NCBI GenBank assembly: GCA_951406725.2
Contig: OX597817.1
Location: forward strand, 71,424,001 to 71,488,000
DNA from: Octopus vulgaris
Lineage: Eukaryota
Length of the DNA stretch: 64,000 bases
Reading direction: 5' to 3'
Part shown: piece after piece, positions 1-64,000 of the stretch
How the letters are laid out: the number at the start of each line of letters is the position of its first letter
Position numbering within the stretch: position 1 is the first letter of the stretch
Position numbers and translations under genes: made by a program
The notes under the pieces: model-generated
What the model saw: only the letters and a program-made list of their open reading frames with translations
Told to the model about the DNA's origin: nothing
Databases searched by the model: none

Positions 1-98
1 TCGACCTCGGCGGAATTTGAACTCAGAACGTAAAGTCAGACGAAATACGCTAAGCATATCGCCCGGTGTGCTAACGTTTCTGCTAGCTCTCCGCCTTC
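1..98 (-). mobile_element. tRNA-derived SINE family A (Meta/MESC-like core), 5' part
   Basis: Reverse complement of the family head AAGGCGG..AGCTAGCAGAAACGTTAGCAC..GAGTTCAAATTCCGCCGAGGTCGA seen in the full copies at 11252 and 28509. Confidence 0.8.
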
Positions 99-330
99 GA
101 GATCATAGATATTGAATGTACGACTGGATGATAAAGAATTGGAAAAGATTGAGAAGCATAAGGCACTAAAAGATGAGATTGCACGAATGTGTTTGTAGGA
201 GTATTAGGAGCATTAACAACCAGGTTTTGAGAAATTTGTTGGAAAAAGTGGGAAGCACATGAGAATAGAACATGCCTAGAAAACTGCTTTTATTGAGGAC
301 AGCAGGTTGTTGCTCACTCTTACAGAATTA
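99..330 (+). mobile_element. Decayed R4/Dong/NeSL-type non-LTR retrotransposon, restriction-like endonuclease C-terminus
   Basis: Broken frames give IIDIEC..KELEKIEKHKALKDEIARM and VLGAL, similar to the better-preserved copy at 8826-9400. Confidence 0.55.
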
Positions 331-487
331 GTGGGAGCAAGTGAAATCGAAAGCTCGGTGAGGGGAAATATATAAACTGCTATAACAATAATAATAATTA
401 CAGATGACGATTGCTGCTTCGTTACTAAGGGTGAGGCACGTTAACATTACATGATTTCACTAGGTCAGACAAATATTTTCCAATGTG

Positions 488-488
<1 letters not shown>

Positions 489-556
<68 letters not shown>

Positions 557-1106
557 TACACACCCACGCGCTATCATCAAATCACGCACTGCTACTGCCA
601 CCCGATGAAAGCCTGTATAACACTAGATCTCAAATAGACGTTTGACGTCAGTTGTCATTAAGAGATATCGTACACCACGTGAAAGAGAATTTTCGGTATT
701 GAATGACATCGGTGAATTATTACAATATTTGATCAATTATAAATCGATTTCTCTTTGAACTGATTCAGACAGTCTCCTCATCCTTTTGTGATATGTCGTT
801 CAATGTCTAATGAGATGCTATGCAAATCAGCAATAATAATACCAATATTGAAAACAACAGCATCAACATCAACATCAACATCAACGGTTGTGGCAACAAC
901 AAAAGTTATAACGGTGACCACGACAGATATAAATGACAAGCGGATAATAACGACAGCAACAAGTGGCCTTTCAAATCCTCGTAATATTCCAAGATTCATA
1001 CATATATATTAATCAACCTATTCATTTCTATGTCTGATTCTTCACACATACACACATAATACACACACACACAACAACAATAGGTATTATTATTATTATT
1101 ATTATT

Positions 1107-1138
<32 letters not shown>

Positions 1139-1286
1139 TATTATTATATGGATATTTGCATGTTTATATATGGGTGTATGTGTACGTGTATATGATGTTT
1201 CTGTGTGTTTATATATATATATCAATCTATATATATATAATATACACACTCACACACAAAGTGATACAGTAAGATGCATATACATG

Positions 1287-1340
<54 letters not shown>

Positions 1341-1536
1341 CATATATATATATACGCACACGCACACACATATATATACAAACATATATATGTATACATA
1401 TATATACACATATATATACATTTATATATGTGTATGTACTTAACTTTGTGTGTGTATATTATATATATTTCGACATTGTTTAGCATTTATGTGTTTACCT
1501 GTGTTCACACACACACATACATGCATACATACATAC

Positions 1537-1567
<31 letters not shown>

Positions 1568-1832
1568 CATACATACATACATACATACATACATACGTAC
1601 ATACATACATACATGCATGCATACATACATACATACATACATACATACATACATACATACATACATACATACATACATACATGCATGCATGCATGCATAC
1701 ATACATACATACATACATACATACATACATACATACATACATACATACATACATACATACATACATACATACATACATACATACATACATACATACATAC
1801 ATACATACATAAATACATACATACATACATAC
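489..1832. repeat. Compound microsatellite field: (CA)n, (ATT)n/(ATC)n, (TA)n, long (TACA)n
   Basis: Directly visible; it accounts for the HTHT/YIYI/MYVC ORFs. Confidence 0.95.
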
Positions 1833-2690
1833 AAAAGTCTCTCAGAGGATACAAGACACTGGAAACATTGCGTGTCTGCAGCGGGAATTGAACGCAATAT
1901 ACAGGTGGGCTGAGGAAAATAACATGCAGTCTAATGCCGGAAAATTCCAAACACTGCGCTACCAGCATGAGAAACTCAATGAAAAGCAGACAGGATGTAC
2001 TAACCCAAGAGAGACCGCGATTCATAAACCAAAATCAGTGCGCGAATTGGGCATCGACAAGTTGGCAAGAAAATGCAGACAGTTGGCTGGATTGATCTTT
2101 CGAACTTTCAGAACGAGAGAACAGGAAACCCTGATGGTCCATTTGTCCTCAGCCGTTTAAATTACAGCTCCCAGCTATGGTCACCACACAGTGTAAAATT
2201 AACGACGTAACTCGAAGCAATCCAGTGAAGCTACACAAAGAAGATCATCTCAATGCGACATGTCAGTTTTTGGGAGAGACTGACTAAGTTAAGACTCTAC
2301 TCCCTAGAACAAAGGCGGGAAAGATACGAAGTAATATATATCAGGAAAATCCTAGAACTGATACCAAACGTTGGCATTGTCAATTGCACAACCAACAGGA
2401 CGGGGCGTCACTGCATAGTGCCAAACATCCCAATATTGCCATCAAGGTACAGAATCAGACACTGCAACAGCTCTTTAATATCCGCCCACAAAGCCTAAGA
2501 GACCTACATGGGATCGATGTAGGTGTCCTCAAAACAACTCCAGGTCCCCTTCTGTCAAGAGCCCCGGATGAATCTACCTCGCGGCAAGTAACGCAGATGA
2601 GAGCAGCAACATCAAACTCCCTCATTGACCAAGTGTAGCGAAGCAAACGGTGATACCCAAGCATTGCCGCAGGTCTCGGACTGCAACTAG
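1833..2690 (+). mobile_element. 5'-truncated, frameshifted CR1/L2-group LINE (RT C-terminal region)
   Basis: WAEENNMQSNAGKFQ..RELGI..LIFRTFRTRE..SQLWSPH..FWERLTKLRLYSLEQRRERYEVIYIRKIL, typical of the CR1/L2-group RT C-terminus. Confidence 0.8.
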
Positions 2691-2894
2691 AAAAGGCATA
2701 AAAATCCATCCACCCATCCATACATACATATATACACACATACACACGCACACACACACACACACACACACACGCATACACACAAACACACACACGCCCG
2801 CACACAAATAACCACACGGACAGACACACACACACACAAGCAGGCACGCACACACACACACACACACACGCACACACAAACACACACACACATA

Positions 2895-2932
<38 letters not shown>

Positions 2933-2935
<3 letters not shown>

Positions 2936-3450
2936 CATAAGGGACTAAAGCCATCTGAATATGGCTAGGGACAGGGCAGGGTGGTGGGGGTGTTACTGTT
3001 GCATTTAGCCCCAGGCGAACATCGACGTCACCAGAAAGGCCCGACACCGTCACGGTGTTCTTAACCTGCAAAGGGAGGTAATTCCCCGATGAAGCGGAAA
3101 CCACACACGGACCATGGTTTCAAGGTGTATTGCCTATCGTCGGCGTGTGGTAGGCCTCCGCTTCCTCGACGAACTCTCACTCTGCAGGATATTCATATAT
3201 AGATTTTCAAGCAAAATACATTTGCTGATTTCGAAAATCTGTTCGAAAGCAATAATAATTCTCTAAAAGAGATATAGACAGTAACTGCTCGATAACATAA
3301 GGGACTAAAGCCATCTGAATATGGCTAGGGACAGGGCAGGGTGGTGGGGGTGTTACTGTTGCATTTAGCCTCAGGCGAACATCGACGTCACCAGAAAGGC
3401 CCGACACCGTCACGGTGTCCTTAACCTGCAAAGGGAGGTAATTCCCCGAT
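2933..3450. repeat. Direct duplication of a ~158-bp GC-rich unit with 360-bp period (2933-3090 and 3293-3450)
   Basis: TAACATAAGGGACTAAAGCC...GGGAGGTAATTCCCCGAT occurs twice with about two substitutions. Confidence 0.9.
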
Positions 3451-3483
3451 ATATATATATATATATTCGCATTGTGCATGTAT

Positions 3484-3535
<52 letters not shown>

Positions 3536-3979
3536 CAGATAGATAGACAGACATACACACACACGCCGGCACAGAAATAACTACACGGACAGACACACAC
3601 ACACAAGCAGGCACGCGCGCACACACACACACGTACGCACGCACACACACACACACACACACGCAAAAGTTATATCTATAAATAAGGTCTTCATTATGTT
3701 TCTGGGAGATGACGACATAGATATGTATATATGCATCTATTCCCTTTATCAGTAGGCTGGTGGAAAGAAGCGGTTCAACATTTTCTATTTCACATCCACC
3801 TGCAGCTGCCATAAAGCAAAATATGAAGTATATTATATGCAAAGACGAAATACAAATTTTCAACACAAAATTCCCAAAGATTAAATCATCTACATCAAAG
3901 TTTTCTCTAAATTTGAATTTTAAATTAAAATTTTAGAAATATCTTATTTTTAGAAATACTTTAATTTTAGAAATATCTT

Positions 3980-4419
3980 GTTTTTCACTTGTTTCAGTCT
4001 GCGGCCATACTGGAGTAGCGCCTTGAAGACTTTTAGTCGAATGAATAGATCTTCCCCCCAGTAATTTTTTTTTTCAACCTTTTTCGGTCTCTTTTACAGA
4101 ACCGCTAAGTTACGGGAACGTAAACACACGAACACCGGCTGTCAAGCAGTTACGGAGTGGGGCGACGAGCACAAACACAAAGACACATAGATACGATATA
4201 CTCTTTTACTCTTTTACTTGTTTCAGTCATTTGACTGCGGCCATGCTGGAGCACCGCCTTTAATCGAGCAACTCGACCCCGGGACTTATTCTTTTGTAAG
4301 CCCAGTACTTATGCTATCGGTCTCTTTTGCCGAACCGCTAAGTAACGGGGACATAAACACACCAGCATCGGTTGTCAAGCAATGCTAGGAGGACAAACAC
4401 AGACACACAAACACACACA

Positions 4420-4480
<61 letters not shown>

Positions 4481-4590
4481 GACAGGCTTCTTTTCAGTTT
4501 CCGTCTACCAAATCCACTCACAAGGCTTTGGTCGGCCCGAGGCCATAGTAGAAGACACTTGCCCAAGGTGCCACGCAGTGGGACTGAACC
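3980..4590 (-). mobile_element. Two adjacent copies of tRNA-derived SINE family B with internal (CA)/(TA) microsatellite
   Basis: CTTTTACTTGTTTCAGTCATTTGACTGCGGCCATGCTGGAGCACCGCC...CCAAGGTGCCACGCAGTGGGACTGAACC matches the full copy at 58601-58996. Confidence 0.85.
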
Positions 4591-4599
4591 AAAAAAAAG

Positions 4600-4790
4600 T
4601 AAACTAAGTTGGCATCTCAACGACTGTAATAAACAATTCCCTTATGATAATGGTAAATCTTTCTGCTCTCTTTGTACGGACGACGAATTTTTTATCCATT
4701 TTTCCAAACAAACATTTGTTAACACCTATAAACAAAGTGTTTACAGGTGTTTACATTGGAAAAAACACTTTCAGCCATTTCAAATAATAT
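4600..4790 (+). mobile_element. Penelope-like element relic (C-terminal Cys/His region after GIY-YIG)
   Basis: PYDNGKSFCSLCTDDEFFI...RCLHWKK resembles the PY..C.LC..EK..I...C.H terminal motif of Penelope-like ORFs. Confidence 0.5.
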
Positions 4791-5037
4791 CTGCTCCCTT
4801 TTACCTAATAACATCAGTAACTTTCACTTTATTAATTTCAATCCATACATCCCATTCGTTTCTTTAACATTTCTATCCATCTGTCATTCACCTTTCTATT
4901 TGGTTAGTCCTTCATTACTTCTTTATTTTCCTTTCTCTCTTTCTTCTCTTCCGCTCTCGTCTTATGACGTCAAATTTCTTAACGGCTTTTAAAAGTTACT
5001 AGCGTTCTCTATCCACCTTTTGCTTTTTTATATATTA

Positions 5038-5550
5038 CTAGCAGTATCGCCCGGCGTTGCTCGGGTTTGTAAAGGAAATAACTATATAAGCATTTTTAGA
5101 GAGTTACTTCCCTTATAGATGCCAATTCGGGCTTTCTTAGCCATTTCTGTTTTGGTGTCTTGAAGCCATGAAGTCGTTGTTCTAAAAGAACGCTGGTCTC
5201 CTTGACAACGCTTTACGACGTTGATTTCCTTACACTCCCTTCCCCACAGCTTCACGAGGGAGAGAAGAAGGGGGAGAAGCAAACAGGTGCAGGTGTGACC
5301 ATGGACGCCAACTCCGCCGCCATCGACACACGAAAAATTATGCATTAAAATGGAATAAAAAATGATGTTAAATTATTTTTAAAATCGTAGACTCATCGTA
5401 GACGCGCGCTAATACTCAGACGGGCTCGATATGAATCACGACTATAAGATACCCGAATTTGGTTAAACTGCACCGCAAAATGTGGGAGTAGTTAGGAATC
5501 TAAATCGAAGGAGACAGACACTCACACAACTACAGTTTTATATATATAGA
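5038..5550 (-). mobile_element. Non-autonomous Helitron
   Basis: On the - strand it starts TCTATATATA (5550) and ends with the hairpin CCCGAGCAACGCCGGG followed by ..CTAG (5038). It sits between A and T with no TSD. Confidence 0.8.
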
Positions 5551-5871
5551 TAATTTCTTACGTTTGTAAAAAAGGCTTTTTAATGAGCACTGTTATTTAT
5601 AATCTCCTCTCTGATAAGATCGATACATTATTCCACATTATTTTTCCTCCCGATTTAATTTTAATGTATTCATCGAAACATATGTCGGTGATATAAATGA
5701 TTAAAATAACATCTTGTGTGTTTGTCTCCATTTACCATTTGTCTTATAGTCACCAAAACACGTCTCACTTCTTCTTGGTATTATTACCCTTATACGTGTG
5801 GTTGCTAATATTTAAAAGTGCGTATGTGACATTTGGCTACCCTGGTAACTATTTCTCCGGATCTTTCATTA

Positions 5872-5936
<65 letters not shown>

Positions 5937-6504
5937 TATACCTTCGCTGGTTTTTCAGTTCAGGATATCTATATATACATATGTATATTGTACACTTATA
6001 TGCATGTTTTTATGTATGTATCTATGTATGTATGTGTCCGTGAATGTCCATATCCATATATGTATTTAAGTAACTATGTATATCACAAGCTAGTTGTCAT
6101 ATTCCCTTTCAATGAAACCAAAACTTCACTTTGTAAACCTCACCTAATAAAAGCACTTACACGCGGACGTACGCATGCTCAGACACACTTATATATACAC
6201 ATGCATTACATATATATATAGAGAGAGAGAGGTGGGAGAGGGGCAAAGAGAGAGGGGGCGAGAGAGGGGGAGAGAGAGAGTTATTGAGTCACTATAAATG
6301 GGGGTTGACTATGTCTAAGTTTTGCCACGCAAACTTAATAAAAATGAAAAGTTTCAGAAAATATTTCGAGCGAGGAGAAATTTCTTTATGCTAGATGAGT
6401 TGAAAATTAGAGTCATACATACATACATACATACATACATACATACATACATACATACATACATACATACATACATACATACATACATACATACATACAT
6501 ACAT

Positions 6505-6558
<54 letters not shown>

Positions 6559-7655
6559 TGATTAACAGGTACGTAGGTGTGTCTACAGATATACCAATAG
6601 ATACGCAGATAGAGATACATCAATAGATTTACCAACAAATTTGTAACTGAACTGAAATGAAATGAAAAGAAAGGAAAATAATCTCAATTGGACCGAGTTT
6701 TGGTGTTAGTTGGACCGCAAAGCGTATAGTTTGATTATATGTATATGAATCAGTTTTATCATTTTAATTCATATTTTATTTCCTTAAGCTATAAAGTACA
6801 TCGTATCTGTGAAACATATCAAAAGAAGGTATATAAGCAATATCTTCTAAGTTCATTTCGGTTATATCTAAAAGTACAGTTTTGATAAAATGGTGGTATT
6901 TCAAAAGAATTTTTTGAATATCCTCGCTTTTTTTTAAAAGTATTAATGTTTTCAAATATACCGATTCGCACTGTGCAATTTTCACTAGTCTCGCTAGTAG
7001 TAGATAATTTGCAGAGAAATGTGGTTTAATTATTAGATATTATGTATATATGACCCGTACTTATACTTGACACTTAAAGGTCATTAAAGATCATTTAAAC
7101 TTAATCCTCATTTAAATTTGAAAGAAGTGGGAAGTCATGGTGGAAGGGGTATGCCAAAATATGTATGTGTATGTGTGTGTGTGTGCTGTTTACTATATAG
7201 ATATGTGTATATGTAGTACGTAAAGGTTTTTTTTATTATTAGTATGGCGATTTGGCTGTGTACGTATTAGTAGTAGAAATTCAAAAATTTTATAGTAAAA
7301 AATAGTAGGAACGTCTAAAATAAAATATAGGACAAAACAGAATGAATCTAAGGTTGAAATGTTAAAACCGGAATCCCTGTATAGGTACTCTAAAAAAAAA
7401 CAAGAATTGAAATTAAACAAAAATAAAGTTAAATATAATTCCATGTACATGACCGAATATACATACATGCTGGCATATGCATTACTCCCCTGGTCATTTA
7501 CAGATTTTATATTTACGCATGCGCACATACACACACATAGACACACATACACATACACACGCATACACACACCTGCACATGCAAACACATACACCCCATC
7601 TCTTCTATGTTGACTCCTCGACAGTCTTACGTACAGCTGCACACTCACACTCAAA

Positions 7656-8688
7656 CGAGATGGTATCAAAAAGTTCCCGGACTAGTTCTGTAGCACACCA
7701 ACTGTTGGCAGCACGCGGTCGCGTGCGCCATGTGACCTAGTAGTGACCTTCATAAGACAATGTGTCGAGTGACATCTCTGTGTATGCTGCAGTCTGCGTT
7801 CTTGTTATGGACAAAAATCCAACATGAAATTTTGCGTTAAACTTGGGAAGTCTGCTACAGAGACATTGAGCATGATTCAGCAAGCTTACGACGATGTGAC
7901 AGTGGGTCGTACGCAATCTTTCGTGGCACGGGTGCTTCAAAAGCGGAAGAACGCTTCTGAAAGACGATGAGCAATCTGAAAGACCTGTCACAAGAGTCAC
8001 CGCCGGAAATGTGGAGGAAATTCATCAGCTTTTACATGAGGATCATGGGAGGACAATCAACGAGATTGCTGATGTTTTTGGTCTGTCGTGTGAGTCCGTG
8101 CAAGCAAATCTAATGTCTGAATTGAACATGCGGCGTGCTAAGTCTGTACCCCGCCTGCTGAGCAGAAACAGCATCGCGTCGAAGTCTGTCAAGATCTCCG
8201 CCAGTGTGCCGCTGATGACCCATCATTCATGTCGGGGATCATTACCGGTGACAAGAGTTGGGTCTACGAGTACGACCCTGAGACGGAACACCAGTCATCA
8301 CAATGGAAGAGCCCTTAATCTCCACGACCGAAGAAGGCACACCAAAGCCGCAGCACAATCAAGAGCGTGTTCATCGTTTTTTTTTTTTTTCTTTTCGACA
8401 TCCGCGGTATACAATTCATCCCCCAGGGCCAGACTAGCAATCGAGAGTTCTACTGTGACGTTTTGAAGTGTTTGAGGGAAGACAAGAGCGAAGAATTAGA
8501 TTCTTCACGGCGATAATGCACCCTGTCACCGAGCTCTCCTCACTCGTGAGTTTCTCGCCAAAAACAACAAGGTATCCGCCCTATTCCCCAAGATCAAAAT
8601 GCAACTCAAAGATCGCTGTTTTCACACGGTTGTCGAGGTTCAGAGCGAATCGCAGAAGACCCTCGACTCACTTACGGAAAACGATTTC
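7656..8688 (+). mobile_element. Decayed mariner (DD34D-type) DNA transposon
   Basis: TIR CGAGATGGTATCAAAAAGTTCCCGGACT; fragments KFCVKLGKSATET, RTINEIAD, ITGDKSWVYEYDPET, H.DNAPCH, PPYSP; many frameshifts. Confidence 0.85.
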
Positions 8689-8825
8689 AAGTACCATTTG
8701 AGTACTGAGGTCGCTCTAATCAATTTACCTCCTGCCCCGAAATTTCTGGCCTTGTGCCAAACTTCAAGTTATTATTTTATGAAAACACATAACTTATTTT
8801 GTTGGGTATCATGGAAAGTGACAGT

Positions 8826-9400
8826 TGTCCACAGCTAGCAGACTAATGCTGATTTTTTTTAGGTGTTCTACCTTCACACTTGCACCAATCTTTTTCAGCC
8901 ATGCTGGTAGTTGAGTGCTGATACTTCCAACTGCACCAATTACTATTGGTATTACATCTATTCTCTTCATTGACCACAACCTTCGTATTTCCTGCTTCAA
9001 ATCATCATAGTTGTTCATTTTCTTCTTCTTTCACATTGATTCTGTTGTCACAGGGGCATACTATGTTGATTATCATACATGTTCTTTCTTTTTTATTCAC
9101 CACAACAATGTCCGGTTTCCCATGTCTGGTCGGGTGATCGCAATGGATCATTGCATCCCACAGGATTTTGCAATTTTCTTTTTCGGTGACTCCTTCTGGA
9201 GTTTGTTCATACCATGTCCTTGTTCTTTGTAGACCATTATTTCCCCAGAGCTCCCAATGGATCATTCTTGCCACATTGTCATGGCGTCTTTTGTATTCGC
9301 GTTGTGCCAATTTCAGGCATTCACTAACGATGTGCCATGCCGTTCCACCCCTCTCACCACTCTTTCCGCGTTTGTCGCTATCGGTAGAGTTGTCTATTCT
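8826..9400 (-). mobile_element. R4/Dong-type non-LTR retrotransposon fragment (CCHC knuckle plus PD-(D/E)xK endonuclease), frameshifted
   Basis: HIVSEC..YKRRHDNVARMIHW..KILWD..KPDIVVVNKKERTCMII..YDDLKQEIRRLWSMKRIDVIPIVIGAVGSI. Confidence 0.85.
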
Positions 9401-9794
9401 GCACTTCATTATCATCATGATCATCATGATCATGATCATCATTATTATTATTATTGTTATTATTATTATTTAATGATTTATTTCATCCCGTTACTTATCT
9501 GTTTCACCTCGTTTTACTTTTATACTTACACTTTGAGGATCACTGTACTCATTCCCATGGAATATTGATATCAAATAAGCATCATCAGCGCCCTTGGGTT
9601 AACAAGGATTCTTCTCGTATCCATTTGATTCGCTTGTTATTGATCTCATCCTTCTCATTTGCTATGCTCCACAAATAAGTTTGCGGGTAGAGATTTCTCA
9701 AAAGTATTTTCAATTTTACGAACAGATTTGTATATTTATCGTTAAAAAATCCAGTTATATTTTAAACCTAAGCACCAATTCATAATTTTTAATG

Positions 9795-10545
9795 TTTATT
9801 GTTGTCGTTGGTGATGGTAGCGATGGTTGTGGTAATGATGGTGTTGATTCTGATGATGGTGGTGACGGTGGTGCTGGTGGTGGCGGTGGTGATGATTGTG
9901 GTTATAGTGATGATGATAGTAGTGGTGATGGTGTGGTGGTGTTGATGGTGATGGTGGTGGTGGTGGTGGTTTTGGTAATCGTGGTTCTGATGGTGATAAT
10001 AGCGATGATAGTGATGGTGAGGTGATGATGGTGATGGTGATGATAGTGGTGGTGGTGGTGATGGTCATGGTGATGGTAGTGGTGGTAGTGATGGTGATGG
10101 TGATGGAGGTTCTGATGGTGACGGTGGTGGTAATGGTGATAGTGTTGCTGATGGTTGTGCAGTGGCGTTGTTTTCAGTGACGATGATGGTGATGACGATG
10201 ATGATGATGACGATGATGATGATGACGATGATGATGATTATGATAATGTTGCAGGTGGTGGTAGTGGTGATGGTGATGTTGTTGGTAATGGAGTTGATGT
10301 TCGTGACGTTGTTGTTGGTGATTGTGGTGGTTGTGATGATAGTGGTGATGGTGGTGGCATTGTTGATGATGATGATGATGATGATTTTGCTGATGTTGGT
10401 GGTTGTTGCCGTTGGTGTTGTTTTTACTGGTATTGTGATTGCTGGTGGCGGTGGAATGATGGTGGTACTATTGTTGTTAGTGTTGTTGTTGTTGTATGTG
10501 GTGCTATTGGTGGTGCTGCTGTTGTTGTCAGCAAACCTTATTATC
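9795..10545. repeat. Degenerate (GGT/GAT/GTT)n trinucleotide low-complexity block
   Basis: Directly visible; it produces spurious poly-D/G/V/M/T/H ORFs in all frames. Confidence 0.9.
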
Positions 10546-10619
10546 AGTAGCATTCTATCCATGATCATTCCGTCTTTCACTCTGTGTTAATGTATCTAAA
10601 ACTAGATTATCCAATTTGT

Positions 10620-11230
10620 CATTCCTTTCTATTAAGATGGTTGGATGTGATTAAGAGAAAGTGAAAGAAAAATACCCAGAAAATGATTTATTCATTAATT
10701 TTGGCAAAAAGTGAATCGATAATCACCTGATGAACATAATGATCACAATAATCCTCTAATAATAATTAATAATCACACTGTCAAAGTGGTGTATGAGTTC
10801 TGATGTCATGGAGGTATTATTACAAATCAATGTGATGGTGGCAAAGAGATAAAAAGAGGAACTGCCATAACAAAATCTGCTGTAATCTTTTTAAACCGCA
10901 TTTGGAAAAGAAAACAAAATCTAAAGACGAAGTTGATGTAGCTGTACACTTTGATATTTCGGATTGTAATGCTTGGATCTGAAAGCTGATGGGAGAAGAT
11001 AGATAGCTTCTATGTTTGATGTTATAGAAAAAATACTCGGGATTAGCTGAATTGAAAACAAAGAACAAATTTGTGTGTGTTGAAAAACAGTGAGATTGAG
11101 TTGAAATGAACAATAAAACCTTATGTATTTTGAATTTGTCGTAAGAACTCATAGTCGACAAAAATTATTGGTCAGAGGAAAAGTCCCTGGGAAAATGCCG
11201 TAAGAAAGCACTAGAGGAGAAAAAAAACAG
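10620..11230 (+). mobile_element. Decayed RTE-clade LINE (RT C-terminus)
   Basis: CDGGKEIKRG.AITKSA...NRIWKRK.NLKTKL..TLIF...GSES and KILGIS match the RTE consensus EIKRRIA.AKSA..IWK..SLKTK..YGSETW..ILGIS. Confidence 0.65.
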
Positions 11231-11251
11231 AGTATATAGATCAGTCACGGG

Positions 11252-11485
11252 TAAGGCGGCGAGCTGGCAGAAACGTTAGCACGCCGGGCGACCTGCGTAG
11301 CCGTATTTCGTCTGTCGTTACGTTCCGAGTTCAAATTCCGTCGAGGTCGACTTTGCCTTTCATCATTTCGGGGTCGATAAATTAAGTACCAGTTACATAC
11401 TGGGGTCGATGTAATCGACTTAATCCCTTTGTCTGTTCTTGTTTGTCCCCTCTGTGTTTAGCCCCTTGTGGGTAGTAAAGAAATA
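11252..11485 (+). mobile_element. Full-length SINE family A with 19-bp target-site duplication
   Basis: tRNA-like head (A box TGGCAGAAACG, B box GAGTTCAAATTCC), core GCCTTTCATC.TTTCGGGGTCGATAAATTAAGTACCAG; TSD TATATAGATCAGTCACGGG at 11233-11251 and 11486-11504. Confidence 0.9.
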
Positions 11486-11799
11486 TATATAGATCAGTCA
11501 CGGGCAAACTGTGGCTCGTAGAGCTTTCTGAATGGCACACCTAACAAAAAATTATCTTCAACTTTTTATAGTAATACGGTCCGTCTGAGGATTAGCTGTC
11601 TCATGCGGCCCTCTTTTCGATAAAGGCTGCCCGTGTCTGATATACATAAATACAGAAAAATCGTCAGACGAACCACCCTCACATTCAAAGAGATGGAAAT
11701 TGTAGATGATGATGACGATGCTAATTCTGGCTGGTTAGTTCTGTTAAAAATTTCTGTGTAGCTAGGAAAAAGACAACAGTATATATGTGTATGTATGAT

Positions 11800-12163
11800 G
11801 GATGGAAGCACTCCGTCGGTTACGACGACGAGGGTTCCGGTTGATCCGATTAACGGAACAGCTTGCTCGTGAAATTAACGGACACGTGTACCACAGACAC
11901 GTGTACCCTTAACGTAGTTCTCGGGGATATTCAGCGTGACACAGAGAGTGACAAGGCCGGCCCTTTGAAATACAGGTACAACAGAAACAGGAAGTAAGAG
12001 TGAGAGAAAGTTGTGATGAAAAAGTACACCATCTCTGCCGGAGCCTCGTGGAACTTTAGGTGTTTTCGCTCAATAAACACTCATAACGCCCAGTCTGGGA
12101 ATCGAAACCGCGATCCTACGACCGCGAGTCCGCTGCCCTAACCACTGGGCGATTGCGCCTCAA
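11800..12163 (-). mobile_element. tRNA-derived SINE family D
   Basis: - strand head GAGGCGCAATCGCCCAGTGGTTAGGGCAGCGGACTCGCGGTCGTAGGATCGCGGTTTCGATTCCC; related decayed copy at about 43850-44140. Confidence 0.8.
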
Positions 12164-12899
12164 CGTGTATGTATGAATATGTTCACATACGCACTATATA
12201 TGTATAATAGTAGTTTGACTCAGTTCCATGTGACTTAAAGTTTGGTAGGTGCGAAGGACATGTCCTCCTTAACAGCTATCTGATGGAATAATTGTGTTCT
12301 ACGCGCCCACGAAACTTTAAAGTTATTTGAAGATGAGTCAAACTGTTGTTAAAGATATATATATGTATCTCCTACCAAATGTGTTGAATGCCAAAAAAAC
12401 AAACAAACAAAAGAAAGCAGCATGCTACACATTTCGTGAAACATACATACATGCATGCATACATACATACATACATACATACATACATGCATGCATGCAT
12501 GCATGTATACATACATACATACATACATACATACATACATACATACATACATACATACATACATAAGTACGATTCAACACTGCATATCTAAGTATGCCGG
12601 GTAGCCGACGGCGAAATGGAGACATTGTATAACTGAGGCGACGCATCGAGCTTAGTCGAGCTTGGTCGCTCTACAGCCTGTCCGCCCGCCACAGAACTGT
12701 TTGACATGAGCTGAACTTAGAATATATATCATCATCATCATCATCATCATCATTGTCATCATAATCATCATCATCATCATCATCGTCATCATCATCATCA
12801 CCACCACCACCACCACCACCACCACCACCACCACCACCACCACCACCATCATCATCAACAACAGCAACAACAATATTAACTCATGCAATGCATTAACAT

Positions 12900-13133
12900 G
12901 TGGAGGCGCGTGGCTTAGTGGTTAGGGTGTCAGCATCATGATCGTAAGATTGTGGTTTCGATTCCTGGACCGGGCGACGCGTTGTGTTCTTGAGCAAAAC
13001 ACTTCATTTCACGTTGTTCCAGTCCACTCAGCTGGCAAAAATGGGTAGCGCTGCGATGGACTGGCGTCCCGTCCAGCTGGGAAACCGGGCCCATGAGCTT
13101 GGCTAGGCTTTAAAAGGGCGCATTTATTTTTTT
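12900..13133 (+). mobile_element. tRNA-derived SINE with 13-bp TSD
   Basis: Head GGAGGCGCGTGGCTTAGTGGTTAGGG..GGTTTCGATTCCTGG, core GTGTTCTTGAGCAAAACACTT; AATGCATTAACAT lies on both sides. Confidence 0.8.
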
Positions 13134-26353: not shown

Positions 26354-28508
26354 TATATACCACAGAAAAACAGAATGGAATAAGCATAGCAAAAGCACAC
26401 ACGAGGACGGAAAGTGTCGCTGAGGAGGTCACAGATGTGTAACGAACAACTGTGTCCCCCACTAGACTTTTTATCCTCATAATGTTCAGAAAAATGTTGC
26501 TTTTTTTTTCTTTTCGATGAAAATTTCTCCAAATAAGCTTCAAAGGGTGTAGATAACTCTTATATCGAAATTTATTCCGAAACATTTATTCTAAGGCCGG
26601 CGAGAGGATTTTCGGAGAATTCATACAAGTCAGGTTTGTTTCCTCACAACTTTCTGGAAAAATGGAAATTTGTTATGAAATTTCTACCAATACTTTTCAG
26701 GTGGTATAGCTTACGATTACATCGGAATTTAATGTGCAAAGTAAAACTGTTGCGCCCGTACACATACAGACAGGCATCACACTTTTTTTCGATATGATAT
26801 TTGTCTGTATGTAAGTGTGCGAACTCACAATTTTTTCTCTCTTTTTCTTTCATATTAAATTCTGATGTTTTTGTAATCACACTATCTGAAGCGTATTTGT
26901 AGAAAATTTCGTTAAACAGTATCTATTTTTTCTGCAAGTTATGAGAAAACAAAGTTGATGTGTGTGTCACATTTGTGTAGGTAAACTATCTGTACATACA
27001 TACAACACAACACAACATACGTACACAAAACGACAAAATAAATCGAATTAGATAAACGACTGAAATAACCCAGATAAAATATTTTACTGATTTATATCTC
27101 GAAGATTATATTTTTCCAAAAAGTCCTCTTTTAGTTCCCACATATGCGAACGCCAATGGCTTGCACGCACATACACAAATCCCTAATCTCTCACACACGT
27201 ACATGCAGCTAATTGTCATCTGCGCACGCGGTTGTCAGTTGAGTTGTGTATGTGAATGAGGATGAAGTTTGTAGATGCTAGGAACGTTCGTTTAGATCTC
27301 TCTGTCTCTTTCACAGTCTCTCTACATCTGTCCCTATCATTGCCTGTCTTCAGTCTCTCTTTTCTTCCCTCTCTATCACACACACTTTTACCACCCTCTT
27401 TTCACAGGGTGAAAGCTTATTTACACCACAATGATTTACCATTAGAACTTCAACATATATAGAGCTGTAGGTTAGCAGAATCGCCAAGAGTGTCTAGAAA
27501 CAGCAATCCCCCCCCCACTTACTATGATACTAATCGTAACCTATGCTATGCCCTCCCACCTCATCTTACACCTTTGGAAGATTCGTTAGTACGCCGAGCA
27601 AAATGCTTATCGACATTTCGTCTTTGTTTTGAGTTTAAATTCCGCCGGGTCAACTTTGTTTTTCATCCTTTGGGGATCGATAAAATAAGAACCAGTTGAG
27701 CAATAGGGTCGATGTCATCGACTTACCCAGTCCCCTGCAACTACTGGCTTTGAGCCAAAATTTGAAACAATTATTACTATTACTATTATTATTATATGAA
27801 ACTCTCATAGCTTATTTTGCTGGTTATGATGGAAAGTGTCAGCTGTCCTCAGCCAGCAGACCAAGGTGATACTTGTTTACTAGTCATGTTTCAAGAACCC
27901 TGCAAAGAATTCTTGCAGTTTCAAGCGATGCTGGTTTACCTTCACACTTGCGGTACGTCGTGCACCTGTACAGGTAATGTCGATTTGGTGGAGGGAGTGA
28001 TCTTATGTGAACACAAACATTTGATCACTATAAACAAACCATGTGTGGTTGTTTAACAAGAAATTGCCGAACCTTCGTACGCTGTCAAACGACAGGAGAG
28101 TTCGTGATCATTATTAAGTAATCGACTAATCCCTCTCCCCAAATTTCAGGCCTATTTTCCTTTTTTTTATTGTGGACGGTGATCAATAATATAAGAAGAA
28201 TTGACAGGAGATAATAACATATAACAAAAGATACTAATATAAGATGGACTAGATAACTATTCCCCATCATAAAAATTGTGTGCAAGCATGTGTATTGAAA
28301 AACTAGAAAGTAAAAATTAATAATAAATCAATGAAACTGTTGTAATAGTTGTTAAAATATTACGGATATTAAGATAGAGTAGATACCAGCTTACCGTTAG
28401 AAAGTTTATACGTTTGTACGTGTGTGTGTGTGTAATAGACCAGAAAGTGATATTAATTAATAAATCGATTGCAAAGTGATTGTTGTAAAAGTACTCTATA
28501 GAGATTTT

Positions 28509-28741
28509 AAGGCGGCGAGCTGGCAGAAACGTTAGCACGCCGGGCGAAATGCGTGGCCGTATTTCGTCTGCCGTTACGTTCTGCGTTCAAATTCCGCCGA
28601 GGTCGACTTTGCCTTTCATCCTTTCGGGGTCGATAAATTAAGTACCAGTTGCGCACTGGGGTCGATGTAATCGACTTAATCCCTTTGTCTGTCCTTGTTT
28701 GTCCTCTCTGTGTTTAGCCCCTTGTGGGTAGTAAAGAAATA
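28509..28741 (+). mobile_element. Full-length young SINE family A with 14-bp TSD
   Basis: Near-identical to the 11252 copy; TATAGAGATTTTAA lies on both sides (28497-28510, 28742-28755). Confidence 0.9.
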
Positions 28742-31509
28742 TATAGAGATTTTAATGAACAGCTTATGATATTCCATTTTATTTACATGTTTTAAAAATA
28801 GTGGTTTTGAAAAAAAAACTTTATTAGTTGAAAAATGACATAGTAATATGTACAATAAAAATATTCAATAAATTTTTATGCACACACACACACACACACA
28901 CACACATCCACAAACATTCATATACACACATATATGATTTTTTAAAAATAATTTAGAGGATGTAAAACTCTGCTGACTCATTATTTTTTCTTCTTTCAAC
29001 TTTTTCTTGAAGAAACTCTGTCCGAAACGTCGAGTTCACTATACTCTTTTTAGCTAGAGAGAGAGAGAGAGAGAGAGAGAGTGGAGAAAGAGAGAGAGAG
29101 AGAGACAGACAGAGACGAAGCAGGAAACGTAATTGGTGTACTTTAAGCATTATATAAGCGCGCTTTCACACGAAGATGAAAACCACTTGATTTATGGAAA
29201 CGCTCTTAAATATAGAACTTTGAAAAAACTAACCATGTTTTCTGTGATTCTTGTTACTAAATACCTTGACTTGAACTCCGAACTTTAGCTTATCCCACAA
29301 TATGGTTGATCATATCACTTCGTACGCAGAATAGGAGTGAAGTGTGGAACTGATTACGAAGCCCAAATTATCTCGTTGTGCTTTCCAGCACACTTTTAAT
29401 TATACAACCCTTATATACACACACATTAAGGTAAAATAGACTATCACCAACTAATACAATGTATGATACCAATAGTATAGGTTTCTTATGTTGCAACAAA
29501 ATTTTCATTGAAGTTTTTTTTCTTCTGAAGCAATATCTTCAACATGTCCCAGAAACTAATACAAAAATAAATAATGTAAAAGAGGAAAAAAGGTCCAATT
29601 ATGTGCAATTTAATCAGGTTTTTTAAAAAATTGAATTATGAATTAATTCTTATTTAAGATTTTCATTCTTATGAGACATCCAGATCTTTGTTTTTTATTA
29701 CTACTATAACAACTAATAAATCGAAGAGTGGTTGATAGCAGAATCAATAATGCGTTGGACAAAGTTCATCGACAGTTTCATTCTGGCTCTTCACATTCAG
29801 AGTTCAAATCCAGTCGAGGTCAACTTTGCCTTTCATACACCAGGGGATTCGATAAAATAAGTACCAATCATGTATAGGAGTCTATTTAATCGCTTAATTC
29901 CCTACTCTGAATTCGTGGCCATATTAGGAAAAAGGATAATCGGTGAAGAACGGTTAACGACAGAACTGGTAAAGCTACGGACAAAATGCCTTGTGGTATT
30001 TAATTACATCGCTTTGTGCTTGGAGTTCAAATCCCGCCGAGATCGAGTTTATCTTTCATCCTTCTAGAAGTCCATAAAATAAAGCCCCAATCAGGTACAG
30101 GGGTAATGTAATCGATCATACGCTTCACTATCAAAAGATTGAAGCTCTTTTCCTATGTTAGAATTAATTTTATTATTAAACTGTTAACATGTAAATAGAT
30201 TGTGATTTGAAAATAAAAAATAATAAATTGAAATTTTCTTCCTCACATTTTTATACAGACTGAGACAAATAAATCACAGCCAGGCACTGCAGATAGAACC
30301 TTTGCGCTCTGATATATCACAAAATATTCTTATATGATTTTTTAAAAACATTCTTGTTGAATAAAAGTTACAGTTATATATACTCAATGTTGTTTCTTAA
30401 TGTTTTATTACTTATAAGCATTTTATGTGAAAATCTATTTGAATATATATGTATGGATAATCTATGTATGCAGCATTGGAACTGATGAAACCACACTATG
30501 TTGAAATTGTGGTTATAGTTATGACCTTGTAATTAAGAAGTTCGCTTCACGAACATGTGATTTCGGGTTCAATCCTACTGCTTAAATTTTTTCATTTTAG
30601 CCATCACAGACAAGGCAATCCTCTAGCATGGCCTTGTCCATGACGAAGTATCTTTCGCTATAGACTTTGAGTTGACAATAAACCCTTGCGAGTGAAATTA
30701 GATAAATGGAAACTACGTAGAAACTTGCTCGAATGAACTATAGTTGACTCTGGACGGTAAGCTTCGTCAGCACTTAGCCCTCTGACATGCTGAACATGTC
30801 TCCAATCTAAATATAACTTTCGATATGCTGATCTTTGGTTACAGCAACCTGTGAATCATGGTTTTCCAATCCTTTTCTCATCTACTCACAATACAGGTCT
30901 TGCTAAGAGTTACAAATACTGCCCTTAATTCTTTGAGTGTATATGAAAACTTATTCTGAACTGATGGCAATGTTAAACAGCACGATATAGATATCGACTT
31001 GAAAAAATTTAAAGTTACATCTTTTACGTTTTGAATTCGAACCTCCACTTAGTGACTTTCAGTTTCCTAGGTTTGACGAATAAAAGTAGCATTCAAGTAC
31101 TGCAGTGGAGGTATCAACTGTACATTCCCTCCAAATTCGTGAAATTGTAAGTTATAAATTATTTTACATTTTATTATAAAAGTTATAGTAATAATGAAAT
31201 TTCTATATGTATACTATCTACACTGAACAAAATTTGGGATCTACTGCTGCTTCTTCACATGGTGCTAAGACATAACTGCATATAATTTTGCATGTAGATG
31301 ATACGCATTGCATTTGCTCAGTCGAGGTAGCCATGGCTAAGTCAGAAAGATAAATCATGAACGTGTTAAATGGTTAATATAATGTACATAACACTGAAGA
31401 CTGTTAATGTCGACAATCTGTTTATGGTTTGAATATGTCCCCCAAAAAACTAGCCACTCTGATGAATTACTGATTTCATTGAAGCAAGTACATTTACATC
31501 TAGGGTAAC

Positions 31510-32050
31510 TCATCATCATCGTTTAACGTCCGCTATCTATGCTGGCATGGGTTGGACGGTTTGATTGAGGACCGGTGAGCCAGAGGCTGCACCAGGCTCA
31601 ATCTGATCTGGCAAAGTTTCTGCTGCTGGACGCCCTTCTTAACACCACCCACTCCGAGTGTAGTGGATGCTTTTTACGTGCCACAGGCACGAGGGCTAGT
31701 CAGGCGGTTCTGGCAACGACCACGCTCAACAGGTGTTAAGCACATCCGAACGTGGGGTTGAACCGGCCCACTTATGAGTACCCCTCATTCATTGGACAAT
31801 GAACTTTGTTTGCAAAGACCTATTGAGGAAAGTGTAAACAAATCAAAATCGCTAACGTGGCCGATGACAATACCGCCTGATTGGCACTCGCGCCAGTAGA
31901 ACGTTAAAAGCATATCCGAGTGTGATCGTTGCCAGGGCCACGGATTGGCTCCCGTGCCGGTGACACGTGAAAAGCACCATTCGAGCGTGATCGTTGCCAG
32001 TACCGCCGGACGGGCACCCATGCAGGTAGTACGTAAAAATACCTTTTGAG
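31510..32050 (-). mobile_element. SINE family C with RTE-like (GAT)n tail
   Basis: CATCATCATCGTTTAACGTCCGC..GCATGGGTTGGACGG..TTTTACGTGCCAC; relatives at 42178(-), 43090(+), 45070(+), 47930(+) and 48735(-). Confidence 0.75.
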
Positions 32051-33205
32051 CTACATTTGATATTTCCACACCATAATATTTTCATAAACTCATGAAAGCT
32101 GTTTTGATACTTGTTCAAGTGCTGCCAGTAAAAATTATGGTTTGATGACATTATTTAATAAGAGAAAAGATTTAATTTGTTTCAAGATTATTTTAATTTG
32201 CTTCCTCTCACTCAGTCATGGGGTTTTTCTTTCTTATCTTGTGAGTTATTGGCAACCTCATTACGACTGGTAGCACAAAGTACACTCTTAAAGTGGTTGG
32301 CACTAGGAAGGGTATGCGGCAGAAAACCCGGCCACAGCAGATATTGGAATTAAATGCAATTTTTGGATTCATTGCAGCAAGTTGAATCGTTCTGTCTATG
32401 CCAGTGCAAAAGGTGAACGTTTAACTATGACAATGATAAATCTGAAAATGTATAATGCTAGTGCCACTAAAGTGGTTGGGGTTCGGAAGAGCAACCAGTC
32501 ATAGAAACAATTCCCAGAATGGAACATACAAGTGAGACATCCATCTACAAGAGGAATAACTTTGAATAAAGACTAACACAAACCATAAAGACCCACTCAA
32601 CCCATACTGGTATAGAAACAGGATGCGAAAATGAAGATGAGTTCGAATTTTTACTTTTTCTACTAGCCATGAGTTATACTGATTTTCATCAGAATCTTCC
32701 TTATATAAATGGTAGATGACAATTATAGAAAATATAACTCAGTATTGATATTAAATTCAATATTTGTAAATATATTTTTTCTTGTAAAATCCTGTATTGG
32801 ATTTTGAAAACTAAACCTTGACGGCTTTGATTGTCAACAAGATGAAGGTGGGCTTGATGAATCCAATATCTTTTGGGTTTTTATTGTATCAAGCAAGAAA
32901 AGAATGCCATCCTCTCCCATATTTCTGGACATCAGCTACATCAATATCCTCTTTCCAAGATACATGACCTATATTGACTCTGAACACTGCCTACTCCAGA
33001 GCAGTTTATGAAAAAAATTATAAAAAAACAAACAGAATTTTAGAAATCCAACAAATGACAATTTTCTTTTATTATCAGAAATGTAAGTTTGTTTACACTC
33101 CCCACTTTCATTTCACTTCACTAAATTTAGTGCTTCAGCTTTATGTGAAGGATGTAAGGGCTTTCAGCTTGGGAGTGTTAGTAAAGCCAGAGCAATTTCT
33201 CAGTT

Positions 33206-33222
33206 TTAGCAACTAACCCAAA
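33206..33222 (-). CDS. Candidate short terminal coding exon of the giant-exon gene
   Basis: Strong acceptor TATTTATTTTACAG at 33223. It is phase-compatible with donor A|GTAAGA at 33836, giving ..RSKK-IWVSC*. AATAAA follows at 33073-33068. Unconfirmed. Confidence 0.35.
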
Positions 33223-33425
33223 CTGTAAAATAAATACGTATTTCCCAACAGCAACACATGAAGGATAGATTTATGAAAATATACATTTATGAATGATGGT
33301 TGCTTGAGATTGAATCCAACGAACTTTTCTCTTCACTGGTTGTTTAGTACCCCCATGCCAGCCCAGCCTGGATAAAGTTGATTTTATGATCATAAAGCAT
33401 TGCAGCAGTGACTGTGCATTGGCAG

Positions 33426-33495
<70 letters not shown>

Positions 33496-33801
33496 ATTCA
33501 CACACACACACACACACACACTTGAGATTACACTGTGCAATGTATCCTTTATATTAAGACGGTGGATTGTAATTTGAGTGAGAATTGACTATGTCTAGCA
33601 GGCCAAGAGACTATACAATGGTTCTCTTATTTCACGATGGGCGTAATGATTAATGTTGGAAATGGCACCAATCATACCATGGATTTTTTTTTCATTACAG
33701 TTTCCATAAAAAAGTTATACATGTTCCACCTAAAATGAAACTTTTAAAAAATTAAATTTCAGGCCATTTTAATTCTGCAATGAATATATGATGATTATGC
33801 T

Positions 33802-36800
33802 TCATATATTCAACATGGAAGAAATGTAATTCTTACTTTTTTTGCTTCTCATCTGAAATGAATCTTTCATTTTACGTGACTCACGTCTGTAATCAGATGC
33901 TTTACGTTTTAATGTGTTAGTCTCAATAATACCACATGCAAGTTGTAGGCAGCTGTTGACATCATCATCCTCCTCTGCATTATCTAAAGATGAGTTAGAA
34001 GGTTTTACTGATTGTGCTGAATCAGTTTTACTGACATTCAATAAACTGGTGGAATTTGTTAAGGTGTTGCAACGAGGGTCATTACTGACTACATTTGGAG
34101 CAATGTTTACAAATTGGGTATTAAATAACAGGGACCTGTCAGATATAGAAGTTCTAATAGCTGTACTTTTATTAACAGGATTCAGAGTGCTTGGAATTGA
34201 TGCTTGCAGTATGTGACCTTTGTTTAGAATAGGAGTCTGTTGATTTTGCACTTTATTCACAACAGGAAACAGAACACTTTTGCCATTTAGCTGCATCACT
34301 AGAAGTCGCTGTCCTGGAAGAGGAGCATTTGTCTTGGGAAGTATTAGTGGATTCATTGAATTGGAAATTAGTCTGAAAGACTTGGCATTTTCTGCTGCAT
34401 TTTGCTTTGAATTGTTTATGCGCGCATCATTTGTATTTGCAGAAGTATTTAAGTACCTGATACCTATTTTGCTAGCTGTTTGTGCAGCTAATATGTTATT
34501 CGTCCTAAGCATCTGAGTAACATTTTTGCAAGTAGCACGACATTTAATAGATTTTAGGGTCTTCTCTCCCAACTTCTTAACATTAGCAGATTTTTTACCA
34601 TCAGGCAAGTACATTCTGGGCATCATTACAAAACATTGTTTGAGGGGAAATTTTGAAAGGGTATATTTATCAATTTTGATTCTTGTTTTCTTCTTGGAAT
34701 TAATTTTCATTTCTAGTTGTTTGTTTTCTCTTTGCAGTTTGCTAAAAGCACTATGCATCTTGACAAGTTTTAACACGTTTGGATTTTCAATAAGTGTTTT
34801 TGGCTTTATTGGCTTAGGATTTAAGTAGCTGAACTGCCTATAACTATTTGATACTGGTGGTTTAGAAGTTACAGGCTTGTCAAACTGATACATTTTGAAC
34901 TTAAGCTTAGGTTTTGATGCCTCTTGTGGTAATTTTTCTTCGTTGCTAATCCCTAGAGACTTTGAATTTGCTCCATTTGCTGTCTGTGTGGAATTTATTC
35001 CATGACCTGAGTGAAATGAATTTACTTCAGTTGCTGGTTCAGAGGAAATTATTTTACATGACTGCTGAGCAGAATTTAATACATTTGGCTTAGTAACAAT
35101 TATTTTATAAGGTGGCAGAGTGTTATTTAGTTTAATTGACGGTTTAGCGGTAATTACATAATGTGGTAAAGTGGAATTTACTTCAACTGCTGATTTAGTA
35201 GAATTTACTTCTTGAGCTGGCCGAATTAAATTTACTTCTTGAGCTGGCCGAATTAAATTTACTTTATATACTGCCTGCTTTGAGTTTGCTCCATTATCCG
35301 TTTGACAGGAATTTACTCCTAATTCTTTCTGACTGGAACCTGCTTCAAAATCTGTCTGACTGGAATTTTCTCCATAATCTGTCTGATTGGAACTCACTTC
35401 ACAATCTGTCTGACAAGAATTTTCTCCATAATTTATCTGAGTGGAATTTTCTACAAAATCCGTCTGAGTGGAAATTTCTCCAAAAGCTGTCTGAGAAGAG
35501 TTTATGTCATTGGGTTTCAAAGTGGAATTTACATCATTCAGTGGCTGAGCAGAGTTGGTAGGTTGCAAATTTGAAGAAAGAAATATTGGGGATACTGAAG
35601 ATGTTACTGAAGAAATTCTAGGTTTTGGGTTTCTCAATGAAGCAAGTGTAGGCTGAGGGGTTGGAAGTAATGAAACTATAGGCTGGGAAGAATTTGGAAT
35701 TAGGGAAACCATTGATTGAGGTCTTGGAAATACAGAAGCCAATGGTTGTAAGTTTGTTAGTGTAGTAACCACTGGTGTAGTGGTGTTAAATGAAGAAACT
35801 ACTGGCTTTGAAGTGTTCAATGAGATGACCATTGGTTTTGAAGTGGTCAAGGATGAAAGCACTACTGGTTTTGAAGTGGTCACAGAGGTTACATTTGGTT
35901 TTATGGTGGTTGTTGAAGAAACTATTGATTTAGAGGGGATAAAGGAGTTAACTTTCGGTTTTGGGGTGGGTAATGGAGAAACAACTATTTTAGAAGTGGT
36001 ACTTGGAGAAATCACTGGTTTTGAGATTGCCCACGAAGTAACCACTGGTTTTATGTCAGCTAATGATGAAACCATTGGTTTTATGTCAGCTAATGATGAA
36101 ACCATTGGTTTTATGTCAGCTAATGATGAAACCACTGGTTTTATGTCGGCTAATGATGAAACCACTGGTTTTATGTCGGTTAATGAAGAAACCATTGGTT
36201 TTAAAAAATCATTAGTCATTTCTTCCTCAGATTTAATTTTCCAATCATCTTTAGGAGTATTTATAGTAAAATTAGAGTTATCCCGCAGAGAAAATATGGA
36301 ATCAATTTTCAGTGTCATAGGATTTTCATCCTCTTTCTGACAGATGGATTTTAAATTCCCCAGATCTGATTGGCTGTCTGAAATTACTACAGATTCTGGT
36401 TTTGTAGAAGAGTTATTTGAAGAAACAGTTGAGGTTTTGGTATTGGTTAGATGACTGGGCAGGATCAAAGATGAAGTGGAAGTGATAAGAAAATTAGAAG
36501 TCAAACTAGTAGGACTATTAACATTTTTGGAGTTATCGCATGTATCAGGAGCTGCAGATTTGGGAAGATTGGACTGCTGTGAGGAATCAACAACTTGCAT
36601 TACTTGAGTTTCTGGTTGCTGCACTTTAAAAAGTAACTTTTCTGACTGATTGGGTTGGCTTACCAATGTTGGAGATTGAAGTTTCTTCCTGACATTGTCA
36701 ACAATTTTTGTCAGCTTAACAAACTGAGGCAGAGCAGACTTAGGGCTTGTAACATAATTAACTACACGTGTAGATACAGGTTTAACCATGGTATCAGAAG

Positions 36801-39800
36801 TGCTGGAAACTTTCCCCAGTTTCAGATTAACTTGACTGTTAGAAAAAGAAGTTAGTTTTACAAGAGAATTAGCAGTTACATTTTCCTGACTGGTTACCAG
36901 AGAAACAACTGGAGCAACATTGCTGACTGTATCATCTGGTAATTCTTGTTTAACCTTGATCACTGGACTAATATTAGCAGATGTCACCTGCTGCTGCTGT
37001 TGTGGTTGTTGTTTAGAAATAGCAGAGGTTACTGTAGATACTATAGCTGGACTCGGCTTTAATTGAGATTGTGAATAAACTGGATTAGATCCTACTGGAG
37101 TAGTTACATTAAGCTTTAGAGGCTCAGATGATGATGTTGAGGATGGAGAAAACATGACAGGGATATTGTTGTGTACAGTTTTAGTCACAAACCTTGCATT
37201 GTTATTACAGTTGGAGGCTTGTAAAAATGTTGGTGCTGACTGTGTACCAGCGTTAGTATTTAATAAGGAAATTCCTTTGGCTGCATTAGCATTTTTTGGC
37301 TGATGTGTAGATGTAGACAGTATAAGAGGGTTACTGATTTTGCTTTTCATTTTGCCTGTTACTGAAGAGGCAAAGCTGACTTGTTCAGGAAGAGACTCTG
37401 GTGGAACTAAGATAATGTTTTGCGATGAGGATGGTGATACTTTAGGTAAGTTGGTAATACCTTTGGCTTTATAGATATCACTGGGGTGAATGATCTTCAC
37501 ACTTTCAGATGTTTTAGGAGAAGTCTGGAAAACAGACTGAGCTGCAGATGGGATATGTTTGGCCAGATTAAGCAAATCATCAGGATTTATAGGACCAATA
37601 AAAACCATTGGTTTGTTAAAGTTAGAGGAATATGAAACACTAGTTGTAGAATTTGGAGGAGAAACTGATAATGAAGAAGTCTGTTTGGCTTTACTAGAAT
37701 TAGAAGTTGATACCAAAAAATTACTAGTATTTTGTGAAGATGACAAGTTTAAAGATGTTGATGGTAGATTATGACTCAGAGGATTAATAATAGTTGGTGA
37801 AATCACTGTAGATATTTCTGTTTTGGGAGCAAGTGGTCTTGGGAAAAGTTTTTTTGGATTTTGCTACGTTGATAGCATATCTTATTTGGGGGACAAAATT
37901 TGTTGATGAAGAATTCTTTATAATTTCTTCTGATTTAGGGAATGAATCCTGTAAGTTTTTTGTAGTATTGATGATGGTAGTTGTTGAAGGGGAAGCAGAA
38001 GAAACGACCGCCTGAACATTTGGTTCAATTGTAGTAGTCTTCCCTGCAGGAGAGTTCTTGGCATCTGAAGTGCTTGCAGGTAGAATTAACCAAGAAGTTT
38101 TGTTACCTACAACTGAAGTGTAGGTGCCTGTTCCAGGCATTTGCTGAGTTTTAGTCAAACAAGAGCTATCAGCTGTAGAACCGATTTTTGGAATAGTGCA
38201 AATACTTTTGTCGAGATTGTAACTTGATGTTGTTTTGGTGATAGCATGAATTGTTTTATGAGAGTTTAAGTCTTCAAGAATAGCAATATTCGTTGTAGGT
38301 GTTTTTGGTGTGGCTGTAACACCATTTGGCAGAATCAATTCTGAAGATTTTATAAAAGTTTCTTTTGAGTTGATACCTTCAGTAGGAACATTAGCAGAGA
38401 TTGAAGAATTACTGCTTTTAACAACCTGAAAAACATTAGAAGACACATAACCATTATGTACAATTGTCTTGTCATCACTGGTCACAGCAGGTGAAGCTTG
38501 ATCTACCAATGTTGATACAAGGACACAAGGAGTCATCTGTGAAGGCATTTGAGAAGTGTTATTCAGAACATTTCCTAAAGGATTTGTTTGAAGAGGAAAA
38601 GCTGATGAAGATGTTGGTGTCGTAGTAGCCACTTGATTAGCTATTGCAAAAGTTGGCTTACCTATTATAGTAGTGTTTTGTGAATTCTTCAGAATGGGAC
38701 CTACTGTAGATGCACTGGGCATATACTTAAAAGAAGTTACAGGAGATGGTACTGGAGTAGTCTGAGAATTAGAAACCATAGTAAGGTGTACAACTTGAGA
38801 ATTATTTGAAGGTAATGACACAGGGACAACAAATACCTTCTTTGGCAAATTAGTTGCAGGAAGTGGGGAAATTTTAGGCTGATTTTCAGTTTTTAATATT
38901 GTGTTTGCTAATGTTGAAGTTGCACCTGAAATAGATTTCGGTGGGAGCACATTGAGAGTTGAATTTGAAATGCAGCTTGACATATTAGGCTCTAAAGCTG
39001 AGTAAACAGTATTGGTTCCATTTAATAGAACTGAATTTGTCCCCTTAGGTGGAACATTTCCACTTGATTCTTTTGAACTTGGAGTAGCTTTTAAAATAGC
39101 ATTGAATGAATAAAGAATATTTTTCAGATTGGTCTGAGATAATGGTTGAGAAGATCTGACTATTATGTTCTTTGGTAAGACAGCAGAATTTGTTGTCTTA
39201 TTATCAACAGTAAATTTATGATTAACAGGTAACGAAATGGGTACACTGATTTCACAAGTGCCAGATGAATCCACAGAACCATCAGTATGTAATTGTGGGT
39301 TTACCTTCAGCTGGTTTTCACTGTTTACAAATTCAGATTTGATAGCAGGACTGCCAGCGCTTGTATCCACTGCTTGAGGCATCAGAATAATAGGCTCACT
39401 TTTTGTGACTAATGACGGAGCTAAAGCAGAAATAGGTTCAATCCCAGGTTCCTTCTTTATATTTGTAATGAGCACAGGAGCTGAGTCTGTAGGAAGAGAA
39501 ACTGCTGCATTTAAAGAAGCGTCCCTACTGACTGACATATTTGCTGTCAAATCTGGGGGAAGCAGTGATGTAAGGTTGCTATTAATTGATGGATTTGTTA
39601 AAACTGAGGGAGAAATTATTGGCAAAATGACTGGATCTGAGGTGGAAATAGGTGAACCAGGTACAGTAAAGGTTTGATCCATAAATTCATCCTCAATAAC
39701 AGTATTTTCATTAGACTTAGCATCATTCAACAGAACTACGCTTATTTCAGAATCATCTTCACCAACAGCATCAGATGAGTTTCCAGTATCAGTCTCCACA

Positions 39801-39971
39801 TCAGATAAAGAAGAGGTTTCATTTTCGGGTGCCATAACCAGATACATCTGACCATTGACATTTTTGGTGCACAACCGAAGAGATTTATCATCATCAGAGT
39901 CAAAGTCAGTTGCATCTGTTTCTTCTTTTAATTTCTTACTGTCTTTATTTTTAGCCTTCATTTCAAGTTTC
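33802..39971 (-). CDS. Giant (~6.1 kb) coding exon of an uncharacterised S/T/P-rich, probably disordered nuclear protein (~2,050 aa), interrupted by one +1 frameshift near 37850
   Basis: Two long stop-free ORFs (736 and 1334 aa) overlap and have the same composition. Acceptor TCTTTATTTTCAG|G at 39972 (phase 2). Removing one base from the A7 run at 37849-37855 fuses them (..AKSKKLFPRPLAPKTEISTVISP..). The exon ends at stop 33802 or at donor GTAAGA 33836. It contains no microsatellites or TEs, unlike its flanks. Confidence 0.85.
35160..35560 (-). repeat. Coding 27-bp (9-aa) tandem repeat, core xNSxQTDxx
   Basis: INSSQTAFG EISTQTDFV ENSTQINYG ENSCQTDCE VSSNQTDYG ENSSQTDFE AGSSQKELG VNSCQTDNG ANSKQAVYK VNLIRPAQE VNLIRPAQE VNSTKSAVE. 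Confidence 0.9.
35600..36202 (-). repeat. Coding 30-bp (10-aa) tandem repeat KP(M/V)VSSLADI, about 20 units decaying toward the C-terminus
   Basis: ACCA(T/C)TGGTTTTATGTC(A/G)GCTAATGATGAA is near-perfect about five times at 36040-36200, followed by degenerate KPxVxS units. Confidence 0.9.
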
Positions 39972-42441
39972 CTGAAAATAAAGATAATTGCCATTAATGG
40001 TAATGATGATGTAATTGTTTATTAAGGATGAAACAGCAGATATTTAGGAGAAAGATTTTTAGTGCGTAATAACAATAATGATTTTGTATATGGGTACATG
40101 GAGTGAGGATGTTGAAGACAGAACAAGAACAAAATGTAAAAACTTCAGGGATTTACATCAGGTAAAAAGTTGAGAACAACAATAAAGTGACATTAATAAA
40201 TAATAAAGAACAAAATAACAAATATACTCAAAATGGCAAAATTGGAGTCAATCTGATTGGGGATACTCAAACAAATTTGAATTACCCTGACATAAAGGCA
40301 AGTATCTTTTCCAACCTACAGCCATATAATTAAGTTGTAAATCCATTTAGTCACAATAATTCAGGTGCTCTTACACACCTTTCAAACAATTTACTAGAGG
40401 GTAACACTTGACTTGCTACCCTCACTTTCTTTTTCAAATAGTTGTAGGGAGCTTGATCTGAAAGGAAAAACTGCTTACAAACCTTTTAAGCATGTCCTCT
40501 AGACAATCTTATCAGGTAGAAGAAAACAACTGGCTCTTCTCTGCCACAAGATGACATTGGATTGATTTTCACAGTAGACTGAGCTAATAGCTGAATCTGT
40601 CCAACGAATGATATCAGTTGTTTGACATATCACAACTCAAAAACAGTGAGACACTAACTGAGTGTTGCACTAGAGGGTTTTTCCCACTCTACATGCATCT
40701 TGGACATGTTTAGTTACTGGCAGCTTACCTCAGTCCAGTGAACACCTGACAATACTCCTGATGCCAAATGTCAAGCCTCAGTTTGCACTTAACCCAAGAA
40801 TACAGTTTGGCCCCCAAAAAAAGATATGGAAAAAGCATATCTTTCAATGACCACGTCTAGGCACAGTTGCCACTCAGGCATTTCTGTAAATGTTGCAACC
40901 TTCATGCATTATCAGCTTTGGAATCCCAAGATCCAATGGAATAAATGCTGATAATAGGATTCCTGATCAGTTAAACTTACTCTTTCTAGAAGAAATGAAA
41001 AGACACATGCTTCAATTCAGTCAGATGTTTCCAGGAACATAAGTAGATGTTAGCCATCACTACATAATCTTTTAGGCCCAAATTTCTGTTTCCATTTCTG
41101 ACAGAGACTGGCCACTCTGCTCCCAACTTCTTCAAAATTTATTCACTTGGAGAATTGAACTGAACTAGACTGAATACTTTAATGCTCAAAATAGCATATG
41201 ATAAGAATCCACCTAACAATATGTATTTGTCAGTCCTATAACACTTTAAACTGCCCGACTCACAATGCTCTTATTTTTATTTATTTTAAGGTGAAGTTAT
41301 GCACTCTCTCATATAAAAGAGTACTGTAAAGTCTGCTATTAAAATCAAAGCATGTGTTATGGAATTTTTATGGTTTATTTTCAAAGTATTTTACATCAAA
41401 TCATAATATATGATTCTAAGAAAGCTTACTTGTAAATTTCATAAGGAAAATGTAGGGACATGGTGTACCTATTCTAAAAACCAAGATATAGTCAATTTTA
41501 TATATTTATTATAGCTTTAAAATGAATGACTTTTATATTTTTGTGGCATTTGATCCACATAATCTTCACTTTCAAAAATACTAAAATTGAATACATGGGA
41601 AAAAAGATTAATTTTCACTTTTCACAATAATGATTTCTAACATAGGAATAAAACCCAAATACAAACATGAAATTCATAAATGACAGTACAATTATATCAG
41701 AGACGCATGCATAAACACATATTCCCTCATAGATAAAGGCATATGCACACACATAAATGAATAGATACATAATGTACATGCTAAATCTCAAGGATGTAAT
41801 TGGTGAAGTTTGCTATGACTAGTAATGTTACATTGGTCAAATAATTATAATTTTCAAATTTCATTGTGCTTACTCAAAATAATGAAACATACGAATTTTT
41901 CAAAAACAAATTTCTTATTTGTATATTTGCAATAAATATGTAATAAAGATATTATCAATAACAATAATGTTTCACAATCAATTACACAGATAACATGTTA
42001 ATTCCATATATATTATTAGCATGACCAAGCAACCTACAATGAAGATTATTACCACTGAGGACTGATATTTCATATATTATCTCTCCTCACAGACACATAC
42101 AGGTTTATAGAAGCATAACTTAAAAGTTAGTAAATATCAAAATTTTTCTCCTTGTCATATATATATATATATATATTATCATCATCGCTTAACATCCACT
42201 TTCCCTGCTGGCATAGGTTGGACGGTTTGACTGAAGCTGGGGAACTGCACCAAATTCCAATCTGATTTGGCAAGGTTTCTATGGCTGGATACCCTTCCTC
42301 CAAGAGTGCAGTGGGTGCCTTTTATGTGCCAATGGCACAAGTGCCAGCATCAGCCACAACCATGATCATGCTAGAACAGTGCTTTTTACCTGCCACCAAC
42401 ATGATACTATTTTTGTTAAAGAATAAGATTATATATATATA

Positions 42442-42816
42442 CTAGCAGTATCGCCCGGCGTTGCTCAGATTTGTAAGGGAAATAACTATAAAGCATTTTT
42501 AGAGAGTTATAGCCAAAAAACAGGAAAAAAATGATGGTAAATTTTTTTTTGAGATTTAAAAAAGGTGGAGTTGCGTCCCCTAGACAATTTGTGGTTCGTA
42601 TTCCTGATTCTCGACCCCATGTCGAATTTATCGATTTTTTTCAGAACTGGGGGAACTTTTCAAAATTTTCGCTGCGTTAGTTTTGAATTATGACATTGGG
42701 CTATGTGTGTGTCAAGTTTCATCAGAATCGGTTGAAAGCCGTGGTCAGGGTGAGGGTACAAGCAAACAGACACACAGAAACACGCACAGACAAACTGCCG
42801 TTTATATAGAGAGAGA
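42442..42816 (-). mobile_element. Non-autonomous Helitron sharing its 3' end with the 5038 element
   Basis: - strand A|TCTCTCTCTATATAAACGGCAG...TCTGAGCAACGCCGGGCGATACTGCTAG|T. Confidence 0.8.
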
Positions 42817-42959
42817 TATATAACAAAGTTTGAAAACTTAGAATGGCAAAGGATAGAAGCTTGAGTCTGAAATAAGTGTAAGTCCCCAGTGACATAAAAA
42901 AAACTGTGTAGAACACAGCTCTCTGTGACGTTTACCATATTCTAAGTGAAATTACAAAA

Positions 42960-43317
42960 TGAAAATATCCACACAGAAACCGCTAAGTGACGGGGACGTG
43001 AACACGCCGGCGTCGGTTGTCGGACGATGCTGGGGGGACAAACACAGACACACGAACACACACATACATATATATATACATATATATACGATGCCAGATC
43101 CCTCTGGCACCTGTGCAGGTGGCACGTAATAAGCACCCACTACACCCGCGGAGTGGTTGGCGTTAGGAAGGGCATCCAGCTGTAGAAACACTGCCAGATC
43201 AGACTGGAGCCTGGAGCAGCCCCTGGCTCCCCAGACCCCGGCTCCCCAGACCCCGGTCGAACCATCCAACCCGTGCTAGCGCGGAAAACGGACGTTAAAC
43301 GATGATGATGATGATGA
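42960..43317. mobile_element. SINE family B fragment (-) abutting a SINE family C 3' half (+)
   Basis: AACCGCTAAGTGACGGGGACGTGAACAC.., then GTGGTTGGCGTTAGGAAGGGCATCCAGCTGTAGAAAC..GGACGTTAAACGATGATGATG. Confidence 0.75.
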
Positions 43318-45069
43318 AGGTAATAGACATATTAGTAAAAATAGAAAAAAAAAAAAGAGAGATAAAGAAGCAGCATCACTGTGATGCCAAGAATCACTCA
43401 ATGGCTAAACACAATTACGTTTTCAAATTTGTTGAAATCTGGCATAAGGGATAGATTTAGGAGAAGAAAATAAACTAAAACATGATAAACAAGTTTTTCA
43501 GCTAAATCCAACCAAACAGTTGTAAAATTACAAGTGATGTTATTTTCAGGTCAAGTGTTGACATGGCATTTTTCAAAATGTCATAAATTTTTCTGTGACT
43601 GTAGCTTAATTAAAGGAAGTATACGTATATATTTGGAATCAGAATGATTTGAAGATTTGAAAATTGCCATTGTTTTTGGAGTAGGATGAAAAACAAAATT
43701 TATTTTATTAATAAATGAATATCAGAGGTGATCATTTGACATCTAGCACACTGAAGTTCAGAAAAATTCGATATCGACAAAAATGTTCCCCTATAATTTC
43801 TTAAGTATAATTAACCATTTAAAAAAATGTATGTGTATAGGACATTACATATAACTTTGTGGCCTAGTAGTAAGGGTGTTGCACTCACAATGGCGAGATC
43901 ATGGTTTCAGTTACTGGACTGGGTGTTGCATTGTTTTCTTGAGCAATATCTTCATCTCACGTTACTCAGTGATAACTTTGACATCTGGCGTGGCATATCA
44001 TGCAACCATAGAGGCAACATTGATTTGATGGAGGGAGTGAACTCAATGTACAGCACAAACATTTGATCACTATAAATAAAGCATTTGTACAGGATGTTCA
44101 GCAGCAAATTGTAGAACCCCCATCTGTTATGTACCACAGGAGAGCCCACAACATGAGATTTAGTAATATCCACTTTTAGTATTCTTTCTACTATAAACAT
44201 CTAATTCCACCTTATCTCATGATTTTGACATCTGACAGCTAGATGGATAGTATATAAAAAGATTTCTACAGATATATACCTATGTACTGTATACATTATT
44301 ACAATATTATTATTTGGTTTTTGTTCATACATTATTTTGTATATTATTTTGGAATAGTGTCTTTATTGATTTTCATGTTATTTCCCATATCCCACCACTC
44401 CACACTATTTTGTACTGTCATATTTATTTTGTAATGATACAATGAAAGACTATTGACTATTTCATAGTACTTAACTTCTTACAAAATGTCTCAAACTAAA
44501 AAATTTAGCTTGGATCTAATAAAGAAAAAAAGAAAACTATATAAAGATGTAAAGAAATTTAATAAGGCCTTTATTCTTAGATGTCTTGGGCTATTATTGA
44601 AAGAAAATTCTCTGTTGCATATAAATTGTCAGACATAGATATCAAAGGAACTGCATATTTTTAAATAATCAGCAAAGAAATATGACTCACCATAGGAAAA
44701 AAACAATTACTTCAAAGAATCTGCACAATTTTCCAAAGACCTACACACTTTGTGAGAATATTCTTATCTACTTGTCCGATAAAAACTAGTAAGGTGTTTT
44801 TCATAGAAATAAAAAAATATTAAATATCTATTATGTTGTCTATCTAATGATGATTAAATAAACATTAGTACACTGAATAATATTAGAATAAACCTAGTTT
44901 TATTCCAAGAATGTGATAAAACAGCTTCAATAAATTACACTCATGGTAGTCTATGTCTACAATGTTCACAGTCGGTATGACCCCTAAGCAGAAGACAAGA
45001 CATAAAACCTCCAAACTGTTTTGAGGACAACAAAGAAAATGAAATGATCTATAAGGTTGATATTCATTT

Positions 45070-45550
45070 TATTAAGCGGGGTGCAAAGAGCACCATACGA
45101 GTGTGATCGTTAACAGAGTGGCTATTCGAGTATGATCGTTACCAGCATCACCTTACTGGCACCTATGCCTATGCTTGTAGGCTGCCAAGAGCACTATCCA
45201 AGCGTGATCGTTGCCAGAGCAGCCAACTGACTTCCTTACCCGTGGCACGTAAAAGGGCACCATTCGAGCATGATCATTACCAACGTCGCTTCACTGGTAC
45301 CTGTGCCAGTGGCATGTGTAAAAAGATTCGAGCGAGGTTGTTGCCAGTGCCACCTGACTGGCCCCGTGCCGGTGGCACGTAAAAAGCACCCACTACACTC
45401 TCGGAGTGGTTGGCGTTAGGAAGGGCATCCAGCTATAGAAACTCTGCCAGATCAAGATTGGCACCTGGTGCAGCCATCTGGCTCGCCAGCCCTCAGTCAA
45501 AATCATCCAACCCATGCTAGCATGGAAAGTGAACATTAAACGATGATGAT
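45070..45550 (+). mobile_element. SINE family C with internal tandem subunits
   Basis: Repeated CGAG(C/T)(G/A)TGATC(G/A)TT(A/G)CCAG units, then GGAGTGGTTGGCGTTAGGAAGGGCATCC..TTAAACGATGATGAT. Confidence 0.75.
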
Positions 45551-46049
45551 ACCTTGAACTCTACTTGGGAACTCTAATATAAATATACACACACATTTAC
45601 ATAGTAATATGTACAACAATATCTATATACACATATATGCATAAATAATAATAAGTCGATAAGAATGTTGAGGTCATGGTAAGAAATTATTAGCTTAGTT
45701 CCACTCCGAATATAGATTCTATAGAGCTTATCATTTGAGCTCCAACTGCCTGATTTGGTATATAGTATAGATCCAGTTTGATTTTTATAAAATAAGTCCT
45801 CCAAATTTACCTATTTATATTCATTCTTTTACTGGTTTCAGTCATTAAACTAATAGTATCATGGAATGATTTATTCTGGAAAGCATTCAATACTAAAAGA
45901 GTAAGATAGTTGAGGTGACTAAGTAGTTGTAATTGTAAGGAAGAGGTGTAGTAATAGTAACAGACAAGGAGACGGGAGAAAGAGTAATTCCATATTAAGT
46001 AGCATGACATTTTTAGCATGATCAAGCAACTAACAACGATTATTATTAG

Positions 46050-46365
46050 TATGAGATCTTGCCTTCTCATTTCTCTGCGAGCAGCGATCCTTCGTCTCTC
46101 AACCTGTCTTCTAATCTCCTTCTCTTCTTCAGTCATTTGGGATCGCCTGATTGCAATTCTTCGTGCATTTTGTTCCCTCCTATGTTGAAGTTGCTCTTTT
46201 GATAAATGCTGTAAATATTCAGTATTTTGAATTCTCTTTCTTTCTCTGCTTTCATGCCTTTCATTTGCTCTATATCTGCGTGCACGCTCAGCTTTCATTT
46301 CTTTCTCTTGCTAGTCGAGTTTTCCTCTCTTCAGATGTCTCATAATCCATGTCTTCTGACTTCAT
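46050..46365 (-). pseudogene. Frameshifted R/E-rich helical-repeat ORF resembling STPR-type repeats
   Basis: MKSEDMDYETSEERKTRLARE / (+1) KAERARRYRANERHESRERKRIQNTEYLQHLSKEQLQHRREQNARRIAIRRSQMTEEEKEIRRQVERRRIAARRE. Confidence 0.5.
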
Positions 46366-46939
46366 GAAAAAGAGTTTTAAGTTCGAATGTGAGTTAGTAA
46401 AGGCAGCATTTAATTAATTTATTTACATATGCCTTATACTATAGAAAATTTTGAAAAATGAAGAGCACGGGCATTTTTTTTATATGGTGAAGAAGGAAAG
46501 GTACTGGATTTAAAATTTTCATTATGTATTGTCAGATTTAGTCTAAATCTCAAAAAAATCTTTCCCCAATAACAATCATTGAGTAATTACTGATTATTTC
46601 CATGAGTAATTTAACATGAATAAATGAAAATATAATTAAGTAAAAATTTCCAATTTGTTAACTATATATAACGATGATGTTATCAATCTATATTATTATT
46701 CTGCTTTCCAGAGCATGCGTTTAAGTGTCATGATGTAAACAACTTTAAATGGAATAAAAACACTATGGAATAAAAACAGAGATATAATTTAAGTCTCTAG
46801 CATAGTGATACAATGTTATGAAGATAAAATTTTATCCATGGAAACAATAATACTGCTTCACTCTCAGTTACAAATCTAATATATGAAGTAGAATGACCAG
46901 GTTATGCATGTAAATATGTTGAAAATAAAGACTTCTCTA

Positions 46940-47310
46940 ATGGAAGGATCTAAGCCTCTCTCTCCAAGTGAAAGGCAGATTGTGTATGAACAGCAATGCT
47001 ACATGGTACTGCAAAGTGAGTAGAAAGAAATAAAGCAAGCATACTCCACCGGATGTGCAATGTCATGTACATGTATGACAAAGGGCAAATGTATTGAAAG
47101 AAAAATTGAGTGTAATAGGAGTCAGTATATTGTGCAAGAGAGAAGACTGCATTGGTATCATCATGCAATGCATATGGAATTTGTGGAAGGGGAGACGCAG
47201 GGAAAAGTAGCAAAACCAAGCATGTGACATTGAACCAAATGGAGATGATAAAAGACCAAGAGGATTGGTGATTTGCTGCCTTGAAAAGATCCATCCATCT
47301 AGGTAAATTA
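46940..47310 (+). mobile_element. Decayed RTE-clade LINE fragment
   Basis: VKGRL..CV.TAMLHG...RNKASILHRMCNV..VQERRL motifs; a second fragment lies at about 62050-62260. Confidence 0.6.
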
Positions 47311-48939
47311 TCACTTTATTTTCCACTCAATATCCTTTTCCTATGACTTTATCCATAACACTCTCTCATACCTGCTATCATTTTCAACACCTTCTCCATC
47401 TTTGTTCATCATTCACTATACTCACCCTATGCATCATTCTCACATCTGTCCCTGTGCATCCATCTTTTTCACCCTATAGTTCGTTTTAGCTCCCCATTTC
47501 TCACCTATCTATGGTTTTATTATACTCCCACTCTCCATTCCACTTTTTTGTGCTGCCACTTATCTCCTCTTTTTCCCGGACCAACTCCTATTTCTTTCAC
47601 CTACAACCCCCAAACTGATATCCACCATTGAAAATGCCTCCATTCCTACTAACTGTTCACTACATTTATTTCTATCTCCATCTCTAAGCATCAATCTTTC
47701 ACCTTGCACACTTTTGCAAACCTTCCCACGTCCTTATTCTCTCTTACATTCACTTTCTTATACCTTGAAGGTATGCCCTGACAACTTATCATCACCATCT
47801 TTTTCTCCCTTTCCAAATGGGGTAGGCATGTATCTCCTCCACAACAAGACACCTGTTTCTGTCCCCCTATCATACTTTAGCCTCATAATACCTAGCAAAA
47901 AGCTAACTCCCTCAATACTACACCTCCACTCAGTTGAGTGGGTCTTGCTTTGCAAGTTACTAGGTGACCCCATTAGTGCCGGTGCCATGTGAAAAGCACT
48001 CCGTACTCTCTATTAAGTGGCTGGCATCAGGAAAGGCATCTAGCTATAGAAATGATACAAAAATAGGCAATGGAGTCCTGTGGTTCATCAGATCCTGTCA
48101 AACAATCCAAACCATGCCAGTAGGGAAGATGGACATTAAATGTATTTCTTTACTGCCCACAAGGGGCTAAACATAGAGGGGACAAACAAGGATAGACAAA
48201 GGGATTAAGTCGATTACATTGACCCCAGTTGGAAACTGGTACTTTATTTATCGACCCCGAAAGGATGAAAGGCAAAGTCAACCTCGGCGGAATTTGAACT
48301 CAGAACGTAACGACAATGGACATTAAATGATGATGAGGACACTGACAGTGAAAACAGTATTATTACGGTAAACTTAAAATGCTGTTGACAATGGGCATTC
48401 TTATCATAAAGCAAATTACAGGTAAAGGAGTGTTAGATCTTTAATTTTAATCATGCGTTATGTTTGGTCTGAATTCTAAATATGCACGACATAATGGTTT
48501 CTAATCTAGGCACAAGGCCAGCAATTTTGAGGGGAAGGAAGTTAGTCAATACTAACAGATACAAGGTTGGTACTTCATTTCATTTATCACAAAAAGGTGA
48601 AAGGCAAAGTTTACTTCAGCATTCAACTCAGGATGTTAACAGCAGGAACAAATACTGCAAATCTTGTTTTCCCTGATTTTGCACTAATGATTTTGCTAGA
48701 TCTAGCATAATAATTGCACACAAGGTACATAATCATCATCATCACCATCTAATGCCGGTTTTCCATGCTAACATGAGATGGATGTCTTGACAGGAGCTGG
48801 CAAGGTCAGAGGCAACATCAAGTTCCATAGTCTGTTTTGGTTTGGTTTCTACAGCTAGATATCCTTCCGAACACCAACCACTTTACAGTGTATAGTGGGT
48901 GCTTTGTACATAGCAGCATCACTAGTGTTTTTTTACATG

Positions 48940-49080
48940 GCACCAGCACCAGTGCTTTTCACGTGACACCAGCACCAGTGCTTTTCACGTGACACCAGCA
49001 CCAGTGCTTTTTATGTGGCACCAGCACCAGTGCTTTTCACGTGACACCAGCACCAGTGCTTTTTATGTGGCACCAGTACC
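48940..49080. repeat. 26-bp tandem repeat, about five copies, inside a SINE family C copy
   Basis: CACCAGCACCAGTGCTTTT(C/T)A(C/T)GTG(A/G) repeated. Confidence 0.85.
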
Positions 49081-52000
49081 AACAATGTAAATTAAAATGG
49101 CAGTTAAGCACAAAAATGTTAAATCCATTTTCAGTATATTTCATGAGGTGTCAACATTTTTGGTGAACACTTATGACCTGTTCACTGGCACAGTTCTACT
49201 GCAGATGTCGTAAAGCCTGAAAATAGTCAGTTCTTATACGTTTCAGTTCTATATCCATTTGTTTCTTTGGTGTTAAATTAAGAGACAAAGGATTAGTTTT
49301 AGTCATATTGGTTGACATAGACAACTTCATGACATGCTATGCTTAGTCACTTTCAGGTTTTATTCTTTTGCCTGTCATCATCATTCCACTTGTGTTTCTC
49401 TGTGTATACATACACGCACACACGTGTGTGTGTGTGTGTGCATGCATGTGTCTGCATGCATAGACTTTATCATTTAAATTAACTTTAGTTCTGATTTATG
49501 CCAATATTCCCAGATTAACTCATGTCTATTTGCTTACCACTTTCTTTGTAACAACACATTTAAAATAATATAATCTACACAGAAGAAATCTAATTTCTAT
49601 ACACTTTTTTCTACTATACAGAAATATACTTATATACCTCATATGATGAAGAAGTAGACATAAATTCTAAAACTAGAAGAGAAAGACAAGAAGAAAAAGA
49701 CAAAAAGAGAGAAGACATGATGATCAAAAGAAATGAGCTGGAATGTGACTAATTATAACTCACCAATGACTGATGTCGTGAGGTCAAAGTCAATCAATAA
49801 ATCTATATTTGAAGGAAAACGAAAACAAAAGAATAAAAGAAACTGAGGCCTGTAAGAACTGGCCTTTAACAAACTTTCAAACAGCTGCGGTTACATGACA
49901 AACATTTCGATAAATTCACTTTTAATTTGATGAAGTAACAAGTTTTGTGTGTTATTAGATGATTAGAATGACACTTTCAATTGCTTCAGTTTCAATACAT
50001 CTTGGATCAAGTCATCCGATCAGCAAATATATTTCCTATATTAAAATAAATATCTTATTCGTAATAAATTTGGAATAAATATGTCAAAATTAAATGATAA
50101 ATTTCTCATTTGTAGATTTGCAATAAACATTATCAATAACATTAAGACTGTTTAACTATCAATTAATTACAATTGTAACATATTGATTCCATAAAAGTGT
50201 TGCATGGTGTTTTTTGAATGACCAGGCAACTAACAATTATTTGTATTGATTTAATGAATAACGAAGTTAAACATGTGCTAGTTTGTTGGATATACGCTGT
50301 GTTGTGCTAACATGAGTGAGTATTCACATGTAAAAATATAAAAACATATATCCTCTAAATATATTGGGTGTGAAACCAATAGTCCTTAGCTTAACAACAG
50401 CTACTGTTATCACTACTTATTCAGTGGATTTCATCTAATCTTAGCTATTCATCAGCTGCTTTTGAAGACACTGGCAGAGAAAAATATGGAAGCATTATAT
50501 CTACAGCAAATATAAAAACACGTCCAATTGTCCATCAATATGAAATTTCCAACTTCCATCCAATCCAGTTAGACTGAATCAAAGCTGTATAAACCACCTT
50601 ACTTCAAAACCACTTCATAAACACACACACATATATACATGTAAAACAAAGTTTTTATTTGTCCAATTGGGTACAATTATTTTGTTATTTGTTCCACATA
50701 ATAATTCTTTGATATATGAATGTCTAGCTTTTCCTCTAGCATTATCACTGGAATACAAAAAAAATTTAATGAAACAAACAAATAAATAAAGTAGTAAATC
50801 ATTTATCATTCCCTCACACACACACGTTTATGCAAACACAGACACACAACAAAATGTTTAAACAACTGCCAAATATTCTGACCAGAACCTTCCATCTTTT
50901 CCGTGTAAATAAATCAATAAAACATCTCCACCATCTACGTGAATGTTAGTGTCTTTTATCACTTCATATCACTAACCATATATTCTGCATATTTATGTTA
51001 ACTACAACAACAAAGCAAGAAACATTGAAGGGATGGGGTATACAAGTGTATGGTGGTGCTGCAGCCGAAGATGAAGACGGTTCCAATATTTCAAGCATAC
51101 AAGTTAGTTCATCAGATATATATTTCCTCTCCTCCACCATTTATTCAGAACATTTTACTGCCATAAACCAAATGACAAACACAACAAAATAGAACTCACA
51201 CAAATAGCAATGAAATCCATAAATCAACCATTTTCACATCAAATCAGTTTTGTGTTGCTTTTTGCATTATTATTATCATTAGTAGTAGTAATAGTAGTAC
51301 TAGTACTAGCAGCGGTAGTATTGGCACACTCTGATAAGATCACTCTCTTCATCATGCAGTCCACACACAACACTACCATTCCAGACAACTCCACCTAAAA
51401 CCATTAACTGTGTAATATTTCCTACAGCTTTCATCTAACTCATTACCATCACTACAACTTAGTTAAAAACTGATGCCCCAATTTCATTTGTTATGTTTTT
51501 GTTGCCACAATCTAAATTAAAAAAAAAAAATTTATCTTAGCTTTATATTGATACTCAATTTATGGAGTCATTACATACACCTGGCAATGCTGCCATTTTA
51601 TATTCTCTCCTATAATTTTCTTTAATCTGTTAATGAAATTACAATTACATATGTTAGTGAGGGATAGTTGTGCTGGTTGGTTCATGATTTAGTAAGATAT
51701 TTGCAAGTGAAAATTTGTCAGCAGCCCAGCCATTTTTTTTTTCTGAGAGGAGTGAGAGACAATCAGTTTGTATGTAACAATTGTTTCCTAAAAATGGAAG
51801 CTATATCTTGAAGGATGGAAAAGTATTTAGGCCCAGGTCAATGCTAGCTAAGTAGACAAAATTCAGGCTGTGACTACCCACCCTTGTCAGAAGTATCCAA
51901 TACTGTTATCCAATGTTCTTCCTTTTGGTATAATGTGATCTGAGGGGAAATTTTGCTGCTATTTCTACATTGTAAAGGTTAGTATGTGCAAAAGTGCCCT

Positions 52001-53934
52001 ACTCAAGTGGACTACAGAGTCCCAAATTATGACTTATTTGTACCACTTGGTCAAATCTTTTAAATCAGATTGATACTGGATTAATACTGGCTGAAATCAA
52101 ACCTCATAGACAACTAATAAACTAAAACACAGATTGATGACAGATATAACCAGCTAGTTCATATTGCCAAATAGAAAGTAAAAGATGTCCACTATATACA
52201 TATTACATATTGCTCAAATGTCAGAACCCATTAATTTTGGGAGCAGTGTGTTTTGAAAACAAAACAGGTAGCAAGCTGCAAGGTACTGAGATATCCAGTT
52301 GACCTAAGGAGATATTAAGTAATTCTTGAATACTAAGATGAAAGGGAAGTTATTGATGACAAACAAATTTGTATTATAGATGTGTGTGTACAAACACAGG
52401 TGAGCAAAAGAAAAAAAGAGGAGGGGAGAGAGAGAAAGAGAGAGAGAGATCGTATATTTTGAAGACAATGAGAAACTGAAAACTTTCAGATAATTTACAT
52501 GCTAGATAATGATGAATTCTTACAGCTGCAGGTCATATATTTTGGAAGGAAAAGAGTCAATTCAGTTATAGGATTTAAGAAAGAAGTGAAGTGCAGAATT
52601 GGTAGATTAGTGGACAAAATGCTGTAACATGACATATTTGAAATTTTGCCATGATTTACTTTACCCTTCTTAACAATAACAACATCACCACCAGGAAACA
52701 TTTAACATGAGAGAATATGATTTGATTGCTTGGATAACTGGGTAAGTGATATTGGTTAAGCTGCTTAATCTTTATTTCATTTAATGTATTACATGATGAT
52801 CAGCAATCTGACACCATATGTAAATGTATTGTTGAAGTGCAATTCAAATTAACACTAGACAAATCCAATCCTTGCCAAAAAAAAAAGCATAAACAATAAA
52901 TAAAAAAGAGAGCTAGTGCCAAAGTACTGAGGCCAGCCCTATACTGTGTACCCCCTCCCATTCCAACACTGGGAGCCTCTTTCATTCGTTTTTATCAATA
53001 ACTTCCTCGAACTGAAAATGCAGTTGAAAAACTACCATTAACTTGCCAACAAGAAATCTCTTTTTCTGATTATGTGTATCACTGAACACATGTTACTGGG
53101 CAAAATCTGAAATATTTCATACCGAATCATGAGAAAGGCCACAAGAGTCTTTTGCCCAGTGTCTTCCATACTTCTGTGTTCTGAGAGAAACCTTAGTTTT
53201 CATGTTTTTGGAATGTACAATTTTAGTGCACCAGGTATAGTGCCAAACCTGAATAGAAACCACAATACATAGATTAAAACACAAAACCCTTAAGGCTTAC
53301 AAATATGTAAATGATCAAAATAAAACACTGCATGTACCCAAAGCTCACAAAGCTTCACTTGATAATGCAATGTCAATAAGGTAAAATAAGACTACTAAAA
53401 GTAATATTAATGAAAAAAAAAAGCATTGGAGGGACGATGCATACCATGCATGCAGATAAATTTTTTTGCAAATTATCGTGAGGCTTACAATGTGTTGCTT
53501 ACCAATACTTTTTAATTTAATTGAATTAAGTTTGCAAGTGTTTGACTAAAAGAGGAAGCCTAAGAAGATGACAACTAAAAGTAGACTTGATAAAATATTA
53601 CATAGAATTTGAGAAGTGTTTTCAATGTCTTTCAATGAAGGCAGGTAAATCAAAGATACTGTAGGATATAAATAATATGACCACTTGCTTGTCAGGAAAT
53701 TTATAAGTTCAAGATTCTAAAAATTAAATTTCTTTTAAGTATCACCATTACAGGTATTTATACTCTGGTGAAATTAAAAATCAACTCATAGAAGATGGAA
53801 ATCCTTGTACACACACAGTTGTACATCTATGTATGTATCTACAAGAGCCTATGTGCATAGGTACACCATGATCTATACACACACAGACGAGGGTTGATTC
53901 AAATGATACATATATATATATATATATATATATA

Positions 53935-55198
53935 CAGGGGTTGGACAAAATAATGGAAACAGCTTGCAACAAACCATCATAATTTTGAAATAGCTATAAA
54001 ACCATCAAAAGCTTGTTTATTTTTTCTTTTTGATCTATTTTTAGTGTTGCATATGTTTTCCTAAAATTGCTGCTTCTTTTCAGATATCATCAGAAAAAGG
54101 TAATTAAAATTCATTAAAACAATAGATTTATCGGACTTTCAAAGAGGTCAAATTGTTGGTGCTTGTATGGCAGGCACTAGCGTAATGAAAACAGCCAAAA
54201 TGTTTGGTGTATCAAAAAGTCCTGTCTCAAAAGTAATTACAGCCTTTGAGAAAGAGGGAAAAACCTCCTTGTCGAAACAAAACTCCAGAAGAAAACTAAA
54301 ACTTTCAGATTGGGACCATCGGACTCTTACGCAAATTGTTGGAAAGGATCACAAAAGTACAGCTTCCAAAATTACTGCTGAGCTTAATGACCACCTCGAG
54401 AACCCAGTTCCCACAAAAACTGTTCACCAGGAGCTCCACAAAACCGGGTTTCACGGGGGAATTGCAATCAGAAAACCACTACTTTCAAAAACAAACGTTG
54501 TAAAGCATTTAGTGTGGAGTAAAAACTTACAGAATTGATCTTTAGAGCAGTAGAAGAATGTTAATTTTCTCAGACGAGTCATCCTTTACCTTATTTCTGA
54601 CCACCGGCTGACTATATGTGTGGAGACAGCCAAAAGAAGCATTTGACCCAGACAGTCTTCTTCCAACTGTTAAACATGGAGGAGGATCTGTGAAGATCTG
54701 GGAGAGTGTGTGTGTGTGTGTGGGGGGGCTATATCTTGGAAATCCGCTGGCCCAATGGTTTCCCTTCATGGCAGAATTAATAGTCAAGACTAAGCATTTT
54801 ACCAGATCAAATTCCTCCTGTGGTTGCAGAACTGTTTCTGGAGGGAAATATAATCTTTCAGGATTATATGCACAAATTCACACTGATAAAATTGTTACTG
54901 AATGGTACGAGGAACATTCTGGCCACCACAGTCCCCAGACATCAATATTATTGAACATTTATGGTGCATTTTACAAAAACAAATAACGAGTCGACATCCT
55001 CCACCATCATCACTATAACAACTAGAGACTGTTTTAGCTGAAGGATGGACAAAAGTTCCTTTGGAAACAATTCAAACCCTGTACAATTCTATACCTCACA
55101 GAATTCAAGCAGTAATTACTGCCAATGGCAGTACTACTCATATTAGAATAGATTTATTTGAAATTTTAAGATGTTTCCATTATCTTGCCCAACCCCTG
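53935..55198 (+). mobile_element. Full-length but decayed Tc1-like DNA transposon
   Basis: TIRs CAGGGGTTGGACAAAATAATGGAAACA / TGTTTCCATTATCTTGCCCAACCCCTG, TA TSD. DLSDFQRGQIVG, RKPLLSKTN, FSDESSF, PTVKHGGGSVKIW, PPQSPD.NIIEHLW; stops and frameshifts. Confidence 0.92.
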
Positions 55199-55322
55199 TA
55201 TATATATGTGTGTATGTGTATACTGTAGCATAATGGTAAGATCAACAAAAAAAGTACTCCATCTAGTGAGAGATAAATAGTATTTAATAGACATTAATAC
55301 ATGTTTTTATGTGCTTGTGATA

Positions 55323-55975
55323 CAAGGTGCAGTGAATAAACTGTTACCTAAACTATGCAAAAGTGGAAATAACACTGACATCTCATTTTAACAAATATAT
55401 TTACCAAAATTACATAAAAATATCTTGAAATATTGAAGAGCTATTTATTCAGTAAAATCACCATTGGCTTCAACTCCAGCCTCCAGACGATTTCTGAATC
55501 TACTGCAACTCTTCTGGACGGTCTCCTTGTTTAAGTTGGTGAATGCTGCCATAATTCTTGCCTTCAGTTCATCTTTAGTGTTACACGAAATTTTGCTAGT
55601 CTCTCACTTAACTACACCCCACACATAATAATCAAGGGGGATGCAGTCTGGGAAGATGAATGGAGATATAATATTGCCATCACTTGTGATCACCCCAAAG
55701 ACCATGAGGGGTTTGATTTTTATCAATCTCAGTACATGTCCTCAGATTGACAACCAAACACTCTGAAATGTTCGTATTGGAACTTCTTGGGCGAATGCCA
55801 AGCAGTACAGCATGTCATTTCCAAATTTCTGGCAGAGTGAATTAGGTCATGGTGCTGTTTTTCTCACAGAGTGCCTAACTGATACTACTATACTTTGTAG
55901 TCAACAAAATCAAAAGCAAGCAATGTGTACAGTTCTATATTTAAGAGATGAAGAATTATGTACATTATTTACAAT
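55323..55975 (-). mobile_element. Deleted DD37D (maT)-like DNA transposon
   Basis: Same termini and body as the 62375 element; PDCIPLDYYVWGVV and VFGVITSDGN fragments. Confidence 0.7.
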
Positions 55976-55979
55976 TGAC

Positions 55980-56580
55980 GGATATTTGTTCTCATCTTGT
56001 TTGTTGCTAAGACGTTTTGACTGATATACCTGCCTAGCCTTCATCAAGTGTCTTGGGGGAAATTTCAAACCTGGATTCTCATTCCTAAGGTATTTTTCGA
56101 TGTTATTATTATTATTATTAAGGTCACTGGAATTGAACTTGGAAACTTGGGGTTAGTAGCCTGCGCTCTTAACCACTACATCATATGTCCGTGGGCAATT
56201 ATGGAGTGAATTTTAGGGCTTATAAATCTAATATTTTCCTATCCTTCCTTAATACCGGTTCCCATAACCTATTCATATCTGCACTTGGTCTGCTTAGGAG
56301 GTTGTTGTGTCCTAGCATATGTGCTGCTTCTTTTAGATTTTGTATTTTCCAGTGGTGTTCTCTGTCTATTATTTTAACTTCATCCCACAAGGGGAGGTGG
56401 TCTCCATTTTTCCATACATGATCAGCTATACCCGATTTATCAATATCTCCCTGTGTCATACCTTTGCAATGTTCGTCTACCCTTATTTTGAGGAGGCAGC
56501 ATGTTTCTCCTTTGTATAACCTACCACAGCTGCATGGGATGGAGTACACACAGTTCTTAGTCATATTCTCTTCTATAGTC
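55980..56580 (-). mobile_element. Penelope-like element 3' part: GIY-YIG endonuclease plus 3' region with decayed hammerhead
   Basis: KNCVYSIPCSCGRLYKGET..LKIRVDEH..SGIADHVW..WDEVKIIDREHHWK..LKEAAHM. Confidence 0.85.
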
Positions 56581-58600
56581 AGCCACTACTCACATATCTG
56601 AACTGGTGCTACAGCCACTCACACAAAAAAATGCTATTTTACATTCAAAAGGAAATCATTGAACTGACAACTGTTTGTAAAAAAACTAAGTTGTTTCCTC
56701 TTTGTGTTCCTGTTTTTCTAAATCCTTAATCTGCATATCTTCTCTCCATAGGTCTACCCAACACACCTGCTTCTCCTCCAGATTCCACACTAAACATTTT
56801 GCTGCCAAACTTTCCTTCCTCCGGAACTTTCTTCTGGCTCTAAGTTTTCCTATAGATATCACCTACATATATACAAGCTGACTATCAACTGTTTCAACTT
56901 TGGTCTTGGAGAATCTACAAAAATTATAGACACTAACTAAGATATCAGCCAAAAGAACAGTATCATATTAGTTTAAAAAGCAGGGCTTTTTTTATTTGAT
57001 AACATTTTTTGCTTTTTCCTTTGTATAATCCTTTTGAAATCTACTTGATTTAAGGTAGCTTCTAGCCTAATTCTGACAGAACTATCCATAATATAAAGAG
57101 TTGTACCTCTATTTAAAATCTTGTGGTTATGTCAATAATCACAAGAGATTTCAGGAGGTAAAAATTCTATCAATAAACAAACCAATCAATGAGAGAACTT
57201 TTATGTGGTCACTCTACTTGTTACATTTAGCAATCAAATCTACCTCACTATATACCTTATTTTCTCTTACACATACACAGTGAATAAGATAGTTCTAGAT
57301 GCACAATGTCAAAAGAAAACTGGCAGGTGAACATGATTGGAATACCTTTATTAAAAAACTGCTTGATTAGTTAATTTGTTCAGTTACTCTAAAATTCTTT
57401 ATTATTTTGACAATTGAAACATGAAGATAAGTCTGTTCTTGGATTAAATTGTTAAAGACTGAATGGAGCTATTATCGAAAGTGTTCAAGTGATGTTGCAT
57501 TTTGCTTTTCTAAGCACAGTGTATCTAAGACTTCACTACCCAAGGTGTCCTTTTTTTTTTTTTTTTTTTTGTTTTTGAGCCAGTAGTATGTGATTGAGAA
57601 ATTTAGTTATTTGTTACAGCAAACATTACAAACACATAAAGATTTTTCCTTGTTGGTTCAACTTAGATTTGTTATTTAGTAGCTAATACTTTTGTTAGCA
57701 CAAATCTTGTCAGTAAATTTGTGAAAACATGATTTCATTAGGTAAACAATTGAGTTATTACTGTCTGCCATTATTTTATGTGGTATCTGAACTCTGCAAG
57801 ATTTTGGAAATTTTTTTCCAATTTCTTTTTCCTACTTTTTTTTTTACAATGGACAAAAAATAGACACTTGTTTCATGTTGTGAAGTAGCAAGTTTGAATT
57901 CAAAGGATTTTTTGAAAGACAGGAAAATTTTGTAAAATATATAGTGAACTATATAAAATATATATGTGTGACTATGAATCAGATATCTCAATTTCCAAAA
58001 GTGAAATAAAACTGACAACAGTTCCGACACTAATAGAAAAAGAGAATTTGTACCCAAATGTAGTAAGAATTTGAAAATTGTTTCTCTTAGTTGTTTTTTG
58101 GAAGAGACTAGATCTAGCCGCAATCTTTCCAAGGAAGCGAAACCATTGGATTATTTTTTTTTATTTATAATTTTCATATGTAATTTCAATTATATATTTC
58201 TTTTCTCAAATTTACCTTGTTTTTCTCTTCTTCTATCCATAATTTTAATTTGCCTGTAAGGCGTGTAATAAATTTTGATTAATTTGTATAGTGGACCTTA
58301 CTATGTTTCTGTGTATTACATTTTCTAATTTCCTTCAAAGATAAATTCCAATATTTTGTCCAATTTTACCTTTATGGTACACCTGTTCCTTGTGCATTAA
58401 GTTCAACTGATAGATAATCCAGTTATATGTACAATTCTTTTAAATAAAATTCTGTAGTTTGCCCAACTGAAGACTAGTTAATAACCCATTTTCTATGCAG
58501 ATGTTTAAACAAATTTATTTTAATTTTATATTTTGTTTAATATACCTGTCTTCACCTGTAATTAAATTAGTTTTGAAACAAAAATTATACAATAGTTTTC

Positions 58601-58996
58601 TCTTTTTTCTCTTTTACTTGTTTCAGTCATTTGACTGTGGCCATGCTGGAGCACCGCCTGTAGTCGAGCAAATCGCCCCCGGGACTTATTCTTTGTAAGC
58701 CCAGTACTTATTCTATCGGTCTCTTTTGCCGAACCGCTAAGTGACGGGAACGTAAACACACCAGCATCAGTTGTCAAGCAATGCTAGGGGGACAAACACA
58801 GACACACAAACACACACATATATATACATATATATACGACGGGCTTCTTTCAGTTTCCATCTACCAAATCCACTCACAAGGCATTGGTCGGCCCAGGGCT
58901 ATAGCAGAAGATACTTGCCCAAGATGTCACGCAGTGGGACTGAACCCGGAACCATGTGGTTGGTTAGCAAGCTACTTACCACACAGCCACTCCCGC
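58601..58996 (-). mobile_element. Full-length SINE family B
   Basis: - strand tRNA-like head GGGAGTGGCTGTGTGGTAAGTAGCTTGCT..GGTTCAGTCCCACTG, internal (TA)/(TG) tract, tail GAAACAAGTAAAAGAG. Confidence 0.85.
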
Positions 58997-59487
58997 GCCA
59001 AAAACCAGATTAATATGTTGATAAATAAAAAATTAAAATTTGTTTTGAAACCAGTCTAAATTCATGATTGTTTTAGAATATAATTGAAACACATAAGGGG
59101 TGTATTTCTGTTAGAAATATATTAACAAAAGGGTTAAGATACTAAAAAACTATTTTTAAGTCTAGCTTTCCCACAAACTGACAAAATCACTTTCTTTCAA
59201 AAAATATTACATGATTTTAATTGAAAATAAAATCACCAAGCTGAAAGATAAATTATTTTAAAGTTAAAAGTGTTTACAAACTAATCGTATGAAAATGAGA
59301 TCTCAAGTACACAGAAAGAAATGATTAATCTCAAAACCCATGTAAAATTTAATAAAATGAAAACACGTAATGCTTATTACTTCTAGACTTTAAAATGCTC
59401 AGTTTATGGAATACTGCTCCAACATTTGATATGCTTTTTGCTTCTTCAACACAATAACATCCAACTGATTAGCAGGAAGTCACTCAC

Positions 59488-59593
59488 ACTATTACAATTC
59501 CTTCCTTTTCATACCCATGTTTTTCCTGCAAACAAATTCCCAGTCGATCATAAACATCAACCACATCACTATCCCTTTTATTAGGCAAACTTA
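59488..59593 (-). CDS. Candidate upstream internal exon of the giant-exon gene
   Basis: TTTTCTACAATTTAG| 106 nt |GTGAGT; open frame SLPNKRDSDVVDVYDRLGICLQEKHGYEKEGIVI; ends in phase 2, matching the phase-2 start of the giant exon (..GIVIVKLEMK..). Confidence 0.5.
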
Positions 59594-62374
59594 CTAAATT
59601 GTAGAAAATTATATTAAGAAATATAATATTTATCATTATTCAGAACTGAATTGAAGACAGCAAGCTGGCAGAATCATTAGCACACCAGGGAAAATGTTTG
59701 GAACCATTTCATCTAAGTTCAAATTCCACTGTAGTCAACTTTTCATCTTTTCAGGATTGACAAAATAAATGTTGATGTAATTAACTTACCTCCTCCCCCA
59801 AACTTGCTGACCTCATACCAAAATTTGAAACCATTATTTATAATTGAACTTACTTCGGTGGAAAATGCATTCCTGAGATTTTACTTTCAAATTCATGGAG
59901 ATAGTTTTCAAATAGATCAAAAGAAGTTTTTTTATTCTGAGCATATCATGCATCTGCTCCACAAACCTTTAATGTGGATTAGGAATATTGCCTTTTTCAG
60001 AGTAATATCTGTTTGTATAAATCAGATGTGCTAATTGTTGGTTTATTGTAAATAAAGTATGGAATTAAAGCACTAAGCAGTGATGTTCATAAATACAAAC
60101 TTGTTACCATTTCAAATATGCTTCAGTCATATTCAAATCCATAAGACACTCACTATATTTTGTCATGGAGAAAACTTCTTGCTTTGTGTACGTATGTGTG
60201 TCAAGGTGAACTGGCAATCATTAAAATGTTAAACAAAATGCATGGCAGTATTTATGCTGGCACCTTGGGCCCAAGTCCAGAATGTGCCATAGCCTGCTAT
60301 GGAGAACTGAAATCTGTCACATGGCTTAGCCCCACTCTTTGGCACCATGAGAGGATTGTGCTATGTCAGAAACATTCAGGCCAAGGAGAAAGATGCACTC
60401 TGCTTACATCTTACTCCCTCAAATCCATCAGTTTTTGATGACCTAAAAGCACACACAGAGATCATAGCAGAAGAGAATCGGCTGTCATAGGTGCTGAAAT
60501 TCTCATATCATGTAATTTCATTCTACTGGAAATCATCAATGGGAAGCATTCAGTTACCATATGCCAGTCAAATCTAACTGCTACAATATTTAGAGTATCA
60601 ACATCTTTACAAACACTAATGTCACAAATAGCCAGCAGGCTTATTAAAAATTAATTATTAGCAATAGAAGCACTATTAATACCCAAAGGAAATCTGTATA
60701 TCCTACTTAACAAGGGTGCTTCCATCACTTATAATAAACTTCTAATAAGCCTTCTGGCTATTTGCAGTGGTGACAAGATGGTTCTGATGATGTAGAGAAA
60801 AAAATTTCAAACAGCAAGAACATAGATACATTCGTTTTCATAATAAAATGCTTTACAAAGAGTGCATCAATCACTGAAATCAACAGATAGGCTTATCCAT
60901 TGTGTGGTATGATTCTAATTTGCCCTTGTTGAAAAAGCATAAATGTTCCTGCCAGATAAACAGGTTAGCCCACTAAACTTCTGAGCTAGAATGTTCACAA
61001 AAACTTTTCTTTCTTTGGACTGAAAAAAAAGTTTTAGTTCATTGTTACAAAACTGAAAGGGAGATAATAATTTCTCCCTTACCAGTTACCTATCTTTTGC
61101 ATGCATTATCAAGCCTTCATAATGACAAGTAATAGCTTTATAAAACTGCTTGAAGAGCTATGTCTTTAGACGTGGGTACTAATTTTACAAAAGCAATCTT
61201 AATATAACCACATCTTATCAAACTTCAGTTCTGCCTTTTATATTTTCAAATAATAAAACCTCTATAATAAAGCCTTTCAAATAAAGCCACTGTATTTTTT
61301 CTATGAAGCAAAACCTTTAATATAGCTTAACATAAATGGAATTGAATGAAGTATATATAACACATGACAATCATGATGGTCATAATATTCTTCAGAATTT
61401 AGTAGAAAAATTGGACAAACATTGTTGTAATCCTGCATCAAAATGACCTGCAATTAAAGGCTTTCTATCATCATGCTCTCCTTCATAAAAATAAATCTGT
61501 TTGTGCCCCTCTCATCATACTTAAAACTCAGAATATCCCCCACCACATAGAGCTAACACCGTATGTTCTCTTTTCCTTCTCAGTCATGAAAGTTCTCTAG
61601 TCTTGTAAGTTACAAGGCAACATCACTTGTGCTGGTGCCATGTAAGAAAAGCACTCCTAAATGGTTGACATTGGAAAAGGTATCCAGCCATAGAAACCAT
61701 GTCAAAACTGAGGCACTAGAGCAATATGTGGTCCATCAATCTACTGGATTTCAACCCATACCAGCATTGAAATCAGATGTAAAAATGATGATGATGATAT
61801 ACAGGTGCAGGAATAGCTGTGTAGTTATGAAGTTTGTTTTCCGACAATGTGGTTTTGGGTTCACTGCCAGGAACCTTGAAATGTTTTCTACTACAGCCCT
61901 AAGCCTTGTGAGTAATATAGGTAGATGGAACCTGGAAGATAACTATTGTATGTATGTGTGTTGTCTGTGTTTATGTTTACATCACACTAACAAAGTTGCA
62001 ATGTAAAGATGCAATGTATTATCAGTTCTGCTGTCAACAAATTGTTTCCTCTCTGCTTTCAAAGAGGATGAAAGAAGAGTGGCAGATGAATAGAGGTGAA
62101 TACAGTGAATGTTGAACAAAAGCAGAGGTATGGTCAATAATGAATATCAATTGAGGTGGGGACATAATACAAATGGGTCCAGGTGGTAACACTGAAGCAT
62201 ATGAGGGTGAGGGTGTGAAGCACAGTGCCAGGGACAAGGTCAGAGGTAGATATGGAGGGTGGTTCCATGCTGGCATGGGTTGGATCAATTTGACAAGATC
62301 TTATATGTCCAAGAACTGCATTGAACTCCAATGCTGTGGCATAATTTTAAAGGCTAAAAGCATGCATATATATA

Positions 62375-63208
62375 CAGGGTGTGGTGAATATAGTCTCAAT
62401 TACGCAAAACTGAAAATAATACTGACATCTCGTTTTAACAGATATATTTACCAAAATTACATAAAAATATCTTGAAATACTAAAGAGTAAATTTATTCAA
62501 TAAAACCACCATTGGCTTCAACCACAGCCTCCAGATGACTTTGGAATCTCCTGCAACTCTTCTGGATGGTCTCCATGTTTAAGTTGGTGAATGCTACCCT
62601 AATCCTTACCATCAGTTCATCTTTGGTGTTACAAGGAGTTTTGTTGGTCTTTCGCTCAACTGTACCCCACACATAATAATCAAGGTGGGGTTGCAGTCAG
62701 GAGTGTTAGGTGGCCAGATGTTAGGGGTGATGTGGTCACTGTAATTGTCTGAAGGCCATGACTGGGTTCTACTTGGGTGGCATGTTGCCAAACATCCTCT
62801 TGACCCAGGACAGCACTACCTCCTCCAGGCACTTGATGTAGGCCTCCATGTTGAACCTAAGACCATGTGGGAAGATGAATGGAGGTATAATATTGCCATC
62901 ACTAGTAATCACTCCAACACTATGATGTTGACTGGACGTTTGATTTTCATCATTCTTGGTACGTGTTTTGGGGACACAGCAAGCCAAAAGTTGTCCTGTG
63001 TATTCACCATCTGTTCACATTGGAGCTTCTGGCATGAATGCCAAGCAGTACAGCATGTCATTTCCACGTTTATGGCAGATTGAACTGTTTTTCTCACAGA
63101 TGGTGCCCAACTGACCCTACCAAACTGTGTAGTTGACAAAATAAAAAAACAATGTGCATGCACGAAATTAAAAACATAAAATGGCAACAAATTACCCACT
63201 GCACCCTG
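62375..63208 (-). mobile_element. Decayed DD37D (maT)-like DNA transposon
   Basis: Imperfect TIRs CAGGGTGTGGTGAATA / TTACCCACTGCACCCTG; GVITSDGNIIPPFIFPHGL..YIKCLEEVVLSW..WPPNTPDCNP.DYYVWG. Confidence 0.8.
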
Positions 63209-64000
63209 CATGTGTGTGTGTGTGCATGCGCACAGTGGTTGTATGGTTATGAAGTATGCTTCTCAACTACATGGTTTTAAGTTCAGTCTCACTGCATGGC
63301 AAATGACTTCTACTATAGAACTGGGTTGATCAAAGCCTTATGAGGAGATTTGGTATACAGAAACTGAAAGAAGCTCATCATGTTAATAAATGTGTGCATG
63401 AGTGTCTGTGAATGTAAGTGCATATGCTTGTATCTCCTTGTTTTGACAACAGTGCAAATAGTTGTAAATGAGTGTCACTGTCATACAAGCAGTGTCATTT
63501 ATTTCCAATATTCTATGGCAATATCTGGTATGAGGAAATATTACCTTGTTCAGAAACAAATGAGAGTTGGCAACAGGAAAGGCATCTGACCGTAGAAAAT
63601 CTGCCTCAATAAACTCATTGCAATCCATGTAGACATAAAAATGATGATGATGATGTAGTGACTTGGAACTTTCTATAATATCACCAGCTATATGCTTCTC
63701 ACTGACCTGCCTAATTTCGATGACATCAGTTCAAATGAAAGTTTTGTTATTTGAAGTGATACAAATCCATTATTGTATATTCAACTCATCAATAACTGAT
63801 TTTCTGTCCTTTGGTTGTTGTTCACCAATCACTGATCGACTTTTAGAGTATCTCTGTTTAGTCAACAGATATTTTGTCTATTAGAGAATGACAATGCTGT
63901 CTAACTAGATCCATGCCTCAAGCTCTCCCAACCTATCTTATTACCCCATTCCCTCTCTGTTTAGAGCAGCTGAAGAAGCAGGGTCCTAAGTCATGGGCAA

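Follow-up and report, generated by a model that had tools for sequence, protein, structure and literature searches.

An exon of Octopus vulgaris encodes nine glutamines that follow each other at a strict 9-residue period. The question raised by this locus is whether such a regularity marks a selected series of binding sites for LC8, as a first-pass annotation had proposed, or is what the amplification of a coding repeat leaves behind. The window analysed here is the whole stretch of 64,000 nucleotides from contig OX597817.1. On balance, we lean towards a tolerated coding minisatellite expansion, which is drifting and carries probably one ordinary (predicted) LC8 site. Coordinates of the features are collected in Table 1.

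The array itself is present as described. Translation of the ORF 33802-37863 (minus strand) places Gln at positions 791, 800, 809 and so on to 863, and the in-phase codon table confirmed both the exact period and the listed pentamers (units 1-9: SSQTA, STQTD, STQIN, SCQTD, SNQTD, SSQTD, SSQKE, SCQTD, SKQAV). S/T-Q occurs in 5/9 of these core units and the TQT anchor in 1/9. The longest run of Gln at lag 9 is 9, compared to a maximum of 4 in 2000 shuffles of the 2,070-aa Octopus sinensis orthologue. Birth of the array from a 27-bp coding minisatellite was also borne out: TRF reported, at 35285-35495, a 27-bp unit repeated 7.8 times (73% matches) and a 54-bp period repeated 3.7 times, the latter with the higher score (218 compared to 196). 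Since the nine units lie inside a single ungapped contig of 840-841 bp in 8/8 public runs (seven studies and one possible source), they are not an assembly artefact.

The minisatellite extends in phase on both sides of the core, and the majority unit of the 15 is Y-E-V-N-S-T-Q-T-D. Its most constant feature is N-S (N in 12/15 units, S in 13/15, Q in 10/15), Q being nearly restricted to the core. Flanking units with a lost motif, also announced by the annotation, were indeed found, as distal units devoid of the anchor. These include young VNLIRPAQE units, present in two copies here, four in O. sinensis isoform X1 and one in model X6; contigs from 8/8 runs break within them, at 35231/35235. The further distal STQTA exists as well, out of phase with the array. 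A search of the animal's own genome returned no second copy of the 27-bp minisatellite, which is thus single copy. A 30-bp array directly adjoins it and is graded, five near-identical units passing into about 15 decayed ones; between them, the 27-bp and 30-bp arrays make about 1 kb of the exon repeat-born.

Table 1. Features of the locus (window coordinates; core units are numbered in the direction of translation)
Feature	Position	Strand	Basis or remark
Single large coding exon	33802..39971	-	ATG 39961, stop 33802, acceptor 39971
C-terminal basic segment, modelled as helix	33805..33969	-	AF2, pLDDT 53-66
Distal out-of-phase copy GINSTQTA	34978..35001	-	TQT anchor, but hydrophobic -4 and Asn at -3
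Whole 27-bp (9-aa) coding minisatellite, 15 in-phase units	35161..35565	-	TRF, codon table, unit alignment
Young near-identical VNLIRPAQE units, same array	35215..35268	-	anchor absent; copy number varies
Nine-unit Q core (Q791-Q863)	35269..35511	-	translation and in-phase codon table
Unit 8, GVNSCQTD	35296..35319	-	QTD kept; -4 and -3 rules failed
Unit 6, GENSSQTD	35350..35373	-	weak candidate, alternate-unit register
Unit 4, GENSCQTD	35404..35427	-	weak candidate, alternate-unit register
Unit 3, VENSTQIN	35431..35454	-	weak candidate; TQI anchor, Asn at -3
Unit 2, GEISTQTD	35458..35481	-	predicted LC8 site; sole motif in the protein with all LC8 rules met
30-bp (10-aa, KPVVSSLADI-type) coding minisatellite, about 20 decaying units	35602..36201	-	QT absent
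T7 run with one extra T (assembly error splitting the ORF)	37849..37855	.	reads and orthologue
Alternative upstream exon, GC donor, minor	46063..46359	-	contig loose end at 39973, ORF, isoform X5

The host protein is S/T/N/P-rich and 2,052 aa long once the extra base at 37849 is disregarded. This T is missing from 8/8 public runs, including two DNA runs, and the O. sinensis protein is continuous across the matching position; we therefore attribute the frameshift to an assembly error. In the public O. vulgaris record CAI9721193 (733 aa), it is the frameshift-truncated protein that is annotated. At the acceptor of the exon, six RNA-like runs give contigs that break off at 39971 and carry extra letters there, and three of the six show no depth at all in the intron, into which the DNA run continues. 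One contig loose end leads to an exon that lies outside the window, about 42 kb upstream, and has a GT donor. Splicing of the minor alternative exon keeps the frame and could extend the protein by about 80 R/E-rich residues, which are preceded by a short out-of-frame upstream ORF; the exon is supported by the MRR start of O. sinensis isoform X5. No Pfam match was found for it, and only two weak look-alikes in the genome; its R/E-rich frame recalls, in our view, Helitron- or STPR-like N-termini.

Several other observations were made upstream. A candidate alternative exon at 53123-53248 (minus strand) ends in VAFLMIR, and 5/7 of these residues agree with the start of isoform X4 in O. sinensis. 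Two upstream exons (contig ~71505641 and ~71492707) share the last 14 bases before a GTAAGT donor, a sequence identity that suggests a duplicated first exon. NRF1-like and ETS-like motifs lie upstream of the farther one (~71505641), an arrangement also seen in housekeeping promoters. Finally, a 121-codon open frame at 56220-56585 (minus strand) resembles a remnant retroelement GIY-YIG endonuclease.

The closest relative of the protein is the O. sinensis orthologue XP_029634528 with its isoforms (2,070 aa, same Met, automatically named mucin-3A/5AC; the N-termini of RefSeq isoforms contribute 28 further residues at most). Its nine units are identical and the rest is about 99% identical, the two species being too close to inform on conservation. 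Beyond the O. sinensis/O. vulgaris cluster, neither word-indexed searches (lengths of 744-2368 aa, 1153-3672 aa and under 1153 aa, about 8000 candidates scored in each) nor a full phmmer scan returned any homologue, only two unrelated 9-mer repeat proteins; as other octopods may be hidden in the 50% cluster or be unannotated, the gene is not thereby shown to be species-restricted. For none of four pieces searched was a paralogue found in the own genome, and the unit pattern gave five genomic matches elsewhere, equal to the reversed control. Literature searches, covering few subscription papers, returned no relevant title on octopus and LC8 or on cephalopod repeats, and no text naming four of the protein accessions.

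A nuclear host was assumed by the annotation; the predictions fit this, and a disordered protein as well. Scanning of the full-length orthologue detected no Pfam domain above cut-off. Over the array, single-sequence AF2 gave a pLDDT of about 30 and no secondary structure, a low value that is expected anyway without an alignment; composition agrees with disorder. The C-terminal 585 residues, modelled likewise without alignment, had a mean pLDDT of 35. The terminal basic segment contains K/R clusters that we take to be NLS-like. The SUMO consensus is psi-K-x-E, and the protein carries six such sites compared to 1.2 expected (P = 0.001). ESM Atlas provided no usable match for the array; for the C-terminal part it gave leads below 0.9 only, a level often reached by shuffled proteins, and all of them are chromatin proteins (PHF21B, ARID2, EMSY, NPAT, LRIF1). 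Together with the lack of a signal or transmembrane segment, these motifs and models make a disordered nuclear protein likely. Two non-repeat islands, 34498-34941 and 39701-39961 (minus strand), contain a short predicted helix, a CxVxM motif and two short hairpin-like segments (NVNGQMYLV and QLNGKSVLF); the CxVxM motif presumably resembles PxVxL-type HP1 ligands.

To what extent are the nine units LC8 motifs? The positional rules of PMC6607443 were coded directly, with a permissive anchor list of our own setting and in place of PSSM or LC8Pred scores. One unit passed all rules, three missed one rule and five failed. The passing motif, unit 2 (GEISTQTD), is close to a listed LC8 binder, NDISTQTS (PMC6607443 Table S4). 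Units 3, 4 and 6 pass only if the permissive anchor list is combined with a small residue at -3, and units 1, 5, 7, 8 and 9 fail, as does the distal GINSTQTA. Counted by eye in the same Table S4, the -1 residue of 79 LC8 binders is never C, N or K and is S in four; Asn at -3 occurs in 1/79 binders and 1/32 non-binders, and in 6/9 units of the array. CQT motifs do occur among the predictions shown in that paper. All four rule-passing sites of the protein lie within the array. Their number is nevertheless ordinary for the 2,070-aa orthologue: one strict and four loose sites compared to 1.98 and 3.27 in shuffles. A canonical LC8 of 89 aa is encoded in this genome. The nine units thus include one canonical LC8-type motif, and the rules make it likely that the array holds one to four predicted sites rather than nine rungs.

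The same impression was obtained from divergence between units. With units treated as paralogues, star-tree estimates on few sites gave pN/pS values of 0.96 (nine core units), 1.1 (inner seven) and 1.11 (all 15), with no synonymous excess; the pairwise value was 0.92, and 0.97 for the anchor columns -1 to +2. Column -1, which reads S,T,T,C,N,S,S,C,K, is the most changed one, with nine nonsynonymous and no synonymous differences. Invariance of Q and S(-2) in 9/9 units has P = 0.002 in a star-tree neutral simulation, the units having been chosen on Q; over the inner seven units P is 0.11. A weak signal appeared when even and odd units were separated. In the Q-T-D columns, units 2, 4, 6 and 8 differ by three synonymous and no nonsynonymous changes, the five odd units by 0.5 and 7.5, respectively (P about 0.025 by simulation, post hoc). 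Pairwise pN/pS is 0.55 for even units, 2.57 for the inner three odd units and 1.12 for all five; by Fisher's test the contrast gives P = 0.13 over all columns and P = 0.07 for the five invariant ones. Public runs provided 14 usable exon SNPs of 15 (37855, beside the frameshift, was left out), five synonymous and nine nonsynonymous (pN/pS 0.59, P = 0.25); the single one in the array is synonymous and uninformative. Hence the units, whose QT positions would be expected to be more conserved than their neighbours if they mattered, diverge neutrally overall, with a weak signal in the even ones.

These data have to be weighed against the idea of a ladder, in which LC8 dimers would occupy either all units or some of them. 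For an LC8 dimer on every unit at 9-residue spacing speak the exact period and the invariant Q, as well as two precedents: one site pair with a 1-residue linker in human ASCIZ, as described in PMC10046861, and the binding of LC8 by KANK1 via non-canonical sites, as described in PMC12803091. An 8-residue motif at period 9 leaves precisely a 1-residue linker, whereas the rigid ladders reported in PMC12803091 have linkers of 3-5 residues. In addition, three of the failing units are defective at the anchor itself (NQT, SQK, KQA). Nine extended residues span about 3 nm. Compared to the value of about 3.5 nm per LC8 dimer given for KANK1 (53 nm for 15, hinge included; PMC12803091), this suggests that full occupancy would be crowded, and we regard it as doubtful. 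With 5/9 units failing, neutral divergence, a drifting -1 anchor and a 1-residue linker, the tightly packed nine-site ladder first proposed appears very improbable. Using alternate units would lengthen the linker to 10 residues. A selected ladder on units 2, 4, 6 and 8 (TQTD, CQTD, SQTD, CQTD; 18-aa period) is possible, though we would not bet on it: binding would be cooperative and nucleated by unit 2, two chains would be zipped into a stiff duplex and the odd units would decay into linkers. Several observations go in this direction, namely the synonymous-only differences in the Q-T-D columns of even units as opposed to odd ones, the better TRF score of the 54-bp period, the small -1 residue kept in even units (T, C, S, C), the presence of a canonical LC8 gene, and a linker that fits known geometry and matches the QTD-keeping units. 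Linkers of 6-9 residues give homogeneous LC8 complexes in ASCIZ according to PMC10046861. Closely spaced, weak non-canonical sites bind cooperatively in KANK1 as presented in PMC12803091, so that poor single-motif scores do not by themselves exclude a ladder. However, even and odd units were separated post hoc and differ little by Fisher's test, and a higher-order duplication of 54 bp could, in the absence of selection, account for some of the pattern; Asn at -3 (3/4 sites) and Cys at -1 (2/4) are rare or unseen among the 79 binders, and no distant orthologue was found. If real, the alternate-unit ladder would mean that multivalent LC8 scaffolds arise by DNA repeat slippage and are tuned to LC8 spacing, and it would offer a natural series for the minimum inter-dimer linker, a point left open in the ASCIZ and KANK1 papers. 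More speculative, and unlikely in our estimate, is a minisatellite tamed within octopuses into a four-rung LC8 zipper that dimerises and stiffens a disordered nuclear protein, with T799 as an ATM/ATR off-switch. There, the 9-residue unit would be too short for adjacent LC8 dimers and selection would have kept QTD at every second unit; such a case would be a snapshot of the birth of an LC8 ladder and of its spacing tuning.

Two further readings do without a ladder. The S/T-Q motifs could form a cluster phosphorylated by ATM/ATR, a switch possibly ejecting LC8 on phosphorylation of T799; phosphorylation at or near the anchor lowers LC8 binding in the data described in PMC12017986, so the LC8 and S/T-Q readings could combine at this residue. 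Five S/T-Q in 56 residues do agree with the SCD definition as given in PMC3564818 (at least three in 50), and the SUMO sites point to a nuclear protein. This part of the annotation stood formally, but there is no excess over shuffles (P 0.06-0.34): the protein has 29 S/T-Q compared to 24 expected, and 6-34% of shuffles equal its best window (four in 50 by 27%, five in 60 by 6%). Moreover, S/T at -1 is lost in 4/9 units, and C or N stands there in units 4, 5 and 8, i.e. in 3/4 of the QTD-keeping inner units after unit 2. We judge such a switch improbable. The automatic RefSeq names mucin-3A/5AC evoke instead a mucin-like, glycosylated spacer in which the repeated N-S-(S/T/C) would serve as glycosylation sequons, and within the unit N-S is what varies least. 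Nevertheless, the N-terminus is not hydrophobic (maximum 19-residue hydropathy of 0.22 in the first 30 windows), no transmembrane segment is present (maximum hydropathy 1.05), none of the RefSeq isoforms has a signal-like N-terminus, no mucin-associated Pfam domain was detected, and SUMO and NLS-like motifs are present. A mucin is hardly credible here. The locus needs re-annotation as one 2,052-aa ORF split by an assembly error, 'mucin' being a misnomer.

The drifting minisatellite with one LC8 site remains the reading we favour. A unit reading ..N-S-T-Q-T-D would have been amplified, likely by slippage; the strict Q period would then be inherited from the repeat unit and need no selection. 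Later substitutions would have degraded the -1 anchor in most units, and the array would drift nearly neutrally as a flexible spacer in which unit 2 alone would bind LC8 well. Two chains and an LC8 dimer could be clamped at this unit, as in ordinary single-site LC8 clients, units 3, 4 and 6 giving at most weak help. The exon is prone to expansion, as seen from the 30-bp array without QT and from the variable copy number of the anchorless distal units. If there is no ladder, the locus is a coding minisatellite of the ordinary kind and serves as a warning that repeat expansion yields periodic QT motifs at no cost.

Among known systems, the loach podocalyxin XP_055046703 also contains a tandemly amplified 9-aa unit ending in S-T-Q-T, but its array is nearly homogeneous, lies upstream of a transmembrane segment and belongs to a CD34-family protein; the resemblance is convergent. 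Since this STQT array is presumably extracellular, arrays of the kind can form where an LC8 role is implausible. A reviewer of PMC6607443 raised the same point in its supplement, concerning TQT matches in mucin ectodomains. With about 20 near-perfect STQT-containing repeats in its N-terminal part, the loach protein is a natural negative control for LC8-ladder predictions. The SCD of ATM/ATR substrates, as defined in PMC3564818, shares the density of at least three S/T-Q in 50 with the octopus array, which is not enriched over composition.

Among LC8 clients, ASCIZ/ATMIN, as described in PMC5963919 and PMC10046861, resembles the octopus protein, which is likely nuclear and has a long region, predicted to be disordered, with several xQT motifs. 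In the LC8Pred training table the anchor is TQT or VQV in all 10 motifs of human ATMIN, compared to TQT in 1/9 octopus units. Membership in the ASCIZ family was rejected: the full-length orthologue has no zinc finger and no Pfam domain, and the isoforms extend it N-terminally by no more than 28 residues. A search with an ASCIZ zinc-finger profile gave no match anywhere, controls included, and is hence uninformative. The dynein-light-chain interaction domain of Nup159 likewise has tandem QT motifs at short regular spacing; it consists, as far as described, of five strong motifs with 4-5-residue linkers, in contrast to the weak motifs and shorter spacing of the octopus array, and there is no homology. 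A further parallel is the L2 linker of KANK1 as described in PMC12803091: disordered, with close and even spacing and mostly non-canonical candidate sites. Any ladder in the octopus array would need a KANK1-like cooperativity. KANK1 linkers are of 3-4 residues and binding was measured, whereas here they would be of 1 or 10 residues and are predicted from sequence; as far as that paper describes them, the KANK1 sites do not form a tandem repeat, and they share no sequence homology with the array. Judged by sequence, the octopus array thus resembles KANK1, ASCIZ and Nup159 in principle and is homologous to none of them: it is a real feature, and likely an ordinary one.
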